A stretch of DNA of 64,000 nucleotides from Eledone cirrhosa (lineage: Eukaryota). The stretch covers positions 165,602,001 through 165,666,000 of the forward strand of contig OZ024740.1 of NCBI GenBank assembly GCA_964016885.1, read 5' to 3'. Position numbers and translations under genes: made by a program. This document shows positions 1 to 64,000 of this stretch, one piece after another. A model generated the notes under the pieces. That model saw only the letters and a program-made list of their open reading frames with translations. It had not been told where the DNA came from and searched no databases. How positions within the stretch are numbered: the stretch's first letter is position 1; each line of letters starts with the position of its first letter.

Positions 1-972
1 GTGTGTTCTCTCTAAGTCTGAAGACGTACGCAAGGAGGAAAACACTGGAAGTAGTTAAAATAAACAAACAAAAGACGAAGCCAACGCACAATTTTCTTTA
101 TGAAATCAATATTCCAAAGTGTGACCTTTAAACATACTTTAATTAACAGGGTCAAATCGAAGATCAAAGCTTTATAATTTTCCGAAGCAACGTTTATTTT
201 CTGAACTGGGATAGGGCAAATTTCGTCGGTAGGTAGGGTGGGTATTTTCCAGATGTGTTGAAATACGTGATAATATTAGAGAAGACCTACATGTAAGCTA
301 TGAATGAGATCGTTCAAGCAGAGTATAAGTTGGTCGTTTGACATTTCTAATTTTTGAAGTTTAATTGAAAATTCTCATCTTCAGACACGCAGGCACGTAT
401 TCACATACATATACACATGCATACTGATGTTTATATATATATATATATATTTATATACATACACACATACATACACACATACATATACATACATATACAC
501 ATACATACACACACATATATACATACACACACATATATATATATATATACATGCATGCACATATATATACACACATACATATAGATAGAGAGATAAATAG
601 ATTGATTGAATAAATAAATAGACACACTTCTGTCGATGTTTGTTTTTGTGTAAGTATGTGTATGTATATTATGAAACACTAATTTGGAAGTATATGATTT
701 ATGTGTATATATGTTTGTGTGTAATGTGTACTCACATAAATTTTACTTTGATGCCAATAATAAAATTTCGATGTACCAAAAATGGCATGTATGTTTCGAA
801 AATACGTATAGATAGATGGATGAATACCTCTCTCACTGGTTCTCCCTCTGTATATTTGTACACACGCACAAATACATACACTATCAATATATATATGTAT
901 ATATATATATGTATATATATATATATACAACAAAATTTCATTTATATATATATATAGAGAGAGAGAGGGGGG

Positions 973-1053
973 AAGGGGCCGAAACACTTTGATTGCCTGT
1001 ACAGGGAATATTTATTAGAATACTGTCGAAGTGTCTACATTCTTTGGACACCC
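973..1053 (-). mobile_element. ~90-100 bp Tc1/mariner-type MITE, degenerate copy
   Basis: Reverse-strand match to 29411-29511 and 61586-61678 (AATAAATATT.CCTGTACAGGCAATCAAAGTGT core). Confidence 0.55.
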
Positions 1054-1067
1054 AATATGAATGTATG

Positions 1068-1133
<66 letters not shown>

Positions 1134-1274
1134 GATAATACAACCATATAAAGGCAAATATAATTTTAAAAGATCAATATGATTTAATAGTCCACAATCA
1201 GATAGGTAATAAACAGTTCAGAGTCTAATCTAATGGGTAAATGTTCAATCATTGAAGTGTTATAATTTCACAGA

Positions 1275-1312
<38 letters not shown>

Positions 1313-1357
1313 CGAAAGAGTAACAAGGATTATAATTATACCATTTAATAGATTTAC

Positions 1358-1452
<95 letters not shown>

Positions 1453-1724
1453 GTAAGTACATTAACTAAATTCTAAGATACCACATGTGAATTACTGTAA
1501 ACAGCAGTATAAATCGACTAGTTTCACCTGGTCACTGGCTCATGCATGGCTGTATTGTTAAGAATTTCGATATGCTGTTCTGTATGTAAACTGACAGATA
1601 AATTGATAGCTAAACTATACATAGACAGACTGAACAATTGAAATTACTTTTCTCTTTCCGTTTTTATGTAAGCAATATTCGTATAAATGTCTGTATGTAT
1701 ATATATATATATATATAAATATAA

Positions 1725-1812
<88 letters not shown>

Positions 1813-1814
<2 letters not shown>

Positions 1815-2286
1815 AGGGGGTGTAACTTGGAGTTAGTGCAGGTTCACCCGAGAGAGCACTCGATGTTTAGGTTCACTTCTGTGATGAGGTGTAGAGCTAT
1901 ACACAGTGTAATATATTAAAAGGATAACAAGGACGATTGATTACTCCTTCATTGCATTTATTGGTAGGTGACGCGCGTTTCGCCACTGATCAGCTCAGGG
2001 TTCGATTTGTATCGATCCTACCCGACAGCGTGTGTGTGTGTTACACGCCGCCGATCCGTAAAACCGTCATACTGATCAGCTCAAAGTTCGATCTGTATTG
2101 ATCCTACCCGACTCAATAATCGGTGGCTCGACGGACCCTTTAAAATGCATTTTAATCCGTCGAGCTGCCGATTATTGAGTCGGGTAGGATCGATACGGAT
2201 CGAAACTTGAGCTGATCAGTGGCGAAACGCGCGTCACCTACCAATCAATGCAATGAAGCAGTAATCAATCGTCCTTGCTATCCTTT

Positions 2287-2290
<4 letters not shown>
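1813..2290 (-). mobile_element. (TA)n-embedded fold-back element, PLE pseudo-LTR-like, family A
   Basis: (TA)n on both sides. 1917-2025 and 2071-2135 are inverted against 2156-2288. Contains GAAACGCGCGTC, an HHR 3' half. Homolog at 22242-22480. Confidence 0.7.
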
Positions 2291-2372
<82 letters not shown>

Positions 2373-2637
2373 GGAAAAAAATGACACGAAATTTCATTTC
2401 CCACTCTTAGTACGGCTGTTACTTAAATATAAGTATGTATACGTACATACATATATGTATACAGACATACAGTAGTATGTATATATATATACATACATGC
2501 ACACATATATATATATGTACGTATGGATTCACCGAACATTTATTATAATGCTCGGTGTGTTTGTAAACGAACATCCTGTATTAAGCCGTAGTGTCTAGCA
2601 ACCATCGTTGCTCGTTTGTTCAACACTGACAAAGGAA

Positions 2638-2678
2638 CACTGTACTAGTTTCAAGCTTATTAGCTATCGTCAACAACG
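2638..2678 (-). ncRNA. Type I hammerhead ribozyme, C3U variant
   Basis: Minus strand cgttg TTGACGA tagct aata agct t GAAA ctag TA cagtg. Confidence 0.7.
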
Positions 2679-2835
2679 TATACCTTCCTGCCAGCGTTTC
2701 ATTTTTTTCCGTTTATCGTTTTCGGTGCACCCGGCCGATTAACCCACTCGATATTCAAATTAGGCTGCTCAGCCGTTAATATGCATAAGGAAAGTATATA
2801 TTTTCAGACGTTCAATCATCTGGCAGGAAGGTATA

Positions 2836-2876
2836 CGTTGCTGACGATAGCTAATAAGCTTGAAACTAGTACAGCG
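2836..2876 (+). ncRNA. Type I hammerhead ribozyme (minimal, palindromic stem III)
   Basis: cgttg CTGACGA t agct aata agct t GAAA ctag TA cagcg. Stem I cgttg/cagcg is extended by ggaa/ttcc across a bulge. Confidence 0.88.
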
Positions 2877-3264
2877 TTCCTTTGTCAGCGTTGAACAAAC
2901 GAGCAACGATGGTTGCTAGATACTACGTCTTAATACGGGATGTTTGTTTACAAACACATCGAGCATTATAATAAATGTTCGGTGAATCCATACGTACATA
3001 TATATATGTGTGCATGTATGTATATATATATACGCACTACTGTACGTCTGTATAAATATATGTATGTACGTATACATACTTATATTTCAGTAACAGCCGT
3101 ACTAAGAGTGTGAAATGAAATTTCGTTTCATTATTTTCCGTTTATCGTTTTCGGTGCACCCGGCCGATTAACCCATTCGATATCCAAATTAGGCTGCTCA
3201 GCCGTTAATATGGATAAGGAAAGTATATACTTTCGGACGTTCAATCATCTGGCAGGAACGTATA

Positions 3265-3305
3265 CGTTGCTGACGATAGCTAATAAGCTTGAAACTAGTA
3301 CAGCG
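3265..3305 (+). ncRNA. Type I hammerhead ribozyme, second tandem copy
   Basis: Same sequence as 2836-2876. Confidence 0.88.
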
Positions 3306-3513
3306 TTCCTTTGTCAGTGTTGAACAAACGAGTAACGATGGTTGCTAGACTCTACTGCTTAATACGGGATGTTTGTTTACAAACACACCGAGCATTATAA
3401 TAAATGATCGGTAAATCCATACGTACATATATATATGTGTGCATGTATGTATATATATATATACATACTAATGTACGTCTGTATACATATATGTATGTAC
3501 GTATACATACATA

Positions 3514-3573
<60 letters not shown>

Positions 3574-4001
3574 TTGTGTGTGTGTAAATGAATGTAGAAG
3601 TGTATTTGTTTATATATGAAAGCTCATATGTATATTCTCTTAAATATATATTTCTCTAAGTAGAATCATTCTTAAGTAGTGTAGATATTATTACAGATAT
3701 AGTTGTAGGGGTAATGGTTATTAATTTGTCGATATTCGATAAATATTGTCTCGGTCTGAACATGCCCCTTAGCCAATAACTAAATAAACAAAAATGGTGT
3801 TAGCTATATATGTGTTGCTTTGAAGAAAAACTTTTCTGAAAGAAAATATAAACAAACCACACAACATTTCATATATGATAATCTATGTACTCACTAACGT
3901 GACACTACTTTTCATTTATACTCAGTTCTCATATTTACCCTGTATTCGCTTTCTCTCTCTCTAATATATATAAATATAGATAAACAAATTATATATATAC
4001 A

Positions 4002-4177
4002 CAGTGAAATTCCGTTATAACGAAATTCACGTGGTATTAAAACAAATTCGTTGTACCCAAAACTTCTTTATAAGGAGATCGACCTAACAAATCGACCGAG
4101 TGGCCTGGAATTGAAAAAAAATTAGTTATACTGAAAAATTCGTTATTATGGTATTCGTTATAATGGAATTTTACCTG
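4002..4177. mobile_element. pogo/Tigger-like MITE
   Basis: TIRs CAGTGAAATTCCGTTATAACGAA / TTCGTTATAATGGAATTTTACCTG in TA-rich flanks. Confidence 0.7.
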
Positions 4178-4223
4178 TATATGTATATATATATATATAT
4201 ATATATACATATACAGGTAATAC

Positions 4224-4290
<67 letters not shown>

Positions 4291-4291
<1 letters not shown>

Positions 4292-4390
4292 GTAGGTCCC
4301 GGGTTGAGTCGGGGATAACCACAGTAAGTAAGGTACTCAATACATGGCAGAGTAAATATTTTTTATTTTATAGAAGGAGCTTCTACAGCG
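4291..4390 (-). mobile_element. 3' tail of HHR element family C
   Basis: Homologous to 52717-52820 and 59648-59700 (TAACCACAGTAAG..GGTACTCAATACAT). Abuts (TA)n. Confidence 0.7.
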
Positions 4391-4627
4391 ACGTACTCTT
4401 GTTTTGTTTCATTTACGATGGAAAGAGATGATGATATTAAGCATCATTTCTTGAACACCTAACATTCTAAGGACAATCCAGAGAGCATCTCTAGAAACCG
4501 TGTCAAATGCTTGTGGGAGAACAACAAAAAGGACAAAGAGCTCCTTATCGTGATGTACATTTTCCTGCAGTTGCCACAGACTGAAAATCAATTACACAGT
4601 GCCGCTATAAGAGCGAAAACCACACTG
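4389..4627 (-). repeat. Inverted duplication of 4702-4941
   Basis: Near-identical reverse complement of about 240 bp. Confidence 0.9.
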
Positions 4628-4654
4628 TATATATATATATATATATACAGAGTA

Positions 4655-4920
4655 TGTACATAAAATTCTTGGCAGGGCCATTTTCAGTTTTGCCCGAATC
4701 ACAGTGTGGTTTTCGCTCTCATAGCGGCACTGTGTAATTGATTTTCAGTCTGTGACAACTGCAGGGAAATGTACATCACGATAAGGAGCTCTTTGTCCTT
4801 TTTGTTGTTCTCCCACAAGCATTTGACACGGTTTCTAGAGATGCTCTCTGGATTGTCCTTAGAATGTTAGGTGTTCAAGAAATGATGCTTAATATCATCA
4901 TCTCTTTCCATCGTAAATAA
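4655..4920 (+). pseudogene. RTE-clade LINE RT fragment
   Basis: Translates (with frameshifts) to LPESQCGFR..IFSL.QLQ..FVVLPQAFDTVSRDALW.VL..LG. Confidence 0.75.
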
Positions 4921-5489
4921 AAACAAAACAAGAGTACGTCGTTGCACTACTCCTGTTTGCTTTGTATTACCCGGACATGATTTAAACAGCTTCTTAAAAT
5001 GACAAAACCACAGTGGCACTAAGGTTGTCATTTTGAGGAACAGCATGCTGCCAGCACACAGTGATATTGATGCAGTCCACTCGAGGAAGCAAGTGGGGTG
5101 GGGGTGGGGGATCCACAGAAAAGTGTCTTTACCCGATTTTCTAACCTATTATAGCAACCAACTATATCTATTTTCTTCTTCTGAGTCTTCCAACATTTCC
5201 TATGAGCAACATATATATGTGTGTATAACAACAACAATAATAATAATAATAATAATCATTATTATTATCATTATTATTATTAACACATTAAAAAGTTAAA
5301 CAAGTAATTTCTGATTTCACCCTAAACCGAGATGATCTGAAACTGAGAGATATAAATCTGTGGACACAGAAGTAAATATTTTAAAATGACGATCAAATAT
5401 TGCCTTTGGAAAACAGAAAAACATAACAGTAGCGCGTAAAGAACATCTCTTCAGATGCAGCGAAACATATGAACATCTAGAGTCGGAAA

Positions 5490-5568
5490 TATTGGATAGC
5501 GTCGACTGCGGGAATCAAACTCAAATCTGCCGCATGCCGGACGGCTGCATTACCATTACATTAAAGCG
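5490..5568 (-). mobile_element. Degenerate tRNA-derived SINE head
   Basis: Minus strand has A-box-like TGTAATGGT and B-box-like GAGTTTGATTC. Confidence 0.35.
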
Positions 5569-5775
5569 TACCACACTACTTAGCTATAATTTTAAAGTCT
5601 TTTCAGCAACCCTATGTTGTAGCATCTTATAAGTTAATTAATTTTCAAAATTCCCATTTGCTCAAAGCTTCTTAACGATTGTTTATGTATGTATGTATGT
5701 ATGTATGTATGTATGTATGTATGTATGTATGTATGTATGTATGTATGTATGTATGTATGTATGTATGTATGTATG

Positions 5776-5990
5776 TCAGATCGCTCTTCGGCGCTACTGG
5801 CAACATGTAACTCAGTACAACCTATGCGTGGTTGAGTCGTCGGCGAGTAAACCGACAACCCCCACCAAGCTTGCTTGGCGAGGAGAGAAATGTTGGAGAA
5901 ATTACGGGATGAAAATCACAACCCGTCAAAGGGCGGATAAACACAAGAGATTCAACGGCCATCCAATGAAGTATTCCTTTTTGTGGAGCG
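5776..5990 (+). mobile_element. Non-LTR retroelement 5' region adjoining (ATGT)n
   Basis: Homologous to the reverse complements of 43482-43685 and 44790-44981. Confidence 0.6.
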
Positions 5991-6732
5991 AGTCACTCCT
6001 AGTCTTCGTTAAGAAATCTCTCTAGGTGAAGGTCACTCTGATACAAAACATGCGACTTCGTTTGCATCCAATGATAGATCAGTTCTTTGTTTTTTGTTTT
6101 GTTAGGGGAGGAGGGGGTAAATGCATTCGATGTTCAGAGAGTGGGATTGGCTCCGTGCAAAGTCTTTCCACACTTAAAAAACTTCAGACAGTCTTCGGTT
6201 GATATGTAACATCTTTTTGGCGATGTATGGCATTACTTGCCATAGGCGGCTCCCTAGCATGAACAGGAAGCCACGTCCGTGCTGCTCATGCTTAGGTATC
6301 AAGTGATTGCAGCCATCATCATCACCACCATCATTTATGTATGTATGTACGTATGTATGTATGTATGCATGTCCATGTGCGCATGAAATGGTATACACCA
6401 CTTTAAACCTACACAACGTTTCTAAATCTAACATCAACTTTTCTAGAGTTTCACTGACTTATCATCTTGATGTCAGATGTCTTTTACACTGCCGCTTTTA
6501 TTACAGATGTATGTTGCGTTAGTGTTTTTTGTCTGATTATTTTAACATTGTATTGCGAGACTGCTTCCATAATTAGTCACGTATCTTTGTTGGGAATTCT
6601 ATATAATATCGATGTATTGGCTGGTAGTAATTTCCAATCCGGATGTGTTTTGGACGCGTGAGGTGCAAGTGACTTGTGAAGAAATCCGAAAAATGTTATA
6701 GAAAAGTTAAGCCTTGAACATAATCAAGGTTT

Positions 6733-6893
6733 AATAATTGTTTCTACTTTTGGCACAAGGCCAGAAGTTACCCAGTACATTACTGGTACTTTATTTTATC
6801 GACCCCGTAAGGATGAAAGGCGAAGTTAACCTCGGCGAGATTTGAACTCAGATCATAAAGCATGGCGTCCGACTCTCTACCGATACTGCCAAT
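6733..6893 (-). mobile_element. tRNA-derived SINE family 1
   Basis: Shared core CTGAGTTCAAATC..TTTGCCTTTCATCCTTACGGGGTCGATAAAATAAAGTACCAGT..GGCCTTGTGCC; many copies in the window. Confidence 0.8.
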
Positions 6894-6924
<31 letters not shown>

Positions 6925-6937
6925 CATATATATATAT

Positions 6938-7543
6938 ATGGAGAATAGAAATGGCTGTGTAGTTGCTATTTAAGGTAACTTAAAATGCAGTGGGAATACG
7001 AACAAAGCAAGAACGGGGGGGGGGGGGGCTCATCAGTTATCTACTGGGGTCTCGGATATTTCTTCTCTTTTAAGACAACATATCTCGGTCCAGGGCATCA
7101 ATAACTGGATAAGTTATTGGGAAAACGGAGGAAGGAGGGAAGGAAAGCAAAGGGGAAGAAATGAGAAAACAGTAACAAAACAGAGAAAAACAACAACAAA
7201 CCGAGCAATGTGCGAGCAACTATAGGTAGGAAATCCAAGACCACTCGATAAGAGAACTTAAGTTCAAGACTTAAGGTCGAGAGGAAAAAGACACACGTCC
7301 AATGCCGCAGTTGTGAGAAGAGAACTGCTAAACGGTCAGCGAGGGGGTGAAAGTGAGTGGGAGAAAGGAAGTAGAATAAAGTGGAGTCAGAGAAGATAGG
7401 GAGAAAGGGAGGGGAATAAAGAGGGGTGAGAGTAGAAAGTAGCGAAATAGGTAGGTAGATGGGGAGAGAAGAATGGTCACAGCGAAAAACATGATGAAAT
7501 ATATGGAGAATAGAAATGGCTGTCTAGTTGCTATTTAAGGTAA
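6938..7543. mobile_element. (TA)n-embedded element with ~41-bp terminal direct repeat (partial tandem)
   Basis: TGGAGAATAGAAATGGCTGT.TAGTTGCTATTTAAGGTAA at 6938 and 7504. Minus-strand CTGATGAG near 7030. Confidence 0.55.
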
Positions 7544-7556
7544 ATATATATATATA

Positions 7557-7880
7557 AAAGTGTTAAACAATATTCAATGATTATGTCAAAGAATGAGTTT
7601 TACAGTAGATTGGAAGCACTCAACGAAAAATAATTTTCTGGGGTTATTAATATTAAAATATAAGTATTAATAAAATAGATGTTCTTTTGATCAATTACAT
7701 TTTATTATACATATTTCGGATGTACAACAGTACGTCCTCATCAGACAAAATATAAGGATACATGACATACGCTGAGATGTTAAATGGTTAATATTTAACC
7801 ATTTAACATCTCAGGGTACATCCGAAATATGTATAATAAAATGTAATTGATCAAAAGAACATCTATTTTATTAATACTTA

Positions 7881-7885
<5 letters not shown>
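7557..7885 (-). mobile_element. (TA)n-embedded fold-back HHR element
   Basis: 7657-7725 inverted at 7816-7885; 7772-7790 inverted at 7795-7814; HHR inside. Confidence 0.75.
7704..7750 (-). ncRNA. Type I hammerhead ribozyme
   Basis: CTGATGA ggacgtac tgtt gtacatcc GAAA tatg TA; stem I weak. Confidence 0.7.
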
Positions 7886-7975
<90 letters not shown>

Positions 7976-7997
7976 ATATGTATATACGCATACATAT

Positions 7998-8296
7998 GTA
8001 CGTATGGGTTCTATCGAATATTAATAATAATGTTCGATTCGTTTATAAACAAACTGCCCTGTTAAAGATGTGCCGTGTCGATGACAAATCGTTATCCGTT
8101 TGTTCAACATTGGCATTGAGGAAAATTAAGATGTTTCTGGGTCATTACCCTACATCAGGACAAGCCAATCTGTTGAACGGTTGAAAATATATAGTATTTT
8201 CTTAAGTATACATCGGCTGGGTAGCCTCATATGCCTACTGAGCGAATTACGGCCAGCCTTGCCGAAAACTAAAAATAAAATTAGAATTTCATTTAG

Positions 8297-8298
<2 letters not shown>
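7998..8298 (-). mobile_element. Diverged single unit of family B with decayed HHR (8124-8162)
   Basis: Colinear with the 429-bp unit; CTGATGT a gggt aatg accc a GAAA catc TT. Confidence 0.6.
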
Positions 8299-8379
<81 letters not shown>

Positions 8380-8803
8380 AGTATAGATTAGCGAGAATCT
8401 AATTTCAGCTCAGGAATTAACGAAAAACACTTCCGAGTTGTGTGGCAAGCGCTCGATAATTCATATGAATTAGAGCTACAACATACGTTAAAGGTCAAAC
8501 ACACTGAGATGGTGGTTAAACTAATCATCCGCAAAGCGAAAAAAACGATCAAGTAATTCGGGTCAAGCAAATATAAAAATATAAAAATATATAAAAATAT
8601 ATAAAAATATATATTATTGAAAATTTACCCGGACCCCTGGAGAGATGGTAAAATCCAGTATTTGGGTTTCTGCGGCTCCATAAATCAATTACTGTCCGCT
8701 TACATAAAGAATGTTAGGCTTCTGGTAAGATGACTGAACAAGGAAGTCACGTTATCAACAGGTTTCTGCTCAATGCTATACATATATATATATATATATA
8801 TGG

Positions 8804-8993
8804 GAAAATGTTAAGCCCCGACGGCAGGGCTCAAGCCGTATCGACGGTTATTTCTTGACCACAAATAGCCGTCGAAACGGCTTGAGCTCTGCCGTCGGCG
8901 TTTAATATTTTCTATTACCCAATTTACTACCCTAAGTATTAAGTACTCTGGTGCGTTATGGTCCATCTAGTTCTCTCCAGCGGTCTCCTTCGT
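8804..8993 (+). mobile_element. Hairpin element family D
   Basis: Arms 8804-8853/8863-8912; GAAA CGGC..GCCG TC; conserved tail ending at TA. Confidence 0.7.
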
Positions 8994-9001
8994 TATATAA
9001 T

Positions 9002-9063
9002 GAGGTACAGAGACCGTTGGAGAGAACTCGTCCATGGATCTCGGGAATTTTACCCGTCCTAGA
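9002..9063 (+). mobile_element. ~60-bp 3' terminus of the RTE family at 16765-18465
   Basis: Near-identical to 18397-18458. Confidence 0.85.
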
Positions 9064-9066
9064 ATA

Positions 9067-9102
<36 letters not shown>

Positions 9103-9119
9103 CAAATACACTCACACAC

Positions 9120-9242
<123 letters not shown>

Positions 9243-9278
9243 CATTCATATATATATATATACATATGTATATATATA

Positions 9279-9772
9279 CAGATAAATCCACCAATTAATG
9301 GTAGGGTCCAAGCCATAGGAAGAACTCAATGTAAGCCGTATGTAGAATATGTCGTGAAGCTTAAAATACAAAAATTCAGCGATATAATTCATTGGAAGCA
9401 GAGTGAAAATAATACAAATAGTGAAAACAATGAAATTAAACAAAATACGGGTAATTCATAGTAAAACTCATTATTTTACGATCGTTACTAGGGGGTAGTT
9501 CTCCGTATGTTCATTCTATTAGTGATCTATGTAAAATATATTACAAATTATCAAAGTAAGAAAATATACATACGTCTTCTCATCACGCCGTCTTCAGAGA
9601 ACACGTATGTATATTTTCTTACTTTGATAATTTGTAATATATTTTGCATAGATCACTAATAGAATGAATATACGGAGAACTAACCCCCCCCCCCGAAATG
9701 ATTGTAAAATAATGAGTTTTACTACGAATTACCCGTATTTTGTTTAATTTCATTGTTTTCGCTATTTGTATT
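9279..9772 (-). mobile_element. (TA)n-embedded fold-back element
   Basis: 9410-9575 inverted at 9603-9772; minus-strand CTGAAGA in the spacer; single-copy tail 9279-9409. Confidence 0.7.
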
Positions 9773-9799
9773 ATGTATATATATATATATTTATACACG

Positions 9800-9906
<107 letters not shown>

Positions 9907-9927
9907 ATATATATATATATATATATG

Positions 9928-10084
9928 AATGAGCCAGGACTCTGACAGCTGGCCTCTTGCCGTTTCAACAGCTAGTTCAACTAGCGGTTGAAACGGCAAG
10001 AGCGTAGCCGTCGGGGTCTTGACTCATTTATATAACCATACTCTGCTACCTCAAGTATCGAGTAATCTGGTGAGTAATGGCCTA
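9928..10084 (+). mobile_element. Hairpin element family D
   Basis: Arms 9928-9977/9979-10028; GAAA CGGC..GCCG TC; same tail as 8804. Confidence 0.7.
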
Positions 10085-10375
10085 AAGTTCAGTCACGATT
10101 GAAAATTCCCCTCCGAGGCACAAGTCCGGGCAAGGTTGTTTGTGGAAGACCAGCAGTTGCCCATGTATACCTCTCCACGCCACCGATGTTGTCCAAGGGA
10201 AGGGCAATGGCCGATACAACTTTCCACCTATGATGTCGAAACTCTTTTTTACAGCTGAGTGAACTGGAGCAACGTGAACTAAAGTGTCTTGCTCAAGAAC
10301 ACAACTCAAAGCCCGATCTGAAAATCAAGCTCACAACCTCACGAGTGTAAGCCCGACGCAAAAATCACTAAGCCT
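10085..10375 (-). mobile_element. tRNA-derived SINE family 2
   Basis: Minus-strand tRNA-like head GGCTTAGTG..GAGCTTGATT followed by GTGTTCTTGAGCAAGACACTTT core. Confidence 0.7.
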
Positions 10376-10537
10376 TGATATAGAAGGAAAATATTCTTAT
10401 CGTTTCAGATGTTAGACATTCATGAGAAGATAAAATGAGAAATAATTGATGCGAGTGGAAAGAGGAAATTGTGTGTGTGTGTGTGTGTGTGTCTGTGTGT
10501 CTGTGTGTCGGTGAGTGGTGTGTGGTGTGTGTGTGTG

Positions 10538-10633
<96 letters not shown>

Positions 10634-11298
10634 GTTACCCGTTGTTCAATCTTCGATGTGGAGTTATAATGGCGTTAAAATGTGATATTGTATATCCTAA
10701 GTATACTTAAAAAAATATTCATAAATCTTTCAAATCATTTAAATTGCTTATTAGAAAATAGTTGAGCAATTTTTAGAAAAATCCTTTTAATTGAAGACAA
10801 AAATCATGCAAAAGTTATAAAAACATAAATTTGATTAATATATATTTAAAATGTTTCTATTGTAAAACATTAATTAATTAAAATTATTAAACATTATTCA
10901 AGAATATTGTATTTTCTCTACCATAATTTAGCATGTCCTTCATCGCAATTGCCAGATTTTCTCTACAAATATTGAGCATATATATTTTTAAATATCTCAA
11001 GAGTTTATAAATTTTCGTCATCGAGTTTATATTTGTTTGCAAAAGTAATAACCAATACATATTGAAAGAGCTCTATATCAGAAGAACACTATATGATTAT
11101 GTAGTAACCATGTTGCACAATATCATGTCACGCTGCCGTCTGTTTCATACTGGAATCGATTATTTATTGCAGATAATGTAAGATTCCTTAGCAGACAGGA
11201 TATATTTCCAATAAAACTATTCTCCCTGTATGAAAACTGACGATAGCCTGACATAATGTAGTTATATGTAGTTATATGTAGTTATAATATATATATAT

Positions 11299-11483
11299 CA
11301 GATAGGGCGGGGTAAAACCATCTAGACTATAACCCACCAAAGTACTTGATGCTTGGGCGAGTTGAGTGACTAATATGAAAAGATTCAGGACCGCGACGAC
11401 TGAGCTCCGGCCGTTTAGACAGCTAGATCCGAACTAGCTGTTGCAACGGCCGGAGCTCAGCCATCGAGGTCCTGAATCTTTTC

Positions 11484-11487
<4 letters not shown>
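11299..11487 (-). mobile_element. Hairpin element family D
   Basis: Hairpin 11373-11487, tail 11299-11372, TA on both sides. Confidence 0.7.
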
Positions 11488-11531
<44 letters not shown>

Positions 11532-12031
11532 TGGAAGCATGACCTTCCCAAAATATGTGTGCGCGTGTGCGTTTCGCATGTATGTTAACATAGGAACCCG
11601 TAATGACAGCTTATTAAGAGTAGCTTATGCATAAATGCCAAGGTTACGCTTGAGTAGACACTTTCACGCTGCAACACGCTCTCCACCTCCAGCCTTGTTT
11701 CGCCCATAATCCTGGGCACAGCCGCTCATAACGCGAAGAAGAGAGAGATTGACTAATACCGAAACTTGACAGGTTGCTACCTTTGCGTGCCAGTCACTGC
11801 CGAGATATCTGTTTTCCCCTGTCCCCGAACCACCGCTTTTCTCCACAAAACTGAGAGAAGTGCATCCCACTTGGGGAAGGGGCTTCTTGAAGCCAAATGA
11901 TTGATGCAGTGGCATTATTTCATTATCTTATCCACGGTGCGCAGCTAAGTTATATCGCCTAGGCTGGAATGTAGTCTGCCGCACCCTTCCTCATACCCTT
12001 ATATTCTAAATCTTATTGCTAACATTAAATT

Positions 12032-12465
12032 CAAAGGTTCTCAACCTTTTCGGGCCACGTAATACCCTCAGCGCGTAATACTCCAATTTCTAGTGAGACC
12101 TGCCTACATGCACATTGTAAAAAAAATGTATAATAAATAAAATCGCTACTTTATATATAATAAATAATATATATAGCACTACTTGCCTTTGCTTTTGCTG
12201 AAGCCAGGTATGTGACGTTAGTCACTACCTTAATTTCATAGCGAAAGCCCTTCAATGTGTTATTAAATAAAGATACAGAATATTATTAAATATACAATAG
12301 GCACATTCATATATACTCTGTATAAATAAATACGTATTTTTTTATTTTACTATATTTATATATAGTATGTATCCTATGATATTTAATATAGTAATATATC
12401 ATCTCTACCGCCCCCTTAGTCCCCCCTGGGGGCGGGGGCGGTAGCGCCCTTTTTGAGAACCTCTG
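12032..12465. mobile_element. hAT (Charlie-like) MITE
   Basis: TIRs CAAAGGTTCTCAA / TTGAGAACCTCTG, GC-rich subterminal region; 8-bp flanks only partly similar. Confidence 0.65.
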
Positions 12466-13801
12466 ATATGATTTCAATTGAAATTTGTTGAATAAATTAA
12501 AGAGACGTTTTCAGGATTCGTTCATCGAAACTACTTTTCATAGAATCCCTCTAAGAACCGGTAACTTCTGGTTGAGTTATATGATGGGGTCATCCGGATT
12601 TAAAGCGACTGTTTGTCATTCTAATTTTGGAAGAGACCATTTTTCCCCATGTATGATAACAGTCGATTTCTTTCGGAGAAAGGGATAGAGAATAAGAGAA
12701 AGTAAGTAAGAAACTAATATAGAGGAAAAATGGAAACCAGTGCTCTAGTAGTTCTTGATTTCTTGACTTCAAAAAGATGAAAGGCGCGGTGGATCTCGGT
12801 GCGATCCACCGCATGGTGCTAGAACAAAGCATTCTGTATTAAGTTTTAACGACTCTTCTAAACCAATGCCTATTTTGTAGAATAGTTTTGTACATATGTT
12901 TTCATTGTAAAATTTGTTAACGAGTCGACGTTTTATTTAATTGACTTATTATTATTATTCTATTTTTCATTGATTAATTTTGAATATAGAATATTCTAGG
13001 TATATAGAAAAATATTTAACAGAAAATGAAAATAACTTACCTTCTAACATTTTTATATAAAAAATACTGTAACAGAAACTTAAAATAATCATTTTGTATT
13101 AGTCTTTTTTTTTTTAGGTGTTACAGAGAGCAAATAACTAATTATTGGAATATTAATATCATAATGTCCGATTAAAAATTTCTATCTTTTTCACACATTT
13201 AGAGATTCCCTGACTATTGACAGAAAAAATATTATATTGCAAAATATATTAATACATATTCGTTTCGATAAAATCATATTTTTTTTTTAGATCGAATGTC
13301 GTTTCGATAAAACGCCGTTCGAGGAAAAATAGTGGTACGCTATACATACACACATACACACATACATGCATACATTGATACATTCATTCATACATACATA
13401 AAAAAACATACATACATACATACATACATACATACATACATGCATACATACATACATACATACACATGCGCGTATATACTTATACACGTATATACACAGA
13501 TGCATGCGTACATAAGTATAAACATGAATGTTTTTTGTCAACATTGGATTGGTTGGCCAACTGTAAACAAACAACATCATTTCATTCATAATAGATACAG
13601 CCATGTTTCCATACCTACATACATATATGAATGCCTGCACATATGAGTATTCACACATCATAAAGCAATGATTTCTATTACGTGTTGACAGTCGTTCTGG
13701 CCTTGTTTCTCCCCTCTTACTCACTCTAGCTATCTCTGCACCTATCTCATTAGATATTTCTGTATACATGGTACTCAAGCGCATATAAGTATGTATGTGT
13801 G

Positions 13802-13926
<125 letters not shown>

Positions 13927-14051
13927 GTGCGTTTGTATGTATATTATATATGTTTGTATGTATGCATTTGTAATCTTGTAAATATACAACATATACATAT
14001 GTGCGTTTGTGCACATTATATGATATAATATAATATACATATATATAAGGC

Positions 14052-14082
<31 letters not shown>

Positions 14083-14133
14083 GTGAAGATAGACATAGAA
14101 TATTCGAAAATATTCTGTATGTTTATAATAAAC

Positions 14134-14206
<73 letters not shown>

Positions 14207-14676
14207 CATTTAGAAATCGTCTTTGCTGCAATTTAAATCATATATACTGTGCATGAAACCATCCTGCCATAAGATCTTTTACCAAAGATAGAAAGCAAGA
14301 AACATCAATGACAATCTTACAACTCTGCCCACCACCAACTGCCACCATAATATCATTTGTTGAAGAATAGCTGGATATGTATTGTGCCGAAAACAATCAT
14401 ATATTGTTTTGGAATTGATATTCCATGATAGTAATTTCCGAAGGTAATATTGAAAAAAAGAAGCAATGTATCAAGAGCTTACTGAATACTCCGTTCGTCT
14501 AGCGCTGCTATCAGTTAAATAAAGAGCCTTTTGGGAAAATGAGTTTAAATATCTCAGAAGCATTAGATGCACATACATCAATGATGAGATGGATAATAGC
14601 TTCACCAACTTTGGTCTATAAATGAAAATCCCTAGCTATAATCCAGCCCGGTACTATATATTCCTCTAGAAATAAG

Positions 14677-14724
14677 ACACCTGATGATGATCAAAGATCA
14701 CGCTGATTGAAATACGTGTAGGTA
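14677..14724 (+). ncRNA. Type I hammerhead ribozyme candidate
   Basis: CTGATGA t gatca aagatcacgc tgatt GAAA tacgtg TA; stem I imperfect. Confidence 0.55.
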
Positions 14725-16649
14725 TAATAATTTAGCCTGTAAAATATCAGCCCAAAATTTTAATCGTATTGACGATGACACCTCATAGAAATTTAAGTTT
14801 TTTGGCTAGATGTTGCGGACTAATGCCGAAAAAAAGGTGTAATTATTGATATAGTCGGTTCTTGTTTTTTTTTTTTTGTTTAGCTATAGATCAACCCCAT
14901 TCGTACTGATGTAAGTGTTGGGAACCCAGAACTAAATTATCCTGCGCCACATATGAGTATAAGAAGCAACTTGTAGATTTAAATGCCACATTTATCAGCT
15001 CAAAGAACCACATACGAACTCACTCATTCTTTCAATTATAGTCGGTTTGGTTGGGGCTGTTATAATATGTTGATGTTGTTGTTTTACTCGGACTCAAGTA
15101 GAAGACTTATGATAAAAAAACTTGCAGCTATGACCATCCCATCTTTTATCATTTTTGTGCTTAAGTTGGTATGGTTAGATTTTACGTAAATTTAGCTGTT
15201 ATTTCTAGTAGAGGTTCAATTGCTGGTCTCTGCTGTCAGTTACAATTCGTAGTAACCTATAATAAATAGTAACCTATCATTTATATTACTAATATGTTGA
15301 TTGTATCAACCGCTATCTTCATAAATTCTTGTATAAAATAATATGATGCGATATGCCAAATCCAATGGTTATAGATTTTTTTTTGCAATGTGACTGCCAG
15401 ACAGTTTCCCAGACATTTCTGCCAATATTCCACTGACATCAAGCTTACCATTTATCGCAGCTACTCTAGCTAAATATTGATATGTTCTGATACACTTACA
15501 GCTATTATAATGCAAGCGCGAACAGAAGAGTATTGGGTAAAGTGCAGTATAAAACACGGCTTATGTATATGTCATCAATCATTCTTTATTTTCGAGTTAT
15601 TTGCCTGTCAATTACATTCAGATATCACATTGATTACATATTGCACGATAAATAGCATTTGACATTTTATAATATCAGAAAAATGAAATACCCGCCCTAA
15701 AATTATAGTCTACCGTGATCTTCTCTCTGAAATATTGAAAAATAAGCTGATCCTATGTATTTAGAGGTTAGATTCTTCAGCATTATTTCAAGCAAAGTTT
15801 GCACAAAATAAATAGGAGGCAATTAGATACGCCTATGTCAGGAAATAATGTCAAAATTCCTTATTTTCCACTTGATTGCTTGTCTTACAGCGTACAACTG
15901 CAAAGACGAATTCTATATGACCAGTAGCAACATCGACATACTCTGATGCATTGATGATTGTACAGCTGGAAAACAAATTTGTATAATTATTTGGAACATT
16001 TCTATGTTATACATGTATTTTTTACCTGTTGGGTGCTATACACTTTGCAAAGTAAAGCGAGGAGAGTGGAAGTAATCTCGAGTAGAGAATACTGCTACAC
16101 ATGTAACATTATTACTACTGATAATGATGATGATAAGGATTAAGCTATGAACAAACACAACAACAAACAGAGGAGAAAGCATAAGAAGGAGACGGAGGTA
16201 CCAATGATAAAGAACTAAATCTTCATCATCGGCTCTGATAACCGAAAGCTATAACAACGACAATTTCGTGACATCGTTTTCAAGGAGGTGTTATACACTA
16301 AGTTCCACTTGGCTTCTTTCGAAGAAAAAGAAGTATAAAAATCTGCAAAAAGTAATTAAATACATAGAAAAAATATGCTGAAGAGATGGTAGTTAGATGT
16401 TAGATGAATAAACGTCACTGAAACTTTACTTTCCCTTTTTTATGTAAGAAGAAATCAATACAACAATCACTAATAGATAGCTAAAAAAATGAATTCAAAA
16501 TATAAGTAAGCAACAGACCATGCGGAATAGTGAGACAAATCAAGGAGATTCTTGAAAAAATAACTATGATTAAATGAGTATATAGTGTCGTATAATATAT
16601 GTATACGTGTATACAACGCACATCACATGAATATACATATATATATATA

Positions 16650-16694
<45 letters not shown>

Positions 16695-16705
<11 letters not shown>

Positions 16706-16764
16706 AGAGAGAAAATATTGATATAAACATTTCGAACCAGCAAGTAAGTGTAACCCACAAATAT
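16695..16764 (+). repeat. Left target-site duplication of RTE insertion
   Basis: Matches 18466-18535 with one mismatch. Confidence 0.9.
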
Positions 16765-18457
16765 CAACGAGATCACAGGGAGGAAGAAAAGGTGTTCGAG
16801 TCAGATCCAGGGAACGGGGCCCGAGGATAGGAAGAGGAAATGGCTAGACCATTTTAGGACCCTACTAGGAGTGCCACCCTCCACAGCCCAGAGCACTGGG
16901 GAGATCAGGCGGCTGTTTGAGGAACTGGATGTTGAGACAGAGCCCTTCACCAGAGAGGAGCTTCAGAGAGCCAAGAAGAAGATCAAGGAGGGCAAGGCTC
17001 ATGGAGAAGATGGAGTGGCATCAGAGGTGATGAAGAGGTGTGATTTTGATGATATCATCCTGGGGTTCTGTAACGGGGCACTGGAGAAAGGAGTTGCCCC
17101 GAATCATTGGAGGATCAGTAACATCGTCCCAGTGCCAAAGAAGGGAGATCTCTCTAACACCAACAACTACCGGGGAATCTCACTGACGTCACTTGTGGCA
17201 AAGACCCTCAACAGGATGATTCTTAACAGGATCCAGCCTGAGATGGAGAAGAAGCTCAGGGACAACCAGAACGGCTTCAGAGAGGGTAGATCAACCACCA
17301 GTCACATCCTGATGCTGAGGAGGATATTAGAGGGAGCTAGTGCAAAGTGCCTTCCTCCGGTCATGGTTTTCATTGACTTTAGGAAGGCCTTTGATTCTGT
17401 GGACCGTTACTGCCTGATGAAGATCTTACAGGCTAATGGAATCCCCAAGAGGATAGTGGACCTGATATCACTGCTCTACACCAACACCAAAGCCCAAGTC
17501 ATTACACCTGATGGGATGACAGAGTTCTTTGAGACACTGGCTGGAGTGCTCCAGGGAGATACATTGGCTCCCTACCTTTTTATCATCGTAGTGGACTATT
17601 GTATGTGCCTTGCACTGGAGAAACACCAGGACTCTGGCTTTACTGTAGCACCGGCTCAGAGCAGGAGAGTTGGGGCGAAAAAGGTATCGGATGCTGAATT
17701 TGCCCACGACATAGTTTTGCTGACAAATACAGTGAAGGAGGCAGAGGATTTGATGCGGGAGGTTGAGACTGTGTCGATGAGTGTGGGGCTGAGAATGAAT
17801 GAGACTAAAACAAAATATCTGGTAGAGAATGTTGAGAAGCCAGAGGGGATCACTAATGTAGGCGGGAAGCCGCTGGAATTGGTTGAGGACTTCCTGTATT
17901 TGGGAGCAAAGATTGGGAATACGGAGGATGATGTGGTTGAGAGGAAGAGCAAGGCCTGGGCGGCGTGCCACAGCTTGAGATCGGTGTGGAAGTTGGACCT
18001 TCATAGAGACCTGAAAATCCGCCTCTTCATTGCTGTAGTGGAGTCTGTGCTGCTGTATGGGTCTGAGACTTGGACACTGACCAAGAAACTCACTCAGATG
18101 GTGGATGGGTGCTACACGAGAATGCTGAGGATGGTTCTGAACATTAATCAGTATACACTGAGGATGAAAAACTCAGAGCTGTATGGGAGCATCCCAAAAG
18201 TCAGCTCAAAAGTGACACAGAGGAGACTGAGGTTGGCTGGACATGCTCACCGACATCCAGAGTTGACATTGCACTCAGTGCTCCTTTGGGAGCCCCTACA
18301 TGGACACACTAGAAGAGGAAGACCAAGGTTAACATATGTTGATGCTCTAAGGACAGACACTGGTCTGTTGGAGATGCAGGATATGGCAGCGATAATGAGG
18401 GACAGAGACCGCTGGAGAGAACTCGTCCATGGATCTCGGGAATTTTACCCGCCTTAG
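16763..18457 (+). CDS. RTE LINE reverse transcriptase, 5'-truncated (no APE domain); catalytic motif reads FAHD
   Basis: Frame open from the insertion edge. Motifs NYRGISLTS, QNGFREGRST, FIDFRKAFDSV, GVLQGDTLAPYLF, FAHDIVL, FLYLG, LLYGSETW, RRLRLAGH, RRGRPRLTY. Confidence 0.9.
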   Translation: MNEITGRKKRCSSQIQGTGPEDRKRKWLDHFRTLLGVPPSTAQSTGEIRRLFEELDVETEPFTREELQRAKKKIKEGKAHGEDGVASEVMKRCDFDDIILGFCNGALEKGVAPNHWRISNIVPVPKKGDLSNTNNYRGISLTSLVAKTLNRMILNRIQPEMEKKLRDNQNGFREGRSTTSHILMLRRILEGASAKCLPPVMVFIDFRKAFDSVDRYCLMKILQANGIPKRIVDLISLLYTNTKAQVITPDGMTEFFETLAGVLQGDTLAPYLFIIVVDYCMCLALEKHQDSGFTVAPAQSRRVGAKKVSDAEFAHDIVLLTNTVKEAEDLMREVETVSMSVGLRMNETKTKYLVENVEKPEGITNVGGKPLELVEDFLYLGAKIGNTEDDVVERKSKAWAACHSLRSVWKLDLHRDLKIRLFIAVVESVLLYGSETWTLTKKLTQMVDGCYTRMLRMVLNINQYTLRMKNSELYGSIPKVSSKVTQRRLRLAGHAHRHPELTLHSVLLWEPLHGHTRRGRPRLTYVDALRTDTGLLEMQDMAAIMRDRDRWRELVHGSREFYPP

Positions 18458-18465
18458 ATAGATAG
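16765..18465 (+). mobile_element. 5'-truncated RTE-clade LINE
   Basis: GC-richer island with RT ORF, (TAGA)n tail overlapping the stop, long TSD. Confidence 0.92.
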
Positions 18466-18535
18466 ATATATTATAGAGAGAGAAAATATTGATATAAACT
18501 TTTCGAACCAGCAAGTAAGTGTAACCCACAAATAT
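18466..18535 (+). repeat. Right target-site duplication of RTE insertion
   Basis: Matches 16695-16764. Confidence 0.9.
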
Positions 18536-18613
18536 AATATTTTACTGATGTGTACTTATTTATACACACACGTTTATACATATGTAGATACATATGTATA
18601 TATAAACACACAT

Positions 18614-18679
<66 letters not shown>

Positions 18680-18681
18680 AA

Positions 18682-18731
<50 letters not shown>

Positions 18732-18767
18732 AAACACACATATATATATATATATATATATAGATAT

Positions 18768-18832
<65 letters not shown>

Positions 18833-18839
18833 TATATAT

Positions 18840-19072
18840 TGGATGGTCTTTATTCTCTCTTGTCCCCGAGATTTCACAGAATTTATGTTCATGGATTTCA
18901 GGGACTTGACTCCTTCATCCTCACTTTTCGTTGCATTACCATCTTTGTTTGTTTACTGTCTCGCTCGTTCCCCCTATTTACGTGTCCCAACGACTTTCTT
19001 TAGCCGTTGCTCGCACCAACCAGAGGTATATGGTCTTTAAAGCTATGAAATACCAATGAAGGTTGGAAGATC
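18840..19072 (+). mobile_element. Repeat family E, truncated just before the HHR core
   Basis: Homologous to 21978-22204. Confidence 0.65.
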
Positions 19073-20048
19073 TGTGTGTCTGTGTATTACCTATAGGGGC
19101 CTACATCTTACGACCGATTTTCAGGAAACTTTACAGACTTATAGATTAGTCATTGGGAGTGTTTTCTATATATCAGCATATCATTTTTTTTATTCCAGTG
19201 TCATTCTGCAGATAAAAATCGGTAGGGGTCACCTTTTTTTAGGTATCGAAAAATAAGAATTTTGGCTCTAGCTCCCACATTTTGCCACTGAATTCGTTCA
19301 AATTTTAAAGCAAAATAGAATTTATCATTGCACATCCTGTAATGGCTTTATATTTTGCATTTGTTGTTCAGGGACGGCGTGGCAGCCGCTTAAATATTCA
19401 AAAACACCACTTTCAGACTCAAATTTCCACATTTTCGGCTCTAGCTCTCACATTAATAAACCTACTTTGTTCAAATTTTACACTACACTAGATCTGATTA
19501 TTTCACGTCTTAAAGTGGCTTTATATTTTGGAATTTTTGTTCAGGAACGGCGTGGCAGCCGCTTAAATATTCGAAAATACCACCTTTTCGCTCAAATTTC
19601 CGCCTTTTCGGCTCTAGCTCCCACATTTTTCAACCGATTTCGTTCAAATTCGAAACTTCGGCTCCACCTCACACATAAATCAATTTATTTGCTTCAACTT
19701 TTATACTACGATAGAACATATCATTGCACATCTTATAGATGGTCAAAGGCAAAACGATGGCCACTGACGCCCACTGAGCCTTTGGTTGTGTATTTGAGAA
19801 TTCATCGGTTTCCAATCAAGTAGCGTGAGAAAATTTGGCTTAGTGTTAGAGGTCATTACCTCCCTCCCCAAGCATGCCATTTCGTCAGTCACCCGCGTTT
19901 CTCGGTGATAGTGATCATCACCACCCTCCGCCGCGGGGTCTGTGTCTGGCCATAGATGAGTCATCGAGAAGCAGTCGCTAAGATCAACACCTTTTCATCA
20001 AAGAAGATATTATTTTACCTACCCAGGCAACGTTGGGTACTGCTGCTA

Positions 20049-20050
<2 letters not shown>
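19066..20050 (+). mobile_element. Non-autonomous Helitron-like element with internal 173-bp tandem repeats
   Basis: 3' hairpin TACCCAGGCAACGTTGGGTA then CTAGT; GGCTCTAGCTC at 19264, 19437, 19610. Confidence 0.65.
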
Positions 20051-20099
<49 letters not shown>

Positions 20100-20781
20100 T
20101 ATATATAGATGCATATAATAGAAAAACGAGGAAGTTTCGTTTACATGTGAAAAATATGTATATCTATCAACCTGTTATACGCGTTTCGCAGAGGATTGGC
20201 CCAGAGTGACCCATAGAAATTATAGAGTTCGAACTCTACAATTGTAGGATTCAAACTCTGCAATCCTGTACTCAATGCTTCTAGGCTTTCTATGCATGGC
20301 CTATATATTCTATTGCATGAACATTATGAGTAATATTATAAAACTTTTAGCCTAAAATCAATATATATTTCGATGTTTATAATTTTTAATACCTACATTA
20401 TATGCTTTCACTATACCATTCTCTTGCATATATAACATGTACTCTATTGTAATTAATATTTTCGATATAATATTCTTGCTATAATATCTTTGTTATAACT
20501 TTTGGCTATAATTAAGAACCAAATCCTTATATACAACATATACCTCAAATTATTTATATTATAGCTTTAATACAATTTTTCATTATAATATTTCATTACA
20601 ATTTTTATATCTGTTGAACTTTCTGCTCTTGCTCTTTAATATATTTATGTTAACACTTATAATTAGTCTTCTCACATATAATGTATCCTGCTAAATCTTC
20701 TAATGATTAGACCTATATCTGGATGAAACGATCATAAGCTATTAAATGTTTTAAACACAATTTGATTGTTATTTATCTTAT

Positions 20782-20855
<74 letters not shown>

Positions 20856-21135
20856 ATAATAATAAATGTGAAGACTAAAATTCGAAAAGGGCTCGATAAG
20901 GATAATATATATATCAAAATATATAAAACCATAGAGCAAATATTTATTGAAATAACAGATTAAAATTTAAGCAAAAAAATCGCTGCTGTCATCTTGAACG
21001 GGTTATTCTGAATTTTAGATATATATATATATATGAATGTATATATAGTGTATTTTGGAATACACTGTATGCTTAATTAAAAGCATTTCGAAAACCTTAC
21101 GCTATTTTCATTTTTCAGCAAACAAGAGGAGATAA

Positions 21136-21180
21136 AGCTGACAGAGCTCTGTTTCGTACTGATTGTTACTTATCAAAGCC
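21136..21180 (-). ncRNA. Hammerhead ribozyme, U3-A8 core
   Basis: ggct TTGATAA gtaacaatcagtac GAAA cagagctctg TC agct. Confidence 0.75.
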
Positions 21181-21457
21181 AAGTACTCCACCTGTTTGCT
21201 GAAAATCGTGAATGTTTGATTCTTATAGAATTCTAGTAATATTCAGGAACTGATTATACAGAGCGGTTGCCGGTCAAGCAGAAATTGAAAATTAGAATTG
21301 GTGCTCTGAAATAGCGAGATATATATGAATGCATATATATTGTATTTTGCAATACACTGTATGCTTAATTAAAAGCATTTCGAAGATCTTACGCTATTGT
21401 TTTAGAGTAGTGACAGTCTCACTTACTTTAAATTTTTCAGCAAACAAGGGGAGATAA

Positions 21458-21502
21458 AACTGACAAAGCTCAGTTTCGTACTGATTGGTACTTATCAAAG
21501 CC
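21458..21502 (-). ncRNA. Hammerhead ribozyme, U3-A8 core
   Basis: ggct TTGATAA gtac caatca gtac GAAA ctgagctttg TC agtt. Confidence 0.75.
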
Positions 21503-21614
21503 AAGTACTCCACCTGTTTGCTGAAAATCATGAATGTTTGATTCTTATAGAATTCTAGTAATAATCAGGAACTGATTATACAGAGCGGTTGCCGGTCAAA
21601 CAGGTGGAGTACTT

Positions 21615-21659
21615 GGCTTTGATAAGTACCAATCAGTACGAAACAGAGCTCTGTCAGTT
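21615..21659 (+). ncRNA. Hammerhead ribozyme, U3-A8 core
   Basis: ggct TTGATAA gtac caatca gtac GAAA cagagctctg TC agtt; palindromic stem III. Confidence 0.8.
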
Positions 21660-21802
21660 TTATCTCCCCTTGTTTGCTGAAAATTTAAAGTAAGTGAGAC
21701 TGTTACTACTCTAAAACAATAGCGTAAGGTCTTCGAAATGCTTTTAATTAAGCATACAGTGTATTGCAAAATACACTATATATACATTCATATATATATA
21801 CA

Positions 21803-21865
<63 letters not shown>

Positions 21866-21867
<2 letters not shown>

Positions 21868-22227
21868 TCTACGATTTCACAGAACTTACGTTCACCGAAT
21901 TCACAGACTAGATCCCTTCTTCTTCCTCCCGTTAGACCTGTACGTAATTCCTTCCTTGCTCACATTCCAACCAGGTTTGATGGTCTTTATTCTCTCTCGT
22001 TCACGATTTCACCGAATTTATATTCATAGAAATTTGGGACTTGACTCCTTCTTCCTCATTTTTCGTTGCTTCACCATCTTTATTTGTTTACACTCGTGTC
22101 CCCTTTATTTACGTGTCCCAACGACTTTTTTTAGCCGTTGCTCGGATCAACCGGAGGTATATGGTCTTTAAAGCGATGAAATACCAATGATGGTTGGAAG
22201 ATCACTGATGAAGGACTAACTTTATTC
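21866..22227 (+). mobile_element. Repeat family E ending in a truncated HHR (CTGATGA at 22205)
   Basis: Homolog of 18840-19072; (TA)n on both sides. Confidence 0.6.
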
Positions 22228-22241
22228 ATATATATATATAT

Positions 22242-22480
22242 CCAGGGAGTGTAATGCGGAGTTTCTGTAGGTTCACCCGAGTGAGCACTCGATGTTTAGG
22301 TTCACGTCTGTATCGAGGTGTAGAGCTAGACAGCGTGTAGTATAATAAATTAAAAGAAGGACGAGAGGGTACTCATTCATTACGTTAATTCGTTGGTGAT
22401 GCGAATTACGCCACCGTTCAGCTCAACGTTCGATCTGTATCGATCTAGCCCGACTCTGTAATCAACGACTCGTCGGACAT
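22242..22480 (-). mobile_element. Family A copy
   Basis: Colinear with 1813-2135. Confidence 0.7.
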
Positions 22481-22489
22481 TTTTTGGCG

Positions 22490-22720
22490 CTACGGGAGTT
22501 TCCCAAAAGTCAGATTAAAGTGACACATAGAAGATGCAGCTTATCTGGACATATTCATCGACATTTAGTGTTGAACTTTCACTCAGTGGTCCTGTGGGAG
22601 CCCCTACACGAACACACTGGAAGAGGGAGACAGTGGATGATATATGCTGATGCCCTAAAGACAGGAACTGGTCTTTTGGAGACGCGGCTCATAGCAGCGA
22701 TGATGAAGGACAGAGAACGC
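22490..22720 (+). pseudogene. Diverged RTE 3' ORF fragment
   Basis: HSVVLWEPLHEHTGRGR..YADALKT aligns to the C-terminus of the 16763 ORF. Confidence 0.8.
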
Positions 22721-22744
22721 TTGATAGAACACATCATTGATAGA

Positions 22745-23045
22745 ACACATATTTGGAAATATACTGTATGTTTAATTAAAATCATTTAGAAGACAATTCG
22801 CTATGAGTTTTAAAGTAGTGACTATGTCACTTACTTGTTCTCGGCAAAAACTACAGAGAGCGGCCGACATATAGTCTGTTTCTCGTTTGTGAGCGTTTAT
22901 CAAGACCATACACTCACTTGCCTTTGCCGAGAATTATAGGGGCTGGATTCTTGTAGAATTACAGTAATAATCAGGAGCTGATTAAACAGAGCGTTTGCCG
23001 GTCCAGCAAAAATTAGGTATTAGTATTGGTGCTCTGAAATATATA
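22745..23045 (-). mobile_element. Family F single unit (diverged) with HHR at 22862-22907
   Basis: ggtc TTGATAA acgctcacaaacga GAAA cagactatatg TC ggcc inside a TCGGCAAA/TTTGCCGA outer stem. Confidence 0.75.
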
Positions 23046-23071
23046 TTTTCATATGTATACATACATACACA

Positions 23072-23400
23072 CTGGGGTATGTTAGTAACTGCCTCAATAC
23101 AAATCTTGAGAAGCTAGGCTTGACAGGAACAGAAAGAACACAACTAGTTAGGAAATTACAAGTACAATCCATTAATGGAACAGTAAAAATATGTAAAACA
23201 TTCCAAAAATGTTGCATCTAATAACTGCATGTACAGATACAAAGCATATACACATGCACACATACAATAACATGCATGCATACATAATCTACCTAGTTAA
23301 TGTTGTGTAAATTCCAGTGAGAGAGTCTTGTGTCAATGTTAGAAACCGACTCTCTCTCTGTTGATAAAAATTGTGAAATTATAAAACTGGAAGAACACAT
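23072..23400 (+). mobile_element. R4/Dong-like RLE LINE 3' end in (CATA)n
   Basis: LGYVSNCLNTNLEKLG..INGTVKICKTF*; homologous to 44040-44432. Confidence 0.7.
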
Positions 23401-23671
23401 ACATATTTGCTCTACGGTTTTATATATTTTTATATATATATTATCCTTATCGACCCCTCTTCGGATTTTAGTCTTCACATTTATTATTATTACTATATAT
23501 ACATATATATACACACACACAAGTGCCTGCTTACATAAATGTAATGTCTTTGTTTTTCTGGGTAAAAAAGAATAGTTGAAAATGTTTACTCATCACAATT
23601 CTTTATTTCACGGCTAAGACTTCTGATTCAAAACTTTAGTTGTACCTACCACATTTGTACCTTAAATCTTC

Positions 23672-23715
<44 letters not shown>

Positions 23716-23727
23716 TGTGTGTGTGTG

Positions 23728-23814
23728 TTATAAAAATGTATACAAACTTCAACAGCTTCCCAAATAAATATTGCTGTACAGGTAATCAAAGTGTATACAT
23801 TTTGGGGGACACCT

Positions 23815-23817
<3 letters not shown>
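23728..23817 (+). mobile_element. Tc1/mariner-type MITE (partial)
   Basis: Same family as 29411-29511. Confidence 0.6.
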
Positions 23818-23862
<45 letters not shown>

Positions 23863-23870
23863 TATATTAA

Positions 23871-24411
23871 AGACGTAAAATAAGATAATTATAAAAAATT
23901 ACTTACTTACTAAAATTTCACTCCAACTAATTAGTTTCTGAAAGGGAATAAACATGGTTTCCGATTGGAACAACATTGAGAAATATCCTTTCGTCATCAG
24001 GGAGATCTGTTCTCAGCTAAGTTCCCAGGCAATGCGTGGACACAGGGAACTTATACAAAAATAATTCAGTGGATGGAAAAAAGCAAGCGAGGACTGTACA
24101 ATCATTTTTGTATAAGTTCCCTGTGTCCACGCATTGCCTGGGAACTTAGCTGAGAACAGATCTCCCTGATGCGAAACGATATTTCTCCATGTTGTTCCAA
24201 TCGGAAACCATGTTTATTCCCTTTCAGAAACTAATTAGTTGGAGTGAAATTTTAGTAACTAAGTTAATTTTTATAATTTTCTTATTTTACGTCTCTCATA
24301 TTATTTATTCTGCATCCCCTTGCATTGAACCACAAAGTTACTAAGCCAAAACCTATATATTTGCTAGCATAGGTATGCATCTGTGTATATATGTTGGTAG
24401 ATATACTAATT

Positions 24412-24413
<2 letters not shown>
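23871..24413 (+). mobile_element. (TA)n-embedded fold-back element
   Basis: Arms 23871-24062/24104-24294 plus tail; CTGATGA-C-GAAA on the minus arm. Confidence 0.75.
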
Positions 24414-24487
<74 letters not shown>

Positions 24488-25370
24488 ATACGTATGTACG
24501 TGTGTGTGTGTGTTGTGTTAATTTGTTTATAATATAAGGTAGACACCTAATGGTGACGCAACTGGTTTTATTTCTGTAGATTCGAACTCCCTCGAATCTA
24601 ATTCTTATACTGTTATCAGAGAAAGTATACTCCTCTGCTGTATAGGGATGCATTTATAACAGCTTCAATTGATTAATCTAGAAATTTTCAACCTCATTTA
24701 CATTACATTGCAATACTGACAACATGGATTCTTTAATTCATTAATTATGCATCGAGCGGCATAAAATGGTATGTTCTTCTGTCCCAGCTTTGAAAGTAAA
24801 CAAAGTAATTAAAATTATATATGTATTTTGGATTGCACAATGACAATGTATTAATGTAGCATCCCACTGCATGCATATATATAAAATGGTACATTTGTTT
24901 AACAAGCTTGACACGCTGGTGTTAATTAACAGTATCACTAACATGGTTCGTAATACAAATGTAACTTTTCAACTATCTCAGTTGTCAGTTAACATTTATT
25001 TCCTTCTGAACACTCTTTGGGGTCTCGGGATACGCAACATTCGTGTATCCATTCCACGCCTCCCGGGACAGCTCGCAATCCCAAGAGTATTTTTTTTCAG
25101 TGCTAAATGGAGACTACAATGTATTTGTTCGGTGGCACCCCTTTACCTGTGGCCTGAACGCAGATTATATCATTTATTCGCGCCAGTCATCAGATCCGCG
25201 AAAACTGGGCGTTAATTTAGAACTGGCTTTTATTCAACTTATTATTCATCGCTGGGTTGTGAGAGTTTTCTTAAATATCAATGTCATCTATTGCTCCATT
25301 TTCCTTTCTGGCTTACTCCTGCGTGGTGCGGCAACCTTGTTGTAAATGCAAATGGAGAAACATTATAGCC

Positions 25371-25560
25371 GGTGGATTGGCAGTATCGGTAGAGGGTCGG
25401 ACGCCATGCTTTGCAGCAAAGAGTTATGGCCCTTTATAGTCTGAGTTCAAATCTAGCCAAGGTTAACTTTGCCTTTCATCCGTACGGGGACCATAAAATA
25501 AAGTACCAGTAATACACTGAGATAATTGCTGGCCTTGTGCAAAAGTAGAAACAATTATTA
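25371..25560 (+). mobile_element. SINE family 1
   Basis: Full head, core and ATT tail. Confidence 0.8.
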
Positions 25561-25659
25561 GCCTTCTGTTCTAGTAATGGGCTCTGTATTAAGAAACACC
25601 TTTTTCCTGCATAAAGTATACATAATATAAAAGGACTCGGGTACACGGTTAAATGGTTT

Positions 25660-26255
25660 TTTTTATTGTCCCTGATCTTTTCAAAATGGGAGACAAGAGA
25701 GATTGTCTAATTATAGAGGAATTTTCTCATAAATCCTTCCCGGTAAAGGTGATGCAATATGTCTGGTAAAGATATGTAGGGATACTATCGAGCCCAAGCT
25801 AGCTAACGAACAGTATGGTTTTGCCTCGGACTCAGCACAACTGACAAAATATTCACTCTATATAAAGTATTACCAAGATCTGTATGCTTGTTTCCTGAAC
25901 CTGGAAAAATCATATGATCGCATATCACGGAATTTGATGGGGAAGCTTTTGCAGGAGTATGCGATCAATGAACAGCTTCTCATTGCCTTTTAGTCAAGTG
26001 TCTATACAAATGACCTAGTGTTTATGATCGGAGATCAGGGAGTCACTGCAAGTAGAGCAGCTTCTTCTGCGAATCAATAACAGTGCCGGAACTGCATATG
26101 GTTAGAACTTGCTCACTGGAGAAACTTTACTGATAAAGCCAACCGAGCAAGATGGCTGGATAACATCCATGAGCTTGGTTGGTCTCACCCGGGGATCCAG
26201 CCAAATCTTCTGATAGGGCATTCTAGAAGATATGTCTGAGGACTCTGCCACTACA
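25660..26255 (+). pseudogene. Decayed RTE/RTE-X LINE RT fragment with internal deletion
   Basis: NYRGI, EQYGF, FLNLEKSYDRI, RARWLDNIHELGW. Confidence 0.65.
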
Positions 26256-26491
26256 ACCTTCACTAGAAGGAGACGAAGGAGGAGAAGAAGAAAGAAAAAG
26301 AAAGAGACAGCTATCTTAGTAACTGTAAAAATGCCAGACACCCCTACTGAGGTAGTTGCTTTAAACGTTCATAGCTAGTCTCATTATTGTACATAAACTT
26401 ATGGTACAGGCTTTCATATATACCTATCCATCTATGTGAGTGTGTGTGGTTGAAAGTTGAAAATTGCAAACTTGACTGTCACCACAGAAAA

Positions 26492-26530
26492 TGAACCTGA
26501 AGATTGCGAAAGCATGAACGTACTTGTTCA
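26492..26530 (+). ncRNA. Hammerhead ribozyme with one core lesion
   Basis: tgaac CTGAAGA t tgc gaaa gca t GAAC gtac TT gttca; perfect stems I and II. Confidence 0.6.
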
Positions 26531-26759
26531 ATTAACACTTAACATTTAATATTCTACTATACTATTTCATTCTAATACCATTATAATTTTTAAAGGATTG
26601 TAAATAAAACGAGTAAATCAGACAAAGTTGGAATTCCTTTTATTAATATATATATATATATATATATATATAGGGAGGTGGTGCTGTGATACATGCGTTC
26701 GTGTGTGCGCGCGCTAGAGTATGTTTTTACACATATGTGTACACCCACAGACACACACG

Positions 26760-26791
<32 letters not shown>

Positions 26792-27676
26792 CATGTGAGA
26801 AAGATAGAGAAAGAGGCGGAAATACGTGCTGTAACGTCTGAAATAATTTTTGCTTTATTGCATTCTTCTATTTTAATTGGCAAAATTCAAAAATAACTCT
26901 GAACATCTTTATTCTGGATATATAATAAGCTTCAATACAGATCTATTCAACTTAAATACTTGCTTACGGCATGCTCTGTTAAACATCCCAACATTCTCTG
27001 CTTCGCATAGCTAATTCCGGATTGAAAATTAAATACGAGCCTGCAGAAATGGAATATGGATTTCTTATTCTAAAGATCAATTTTAAGTTTCTTTTATGTT
27101 ACTAATATGTTTAGCTGGATCTCATTACTGTGGATGCTCAATTTTATTTGAGAGTTTCAGCTGACAACAGTATATAGTAATATTTTCGGTTTACAAACGC
27201 AGTGTTGAATGTTATATGAAGTTCTTGCAAATGGTATTACCCCTTTCTCTGTAAGTTTATAAAATCCTGGTAAGGCTACTAGTACTACTTAGTGGGATGG
27301 CCTGATAGAGACGATAGAACGTCGGGAATTATATCTTAGTATATTTCGTAAAGTCCTATAATTTAATCTCAACTTTCAGAGTCTGAGAAAGCTCTGGGAT
27401 TGATTTAATTATTGCATTACACTCTCTCAAATTGAAGCTTTCCATTTATGCTATGACATTATTTTTATTACATTTGTTGAATCAGTATTTACCTAGTTGT
27501 GGATCTTTACGTTCTAAGTACTAATCCCGCCGAGGTCAACTATGCATTTTATCATCGAGGCATGCTGACTCTTATTGTAGGGCAAGATATGGGCAAATTA
27601 ATTTTGTTTCAACAGACTTAGCTAATTTGTCATAATACGTAGGAATAGATGAATTGACCCCATGCCTATTTATGTT

Positions 27677-27803
<127 letters not shown>

Positions 27804-27859
27804 ATGTATGTATGCATGGTGTTGTTGAAAGAATTATAGACAGGGCGTAATTACAGCGT

Positions 27860-28170
27860 AATTGCTATTATTTATTTATTAGTAACTATATACAAATCAA
27901 CAAATTCTTTAAGCGCCTTCGTGTGTGTGAAGTTCGTTTGATATATCTGATATATCTGAGTTCCAAATCGATATTGAGTCGAGTTACGACCATCAAAAGA
28001 TCTTGTGACATTTTTCTTTAATTGTTTACTGAAAGAACGGTCTACCGTGGCTGCAATTGCAAGCCACGTGAGAGAAATTCGTAGTGATATTAAAAAAAAC
28101 TCTAGAGAATTTGGAACATTTTCCAATTTGTAGTTACATATATCTAATTTGTTTTTCCCCATTGTTTCTG
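27860..28170 (-). pseudogene. hAT transposase C-terminal dimerisation domain remnant
   Basis: VPN..ISLRISLT..AATVDRSFSKQLK resembles FPN..IALRI.LT.P..A..ERSFSKLK. Confidence 0.55.
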
Positions 28171-28736
28171 CTGTGTATGTAAATTCATTTCAAAATTCTT
28201 CAGCATTGTAAATTTCTGTAACTGACAAGCAGTTTGTGGTCAAACGATTTACCAATTTAGACAGTTTGTGCCAAAGGAATCAAAAATATAAGAAATTCTT
28301 TTTAGACCACTAATGAAATAATCGATAACTTAAAAATCGAAATATCTGAAATAATGATTCAGCATATGTCTCAGAATTGTTTGTCTGGTTTTCATCACAC
28401 TACACTGGTTCTCGTCAAAACTTTACCTCAACTTGGCTCATTTATTTGTAGTTTAATGTCAATTTGCAATCTGTTAGTGACATGTTTTGATTCTCTCAGT
28501 AGAGTGGAAACTTTCGATGAGTGTTTCAATTGTACTTAAGTATTAACAATAGGCAATCGATCCTGTAATTTCATGTCTTAGATATTAATCGGGGAAAGAA
28601 TTTTGAATTAGATGGGTAACAAGCATCTGAAGGAAGTCATGTATTTAATAGCTCCTGTTACGTCATCTCAAGTCTGACTACAGATTAGACTTTAGTTTCG
28701 CCTTGATAAATCTTTCATTTAACGTCACCATCTATG

Positions 28737-28799
<63 letters not shown>

Positions 28800-28802
<3 letters not shown>

Positions 28803-29335
28803 CCCTAAAGAGTTACCTCCCTCACACCCTACCTAATCCTTTTTCTTATATAAATGAATTACCCCCTCTCATTCTTTCTCCCCTACCTGACCACCCTCAA
28901 TTACCTCCCTCTGCATATTAACTCTCTAAAAATGGAAATCATAACAAACCCCAGACTACCATTTGCCTCCATCATGGATCAACTAAGCACTCTTGCCATA
29001 ATAACACATTTTGAACTGCTTATCTTCAAGAATTATGCCTGTAAATAATATTATTTTTTCTTTCCCATTACCTTATCATGTTCCACATTACCCCCTTTTT
29101 TTTTTCTTTTTTCTTTTCACTTCAAAAACCTTGTTTGTAAATAACATTATTCTTTCTTCAACATCACCAACATTTTACACCAATACAAATTCCCCTCTTT
29201 GATAATGCATAAAATGCTGAAACTGGTAATAGGAAATTATAAAATATATAAATAAATAAATAAATTAAAAAGAGAAAAGAAATAAAAAGGAGAAACATAT
29301 ATTTTTCTTCCTAATAATCGTCTTTTTCTCCCTAT

Positions 29336-29340
<5 letters not shown>
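28800..29340 (+). mobile_element. (TA)n-embedded element with U3-A8 HHR at 29194-29233
   Basis: cctct TTGATAA t gca taaaa tgc t GAAA ctgg TA atagg. Confidence 0.6.
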
Positions 29341-29397
<57 letters not shown>

Positions 29398-29410
29398 TAT
29401 ATATATATAT

Positions 29411-29511
29411 ACATGGTGTCCTAAAAAATGTATTCACACTTCAAGACCATCCTAATAAATATTGCATGTACAGGTAATCAAAGTGTGTATACATTTTTGT
29501 GGGACACCCTT
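29411..29511 (+). mobile_element. Tc1/mariner-type MITE
   Basis: TIRs GGTGTCC..AAAAATGTAT.CACACTT / AAGTGTGTATACATTTTT..GGACACC, TA context. Confidence 0.7.
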
Positions 29512-32467
29512 TATAGAGTACTCAGACGACACAAATAATTTGGCATAAATCATTTTGCATCAAACGAATTTGCGTTTCAACAAAAGAATCAGCACGTCGC
29601 CTCAAGCTGAAGCTGACTTGGAGACAAAATTCACGTTAGTCAATTTTATGTTTCAGGGAGTAATTTCTCAATACCCAAAATCTCATTGACATTACAAAGG
29701 TCTTAACATAATTTTGGAAAAGAATACTTTAAAGATAAAGAGAGCTTGGGCTTCGTTATTGATAAAACTGGTATGATGTGGGTAAACTGCTTAAGAAATT
29801 GTTAGTTGCATGCAACAGCACGTTAAAGATGTTGGCAAAGTCACTCCATTCGATTATGAGAAGAATGAAGTCATAACTACTCATATTATGATTTGGTGCA
29901 ACATCCTGTGGTCAGAGAAATGGACAATGAATTTTCATACGATAGATAACGAAATACAACCCTCATACGGCCGTCGAAAAGACACTCAAACTCATACAAC
30001 CCGTGAAATCAGGTCACTCATCAGCGTTTATGCAGTCCTAACTGGGCTAGTAATCACAGAACATACTTTTTTTTATAAAGCTTATGACAATTGATAGAAA
30101 TAGCCGTACACGTGTATAATAACACATAAGATCTTAGCTATATTATCGAATTTAACCCTACGTATGATCTCACAAACTGTATTATAATATGTATGGATTT
30201 AATATCACTATATCTATCTACTGATATAGATATTTTTGTAAGCATGATATGGCAATCCACAATGTCGATATTGAGGAAATGTGTCTATTCCTAGCTTAGA
30301 CATATATTAAAACGAATGAAGCTATAAAGCACAACGACAACGCATTCTTACCCGATCCGGCGAAAGATTCTCTATGCAGTCACTTGCCCTTCTAAACAAG
30401 GGAGTCAACTTTCTCTTAAACTACACCATAGGAATAACCATGTTGAAATTATTGAAAAACTACAAAAAATGACTACATTCTTTTGCTGCTAAGAATTTTA
30501 TGTTAGGTCTGCATTTTCAGACTGATTTGGGTTCTAAATACTATCACACCATAATCAAAAATACCAACAATTACACATCCTCCTTACTCCTTACTCTCAC
30601 AACACAATCTCCCCTTCTCTCTCTCCAGATTCTGTGACCAGCTGCTTAATCACCATCTGGACATAAGCATGTGTCTTAAAAAAGAAAAAAAAAATTCTGA
30701 AGAACACCGACAGAAAGAATGCGATATATACTTGTTCAGAGTGTGGTGGGATACTTCTGATGATTATGACAGATGTCACATTCGTAGATTGACCATCTCT
30801 AATTTTTTTCAGTCTCAAATATAATTCCCCGATGCGGTATTTAAATTTTTGGTGTTTTTACCACAGCCAGGTGGTATAATAATTACTAGAATTTTTAACT
30901 CTACAAATACTTCAGCAATGCTTGTATAGTTACTTCCTCCGACACTATCGCTTTCCCCATCTCTCATTATTATGAGCAAATGGGGCCCCACATACTGGTC
31001 GCCCCGCGGTCCCAGCGTACAGTTAATCTCAACTTTGTTTTCTACTTGCTATAAATAAAACAAAGCACATCCAGTGTTTCACTCGCATAGTCATTTATAT
31101 TGTATTCACACCGACAAACAGACAGACACACACACATACATACATACACGCGCATACACATTGCTGGAATTTAAAACATTTTCTTCATTAAATAAGGATT
31201 TTTTTCTAATAATAGACATGTTCAAACAGTATAGAGCATATATATAGTGATTTTTTAATATGTTTTCGTTTGGCTAAAAGTGACCGATTCTTTTGTATAC
31301 AAATGGAATTCTGTTTGTTTCCGAAAATCGGGACTGTGTCGGAGAAATTCATAAGGAAATGTTACCATCCTTTAAAATTTGCAAAACATTGAATAAAAAA
31401 ATTTACAACAAACAAAAACAAAACAAAAAAAAACAATGGACACTGTTCGTCAATCGGTAAAGAATTCTAAATAAATATATTGCTGACAGCCAAACCATAT
31501 CCATTTTCTTTACTTTTCACTATGAGACTAAAATTTTGTTTATTTTTAAAATGTTCGTTCACCACACATTTCAAATATCTCTCTCTCTCACTCTCTCTCC
31601 CTCTCTCTCTCTCTGTACAGCGTAGACTACTGTGAATTAATAAATATTCATTGACCACGTATGTACTTTTTTACAATAAGACTGATTCAATTCATTAAAT
31701 CCTAATTCATATAGACTATAAGTAACTATAAGCTACTCTTCTCTCCTTGAAAATAAGATGGGTATCCTTTCATCAATCCCAATTTTGTGTCCATGGAGAA
31801 ACAAAACATGTTACCTTAAAACTGTATTTACTTTTCAAAAGCCAGTAAAATTTTATGCTATTTATCTTTTGATTTATCCCTTATATTTGAACATTTCCAA
31901 AGGCGCTGTCATGCACTATGAATTAACTACCGTATATACTCTCATGTAAATCGGCGAATTGGCAGCGTCAAAATGTTTTGTGGTATTCATTGAGGCTCTT
32001 TGTTTTATGATTAATAAAATTAAAACAGGGTCATTTGGTGGTAGTCTATGTCAACAATTAATTGGGGAAATTCGAAAATGTGGATATTGATTGGTGTGCC
32101 GCGAGGAGAAAAGAATATTTACATTTCTTGACTGATTCTGCACCAGAAAAAGAAATCATTTTCTCATCATTCTTAGAAGGGTTGTGAATATTTTCCCTTT
32201 AGTTACGAAACAACATTATTCCATTATACACACAGCATAAGACCTTATTCCAATATATTAAATATACTAAGACGAACACAAACATTTTGCATTCTCTAAA
32301 TGTTATAATATTCCTTAAATAATGGTTGTGTGGTATGAAATTTATATATACGATTTATTTAAATTCCACCCCATTCTATGATATTCCTGCAGGGTTGACA
32401 TGACACAAGATAAAACAAATCATGCGAAAGAGACCATGCTGCTAAAAGCATTCTCGACTTGGAAAAG

Positions 32468-32645
32468 ATAATTGTTTCTACTTTTGGCACAAGCCCAGAA
32501 ATTATCTCAGTGCATTACTGGTGCTTTATTTTATCGACCTCGTAAGGATGAAAGGCAAAGTTAACCTCCTCGGGATTTGAACTCAGACCGTAACTCTATG
32601 CTGAAAATTACAGCGTCCGACACTCTGCCGATACTGCCAATCCAC
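32468..32645 (-). mobile_element. SINE family 1
   Basis: Reverse complement of the family consensus. Confidence 0.8.
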
Positions 32646-35484
32646 CGATTTGGAAAAGATAATGTGTGTGTGTGTGTGTGTGATATGAATTTGTCCATAT
32701 ATGATTTACAGAGGGTTACATTTATATTCTTATATAGAATGAATCTGATGTTTTCTTTGTTCTATTCCATTGCTCTTTACAAGTCACCACAGCAAAAAAA
32801 CTATTTCTGTCTTTACTCAGATCAGATATATATGCAAAAATAACTACGTTTCTAAAACATGGAAACAATTGCTGCTGGTTATTCACAGTGCATTCTATAT
32901 TTTGCTTAACAAGAAACTATTTTTTCAATCCTACTTAGAATATTATTTTCTAATCCTGGTATAATCTTGGTAAGATTTGCCTAACAGAATTCTACTCTGG
33001 ATTCTCAAACTGAGATGTAGATACACACTATAAACTATTTGACGTTCACCATTGACAGTCGCCACCTTCCCATACCCTACCTCTATAAATCACGAACATC
33101 ACACTGTCTGCCTTCGTTTGCTGTATTCCTCCTCTCTCTCTATCATTTCTTGTTAGGTACCAACATTATCTCTTTCTTCCTGCTTCTCGTTAACTTCTTG
33201 CTTCTCCTTCTCTATTCTATATATACAGTGTACCACCCGCATTCGCGATCCCGACATGCATGGTTCTAGTTATTCGCGGAATTTTCCTCAGAACCTAACT
33301 AATAATTGTTGATGGAAACCAACATATATTCGCCCAATCGTAAACATCTTCCGTAATAATCGTAAATATCTTTTTTATGGCTTCTTTCGTGGCTATATAC
33401 GTTTTTCTAACGTTAAATTATTAATAACAATATACCGTATTTCCCGGCCTATATTTTACGTAATGTTTTGACGTTTATAGGCATTTGTATGGCCCACGTC
33501 CAATTTACACCGTTAACATGCGAAATGTCGCACCAGACTTATATTTAGTAACGACAAAACAGAGTAATAGTTTACCTTTTTGTCAGTGAAAGCCACGGCC
33601 TGGTTTTTATGTAGAGGGAAATTCAATTTATTTACGTCAATAATGAACTTGAAAAACTAGCAGAAACAGTAATTATACTTTTTCAGTTGTTACGGCATAG
33701 AGCTGTGTAGATGTAGCTGACCTCCGATGATTTTAAATCTCATACAAAGTTTCTTGTCTTCTTTCTTAGTGACAGAAGCTCCATTCCTCTCATGCCAACC
33801 TTTTCTAGTAAAAGGAATCAGTAATTGACCTCAACACGTATAACGCTGGAATAGATACTGCAAGGCATCCTGTACGACGCTCTAATAATTGGGTTAATTT
33901 ACTAATCTTGACTGGTATTTTATGCATGTACACAGCCTTTCAGGTAGGATATAGGACCACGTCTCTCCAAGTGTCTTCAACTGAGAACACGAAACAAGGT
34001 AACCAAATACTAAGTATTTTGCTGAAACTCTGCCATTCCACGTTTCTTTACGTTTCTAGACAACAGGTTTTGATCTGAAGGCGATTTGGCTGTTATTTAC
34101 GCAAGCTGAGCTACCGCGTAGGTGAATCGTTTATATAAGATGTTTTTTCTGAAAATCACTGAATATTAAATCATGGAACTTGACGTTTTTAACGCCTATA
34201 ATCTCTTTAAATCTCATTTTTCACTCCCTCTCTTTCATTGTTGTAATTATTTCATAGTCATCTATACCTCCCTCTTTTACTGAAGAACTATAATTGTCAT
34301 CTACCGAAGATATCTCCTATGTTGTATAGTTATGTGTGAGTTTCGTTTCTTGGTGATATATAAACTAAACTGAATGTGACGGTTTAAATAGGTCCACTGC
34401 TGTATGGAAATTATGACATGAAATGAAGAATGGGCAAACTGACAAATGGTCGTCAAAGACGGAAAATAGTTAGTGTTTTAATACTCGTCAGTACATCACG
34501 AACAATACGGGCAAAACCGACAGTTTTATTTGAGAGTATAACAAATACTGCCGGACGAAAAAATAGAGAGAGAGGTAGTGATATTGGGGTCAGCTTATCT
34601 TTTGTTAAACACAAAAAGCGTTCAGCCGAAAAATATGTGATGGCGCTGTTGAGGTAAAGGAAAGCTTGTGTCCCAGAGAAAGAAGAACAACGTCGCCCAA
34701 CTGCTACAGTGACACGTGATAACACGAAGGAGAGCCAAAAGCCGGTGTCAATGAACGAAAACAGGGGGAGATAACCAATAACGTTAGACAACGCCACAAC
34801 TGTGGAGAGTTAAAAGTAAGGGGACGTAAATGCTTTAAAAGCTAGGAGACTGGTATTCTGGTTCACTATTTTCAATTGTCACAAAGCCCAACTTTCTCAT
34901 ATTTCTTATATCTTTTACTTCCCTTTACTTTCGACTGTCCACGCTAATAACGATATCTGATGTTGGTTATCGCCCCTATTTTCGTTAATTGGCGCCTGTT
35001 GTTGGCTTTTCTTTCTTACACCACTGTAGTCAACGAACGATAGTTTCCTTCTCTCTTTTGGAGACAGGAACATTTCATTCTTCCCACAGGGTTATCACAG
35101 GAAAGCTAGCCTCAATATCGCTACCCGATATTATACTTATTTTATACCCTCAGGTATTTCAGGTTTTAATTTTTAAGATTATTTACTGTTTTGTATTGTC
35201 TGTTGTGTACCCACAGTATCTGTTCTTTGATTCGTGTCACAATTTCTGTATGGCATTAGAACTATTTCCGGTCTATCACTGTGGTGATATTTTGGCTGGC
35301 GGTTTTCTACTCTTACCACCAAAAGAACTAAAGCAGCCCATTATGAAAAGCTGATGAAGGCAATAATTGTTTGTTTTGCATTGCTTTCCTCTTTAATTTT
35401 CTATTTACCAACGCCACACAATAATTTTTCTCTCTAATATTTTGACTCACTATGCCCAACTGCACACAGAAACAAACAAACACA

Positions 35485-35585
<101 letters not shown>

Positions 35586-35784
35586 GCGCATATATATATA
35601 GTCTTTCTCTTTCTCTACTGGTCCAAAAACTTAGTGGAGTTGGGCAAAAGTGAGCTAGCGAGCAACCATATTTAAGATTGCTCTGTTCACTTTCGTAGAA
35701 TGGGAACGTGATTAGAAATGCGAAATAGATGCTTAAAATAACCTAAATCGCCTAAACCCGACTAAGTTTAAGGAATAGGCTATT

Positions 35785-35964
35785 TTGCTGGTAAGAGTGT
35801 CTGACACCATGCTTTGCAGCATAGAGTTGCGGTCCTTTACGGTATGAGTTCAAATCCCACGAGGATGGATGAAATAAAGCACCAGTAATGCAATAGGTCG
35901 ATTTAATTGACTTTCCCCTCTCCCAAAATTGATGGCCTTGTGCTTAAATTAGAAACCATTATTA
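35785..35964 (+). mobile_element. SINE family 1 (internally deleted)
   Basis: Head, GAGTTCAAATCC and GGCCTTGTGC tail. Confidence 0.7.
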
Positions 35965-36779
35965 TGAAGGCAGATAATCTTGAAGATTGCAACACACGGA
36001 TTTAACACATAAGTTTATTTTCACCATCAATTCATATTTACCGGTAAAATAAGTTTAAAAGCATGTTTGTCTATGTTACCGGGACCGGCAAAATAGCCTG
36101 TTCATTTAAGGAATGTTTTCTACACAAAAAGGGTGCTACTTAATCTACATACTATGCTATCTACCTTCTTGCAACTCACACATCCCCGTCAACAATATTA
36201 ACATACCAGAAAGGAGAACTGCACTGGCTGCAATAGGACAGAGCAGCCTTTTCGATACATATGATACTGAAAGAGCCTACTGGTGGAATTCACACCCTTT
36301 TCTGGTCTGATCGGAGTTTTAAGGAGTGTCAAGTGCATGAGGCTTGCTTCGTCCACATATCACACCCCAAAATTGATTCCAAGTGCTGGTATTTTCCAAG
36401 CTACCCCATCGTTAGAACGAAGCTTCCTCGGGACATTAGAGTTTGTGAAATACATGTAATACATATTTTATCGGATAGAGCGTGGACTGTTCATGAAAAA
36501 AAATTCACTTGCTTATCTTGGCGGGTAGCGAGAGAGAAAATGATAAAGAAAAATAGAAATGAAGTCAAAGGAAATAACAAAATTTGATTGAAATCAGCTT
36601 ACTACACTGCGAGGAGCAGATGCAAAATCGATTAAAATGCTATCCAAGGAATTTTGGTCTTCCTATCAGAATAACAAAGTGTAGCTATACTTTGAAACAA
36701 TACCTGCATAACATACAAAAAGCCTTTCACCTGAGCCTCAGTCTCAGTAAACCAAGTAATAATGCATCTGGCAATAATT

Positions 36780-37240
36780 AACCACAATGTCTAAAAAAAA
36801 TCTTATTTATGCATTTACTTGTCAATGTAGAGACATATATATATTGGAAACAGCAGTCACATGTCAGAGGAGAGAAACACTTTTAGAAAGCAACCTCAGC
36901 TCATGCAGTTTTCTAACAGATAAATATGCCGATGAAATATAAACAAAAAAGCATGTATTGATGAGACATAGTAATACTACAGATCTACGGATTGCAGCGG
37001 TTAATTTATCTAGGTGATATAATTATTCCTTCAACCACAGAGGAAAGCTACATCCATGAAGATGTGTATATATATTTAGTTTGTATGCGGAGTTAAATAA
37101 TATACTGCCACATTCCAGCTTCCAATTTATTGATAACAGAAATCAGTTCATCTGATGAAGAGTTATGAAGAGGGTTAATAATTATTTAAATCAGCGATAA
37201 GACTCGCAGTCGATAACCAAATCTATTTTTTCTTGCTTTA
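36780..37240 (+). pseudogene. Penelope-like element 3' remnant (GIY-YIG motif plus decayed HHR)
   Basis: NLIYAFTCQCRDIY(frameshift)IG at 36799-36850; CTGATGA a gagtt..gactc at 37152-37205; ends at giant (TA)n. Confidence 0.45.
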
Positions 37241-37244
37241 CCAG

Positions 37245-38822
<1,578 letters not shown>

Positions 38823-39002
38823 ATGTTATTGCATATCGAACGTTACACATGTTTCACAAATGGTTCGCTCGAAGTCTTTATCGATGAGATAGACTTTGTG
38901 GACATGTGGACTCAAATCAAAACTTTTCTATCCAATTACTAAATAACCAACAGCCCCCATGCACATACATGTTCACACGCACAAACATACGAAACACACA
39001 CA

Positions 39003-39048
<46 letters not shown>

Positions 39049-41094
39049 CAAAGAATTTCATATTATGTGGACCAAATTAGACCATGAATACTTTGGTCAG
39101 CCAGCGACTGAATAGTTTGGGCTTTGATTGAATTAGAAGTGATATAAAATAATCAACACTTTAGAACGAAATATCGATGAAGCAAAAATACTAACAACAA
39201 TTTGGAATCACTTTATAACAGAAATATTACAGTGAAGAAATATTTTACGAGCTCACCCATAAACAAGTCACTTCATATATTTGGTTTAGAAACTGAAAGC
39301 AAAAGTATTTACAATTTGGCGAAGCTCAATAGAGTAAAATTAATTAACATAAATATCTAATTAACAAACTTACATTCGCATACAAGTCCGCACATAGCAA
39401 CACACACATAACCAAATAGAGTGATATACACACTTTGTTCTGCATGACATATTCTTGTATCGCAATATAGTGTCCTTTAAGCAATATTTGGATCATTATA
39501 CATATACATAGCACTGAAAATTATGTTTACTTTCATTACACATCTTTATATATTTGTGCGAGTGGACTTCAAATACAGAGAAATACTCACAGACTCATAT
39601 TCAAACATAACTTGTGAACATATGTCTTATTTTACTAATACAACCATTAAATAGCCCACACTTCTATTTATTTAACAGGCGAATGCATCAATCCTAGCAA
39701 TCACTAACGTATGTTTGTTCACGCCCCGCAGCGTAGGTAGTTACCTTGACATAGAAGCACCCTATCTAGCCGCAAACAATAAGCACAAAGACGCCCCCCC
39801 CCCACACACACACACGCTCAGACATAAAGACACACATGCACACTGTACCAATACAATGTAGGTGTTATGTTGAAATCGCGTCAGACTTGTGCTAGGGTGA
39901 ATAAGACTGATATGACTTCCATAATCCTCTCCGCAAATTCAACCAATAAGCTTGTGTTGGTGATGTCCTTGGTTGGTGCAAGAATGAATTACTAATTTGT
40001 CTGAATTCGTTGAAAAAATATGTTCCATTATGACATCTTCTAAGTTTTCTCTGAGCAGCTGTTGCATTTTTCGCAGGAGCTGACATAGATTACGATACCC
40101 CAACCTTTCTAAGATGAAGAACTGGATGGTTGGTTGATGATACAGTCTTTCATTTCATGAGCTATTTCTGACTGATGGAAACTGATAAATCAGGCGAAAC
40201 GTGAACCCTTTGACGCTGTGTTCCATAAAATGAACTGAAATTGCTGGGTCGGTAGAACAGAGAAATTATAGCTGATTTATACGGACTCGTGTATACATCT
40301 TGTTATGATCACGAAATTTCGACTGTTGTACTCAGAGGACTTTTACAGCTAGCATTCGTATTTAGCATTTCGACATACTACCTACATCTTACTTTTCTTG
40401 GGTTTCTGAATGTTTATTAATTACAAAACACACGAGTGAAAGTGGAATAAGAATAGAGCCCTTATGTATCCTTCAAACATAACACATGCAGGTAAGATAT
40501 TGTGACTAAAGTAATATGAAACATTGAAAAGGAACAATGGTTATATGACATGAATACCATTGTGTTTGGGCTGAATGGAGTATGTTATAAAAGATTGGGC
40601 CAGCCAAGTTGCAACTTGCGAGAGCGGCATATAAATGCTTTCAATACCAGGCTACAGTTAGTCTGTAACACTGATGATCGTCATAGGTGCAAAGATTATG
40701 CATTACTGGAGCAAGTTCTTGTTGCATACAAGTCATCATTTCAGAATATTCATGGTGGAATAATCATTTGTTGAGAATTCTTGGTGCACGCATCAACAAC
40801 AAGCTATAACTGATTGTATTTCACGAAGAATGTGAAATAAGATAACAGTGGTGTGAATTGAAAGAAACACGGATAACCAGAATACACCAACGGATCTGAT
40901 AAGTGGAAAGTGCAGATAGACGCCAAGAACGCGTTACCCGAAGCCATATAGCAATCAGGAAACAATACATGGATCTGTGGCTTCATACTACTTGCAAAAT
41001 AAACGTTCCTAGTTTTCCAGTTGACGGTACTGGCTGAAATCTATCAAAGTATATACATACACACACACATATACATATATATACGTATATATAC

Positions 41095-41150
<56 letters not shown>

Positions 41151-41530
41151 CGGCGATGAATTAGTTTTGCGAGGTTTTTTATATGAAATCGTGTGTCGAA
41201 ACCAATATTGTTATACTTGGGGACCGCATAAATTTGATTACCGATATAAAAAACACAAGCGAAAAGCGAGAACCAACCAAACAGTGAGTGTGTTCTGTTA
41301 TTAATTCTGGCAATATTACACAAATATGACCCTCCACAAGTATAACAATATATATATATATATATATAAAATTAGAATTGGAGCTCTGAAATAGCAATAT
41401 ATATGGATGTATATATAATGTATTTTGCAATACACTTTATGCTTAATTAAAAGCATTTTGAAGACCGTAAGCTATTGTTTTAAAGTAGTGACAAATTCAC
41501 TCACTTTGATCTCAGCAAACAGGGGAGATA

Positions 41531-41574
41531 AGCCGACATGACATGTTTCGCTTTGGTTGAAGCTTATCAAGGCC
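41531..41574 (-). ncRNA. Hammerhead ribozyme, U3-A8 core
   Basis: ggcc TTGATAA gctt caacca aagc GAAA catgtcatg TC ggct. Confidence 0.82.
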
Positions 41575-41846
41575 AACTACCCCACCTGTCTACTGAGATC
41601 AATGATGTTATATTCTTATAGAAATCTAGTAAATAATCAGGAGCTGATTATGCAGAGCGGTTGTTGGTCAGGCAGAAATTAAAAATTAGAATTGGAGCTC
41701 TGAAATAGCAATATATATATGGATGCATATACAATGTATTTTGCAATACACTTTATGCTTAATTAAAAGCATTTTGAAGACCGTAAGCTATTGTTTTAAA
41801 GTAGTGACAAATTCACTCACTTTGATCTCAGCAAACAGGGGAGATA

Positions 41847-41890
41847 AGCCGACATGACATGTTTCGCTTTGGTTGAAGCTTATCAAGGCC
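41847..41890 (-). ncRNA. Hammerhead ribozyme, U3-A8 core
   Basis: Identical tandem copy. Confidence 0.82.
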
Positions 41891-42286
41891 AACTAGCCCA
41901 CCTGTCTACTGAGATCAATGATGTTATATTCTTATAGAAATCTAGTAAATAATCAGGAGCTGATTATGCAGAGCGGTTGTTGGTCAGGCAGAAATTAAAA
42001 ATTAGAATTGGAACTCTGAAATAGCAATATATATATGGATGTATATATAATGTATTTTGCAATACACTTTATGCTTACGGTCTTCAAAATGCTTTTAATT
42101 AAGCATAAAGTGTATTGCAAAATACATTATATATACATCCATATATATATTGCTATTTCAGAGCTCCAATTCTAATTTTTAATTTCTGCCTGACCAACAA
42201 CCGCTCTGCATAATCAGCTCCTGATTATTTACTAGATTTCTATAAGAATATAACATCATTGATCTCAGTAGACAGGTGGGGTAGTT

Positions 42287-42330
42287 GGCCTTGATAAGCT
42301 TCAACCAAAGCGAAACATGTCATGTCGGCT
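42287..42330 (+). ncRNA. Hammerhead ribozyme, U3-A8 core
   Basis: Identical copy on the inverted arm. Confidence 0.82.
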
Positions 42331-42602
42331 TATCTCCCCTGTTTGCTGAGATCAAAGTGAGTGAATTTGTCACTACTTTAAAACAATAGCTTACGGTCTT
42401 CAAAATGCTTTTAATTAAGCATAAAGTGTATTGCAAAATACATTGTATATGCATCCATATATATATTGCTATTTCAGAGCTCCAATTCTAATTTTTAATT
42501 TCTGCCTGACCAACAACCGCTCTGCATAATCAGCTCCTGATTATTTACTAGATTTCTATAAGAATATAACATCATTGATCTCAGTAGACAGGTGGGGTAG
42601 TT

Positions 42603-42646
42603 GGCCTTGATAAGCTTCAACCAAAGCGAAACATGTCATGTCGGCT
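42603..42646 (+). ncRNA. Hammerhead ribozyme, U3-A8 core
   Basis: Identical copy on the inverted arm. Confidence 0.82.
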
Positions 42647-43065
42647 TATCTCCCCTGTTTGCTGAGATCAAAGTGAGTGAATTTGTCACTACTTTAAAAC
42701 AATAGCTTACGGTCTTCAAAATGCTTTTAATTAAGCATAAAGTGTATTTCAAAATACATTATATATACATATATATATAATTGTTGTGGGATGCTTAAAG
42801 TGTCCGTAAGCGGTAGGCCGTTTGAGCACTCGTTGCTCTTACAGAGCATAAGAAACGGACAATATAATTTATTAGACATATTACAATCATTTCTCTGGCG
42901 ACCAGCTCGAGGCACGATCGATGCAACGATCGAACCTGACTCTGAAATCGCAAGATCCTCAGATACGTCTCGATTATATTGGGAGAAGAGGCTGGCTCTA
43001 CTATTTTGCGTTATTGTTTTCTTAGTTATTCGTTACACATACATACACACACACATACATACATA

Positions 43066-43475
43066 CATGGTGGCTGCCAACTCGTTTTCGAGTACGGCCA
43101 CTACTTTATATCCATGTAGGAGAACCCCTACCGATGCGCTGAACGAGTGTGACTTTTTAGTCCAGCCAGCGACTTGAAAACTCTGGCACAAACACCCCAC
43201 TGGTGACCATTATTGACATATAGTGCTGGGCCCATGGTACATGTGATGACAAGTGCAGAGAGATCTCCAGATATAAAGCAATGCCTGTGCCGTGAAGCTT
43301 TTATAGTGAGCAAAGGCACTGCACAAAGCCAGTCCCACTCTCTTAACCAAGATGATATTTACCAAAAAGAAGAACAAGTCAACATCATTGGATACCATCA
43401 GAGTTGCAGGTGTTATATCAGAGTTTTCCTTCTCCTAGAATTCTGCCTTGACAAAGGCTAAGGGGTCATCTTTCC
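43066..43475 (-). mobile_element. Bipartite non-autonomous RTE derivative (5' UTR joined to 3' end)
   Basis: 3' part encodes CARVFKSLAGLKSHTRSAH (RTE C-terminal zinc finger) with (ATGT)n tail; 5' part matches 48600-48750; near-identical to 45051-45458. Confidence 0.7.
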
Positions 43476-43481
43476 CTGTGA

Positions 43482-43685
43482 TTTTGGATGGCCATTGACT
43501 CTTAAGAGCTCCTTTGCCCTTTGACAGGTCTTGTTTTTAGTCCTGCAGGATGTCCAAAGTCACCCTCCTCACCAAGAAACCTTGGTGGGGTTGCCAGTTT
43601 AGTCGCCAACGACCCGACCATGAGACAGGTTGTACTGGGATACATGTTACCAGTAGCACCATCTGGTGACCAACTGGTGACCCGA
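43482..43685 (-). mobile_element. Retroelement 5' region (family of 5776-5990)
   Basis: Homology to 5776-5990 and 44790-44981; abuts (CATA)n. Confidence 0.6.
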
Positions 43686-43732
43686 CATACATACATACAT
43701 ACATACATACATACATACATACATACATACAT

Positions 43733-43785
<53 letters not shown>

Positions 43786-43837
43786 TACATACATACATAC
43801 ATACATACATACATACATACATACTTACATACATACA

Positions 43838-44432
43838 TATAAAATGCAAACATAACAGACCCGATATAATGATATGGGACAGAGGAAAGAAGGCATGCGC
43901 AGTAGTGGAAGTTAGCCACCCAGCAGATGCCAATATATTATTAAAAATCAGTGAAAAGGAGAATATCTATGCAGAACTAATGAGAAATCTGCAGATACTC
44001 CACCCTGGCTATACCTTCAGATTTATACCTGTGATTATGGGTATACTGGGATATGTTAGTAACTGCTTCAATATAAATCTTGAGAAGCTAGGCTTCACAG
44101 AAACGGAAAGAACATGAGTAGTTAGGAAATCACAATTACAATCTATTAATGGAACAGTAAAACTTATGTAAAACATTCCAAAGCTTCTGCATCTAATAAC
44201 TGCATATACACATATACAGATACAAAGCGTATGCACATGCACACATACAACTCAAAGCATACACATCCACACATGCAATAACATCCATCTCTGCACACAC
44301 ATGCATGCAGACATGCATACATATCTACCTGCTAGATGTTTAAATTCCAATGAGAGAGTCTTATATCTATGTTAGAAACCGACTCTCTTTCTATTGGTAA
44401 CAATTTATAAAATTATAAAACCAGAAGAACAC
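43838..44432 (+). mobile_element. R4/Dong-like LINE 3' end with restriction-like endonuclease, in (CATA)n
   Basis: KCKHNRPDIMIWD..VVEVSHPAD..EK..IY..L..IPVIMGILG (PD..E motif) plus 3' UTR. Confidence 0.75.
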
Positions 44433-44444
44433 ACATACGTACAT

Positions 44445-44740
44445 GATGATGGCTGCCCCCTCGTTATCGAGTATGGCCATTGCACGATATACTATTATTA
44501 ATAATTATCAATTAATTATATCGTGCAATGCCTGTACGTGAAGATATTTTTTAAAGTGAGGAAAGACTGTGCACTGAGCCAATCCCACTCTCTGAATGAC
44601 AGTAGTTATAACCCGAAAAGAAGAAAAGATCAACATCATCGGTAAACTACTGAGCCGCTTGTTTTATATCGGTGTTATCCCAGTTTCCTGAGTTGCCTTC
44701 TCCTAGAAGAATGCCCTGACAAAGGCTAGGGGTCCTTCAC
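44445..44740 (-). mobile_element. Diverged RTE-derived non-autonomous element
   Basis: GGCTGCC..CTCGTT.TCGAGTA.GGCCA 3' end and CCTTCTCCTAGA..GACAAAGGCTA 5' end. Confidence 0.6.
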
Positions 44741-44789
44741 TCTCAGTGGTTTAACCACGCGCTACATGTGTATATACATATTTACACAC

Positions 44790-44981
44790 TTTTGGATGGC
44801 CGTTGACTTTTATGAGTTCTTCCGCCCTTCGTCAGGTTTTGTTTTTTGTCCTGCAGTGTGTCCAAAATCCCCCTCCTCACCAAGTAAACTTGGTGGGGTT
44901 GCCTGTTTAGTCACCGAACCCGACCATGCGACAGGTTGTACTGGGTTACATGTTACTAGTAGCACTCAAGAGTGACCCGAC
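44790..44981 (-). mobile_element. Retroelement 5' region (family of 5776-5990)
   Basis: Homolog of 43482-43685. Confidence 0.6.
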
Positions 44982-45050
44982 ATAAGATAGGTATATACAC
45001 ACTTACATACATACAGACATACACATACATACATACATAATACATACATA

Positions 45051-45458
45051 CATGGTGGCTGCCAACTCGTTTTCGAGTACGGCCACTACTTTATATCCAT
45101 GTAGGAGAACCCCTACCGATGCGCTGAACCAGTGTGACATTTTAGTCCAGCCAGCGACTTGAAAACTCTGGTACAAACACTACACTTGTGACAGTTATTG
45201 ACACATAGTGCTGGGCCCATGGTACCATGTGACGACAAGTGCAGAGAGATCTCCAGATATAAAGCAATGCCTGTGTCGTGAAGCTTTTATAGTGAGTAAA
45301 GGCACTGCACAAAGCCAGTCCCACTCTCTTAACCAAGATGATATTTACCAAAAAGAAGAACAAGTCAACATCATTGGATACCATCAGGGTTGCAGGTGTT
45401 ATATCAGAGTTTTCCTTCTCCTAGAATTCTGCCTTGACAAAGGCTAAGGGGTCATCTC
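45051..45458 (-). mobile_element. Bipartite non-autonomous RTE derivative
   Basis: Near-identical to 43066-43475. Confidence 0.7.
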
Positions 45459-46072
45459 TCCCGGAGATGGAAAGCACCCCGTGATTGGGCCTTGTTAGCA
45501 AATGACATCAGCTTGAATCTTCTGGGTGTTGCGAACGGATATGAGTCTTGTGGGTGTTGCCAATGGATACGCCTTTAAGTGGCTTACTCAGTTGTCAGTT
45601 GTGCAACTCCCAATAAAGCTCATTATGCACTTTAGGCCGCTAGCTGACCTGCATTGTTTGACATTTGTTCTGCATATGTATGTTGTTTGGAATGATAAAT
45701 ATAGAAACATGCTCTTTTGTATAACTCAGCTGCCCACATGATGTGAATGTGGTAAGAAAAATGCAAGAGAAGGAAGACATCTATAGACCATAGATGAGGA
45801 GTTTGCAGCTCCAGTATCCACAATTTACATTCAGCTTCATACCCGTTATAATTGGAGTTACAGGTTATAAACGAATCCACCTGGACCAAAGTATAACTGA
45901 ATTTGGATTTGTGGAGAAAAAACGTAGCTTCTTAATTTGTAAGCTATAAATAGCCACGTCAGCTAGAACCTTACGATTCAAAGGGTGAATGCTTACACGA
46001 GACGACGACAGTTTCTCTATGCCTTTGTCCCCGTGGAGGTGGCCGATGAAAATAAACATAAAAGAGAATAAA

Positions 46073-46109
<37 letters not shown>

Positions 46110-46111
46110 AT

Positions 46112-46151
<40 letters not shown>

Positions 46152-46742
46152 ATCCTTTTGTGTGTGCACACATACACTTCACTTATCTGCGCAAGCATGA
46201 TATTCAATGACGTTGTTGCTAACGACGACTATAACGTAGCTTGCTGTTAAGGAAAACCTTATGTTAATATCAACCGAATATAAGTATATCAGTGTAGTGA
46301 AATAGCTTAACCGACTGATTACATGGCATAGCATTTTAAAAACAATTTCACACTGAAATGAATAAAGCTAATTAATATTCCGCTGTCGGTTGGGAATTAA
46401 CTGCTCTAGACATATTATATGCTACAGAAATCTAATAATGATAACCCATACGCATGCGCGATGCACACACGCATATACTCTAGAGCGCTCCGACACAGAT
46501 GTACGCACACTGTTACGAATATACGTACAAACGAATACAAAGAACCATATGCAGGCGCTCACACACACAGAGACATATACATTTAAATGATTATCTGGAA
46601 AAATTAGATAAATTAAAACGCTACTATTCTCTTCGTAATTTTGCGATGCATCTATTTGGCTACGTTGATAAAAACATTCATTTCACACATAGTCCACATT
46701 GCAGATATATATTTGTAAAGTCTATATCCTTCAAATTACACA

Positions 46743-46782
<40 letters not shown>

Positions 46783-46810
46783 CGCACACACACGCACACA
46801 CACACTAACG

Positions 46811-46885
<75 letters not shown>

Positions 46886-47354
46886 CGATATATACTCAGC
46901 ATATACTTGTTAAAGATGTATACATTTTTCAAATTTTGTATGTAAGCATGTCTGCCTTTCATCCTTTCGAAGTATAAAAAAATAAGAATCAGTTTAGTAC
47001 TGGGCTTGGTTCTTCTTCTATATCTCTATCTCATTTCATCTCTCTCATCTTCTATCTTTCTCTGAAAGAAATCTGCTATACTCAGGCCTGGAGGGGATGG
47101 GCTCCGCCAGGCTTAAAATGGCCAAGAAACGCCGTACGTCTCTATCGGCGCCCCTACGACTCTATCGGAAGTTACGGGACCATAAATACATACCTTTTTC
47201 CTATATCTATCTGCCTACCTTATCAATCTATACCCCCCCCCCCCAACATACACACACACCTAGCTACAAATTGTCTCATGTTTTCTGTAAAATGTGTATG
47301 AGATAAACTTGCTATCATCCCCCTCCCCCTTCTCTCTTTCTCTCTCTCTCTTTA

Positions 47355-47407
<53 letters not shown>

Positions 47408-48589
47408 GGTATACAGTATACATAGATATTCGAAACGAAGAATAAGGAAGAATCACACGAGACACTATAAAAGATACTGTACACAAAAACTACAAAACAT
47501 ATTACCTTAAACAGGGAGCTTTTAAAAATGGACAAAGTGTAAGCCCAGAAGGAGCAATGGTAAGCTCCATCAAAATCTGTTTCCTTAACTGAAGAATCTA
47601 TTCGGGACTTAGAAAGCAGAAGGTGATGTACCGGTGCCTTAATAAAATTGGAGGATATATTACTATACCTTTGAGGAAGTCCTTGGTGAAGTGTGAAGTA
47701 GCAACGCATTATTTAACCGTGGTAAGATCTCGGGAAACAAAATGTAGGCCGAGGTGGCAAATAAGTAAGAAATAATTTGTGAAACACCCTCTCATTAACT
47801 CGTAACTCAATGCATGTTTCAGCACAGCACAATACAACATAAAGAGGCACTGATTGCAATATCAATCCTCTGATTTTCTTGGTTAATGTTAGAGCAGTAA
47901 GGGCAAACAATTAGAGTGAAGGTTACGAAAATCGAGACCTATTTGGCAGGGGTCAGTATGGACCTGACAGGAGTTTTGATTCCTCTCGTCAGCGGCATAG
48001 AATCTAAACATTAAAACTGATGTTGTAGGGCAGACAGTTCATATGTTACAATTGTGTCACTAAAAGTCACTTTAAATCTCACTCTCCCAGGAGTTGAAAA
48101 AGTAAAACGAACGAAAATATTTACCACATAATCCGCTATCGTTTTAGCAGTACCACCGGTCACAGAACCTGACTAGGAAACTGAAGGACCCTCAACCCAA
48201 GCCATAACCAACATTAACAAGGAAAAGGAAAGAGTATTGAGTTTTGGAAAATACCGATTTTACGAAAATCCAGAACTCCCTTCTGGTATCCGGACAAAGG
48301 GACCGATATGCAGGAGGTCTCTTTTCGCACAACTAACAGCATTACCTAATAATAAAGAGATAATGGAGATGCAATAGGACATGGAGAGTACTGGAAAGAA
48401 AGAAAAAAGAGAAACCAACAGATGAGGGAAAGTGAGCCCGACCTTAAGTCGTGAAGTATGTATGTATGTATGTATGTATGTATGTATGTATGTATGTATG
48501 TATGTACGTATGTATGTATGCATGTAAGTATGTACGTATGTATGTATGCATACATACACTTAGAAATATTCAGGCTGGTGTCTGTGTGC

Positions 48590-51066
48590 GCGGTAGAAGA
48601 GGAAACTGGTGAAAACCGTCGACTCAAATAGTAGCCGATGATGTTGATCTGTTCTTCTGTTTCGATTATAAATATTGTTGCTCGGTCAGTAGCGCTGGTC
48701 CAGTGCAATGCCTTGCCCACTATAAAAAGTTCCACACACAGACATCACTCGATACCATAGGATCTTTGATTGATGTGAATGGCTTGCTGTAACCTTAAAA
48801 GGTGACCTGATGAAACCGAAAGCTCAAAACTTTCAAGTAAACGGAAGTCAGTGCTCTAGCCTAGATGGTGTTCTGGGATACCGTAGCCAAGACCCGGTCG
48901 TCATCCAAAAACTACGCTGAAACCTTTAAATATTGGTTGCTGGAATGTGAAGATACAGATTGACACTAGGTCTTCGGAACGTCCTGATAGGAGATCAGCT
49001 CTTGTAGACAGAGCTGCGTCGTTACAACTTGGACATCGTTACTCTGAATGAAGGTCACATAACAGAAAGCACTGGTAACTCCATGTTCTTTTGGAAAGTT
49101 AGAGTGGCGGGGCTAGGAAGAGAAGTTGGAGTGGCCTTTGCAGTGAAATCAGAACTTATGCCCAGTCTTGAGGAATTCCCATTCGGTATAAAAAAGCATG
49201 AGAATTCCAGCCAAAAGATAGTGAAGGGATATTAGTTATTGTATCTGCCTCTGAAGAAGAGAAATTATCTTTCTACCAAGCTTTAAAATCTATAGTACGC
49301 AATATTTCTTTGTTAGATAAGGTTGTCATCTTACGTGATCTTAATGCTAGAGTAGGTAAAGTCCACGAAACATTGCGTGTGTTTGGGAAGCATGGTGTTG
49401 GTATTGCAACAGTAACGGACTAATTTTGTTCAGATGTGTGAGGAGATGGGGTTATACATAACTAACACTATGCTACGACAAAAAGAATAAGTTTAAAACA
49501 AACTGAATGTACCTTGGATCTAAACAATAGCACTTGCTGGATTATATTATTGTACTTAAGTGTGATGTTTGTGACGTTCTCTCGGTTAGGGTCCTTCGTG
49601 GTGCTGGATGGTGTACGGATTTCATGACAGCATTGTTACTGATATAAATGTGGGTGGAACGCTGTCTGAATCCATAATCATCAATAATAGAGTGAGGCAG
49701 AGATATATTCTTGCTCCTCCTCTGTTTCCTTTGTAGTACGGAATGGTATTTTAACTGGATTTCGGGGATTGTAAACATTGTATCCGCTATCGAACAACAA
49801 GAAATATCTTCAGCATCAGACGTGTTAAATTAAAGACAAGGGTATTTTGTCATTAGTGAGGGATTTATTCATGACTGTGCTCTTGTGGCTCACACAGGAG
49901 AGGATATACAACCTCTAATGTTTGTATTCGAGAAGGATTGCTCTACGTTGGGTTGACAATGAGCCTCAAGAAAACTGTTGTGATGCTGCAATCTGCGCCT
50001 CGAAACCAATACAGACAACCTCATACGTTTGTTTATGGGAAGAGCCTTGGAGGAGTAAAATATATGACAAACAATATGACCAGTCTTGCTACCTAGATGA
50101 TGAAGTGAATCTCGGGATTCTGAAAGCAATCATGCTTTTTGGAAAGCTTGAGGCGTTTCTATGGTCCCAACATTGGATCTCAAAGCCGACGAAAGTAAAT
50201 GTGTATAATATGTGTGTTCTCAAACCATTACTGTACGCTTGTGAAACATGAATAACATAGGTATCAGTACAAACAACTTGAAATGTTTCATAAAATGATT
50301 CTTAGAACGATCGAATGGAATTGACTGAATACACCCTATAAATGACACTGAGATTCTTGAAAATACGCACTGTGAAAGCATCAAATCTCTGGTTCTATAA
50401 AACAGGCTGAGATGGAATGCTCACATGGTACGCATGGATGGCAGCCGGCTTCCAAAGAAAATGTTCAATGGAGAATTGGCCGGTTGAAAATGACCACCCC
50501 ATAAGCCCAGGAAAATATATAAGGACTGTCTTATATCTTTATATAAGAATCACTTGTATGAGCTAACTTCAATATTGCACAATAGGAAACTGAAGACTTT
50601 GATAGATGTAACTGAAGAAAGATTTTCTATCAAGGAAAATTGTTTTCGGGACATCTCGCGTATAATATGAACAATGTTAAATGGATGTCAGAAAGGGTAT
50701 TGCTGTCAATTTACCTGGTGATATCCATGATTTAACATGCGAAATCTGTAACAGATTTTGCTTTTGTAAAGCTGGTAAGAAAAGTCATCTATGCAGTCAA
50801 ATCGATATGGCCTGAAATACAACATACATATACAGAACCTCTGACCAACAATGCAGATCTGCAGGAGGTCTAAAAAGGCCCATCAAAGTTTATAATGAGC
50901 TTCAAGATGCCAATGTTATATCGAGAGCGTTGCACACTTGCCAACTCTGTGCAAAACACTGTTAGTCACTTGCAGGCCTAAAAAAACATATCTGATCACA
51001 ACACCCACATGACTCAAGCTGATGTCGGTTGATGGTCGTACTTGATCCTGGGACGGCTGCTATCAT
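48590..51066 (+). pseudogene. Decayed RTE LINE: 5' UTR, APE endonuclease, partial RT, C-terminal zinc fingers
   Basis: NIGCWNV, YNLDIVTLNE, GVAFAVKS, DLNARVG, TKVNVYNMCVLKPLLYACET, RLRWNAHMVRM, C..C...C.S.AGLK.H. Confidence 0.75.
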
Positions 51067-51189
51067 ACATGTATCATCTATTTCTCTTAATTTTGGATGG
51101 TAAGGTTGCAAAGAAGAGAAACTTTTCCTCGTCCCGGATATAATCGTTCATCCTTTGAATCATACGAATGTTTTGCAGACTTTCAAGAC

Positions 51190-52135
51190 TTTGGATATCG
51201 TGGCCATTTGTAGCTTATGAATTAAAGTGCTGCGTTCTTTCTCTACAAACCCAAGTTTAGTTATATTTTGGTCCAATCGTGTTTGTATATATCCTGTAGC
51301 TCCAATAATAATAGATGTGCCACTTAACGTTTATTTGGGGTACTGGATCTGTTGACATCTTTAACAGAGCATGTTTTTAATATGTAGCCCCAAACAACAA
51401 TGTCTGGCTAGTTGCGTTTTAATTCTGTGGCATCTTATATTTTAGGTCCCACCAATATGACCTTGAGGCATCAGTCTCGACATGTTTCTCCATAGTTGTT
51501 ATTCTCATTTTCCGTAGTGCATTCCAAATAGTTCAAAAATATTTTTTCACAGTTGGCAATAATGTGGCTGGCATTTTAGATTTTGTTTTGCATAACCTAC
51601 ATATTGTCAACTGATGTTTCTACTCTCTTGTACGGTAAATGGGAATGTCTTGTACCTGGATTGCTTGGAAGTATCCCTTAAGGTTGGATGTTATAAACTT
51701 GTCGGAGCACCGAGTCAGGCTTTTGTATGGCTTATCCCCTCTATGGTGTGTTTTTCGTCATCCACTGGTCTATTTAAAAAAAATTTGTTCAAGCATTAAA
51801 TAGAATCTCTCAATGTTTCTAGGATAAAGGTTTGTGCCAGCTTTTATTTCATATCTTTCCTCTAGATCTGTGGTTCCCCTAAACATGCTATTTTCATGTG
51901 CATGAGCGAGATGGTTGCTTAACTTTTTCTTCTATTGTAGGTATTGCTTCGATGTTAAAATTCGGATCTCGTTTGATGTTAATATGAATTTTAGGCACCG
52001 GCCACTCTTCTTGAGTCGGAAATATAATCCTAGCCATTCCACTATTTATTTTCAAGTTTCCAGTATCATGGAACATCTTTCGAATCCTTACATCTACTTC
52101 CTTTAGTTCTTGCAATGACCATGTTCAGCTGCGTT
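51190..52135 (-). pseudogene. Decayed R4/Dong-like LINE (post-RT region and RLE)
   Basis: QELKEVDVRIRKMFH.TGN...NS, KRN*PDIVV, IIIGATGYI..LG. Confidence 0.6.
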
Positions 52136-52716
52136 AGGAGTCAATATGCTTGTTGAATAGTAAGAGTTATGGAGATAATTATTTCTGGTCCCCCATTATA
52201 CACGTGTCCATTATAGATATACGCGTGCATATATGTATGATAACCCATATGTGCTCGGGAACTCATAGATCCTATGTATAAATGCATGGTTGTTTGATGC
52301 ATGTATGTGTGTTTGATGTACATACATATATATATGTGTGCACTTATGTATGTGTAGATGGGTGTAGTAAACATTGATGTCATATAATATAGATGACTAT
52401 TACTGTTGTAAGAGATGCTTTACCATTTGGTTCCATATTATCAGGAAGATTAAAAAATCTTCAAAGACATCTGCTATCTTAGGTAATGCAACATACATAT
52501 ATATTAATATTATAGAATTTAATGAGATATGTTATCTTTTATACATTATAATGTATTTCTTTATCAAGATATGAAAAATATGCACCTTGTTGCACTCTAG
52601 TTAAATGCATCAAACGCACACACTTATTGGCTATGCAACATTATAATCTTATGAAATTTTACTTCGTTTCACTTCCAGAGGTTAAATATATATATATATA
52701 TTTATATATATATATA

Positions 52717-52850
52717 GGTAAGTTATTCCGGGTTGAATCGGAGGTAACCACAGTAAGTAAGGTACTCAATACATAGCAGAGTATAAAAGGTTCAATATAG
52801 AAGAGATTCTACAGGACTAGAACTGTTTCATTCGTGAGAAATCATCAGAT
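52717..52850 (-). mobile_element. Family C element with HHR (52814-52848)
   Basis: CTGATGA t ttc tcac gaa t GAAA cagt TC tagtcc; 5' strand of stem I replaced by (TA)n. Confidence 0.7.
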
Positions 52851-52854
52851 ATAT

Positions 52855-52944
<90 letters not shown>

Positions 52945-52947
52945 AAT

Positions 52948-52996
<49 letters not shown>

Positions 52997-52999
52997 AAT

Positions 53000-53058
<59 letters not shown>

Positions 53059-53115
53059 AATACATACATGTATATATATATATATATATAGATATATATA
53101 TGCATATAAATACAT

Positions 53116-53178
<63 letters not shown>

Positions 53179-53189
53179 TATAAATACAT

Positions 53190-53241
<52 letters not shown>

Positions 53242-53246
<5 letters not shown>

Positions 53247-53550
53247 GATTGGTGCTCTGAAATAGCGATGTATACATGAATGTATGTATAGTATATTTGG
53301 CAATATACCGTATGTTTAATTAAAAACATTTTGAAGACCATACGCTATCGGTTTTAAAGTAGTGATATGTCACTAACTTCTTTTCGGCGAAAGAAGGGAG
53401 AGAAGCTAACAGTCAGTTTCACGCTGTTGGCGATCATCAGAGCCACGCACTCCCCGCTTTCGCCGAAAATTATAGAAGCTGGATTCTTATAGAATTCCAG
53501 TGATAATGAGGAGCTGATTATACAGAGCGATTGCCGGTCCAGCAAAAGGT
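53242..53550 (-). mobile_element. Family F single unit
   Basis: Colinear with the 316/322-bp units; (TA)n on both sides. Confidence 0.8.
53404..53444 (-). ncRNA. Hammerhead ribozyme, canonical C3-G8 core
   Basis: ggct CTGATGA t cgc caaca gcg t GAAA ctgactg TT agct, inside outer stem TTTTCGGCGAAAG/CTTTCGCCGAAAA. Confidence 0.8.
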
Positions 53551-53553
53551 AGT

Positions 53554-53608
<55 letters not shown>

Positions 53609-53894
53609 TGTATATATATATATTTGTGAGTGTGTGTAGAGTGTAGGTGGGGGGGGGGGGGTGAAATCCGTTGATGAAATATCAAGGAAAACATTGCTCT
53701 AATCAGTTGCAAGAGAGCTTATTTAGTATAAATAAAGTTTCATACACTTAACATGTATGTGCTACCACTGGTTTCGACTTCAGCCATGGCCACCACTGTA
53801 TATTGGAGAAGACACTTTTAAACTGGACCTCGAGAGCAATAGTAGCGTATACATGTTAAGTGTACGAAACTTTGTTTATACCATGTTATTGTAT

Positions 53895-53941
<47 letters not shown>

Positions 53942-53968
53942 TGTGTGTGTGTGTGTGTGTGCGTGCGT

Positions 53969-54059
<91 letters not shown>

Positions 54060-54975
54060 CGCGCCTGTGTGTATTTATCGCGGTGTGGGTTGGCCTGAGA
54101 ATCTACTCTCTAATAAAAGGACCACAACTTCTTTCGTCTCACCTAGCCCCTGACAACCGAAGCGCCCATCTCCTGCCATTCCCGGGGTGGAGATGCTTAG
54201 AACTGGCAGGAAGAGGCAAAAGCGAGTTGCTGAAGCTTTAAAACCAGTTGCACCGGGTAGACAGATCTCGACAGCCTTGGCTGGCAGCCTGGTTAGAAGA
54301 GTCACTTTGATTTCAAAACCAGGGTAGATAGATTTCCTTAATCATAATTATGATAACCCATGTATGCTCGGGAACACATAAATCCTATGGTTGGTGTCAG
54401 TAAAATACTTCATATCCTTTATGCATGAGATTAAAATTTGTGTGGGTGGTGGTGTTACGTTGATGTGTGATTGTATCGATGTAAGTGTATATCATATGTG
54501 CATATAATATCACTTAGAAAGTGTTATGATGCATTGGATAACGAAGTCATCAGTACACATTATTAGAAAAAGAAAATTCAAGATAATTATGTTTGGAACG
54601 CCTTTAGTCCTATTTCTATTCAGGTAGTGATCGCCTGAGGTAAACAAGAACAAGGGTATTTAAATACAAGACAAAGAGCTGATCGTCATGTCGGATAGAG
54701 GAATTTAGATTTCCATTGTTTTTACAGTTTCTCATAATATCCGCTTGTTGTAACGCATGGTAGAAGCGTCACCACTTTTTCTTTAACAGGAGGTGACAAT
54801 CCATTGCACCTGGTCTAGTATTTAATATACCGACTCCGAAGGGATCAACGCTAAAGTTAGGATTTGAATGGAAACCTAGAAAGACGGAGAAATACCCAGG
54901 CATCTAATTCGACAGTCAAACGCCTCTTCCAATACCCCCCCCCCCCCCCCACGATACAATCCAAATATACAATTT

Positions 54976-55140
54976 TAATAATGGTTTCTACCTTAGGCAC
55001 AAGGCCAGCGATTTTGGGGGATGGGAAAGTCGATTAAATCGACCCCAGTGCATTGCTGGTGCTTTATTTTATCGGCTCCTTAATGATGAAAGACAAAGCT
55101 AACCTTGGCGGGATTTGAACTCAGACCGTAACTCTATGCT
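54976..55140 (-). mobile_element. SINE family 1
   Basis: Reverse complement of consensus. Confidence 0.75.
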
Positions 55141-56084
55141 GAATGGATACTTATGCCATTTTTCTGGGATAGGGTGTTAAATCTATTCCCGTACTTCTTT
55201 TTAATTTATCGACACCGAGGGTGGGAGAAATGTAAAACTCGAGAGGGTTGGAATTCGAACATTTTGTCCACCGGCATAGCGATTCGGCGATCCCCAGCTC
55301 GCTTTACTTTTTACGTGAAATCTAGTAGCAGCAATCTTTCTTTAAGAGTAAGTGTTCCTTTTAACGGAAAGTTACTATCTGCGTGTGCGCAAGGGCTTAT
55401 ATATAGTATTGGTTTCAATTGATATAAACCAACGCACACACAGACAAAAGGCACTGAAATGTGCTAACATGAATATTATATGCTCACGCCGTCTTATGCA
55501 CATGGAGGTGCTTACACACAAACACAAATACAGAAACTCACACTTGCAGGCAAACTCATGAAAACGCGCACGCACACAGAGAGGCAAACCCATAAACACA
55601 CACACTTTCTCTCTATCTATCTATCTCTCTCGCACACACGCATATTTATATATTTTTATTTAGATATAAAGTTGTGCGCGTGTGATTGTCTAGATGTACA
55701 TTATAACTACATATGAGACGAGTGATCCTTTACGCTACTACTCACCATGCTAGAAATAACTGCCAAAATCTCCACGAAATTATAAACATTGTCCCCAAAA
55801 TGGAATTGAATGTATAATGGCATCCAAACGTGGATGGTCAGAGCTCGAACGCCTCTTACTGTCGATCTGTACTGTCTTGAAACAAAACGACAAGTGTAAT
55901 GTATAACGTCTCCCTATGAGTATTGAATTTAGTATGTATATGCTCGATACACTGAGTATGATTCTTTAGCACGGCCTTAGCACGCCTTAGCACGGCCTTG
56001 AGATGTGTGGCTCGATTCCTCGTTGGTGACTCAGTACATATTTTCCGTCTGCAGTACATTTTACTCAACTTTCGTAACTATTAT

Positions 56085-56300
56085 TGGATTGACAGTATCG
56101 GTAGAGCGTCGGACACCATGCTTCGTGGCATAGAGCTACGTCCATTTATGTTCTGAGTTCAGATCCCACCGAGGTTAGTTTTGCCTTTCATTCTTGCGGG
56201 GTCGATAAAATAAAGAACCAGTAATGCACTGAGGTCGATTTAATCGAATTTCATCCTCACCAAATTGCTGGCCTTGTGCCTATAGTAGAAATCATTATCA
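56085..56300 (+). mobile_element. SINE family 1
   Basis: Full-length copy. Confidence 0.8.
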
Positions 56301-56992
56301 TGGTAATTAAATTTAAACGACGATACTGTAATTAAGTATTTTCTTTAGATTATAGAACAATTAATTCAACAGAATAATTCAATTGAAAACATGTTAATAT
56401 ACTTTTAAAACATACTCAACAGACGATCTTACAAAACTGAGATAAATTGCAGTAAGTTCCGTGTAGCACATAACCCTTAATAAATCTGCAAACTATTTTA
56501 ATATTAAATGAGGAATATTTTCTAAAAGTTGTGGTGCCACCGGGCAAAGCTATAGGAAACGTGCACAATCGTTGAGGATGTTTAATAATAGAGAAATGCT
56601 CCTGAGATGACACTGTATATGCAATATTGAGGCTTACTCTCAATTACATCCCTGAATTCAATTCTTGTTTAATAGTGAATGTGTGTGGCTTCATTACGTT
56701 AGCATACACATAATCAGACGAACTCCTTACCGCAAATAGCTCGGTTCGCTCATTATCTAAAATAGCGTGATATGGTCAGGTTATCTTGACAAAACATACA
56801 CTTCCACCCCCGTCATCTTGTTATATAATAAAAGCCGCTACAAGCATATCATGACAACACTTCCCTACAAATTGCAGCAATAACAATATATGTTTAAAAA
56901 GCAATCACATATTGCTATAACGTTATATCATTTTAGATCTTGTTAATAAAATCCGTGACATAATATGCTTAAATCGATTCATGGAAACAACT

Positions 56993-57178
56993 TGGATTGG
57001 CAGTATCGGTAGAGGGTTTGACGCCATGCTTTCCAGCATAGTTACGTCCCTTTACGATCTGAGTTCAAATCCCGCCGAGGTTGACTTTGCCTTTCATCCT
57101 TACGGGGTCGATAAAATAAAGTACCAGTAATGCACTGGGTAATTGCTGGCCTTGTGCCTAAAGTAGAAACAATTATTA
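56993..57178 (+). mobile_element. SINE family 1
   Basis: Full-length copy. Confidence 0.82.
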
Positions 57179-57737
57179 CGTCAACAGCACCAGACTTCGA
57201 CCTGAATTAATCTCTGATTTCTGAGTGTGTATTATTAGATTTAAAAACAAATTACGACCAAATTATATCATAATACTGCATGAAGAGAAAATTGAGAAAA
57301 ATTCCTTCGTTTAATGAATTTTCTATGAATGTTTATATACATCTAAACATGATAACAACTGTGTTCGAGTTTAAGGATTTTATTAAAGCCTTTGTAGTTG
57401 GCGGCAAACGATGATATGATTCACGTTGTAACTCATAAAATGGCCATCATCTACAAGACGTGACAACGACACACTCATTCAGGTCAGCCAAAAAAGGCCT
57501 TGAAACCTAAATAGACATAAATTATTGTTTCAAACTAAACATTGGTGAAGCATATTTCCTAATATCAACCACAAACTCAATCGTGTTTTTAATCTGTGTT
57601 TGAAAGAATATCCATTCTCTATACACATGCATGTCTGTGTGAGTGTTTGTGTGCCGGTATAATTCCTCTAAGAATTTCATCTCCAGATTTGGTCCTTTTT
57701 GTGACTCATTTATTGTGTCTCTTCTGTTATATATATG

Positions 57738-57939
57738 TTCGGTAGGGCGTCGGTCGGACAACATGCTTTATGGTATAACTATAGCCGTTTAAGTTCTGTT
57801 CAAATCCCGCCTTGGTTAGCTTTGTCTTTCATCCTTATGGGGTCGATAGAATAAAGTGCCAGTAACGTACTGAGTCATTTAATCGACTTTCCCCTTCCCT
57901 TCTAATTGCTGGCCTTGAGTAAAAAAAGAATCATTATTA
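57738..57939 (+). mobile_element. SINE family 1
   Basis: Near full-length copy. Confidence 0.75.
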
Positions 57940-58163
57940 GCCTGGTAATAAATCCATTCCTCAGCTACTTAAGTCACCAGTTGGTATTTATTAAAACCCG
58001 TTCGTCAAAGGTTCTGTGAATTTTGCATTGAGTATTCCTTCCCATTGTGTCTCCACTATATTTTGATTTGGTTTTATTTACTCGATCTTGACTAATAAAA
58101 CAAAATCAAAAGAAAGAGAAGATACAAACGGGTAAAACAATATTTTTTTTATGAAGGTATCTA

Positions 58164-59396
58164 TACAAAGTTTGGCCGAAAAGTTCCTAGGTTGACCAAG
58201 ATTCTCTCATGGAATGTGACCAAATGAGGTTTATTTTTCAACATAGACCCCCTTGCGGTCCATACATTTCTTCCAGCAGTGTTACAGTGCTTGGATCCCA
58301 TTGGCGAAAAAGCTTTCATCCCATTTGTCAAAAGAGAAGAAATGACGTCATCATCACTGTAATACAGGTTCCTAGTCAAGTGTTTTTTTTTATATTCATA
58401 TTGGAGATCAGATGAGAGTCTGATGAGGCGAAATCAAGAGAATATGGGGGGGGGGGTGATAAAGCCACAGTCACATACAGCAGCCATTGACACCAAGGAT
58501 TGCGTGCTGGAGCATTGTCCTGGTGAAATAAGACTACCTTCGTCAGATTTGCTGGGCGTTTGATCTTGACAGCCTTTCGTCTCAGCAAGCTGGCATAGTA
58601 CTTTCCACTGATGGTATGATCCTTTTGAAGATAGTCAACAAACACTATCTTTTGCATCTCCAGAAACTGAGACTATCACCTTCCCTGCAGATGAAACGAT
58701 TTTGGCCTTCTTCGGAGCATGTGGGGACGGGTGTTTCCACTTTGTCTCTTTGTTTCTGGCTCAAAGTGATCAACCCAGCACTCATCTTGGGTTAGGAAAC
58801 GTTCAAGGACACTAGCTGGATCAGACTCAAACATGTTAGATCTTCCTGTGATGTGATCAGCCTGGTGCACATTTGATCATGTGTCAGAACGTGGCACCAA
58901 CCGATCAGAAACCTTCGTCATGCCAAGTTCATTGTGCAGAATATTCTTAACACTCTCACGGGATAGGCTATTTGATCTATTGTCAATCGCTTGCACCCAT
59001 CTCAATATGCTGAACATGATTAATTTGTTTCCTCGGTGGTGGCAGTTGCAGATGTTGGGTCATCTTCAAGACTCTCCCTTTCCCTACAAAATGCAGTTGC
59101 CAACGTTTCACTGTTGATAAAGCTGGAGCGTCATCCTCTATTAGAGCAACCATGTCAACATGAATGTCGTTGGGGGCTGAAGGTACCTGATCACGCCACG
59201 ATGCCGAATGTTGTCCATTTTCAAGAGAAGTCGCTACCAGTTACTTTTAAAGTTTTCTTTGAACACACAAATGACAGATTAGCTGCAATGAAACAATTCA
59301 GTTATTATTATGATTTGAAATTGATGCATGTAAAATTTCACAGCTCTTGCATCACCCCTTAGTAGGCAGCCTATGAAGTTTCAGCCCACCCTAGTA
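58164..59396 (-). mobile_element. Decayed mariner (DD34D) transposon
   Basis: Imperfect ~33-bp TIRs with terminal TA; frameshifted FLTQDECWVDHFEPETKRQS, FHQDNAPA, PPYSLDFASSD. Confidence 0.88.
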
Positions 59397-59570
59397 GATA
59401 GATGTTCTTTCTTTCTACACTTGACCATCTTGTCAACAGGGTGTGTGAGGCAAATGATATCAATATCACATGCACGCTCGTATTACCAGACTAACGTATC
59501 ACAAAGTGGTTGTCACTTGATTCACGCACTTTATGATTATATATATATGCACATATATATATATATACAC

Positions 59571-59623
<53 letters not shown>

Positions 59624-59647
59624 TGATAGAGAGAGGGAGAGAGAGAG

Positions 59648-59802
59648 TCCCGGGGTCAATAGGGGCTAACCACAGTAAGGTACTCAATACATTAGTAGGG
59701 TGTATACAATGTTTACAACACATTTAAAGTCGGCTTTCCAGATCATTTCCTTCGAATGGAACAGCTCTAATCCTGTAGAAGCCGTTTCTATATTAAATTT
59801 GT

Positions 59803-59803
<1 letters not shown>
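59648..59803. mobile_element. Family C tail plus inverted decayed HHR (59736-59773)
   Basis: Tail homology to 52717; CAGATCA t ttc cttc gaa t GGAA cagc TC taatcctgtag. Confidence 0.55.
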
Positions 59804-59898
<95 letters not shown>

Positions 59899-60288
59899 TG
59901 TGTGTATGTGTGTGTGTGTACAGAGAGAGGGGGAGTAGAGTTAAAACAATCGAAGTCAGTGTTGCAGCATATGTACAAACTTTATTTGCATATTAGAATT
60001 GTTTCGATATCGATCAGCTCAGGGTACAATCAAGGTGACGGGGCTCGACTTTCTTTCGACATCTTGTCAGATATGCGAGTTTATATGTGTAAAAACATGC
60101 TGCAACACTGACGTCGGTTCTTTTAAATGTATTTACATTTTGTGCACTACAGCCGCCTAAACTCTGGAATGCAACCCAAACGAGACGGACCTCGTAACAG
60201 CAATTCCTGTAGCTGTAGCTACACACTTAACTAACACACACACATATATATTATATATATTTGAGAGGGAGGGATAGTGAGAGAGAGA

Positions 60289-60356
<68 letters not shown>

Positions 60357-60375
60357 GGGGTGTGGGGGGGGAGTG

Positions 60376-60535
60376 ACTCTTTCATACCTTTACTTGTTTC
60401 AATAAGATTGCGGCATTGCTGAGGCACCACCTTAAAGGGATTTAGTTTACTCTATCGACCCATTACTAATATATTCAAAACTGGTACTTATTTAATCGGT
60501 TATATTTTCGTCGAAACCCTAAGTTACAGGACATA
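60376..60535 (-). mobile_element. SINE family 3 (related core)
   Basis: TTTACTTGTTTCA..TGCGGC..GCACCACC..ATCGACCC..CTGGTACTTATT. Confidence 0.55.
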
Positions 60536-61016
60536 AGCACACACAAGCACACACACACACACACACACACACACAACATACACATACGCATGGACACATG
60601 CACATATTTACATATATATGTATACGTCAGATTACCAAATTTAAGTTACAAGTTTATTGGCCATCAAAACACTATAGTTGAATATTGAACCTAGAACCAA
60701 AGGGTTGTTAATCAAATTGAATATAAATGTTGTAGGCCTATGTAAAGTAAATTGGAGATAATAATAAAACGAAAGAAATGACAAATAATTAAAGGAGAAA
60801 GCCAAAGATAGACTATAAATTAAAGTAAATAAAACGGAAGAGAGGAGAAAAGGGAGCTATTTCTTTTCACTGTGCGTGTGTGAATATTCTCTCTCTCTCT
60901 CTCCTTCTCTCACACACATATACTAACGCTCTCGACTTTCTCGCTTATTCTTTCAAAACGAGTTTAGCATCAGCCGATAACCGCACACACACACTCACAC
61001 ACACTCACACACACTC

Positions 61017-61053
<37 letters not shown>

Positions 61054-61207
61054 TGCACGCACACACACACGCACGCACACACACACACACACACATACAC
61101 ACGCACACACATACACAGTTATCGTTTGAAGTTAAACTCGTCGCTTTAAACGAGTGACTGTGAAAGTGTGAATGTCTCTGTCCGTGCGTGCGCGCATGTG
61201 TGTGTGC

Positions 61208-61267
<60 letters not shown>

Positions 61268-61585
61268 ATGAGGGGCAAAAATGAAAAAATAATGTGGTGG
61301 GAGGGTGAGAAGAATATTGTCGAGTGTAGTAAAGGCTTAATGAAGTTTCACTTTCTGTCAAGTTTAGAGAGAGGCTGTGTTTATATGTATATTTGTGAGT
61401 CTATTGTTTAATCGCAAGTCTTACTCTGCTTGAGCAGTCCTATGTCAAAAGTGTTCCATCCAAGGTGTCTATAGGTATATCTATCTATAAGTAGTACATT
61501 TTCTAATGTAGTGGATGTCAGTCACCTTTATCGTGGAAAGTGTGTGTATAGTGTATATATATAGTGTGTGTGTGTATAGTGTATA

Positions 61586-61678
61586 TAGGGTGCCCCAAAG
61601 AAATGTATACACACTTCAACAGCATTTTAATAAATATTGTCTGTAGAGGCAATCAAAGTGTTTTGGGGTCACCCTGTA
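61586..61678 (+). mobile_element. Tc1/mariner-type MITE
   Basis: AGGGTG..CCCAAA / TTTGGGG..CACCCT ends; same family as 29411. Confidence 0.7.
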
Positions 61679-62367
61679 TATATAAACATATAATACTTTT
61701 CTTTTTTTTAAAGACATCTTATTACGCTTAACCAGAATGTATATATGTACATTTGTACACACACACGCACTTATGGAAACACTGGTAAGGCGATAGGGTG
61801 ATTTCAGGAAGTTTGCTTTCTAAATCTAGCGGGTTGATTGACCATGTAAAGCCTATAATGGAATAGGCCTATGATTAAACATTCCATCCAAGATAATCCC
61901 ATCTCTTTTCCTATGTACATTAACTCCATGAAGATATTAGTCAGTGTATTATCATATTTTAATGACAGTAGGCTGTGGTGTGCTGGAGGTTGGACTGCTA
62001 TTTCTAACAGCTTAAGCGACCACACAGTAAATCCCTTTTTTTTTTACTGATTTGCGTGTGTGTCGTTATCGCCTGCTACAAAAGTAGTCGATAATTTTCA
62101 TCTTTAAAATTAATACAGAGGGAGAGACATGTATATTCATATTAGAGAAAAGAGAAGGAATTGAAGTAGATGGAGGGACATAAATATTGAGAGAAGAGAG
62201 TGAACATGTAGGCAAAAGAAAGTAAGAAGAATCGTATGTTGAGAAGAGTGAAAAGAATAGAAAATATTTAGAATGAATAAAGTTTATCATCTGCTGTTAA
62301 AACATATATTATTTTCATCGCTTAAAGTTTAGAATAAGAGCGAGGGAAAGAAAAAAAGTAGATAAGC

Positions 62368-62402
<35 letters not shown>

Positions 62403-63194
62403 AGTGTGTGTGTGTGTGCAAGCGCGTATGTGTACGTGTGTGTCTCTCTGCTGCTAATTTTCTCAGCATATTAATTTTTCTAAGTATACGATGCAACAAG
62501 AAAACTTCCGTGTGATAGGTTGCTATGTTAGAAAAAGTAGCTAAAATTTCTTTGAAAAATAATCAAATATGCTGTCTTAAAGTGAGAAACGTCACACCTC
62601 TCCAAAGATGGATAACCACGACTGGAATTCTTCTTAGCAAACATTAGCTCAAACAGTGTTGACCTGGGGATGAATAATATCAAATTAATTATTACTAATT
62701 TAGTCATAAGGGCAACAATTTGGAGGACAGGGAAAGTTAACATCGACTTTAGTACGCAACTGGTACTATTTTATCGACCACAAAAGATGTGTATTGTGTA
62801 TATATATATGCGCGGGGAGATGGAAATAGTAAGTTAGGTGCCAGAGCGCACAGTTATTCCACTGTGAGTGAAATATCCCTAGATGTTGTTAGGTCATCAT
62901 TCTAAGAGAAAGAACAGTCTAATGTAAAACCTGCTACTCGATGGCAGCCAAAGATGTTAACTATTTCTTCTTTTTGGATACCTGTCACCGTTGTTAAAAA
63001 GAGTGAGATTGATCCAGAGCAAGGCCTTTCTTCACTTAAAAAAAGCTTCAAACACAGGCATCACTTTATCTAAATGACACCAACGTTTGTTGCGTGTGCG
63101 TAGCCTTTTCTGTCTTCTTTCGCTGCGACATATGCAGAAAGGAATCTAAGTCCTTGGCATGGCTCAAATTTCATGTTACCCATATATGGTGGCT

Positions 63195-63310
63195 TAGTTT
63201 GGATCTAGCTATCGAAACGGCCGGAGCTCAGCCGTCGGGATCCTGACTCTTTTCCTATTACCTACTCTGGTGCGTTATGGTCCCCCTGGTATCTTACCAC
63301 ACACTCTTTG

Positions 63311-63311
<1 letters not shown>
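63195..63311 (+). mobile_element. Family D copy with right arm only
   Basis: GAAACGGCCGGAGCTCAGCCGTCGGG plus tail ending at (TA)n. Confidence 0.65.
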
Positions 63312-63375
<64 letters not shown>

Positions 63376-64000
63376 AAAGGTATATATTGAGTTAGAAACT
63401 CAAAATAATCTCTTACAATTAAATAGGTCGAGGAAAGAGATTATTCCAAGCCGTGATAGATAGAGAGATAAACACAGATATATACATATATGTGTTCAAA
63501 TCGTAAGGGACCAGATTCGCTAGGGTGAAAGAAGACTAACTATGAACAATAGGGTTCAGCAGACTCAATTTAAAAGAATAAATCAAGAAAAGAAATACAA
63601 ACCGATATTGCGGCAACTGCCAGACACCCAGACAGCTTTTGGTAATGCCGTTTCGCAATTTTAGTGAAGGGAATTACCAATTATTTTGCTCATTAGTGGG
63701 TGTATAATTAGTAAACCCTTCACTTCTAGGTATCTCAGAAGACTGAATAGTGTGCGTATATAAAATAACGCACATGGCAGCAGAACCTAGCGTGTCTCAT
63801 AAACGCATACTACTAAAAATAAGCAGGCAAGTTTACTCGACATTTAAATTAGCTCAACAAATTCAAGGAGCCGAATATATCAACTCAAAATAGACTCGTA
63901 CAATTAAATAGCTCAAGGAAAGAATTTTTTCCGGGCCGTTTAATATAATTGAATATAAAAGAGAATCTTGTCCCTTACGATTTGAACACATATATGTATA

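Follow-up and report, generated by a model that had tools for sequence, protein, structure and literature searches.

A ribozyme-element stub ending at its predicted cut site and joined to an inverted copy of adjacent host DNA at a (TA)n tract of Eledone cirrhosa

The window analysed is a stretch of 64,000 nucleotides from Eledone cirrhosa (contig OZ024740.1 of assembly GCA_964016885.1), and all positions refer to that stretch. The surrounding DNA of the window is AT-rich, rich in microsatellites and of animal type. From left to right, the locus under study holds a (TA)n tract, a short stub of a repeat family, which is called family C and reads on the minus strand, an inverted copy of host DNA, a (TA)10 run, a spacer and the original of the copied DNA (Table 1). 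The 3' end of the stub lies at the usual start of family C (4292-4299).

Table 1. Features of the locus, further copies of family C and selected element ends in the 64,000-nucleotide window.
Feature	Positions	Strand	Basis or remark
13-bp fold-back centred on (TA)12, primer-side end of target tract	4171-4220	.	
(TA)n target tract, primer side	4221-4290	.	sequence; TA/TG repeats border the family's 3' ends in four runs
Family C stub, 98 nt	4291-4388	-	alignment to 52728-52814
Inverted copy of 4701-4941 (new arm)	4389-4628	-	5 differences over 241 columns
(TA)10 with CTG...CAG flanks, likely fold-back centre	4628-4650	.	first ACAG at 4647-4650
Unduplicated part of spacer, start of old RT fragment	4651-4700	+	gapped alignment; frame runs into right arm
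Original host arm	4701-4941	+	LINE RT fragment, decayed, reaching ~4914, then flank; holds second ACAG (4701-4704)
Second family C copy	52717-52848	-	predicted hammerhead core with GUC triplet; extends 34 nt through predicted cut
Third family C copy, two head-to-head arms	59646-59801	.	alignment
Plus arm of third copy	59729-59801	+	decayed core, both stem I arms; reads 44 nt through predicted cut
Ends 34-55 nt upstream of predicted cut	2694, 21600, 52848, 59729		

Masked self-BLAST of the window matches 4299-4388 to 52728-52814 and to 59647-59692. Identity to the former is 83% over 90 nt, and the alignment ends with 4388 opposite 52814. The copy at 52717 carries, on its minus strand, a CTGATGA box, a weak stem II, GAAAC and the triplet GTC. 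Its core lies at 52848-52842, the last base before the predicted cut is 52815 and the first base past it is 52814. The 5' end of the stub is the first base 3' of the predicted hammerhead cut (GUC/C) on the minus strand, an offset of 0. The earlier note had the tail stop within a few nucleotides of the self-cleavage site, at about 4392; the agreement is tighter than that, the end being 4388. Beyond 4388, contigs of two organisms continue with GACT or GACTAG, which is complementary to the cleavage triplet, and this, together with the stem I pairing in the third copy, supports the cut register at 4388.

The hammerhead of family C is a predicted ribozyme, compared here with the marks of type I or minimal hammerheads (CUGANGA, GAAA, NUH and helices I-III). 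Helix I is apparent in the third copy alone: 11 nt immediately upstream of its decayed core pair with the 12 nt starting at the cut. The duplex is worth -10.5 kcal/mol, a value equalled by 78 of 18284 background 12-mers. The predicted stem II has 3 bp, with a U.U at its base and without G10.1-C11.1. An Rfam search gave no hit at gathering score for the family C ribozyme, and a free fold of the family C sequence gave no hammerhead shape. Metazoan minimal hammerheads are described as cleaving poorly as monomers (PMC4209133).

Contigs from four sequencing runs were compared with 4291-4700, of which 4616-4700 was masked. Summed contig depth in one run (X1) falls from ~59,000 at 4375-4388 to 18 at 4389-4402, which indicates that the stub is a very high-copy repeat ending at the junction. 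It is abundant in the second organism too. In each of the four runs loose TA/TG ends occur before 4292-4299, and in run X1 also before 4356, which fits two fixed priming points in microsatellites. Among the contigs listed, one differs from the stub at none of 54 nt (depth 128) and another at one of 59 nt (depth 356); these near-identical, multi-copy contigs show what appears to be a young subfamily of the stub.

Insertion into microsatellites with fixed 3' starts is found for family C, and the third copy has a head-to-head, inverted, 5'-truncated arm. At the focal copy the second arm is host DNA. Head-to-head arms and insertion into TA/TG microsatellites are given as Penelope-type marks (PMC8557442, PMC3846280), and family C is likely to be Penelope-type. 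No long ORF, as the RT plus GIY-YIG frame of an autonomous PLE would be, adjoins its three copies in the window, and masked self-BLAST found no tandem unit there, a mark of non-LTR retrozymes, so a pLTR stub and a retrozyme look the same at this locus. A 27-nt family C motif had no match in viral and prokaryote contigs. A 19-nt motif had one match in a metagenome, with flanks unrelated by eye, and it was taken as chance. The family motif is absent from the one supplement file of PMC8557442 that was searched.

The 5' ends of elements were mapped relative to the predicted cut in three ribozyme families with clear registers, giving 12 ends in this window, with arm limits taken from masked self-BLAST and inspection. 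The offsets are -177, -52; -137, -55, +147, +89, +67, -152; 0, -34, -44; and ~+20 (by eye). Only one of the 12 ends is exactly at a cut, and the same arms read through cut sites 14 times (3 + 9 + 2), so that run-off at the cut can be no more than a minor route. With ends spread over 300 nt, at least one exact end has a probability of 0.04, and over 150 nt one of 0.08, which is only modestly beyond chance and before selection across many windows. Four ends, from three families, lie at -34 to -55, which is the upstream edge of the ribozyme (P 0.009, post hoc). Not counted here is an element at 7650-7891, whose ends lie near -20 and farther upstream and which contributes two more read-throughs. 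The stub end had been put forward as in vivo evidence of cleavage. The exact offset does suggest this, but with 1 of 12 ends at the cut, 14 read-throughs and more ends upstream it falls short of proof. PMC11167929 reports that cleavage is not required for insertion in vitro and that no RNA-seq ends fall at the cut of the anole element. Animal retrozymes are described as accumulating as cleaved linear monomers (PMC7229834).

The DNA beyond the stub is a reverse complement of nearby host sequence. The arms, of 240 and 241 nt, differ by four substitutions and one gap (4406, the gap; 4410; 4563; 4574; 4609) and are 72 nt apart. Masked self-BLAST gives the inverted repeat as 4386-4621/4708-4944 at 97.5%, which is far past chance expectation. 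The 240-bp reverse complement followed by (TA)n that had been noticed earlier was thereby confirmed, with (TA)10 at 4628-4647. The copied DNA had been read as an old RTE fragment, which holds at the level of a decayed RT of LINE type: the match to RVT_1 has an E of 4e-4, below the curated cut-off, and direct comparison with the window's own RT ORF gives 28% identity (E 1e-5), a match that tblastn with the same ORF missed. That ORF is a 567-codon open LINE RT frame at 16754-18457 (RVT_1, E 1e-29), with 3' fragments at 8997-9056 and 22451-22720.

The RT frame of the flank begins in the spacer, and its LPESQCGFR motif spans the border between spacer and arm. This continuity identifies the right arm and spacer as the old sequence and the left arm as the new one. 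The copied flank had been called downstream; it is adjacent, but since the element reads on the minus strand, it is the 5' (upstream) flank. The site before insertion most likely consisted of the left flank, (TA)n and then 4648 onward. Stub and arm abut directly, without untemplated bases, and the outer junction has an imperfect microhomology of 2 bp and one G.T (4386-4388 against 4942-4944). No target-site duplication is readable in the (TA)n. As in foldback of the L1 type, neighbouring target DNA recurs inverted 5' of the insert, with a short unduplicated loop between the arms.

The inner end of the palindrome reads CACTG (TA)10 CAGAG. Copy and original align as one palindrome centred on the TA run, from which 54 nt are missing, namely those between two ACAG (4651-4704), which were skipped in the copy. 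Direct priming at 4701 would have only one matching terminal base. The (TA)10 hairpin with its ACAG/ACAG pair offers self-pairing able to prime synthesis at the fold. The CAG is explained equally well by a TA hairpin with a slip and by a full palindrome with a later deletion.

A further fold-back, at 4171-4220, is found 70 nt from the stub in the same tract. It duplicates the right terminus of an element at ~4003-4177, which is ~175 nt long, bounded by terminal inverted repeats that start with CAG after TA, and MITE-like. TA-centred fold-backs were filtered as runs of (TA) of at least 4 units with reverse-complementary flanks of at least 8 nt, including at least 3 G/C. Only the one at 4171-4220 passes, among 188 TA runs; four longer or similar matches within low-complexity arrays fail the filter. 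Our reading is that both DNA ends snapped back on TA, and that the right one copied 240 nt and then joined the cDNA.

The differences between the arms are lopsided. At one codon the left arm still reads Trp and the right arm a stop; at another the left arm has Glu, which we take to be the usual RT residue, and the right arm Gly. A contig of run X1 (532 nt, depth 8.9) matches 4389-4608 without differences, agrees with the copied (left) arm at all four diagnostic sites and does not align to the stub. Its other 312 nt, if they are right flank, would end at 5253 in (AAT)n, an expected break, and the contig may represent an allele without the stub junction that carries left-arm letters. This could reflect mutation of the right arm, its exchange with another haplotype, or a copy templated by the homologue. 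Given this lopsidedness, the 2% divergence of the arms is an upper bound on age. Contigs of the second organism cover only short parts of the arm, and among the contigs listed none spans the junction of stub and arm. None of the loose ends listed (24 of 220) lies at 4388, which weighs neither way.

Our main reading, at a probability of roughly 0.6, is that the stub and the inverted 5' flank formed in a single Penelope-type insertion, in which the second cut end folded on its own (TA)n. Target-primed insertion into the (TA)n and copying of the flank would probably be one event. A Penelope-type endonuclease would cut both strands within the (TA)n tract. The left 3' end, after its own 13-bp snap-back, would prime cDNA at the family's usual start, and synthesis would stop after 98 nt. 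The right 3' end would pair with itself on (TA)10, add CAG, slip 54 nt to the next ACAG and copy 240 nt of its own strand, that is, host DNA in place of element RNA. The new right end would then be joined to the cDNA end through imperfect pairing over 2-3 nt. Either Pol theta or the element's own RT could have served as polymerase: Pol theta is reported to extend stem-loops from 2 base pairs (PMC11292364), and a PLE protein to cleave and extend both strands at AT-rich DNA (PMC11167929). For this copy we lean slightly, by judgement and not by computation, towards the stop at 98 nt being a run-off from ribozyme-cut RNA. What results is a repair scar, and nothing in it points to a function. The lopsided divergence counts against this model, whose simple form does not predict that the copy keeps the more intact RT codons or that a contig agrees with it at all four diagnostic sites.

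The same product could have arisen by the route that the earlier note proposed, in which the RT reached the end of the cleaved RNA and the 3' end of its cDNA then primed on the top strand of the flank at 4941, by jump or snap-back. The local inverted flank copy belonging to that proposal is present, and the junction lies exactly at the cut without inserted bases. The jump itself has less in its favour. It needs a 5'-terminated strand exposed 300 nt from the break, and resection removes that strand in double-strand break repair. The cDNA primer would end on the G.T wobble, a pair that would lie internally, with the last two bases perfectly paired, if the flank strand primes. A second switch at ACAG would still be required, and the 13-bp fold-back at the other end would be left unexplained. 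A cDNA-primed snap-back onto nearby target is known for R2, especially after full-length cDNA (PMC11371274). The fold-back marks at (TA)n at both ends of the insertion, together with the L1 parallel, favour self-priming of the cut DNA end, and we regard the jump as unlikely.

Slightly less probable still is a history of two events, in which a break or replication slip in (TA)n made the duplication, the stub was inserted at its edge or templated later, and the end at the cut site is chance. (TA)n tracts do self-pair, the fold-back at 4171-4220 may be independent of the insertion, and a palindrome at 23871-24294 adjoins (TA)n with no visible tail, though it may itself be an element; one exact end among 12 has a chance of 0.04-0.08, before selection across many windows. 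Against this, stub and arm are joined without TA between them, although the 3' ends of the family target TA/TG repeats. Both look young, the stub being 0-1 letters from multi-copy contigs over 54-59 nt and the arms ~2% apart, and two other candidate tail-less controls are, or resemble, ribozyme elements. An assembly artefact, either a chimeric fold-back read or a joining of two haplotypes in opposite directions, would agree with the lack of a junction-spanning contig among those listed and with the 532-nt contig that matches the left arm exactly and leaves the stub unaligned. Contigs drop rare alleles, however, 4616-4700 was masked and only part of the contigs were listed; the arms differ at 5 sites, unlike a single fold-back read, and the copy lacks the 54 nt between the microhomologies and ends at a biologically meaningful base. 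An artefact is very improbable.

The earlier note saw in the locus a mechanism for host palindromes, and a single window neither supports nor refutes such a mechanism in general. The large inverted repeats of the window mostly pair element with element; host DNA could be demonstrated in a single palindrome, the one at the focal locus. Three candidates beside (TA)n were considered as tail-less host controls: 7650-7891 was rejected as it holds a hammerhead, 9409-9774 has a decayed core and is probably a hammerhead element, and the third is 23871-24294. The first of these is a two-armed element with its core at 7744 on the minus strand, a GAAAU variant, an 11-bp stem I and a nested 20-bp hairpin between the arms. 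The palindromes at 23871-24294 and 9409-9774, with arms of ~200 and ~170 bp, are each bordered by (TA)n on one outer side and occur once in the window, and each may be a host fold-back or an element.

Other repeats of the window carry hammerhead-like features. A 316-nt hammerhead family (21035-21797, 22749-23041 and 41368-42779, compared with 53248-53556) has a U3-A8 core (TTGATAA) at three loci, of which two match the descriptor and one was recognised by eye; its fourth locus has the canonical C3-G8 core. A covariant core of the U3-A8 kind has been described from Schistosoma PLEs (PMC4209133). A second family (8804-8990, 9928-10085, 11300-11487, 63195-63300) has a perfect-looking 50-bp hairpin adjoined by a 3' motif that resembles, by eye, the TAACC...GTACTC...ATAC of family C; no canonical hammerhead core was found in it. 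A repeat with inverted arms at 1813-2286 and 22242-22478 shows CTGATCA/GAAAC boxes in an unusual order (by eye), and may be a variant or permuted hammerhead.

Scars of this class are already known. Foldback inversion at the 5' end of L1 has been reported in 3 + 1 cases, of 52-220 bp and at ~0.4% (Nam et al. 2023, PMC10191854), and L1 inverted duplications have been explained by self-annealing of the reciprocal end, with a TA/AT hairpin as primer (10.1101/2024.12.14.628481). As in those cases, an inverted copy of the target lies 5' of a target-primed insert, of 240 bp here against 52-220 bp, and a small TA/AT hairpin is the proposed primer. The present insert, in contrast, is a hammerhead Penelope-type stub without poly(A) in a (TA)n target, with an extra 54-nt slip and a fold-back on the primer side too; the L1 cases come from tumours or clones and this one from a genome assembly. 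The snap-back of R2/PRINT (PMC11371274, PMC11331408) is similar in that a ribozyme sets the RNA 5' end and cDNA is joined to the reverse complement of nearby target. There, HDV-like cleavage is demonstrated and the cDNA end is taken as the primer; in the present case the cleavage is a prediction, and the fold-back mark sits on the side of the flank.

Endonuclease-bearing PLEs with minimal hammerheads and animal non-LTR retrozymes (PMC4209133, PMC8557442, PMC3846280, PMC7229834, 10.64898/2026.07.22.740005) share a type I hammerhead near the 3' end, 5'-truncated stubs, head-to-head arms and microsatellite targets. They differ in the second arm, which at the focal locus is host DNA and not element. 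In titles and the beginnings of abstracts, with most subscription papers and bioRxiv supplements outside this coverage, no description was found of PLE truncation at the cleavage site or of PLE insertions that duplicate host flank. Particular to this locus is the combination of an end exactly at the predicted cut, a second arm of host DNA and TA fold-backs at both ends.

The inverted flank extends a scar type of somatic L1 insertions to a ribozyme element, and the locus shows one way in which (TA)n breaks can create palindromes, as a single example and not as a rule. On the role of the hammerhead in Penelope-like elements, circular templates are the standing proposal (PMC4209133, PMC7229834). 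A broader and doubtful idea is that linear RNA cut by the hammerhead is the in vivo Penelope template, and that an RNA too short diverts the second end onto its own flank, giving rise to host palindromes at (TA)n. If true, the locus would hold a genomic footprint of the PLE cleavage that went undetected in vivo in the papers cited here. The very high copy number of family C suits it to a count of 5' ends, and a family-wide excess at offset 0 would be a DNA-only readout of cleavage in vivo.

Follow-up and report, generated by a model that had tools for sequence, protein, structure and literature searches.

A mirror-image repeat of 1.4 kb, situated between two (TA)n runs at 41368-42770 of the window (the whole 64-kb stretch of Eledone cirrhosa DNA analysed here), consists of two head-to-head arrays of 316-nt units that carry a predicted hammerhead ribozyme. 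This locus, hereafter 41k, represents a known class of element with a known footprint, here in a two-armed form with several units, and its parts and layout have each been described before: it has the sequence features of a non-LTR retrozyme together with those of a Penelope-like insertion. The reading that we prefer, and to which we would assign roughly an even chance, is that a non-LTR retrozyme was moved into (TA)n by a Penelope-type reverse transcriptase (RT)/endonuclease, and that two cDNAs made from one multi-unit RNA were joined at a GCTTA microhomology. The insert itself is likely a passive footprint of such an event. The features of the locus and of its relatives in the window are listed below, with the strand in brackets.

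41348-41367 (no strand): (TA)n run on the left, within the likely target microsatellite, read from the sequence
41368-42077 (-): left arm, 2.25 units of 316 bp, ribozyme strand outward
41368-41406 (-): one-sided 39-nt "tail", unit sequence lacking a mirror in the right arm, from the arm alignment
41507-41601 (-): type I hammerhead of the outer left unit, U3-A8 core, predicted cut at 41535
41726-41732 (-): variant of the middle left unit at two bases, both A>G on the ribozyme strand
41823-41917 (-): type I hammerhead of the inner left unit, one private change (41896) outside the scored helices
42073-42077 (no strand): GCTTA microhomology common to both arms, the head-to-head junction
42073-42770 (+): right arm, 316-bp units in 2.2 copies, ribozyme strand outward; the end lies at the TA-rich run of the unit itself
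42078-42099 (+): 22-nt unpaired spacer, continuing the unit of the right arm
42260-42354 (+): type I hammerhead of the inner right unit, predicted cut after 42326
42445-42451 (+): mirror image, in the middle right unit, of the two-base variant
42576-42670 (+): type I hammerhead of the outer right unit; the cut predicted after 42642 lies 316 nt from that of the inner unit
42771-42779 (no strand): (TA)n run on the right, within the likely target microsatellite, read from the sequence
21021-21803 (no strand): older family copy (21k), about 80% identical, a head-to-head palindrome beside (TA)n, without a tail
22750-23067 (-): old monomer of the 316-nt family (22.8k)
53243-53547 (-): old monomer of the 316-nt family between TA runs, with the canonical C3-G8 core (53k)

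The original prediction of a palindrome of tandem 316-bp hammerhead units with mirrored arms is borne out by Tandem Repeats Finder, which reports two 316-nt arrays of 2.3 copies each (41368-42077 and 42073-42783), and by the pairing of 41368-42077 with 42073-42770, which yields 676 matches and 3 mismatches (41428/42749, 41896/42281 and 42013/42164) in 679 aligned bases. Two gap columns lie at the outer end. The strand switch expected near 42075 at GCTTA lies at 42073-42077; the start had been placed at 41345, but 41348-41367 is (TA)n target, and the element begins at 41368. The tail at 41368-41406 and the published Penelope-like footprint had also been missed. The tail would measure about 30 nt if the right end is taken to have read through the unit's own TA run, and the family monomer at 53243 ends no more than 3 nt from the tail's end point. 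The flanks reach a mirror score of 21, which 20 of 200 shuffles also reach, so the mirror ends with the element and the flanks are unrelated; inside (TA)n, a target-site duplication cannot be read. At 99.6% identity (0.44% divergence), the arms are the least diverged among 12 local palindromes compared in the window, the arms of the other 11 being at least 2% apart. The insert is therefore young, as had been claimed, though not evidently brand new, as it carries three substitutions and one TA slip, some of which are possibly copying errors.

The four hammerhead motifs are of type I, have a U3-A8 core (41570 and 41886 on the minus strand, 42291 and 42607 on the plus strand) and all point outward. 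The type I order of core boxes and the three helices were found in all full units; the predicted helices comprise a 17-bp distal extension of stem I, a 4-bp stem II and a 4-5-bp stem III with a near-palindromic loop, and the predicted cut site is GUC. The fold of 42260-42354 is more stable than that of shuffled sequences (z -6.97, none of 200 shuffles as good), and a motif scan gave 12 matches in the window against 3 in 30 shuffles taken together. The Rfam model HH9 matches all four motifs with E-values of 3e-4 to 2e-3 and 27.6 or 25.2 bits against a gathering score of 52; HH9 being one curated subfamily, a score below the gathering value bars membership of that Rfam family only. Nothing in the 64-kb window reaches an Rfam gathering score, and miRNA matches in the palindrome, which fall far below it, were set aside as reflections of the palindrome itself.

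Covariation among the copies lends further support. Across eight motif copies (six distinct), 92.9% of the cells pair, compared with 34-48% in slid controls. Both sides have changed in 15 of 31 pairs among the six distinct motif rows, a small set of related rows scored on a structure drawn on the 41k copy. The core pair 3-8 is U-A in five of the six distinct rows and C-G in one, and is thus Watson-Crick throughout; the C3-G8 of the 53k copy is a compensatory core change. The covariation supports the hammerhead fold, short of proof, and self-cleavage is predicted. The stem III sequences can pair between copies (-10.7 kcal/mol at 41k and -20.3 kcal/mol at 21k), so that a dimeric hammerhead form may occur, although it is not required.

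In each arm, two full type I motifs lie 316 nt apart, which agrees with the tandem units of 150-450 bp of the retrozyme class. The arms have no coding capacity, the longest stop-free frames wholly inside them being 55 codons. The family is dispersed and multi-copy: four loci are present in the window (41k, 21k, 22.8k and 53k), and one sequencing run contains 323 contig pieces at least 95% identical over a 96-nt stretch. Penelope-like hallmarks are likewise present, namely a head-to-head inverted 5'-truncated copy, a one-sided tail of 30-40 nt and a (TA)n target. The insert is not an autonomous Penelope-like element, as it has no ORF with RT plus GIY-YIG. Among 150 frames of the window, none matched a GIY-YIG family, and the only RT match, the ORF at 16754, is unrelated to the insert. 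A GIY-YIG-like appearance of 40520-40771 was not confirmed on follow-up.

Tandem type I hammerhead units have been described as non-LTR retrozymes (PMC7229834, in the part available), and a preprint, likewise available in part, argues for non-LTR retrozymes being non-autonomous Penelope derivatives (bioRxiv 10.64898/2026.07.22.740005). Movement through circles has been proposed for retrozymes in the accessible portions of PMC4209133 and PMC7229834. The metazoan non-LTR retrozymes of PMC7229834 form head-to-tail arrays, and the word "inverted" occurs 0 times in its available text, whereas 41k consists of two arrays placed head to head plus a tail. Linear and circular monomer RNAs belong to the description of retrozymes; at 41k, cleavage is a prediction from sequence. 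In mainly open papers, no description of palindromic multi-unit retrozyme arrays was found; the supplements of bioRxiv 10.64898/2026.07.22.740005 may list some.

The second body of comparison is provided by endonuclease-positive Penelope-like insertions of the pLTR-plus-tail type, as described in the available parts of PMC3846280, PMC8557442 and PMC11167929. With these, 41k shares the head-to-head inverted 5'-truncated copy, the short junction overlap, the one-sided 30-40-nt tail, the (TA)n target and a hammerhead in the repeat; it differs in having no RT/endonuclease ORF, in that the entire insert is a mirror, in having more than two units per arm and in that the parent element was not found. 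According to the accessible text of PMC8557442, Penelope-like elements occur as inverted 5'-truncated copies with an optional 30-40-nt tail at (TA)n targets, and the origin of the inverted copies and tails is stated as open. Head-to-head Penelope junctions with short overlaps are interpreted as self-priming in the consulted part of PMC3846280. The portion of PMC11167929 at hand reports a purified Penelope-like protein that, on AT-rich DNA, cleaves both strands and extends them, starting at two RNA sites, the distance between which equals the tail. In the Schistosoma Penelope-like hammerheads, U3-A8 replaces C3-G8, as at 41k, and motif pairs 100-700 bp apart on opposite strands have been noted; the Schistosoma motifs are mostly single and minimal, whereas those at 41k have a stem III of 4-5 bp and a 17-bp extension of stem I (PMC4209133, in the part available).

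The arms agree in length within 27 nt and both show the unit order A-G-A from the outside in. As had been predicted, the two-base variant recurs in mirror image (41726/41732 on the left, 42451/42445 on the right), and the common allele stands at the four remaining positions, two in each arm; the variant is not fully private, since one of the two changes is also found in the inner unit of the 21k copy. Similar length, equal order and 99.6% identity support the derivation of both arms from one template. The mirrored variant is a sign of this shared template and is silent on which arm came first. A monomer circle copied repeatedly would give identical units, and the A-G-A order thus argues against such a template here; the sequence argues for a mixed linear multimer or a dimer circle, unless later conversion mirrored the variant. 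The locus thus carries an internal marker, pointing to one template for both arms and to a template other than a uniform monomer circle.

The exception just named belongs to a broader explanation, which we regard as very unlikely, whereby a tandem insertion became palindromic later through a fold-back during DNA-level replication or repair, or gene conversion from one arm to the other mirrored the variant. A short inverted repeat of 5 nt with a 22-nt loop is a usual fold-back substrate, and such a structure is present at the centre; the fact that the family carries one of the two variant bases as a standing allele also fits this explanation. It is opposed by the mirror stopping at the element ends, with the flanks excluded, and by the identical polarity of all four hammerhead palindromes in the window, while conversion would have left three mismatches unconverted.

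The original prediction had the right arm copied from the left by fold-back synthesis. The variant is symmetric, the spacer belongs to the right arm and the left tail has no partner, and the claim is not sustained. Read on the bottom strand, the right arm terminates with GCTTA's complement and would be able to fold back across 22 nt; as the 22-nt loop continues the right arm, plain fold-back would run from right to left. The left arm, however, is 39 nt longer on the outside, and a copy cannot outrun its template, so that fold-back from right to left needs a later loss of the tail. Conversely, the spacer has the orientation of the right arm, so that left-to-right fold-back calls for a subsequent flip of the spacer. 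In either direction, a simple fold-back would hence require one extra event.

The right-to-left version is fairly unlikely. With the same element and enzyme, a single right-arm cDNA would have folded back through a 5-bp stem with a 22-nt loop and served as template for the left arm; the tail, present on both ends at first, would then have been lost from the right through endonuclease trimming or deletion between TA runs. In favour, the loop is right-arm sequence whose end coincides exactly with the 5-nt complement, equal arm length comes free, the right end lies in TA-rich microhomology, and self-priming has been put forward for Penelope palindromes in the available part of PMC3846280. The observed tip is among the 19 of 316 unit positions that offer a 5-nt fold-back within 30 nt, and in this respect suits fold-back rather than the joining of two cDNAs. 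The version must nevertheless invoke the second event that removes 39 nt on one side, the DNA fold predicted for the tip prefers another hairpin (-3.6 kcal/mol) that holds GCTTA, and the junction of the palindrome at 2.4k, inspected by eye, has no overlap. In the opposite version, which we consider quite unlikely, a left cDNA with its tail folded back and was copied into the right arm, whose synthesis halted at the unit's TA run when it annealed to the target; a crossover between the arms later flipped the spacer. One step thereby accounts for both the tail and the right end, and at 21k it is the long arm that carries the loop, with the short arm terminating at the first TA run; at 41k the spacer is wrongly oriented, which demands an extra inversion in a young insert.

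Two cDNAs on one RNA would need neither event, provided that both stop near the same template end. Under this preferred reading, an element elsewhere would yield a multi-unit RNA of unit order A-G-A (linear or a dimer circle), and the enzyme would cut both strands of (TA)n. For one cDNA the start would be the TA-rich site of the unit (42770, the right end); the other would begin 39 nt further 3' (41368, the left end), and the use of two start sites would leave the tail. Both would then run for about 700 nt and stop near the same point owing to the shared template, after which their 3' ends would anneal over 5 nt and each be filled in. Two independent stops would fall within 27 nt with a chance of about 7%, so a shared template end is needed; the nearest predicted ribozyme cut lies 62 nt from the centre, not at it. 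LINE-1 twin priming similarly uses two primers from one cut, one RNA and a microhomology join. The cDNAs of LINE-1 twin priming cover different parts of the RNA, whereas those of 41k would cover the same part, which gives a palindrome.

Several observations favour the two-primer reading. The tail sits on the loop-free arm, where plain fold-back could not template it; the arms have equal unit order and 99.6% identity; the ribozyme fold shows covariation; and the footprint corresponds to that published for Penelope-like elements in the available parts of PMC11167929, PMC3846280 and PMC8557442. The ribozyme strand points outward in all four hammerhead-bearing palindromes of the window (2.4k, 7.7k, 21k and 41k), which represent three unrelated unit sequences. 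Reads of two other individuals end in a TA run at the same unit position (9 in X21 and 6 in X23), while 12 X22 reads continue there as a normal unit. Among the contig and read rows listed, at least nine left-arm-into-right-arm joints occur at other positions (90% likeness, short sides, each weak singly), as expected from other head-to-head copies of the family. Against the two-primer reading, an autonomous Penelope-like partner was not found among the 150 frames of the window or in the accessible supplement of PMC8557442, in which five exact unit motifs had 0 matches. One locus cannot settle the Penelope mechanism; 41k shows which features to count across the family.

The older palindromes were tried as a test between the models and discarded. 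At 2.4k, 16 inner and 7 outer sites were counted, most of them in misaligned microsatellite, and at 21k the inner and outer sites (7 and 5) are interspersed, so that neither is diagnostic. The centre of the 21k copy (21597-21600) has a 3-nt overlap and an 82-nt spacer and differs from that of 41k. The short arm of 21k carries about one private change against 5-7 per left unit, which is low, though not clearly beyond chance.

That the palindrome is an assembly or library artefact from a fold-back chimeric read appears extremely unlikely. The suspicion is fed by the absence of any piece bridging the centre among the 24 listed of 12,648 and the 8 listed of 323 (X1 and X2 come from a single sample, which may be the assembly source). 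A fold-back read mirrors everything outward, yet the flanks differ; the arms are distinguished by 3 bases and the 39-nt tail; and older palindromes of the same build, with arms 2-5% apart, are present. Three reduced-representation runs from other individuals contain 9, 4 and 6 reads to the left of the centre, for which bridging and ambiguous placement are indistinguishable. Read ends pile up at 42097 and 42171; both positions coincide with AATT, and the pile-ups were discounted as probable library cuts. The flanks 41150-41347 and 42780-42975 are themselves very high-copy repeats, the left one having an inverted end (41205-41223 against 41333-41351) and, by eye, hammerhead-like boxes. A joint from 41301 to 42928 in one contig each of X1 and X2 (depth 12-13) represents either a deletion allele or a link joining the two flanking repeat families.

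Both strands had been expected to give long dsRNA and a dimeric hammerhead transcript. The predicted fold of read-through RNA from either strand is 96% paired (about -1200 kcal/mol), which makes long dsRNA plausible. The dimeric ribozyme is encoded, but an active one is not plausible in such RNA: the antisense arm, being transcribed first, would pair with both ribozymes and probably trap them. Only transcripts that start inside the insert and run outward would release 316-nt monomers. Both variant changes are A>G after U in an 8-bp AU hairpin of the printed fold, and A-to-I editing is conceivable; the case is weak, since there are only two changes, one of them a standing allele, and no A>G excess is seen among the changes in X1 (A>G 16, C>T 18, G>A 16). 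An unlikely but more specific scenario treats the insert as a natural, barcoded record of Penelope-type transposition: a single heterogeneous RNA of several units, either linear or a 632-nt dimer circle rather than a monomer circle, would have been reverse-transcribed twice from both ends of one cut, with two tail-defining starts, and the two A>G changes of the middle unit would be inosines fixed into DNA. If this were true, the Penelope mechanism could be tested genome-wide on two-armed retrozyme arrays, which would also be a self-made supply of long dsRNA acting against the family.

Other elements of the window include two further hammerhead families. At 2367-3523 (2.4k), 429-nt units of a second family stand head to head between (TA)n runs, with a minimal motif that has a 2-bp palindromic stem III (2841 and 3270), a 125-nt spacer and an extension of about 60 nt on the loop-free arm. 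A third family, with a canonical core at 7744 (-), is arranged head to head at 7650-7891 (7.7k), and its spacer holds a separate near-perfect palindrome of 43 nt. Eight further local palindromes (1911-2294, 4386-4944, 8804-8912, 9409-9774, 9922-10034, 11373-11487, 23854-24308 and 53726-53881) contain no standard hammerhead by motif scan; most adjoin (TA)n, and those at 9922-10034 and 11373-11487 are related to each other. The RT frame at 16754-18457 (+) has 567 codons (Pfam RVT_1, E 1e-29) and is LINE-like by eye; a related 3' fragment lies at 22400-22790. Fragments at 43845-44117 (+), 23071-23399 and 45794-45949, none of which has a Pfam match, are taken by us to resemble the endonuclease end of a site-specific non-LTR element. 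A weak match to Transposase_1 (mariner-type, E 1e-4, below the cut-off) is located at 58379-58672 (-), and a degenerate (TA)n array of 1.6 kb extends over 37246-38822.
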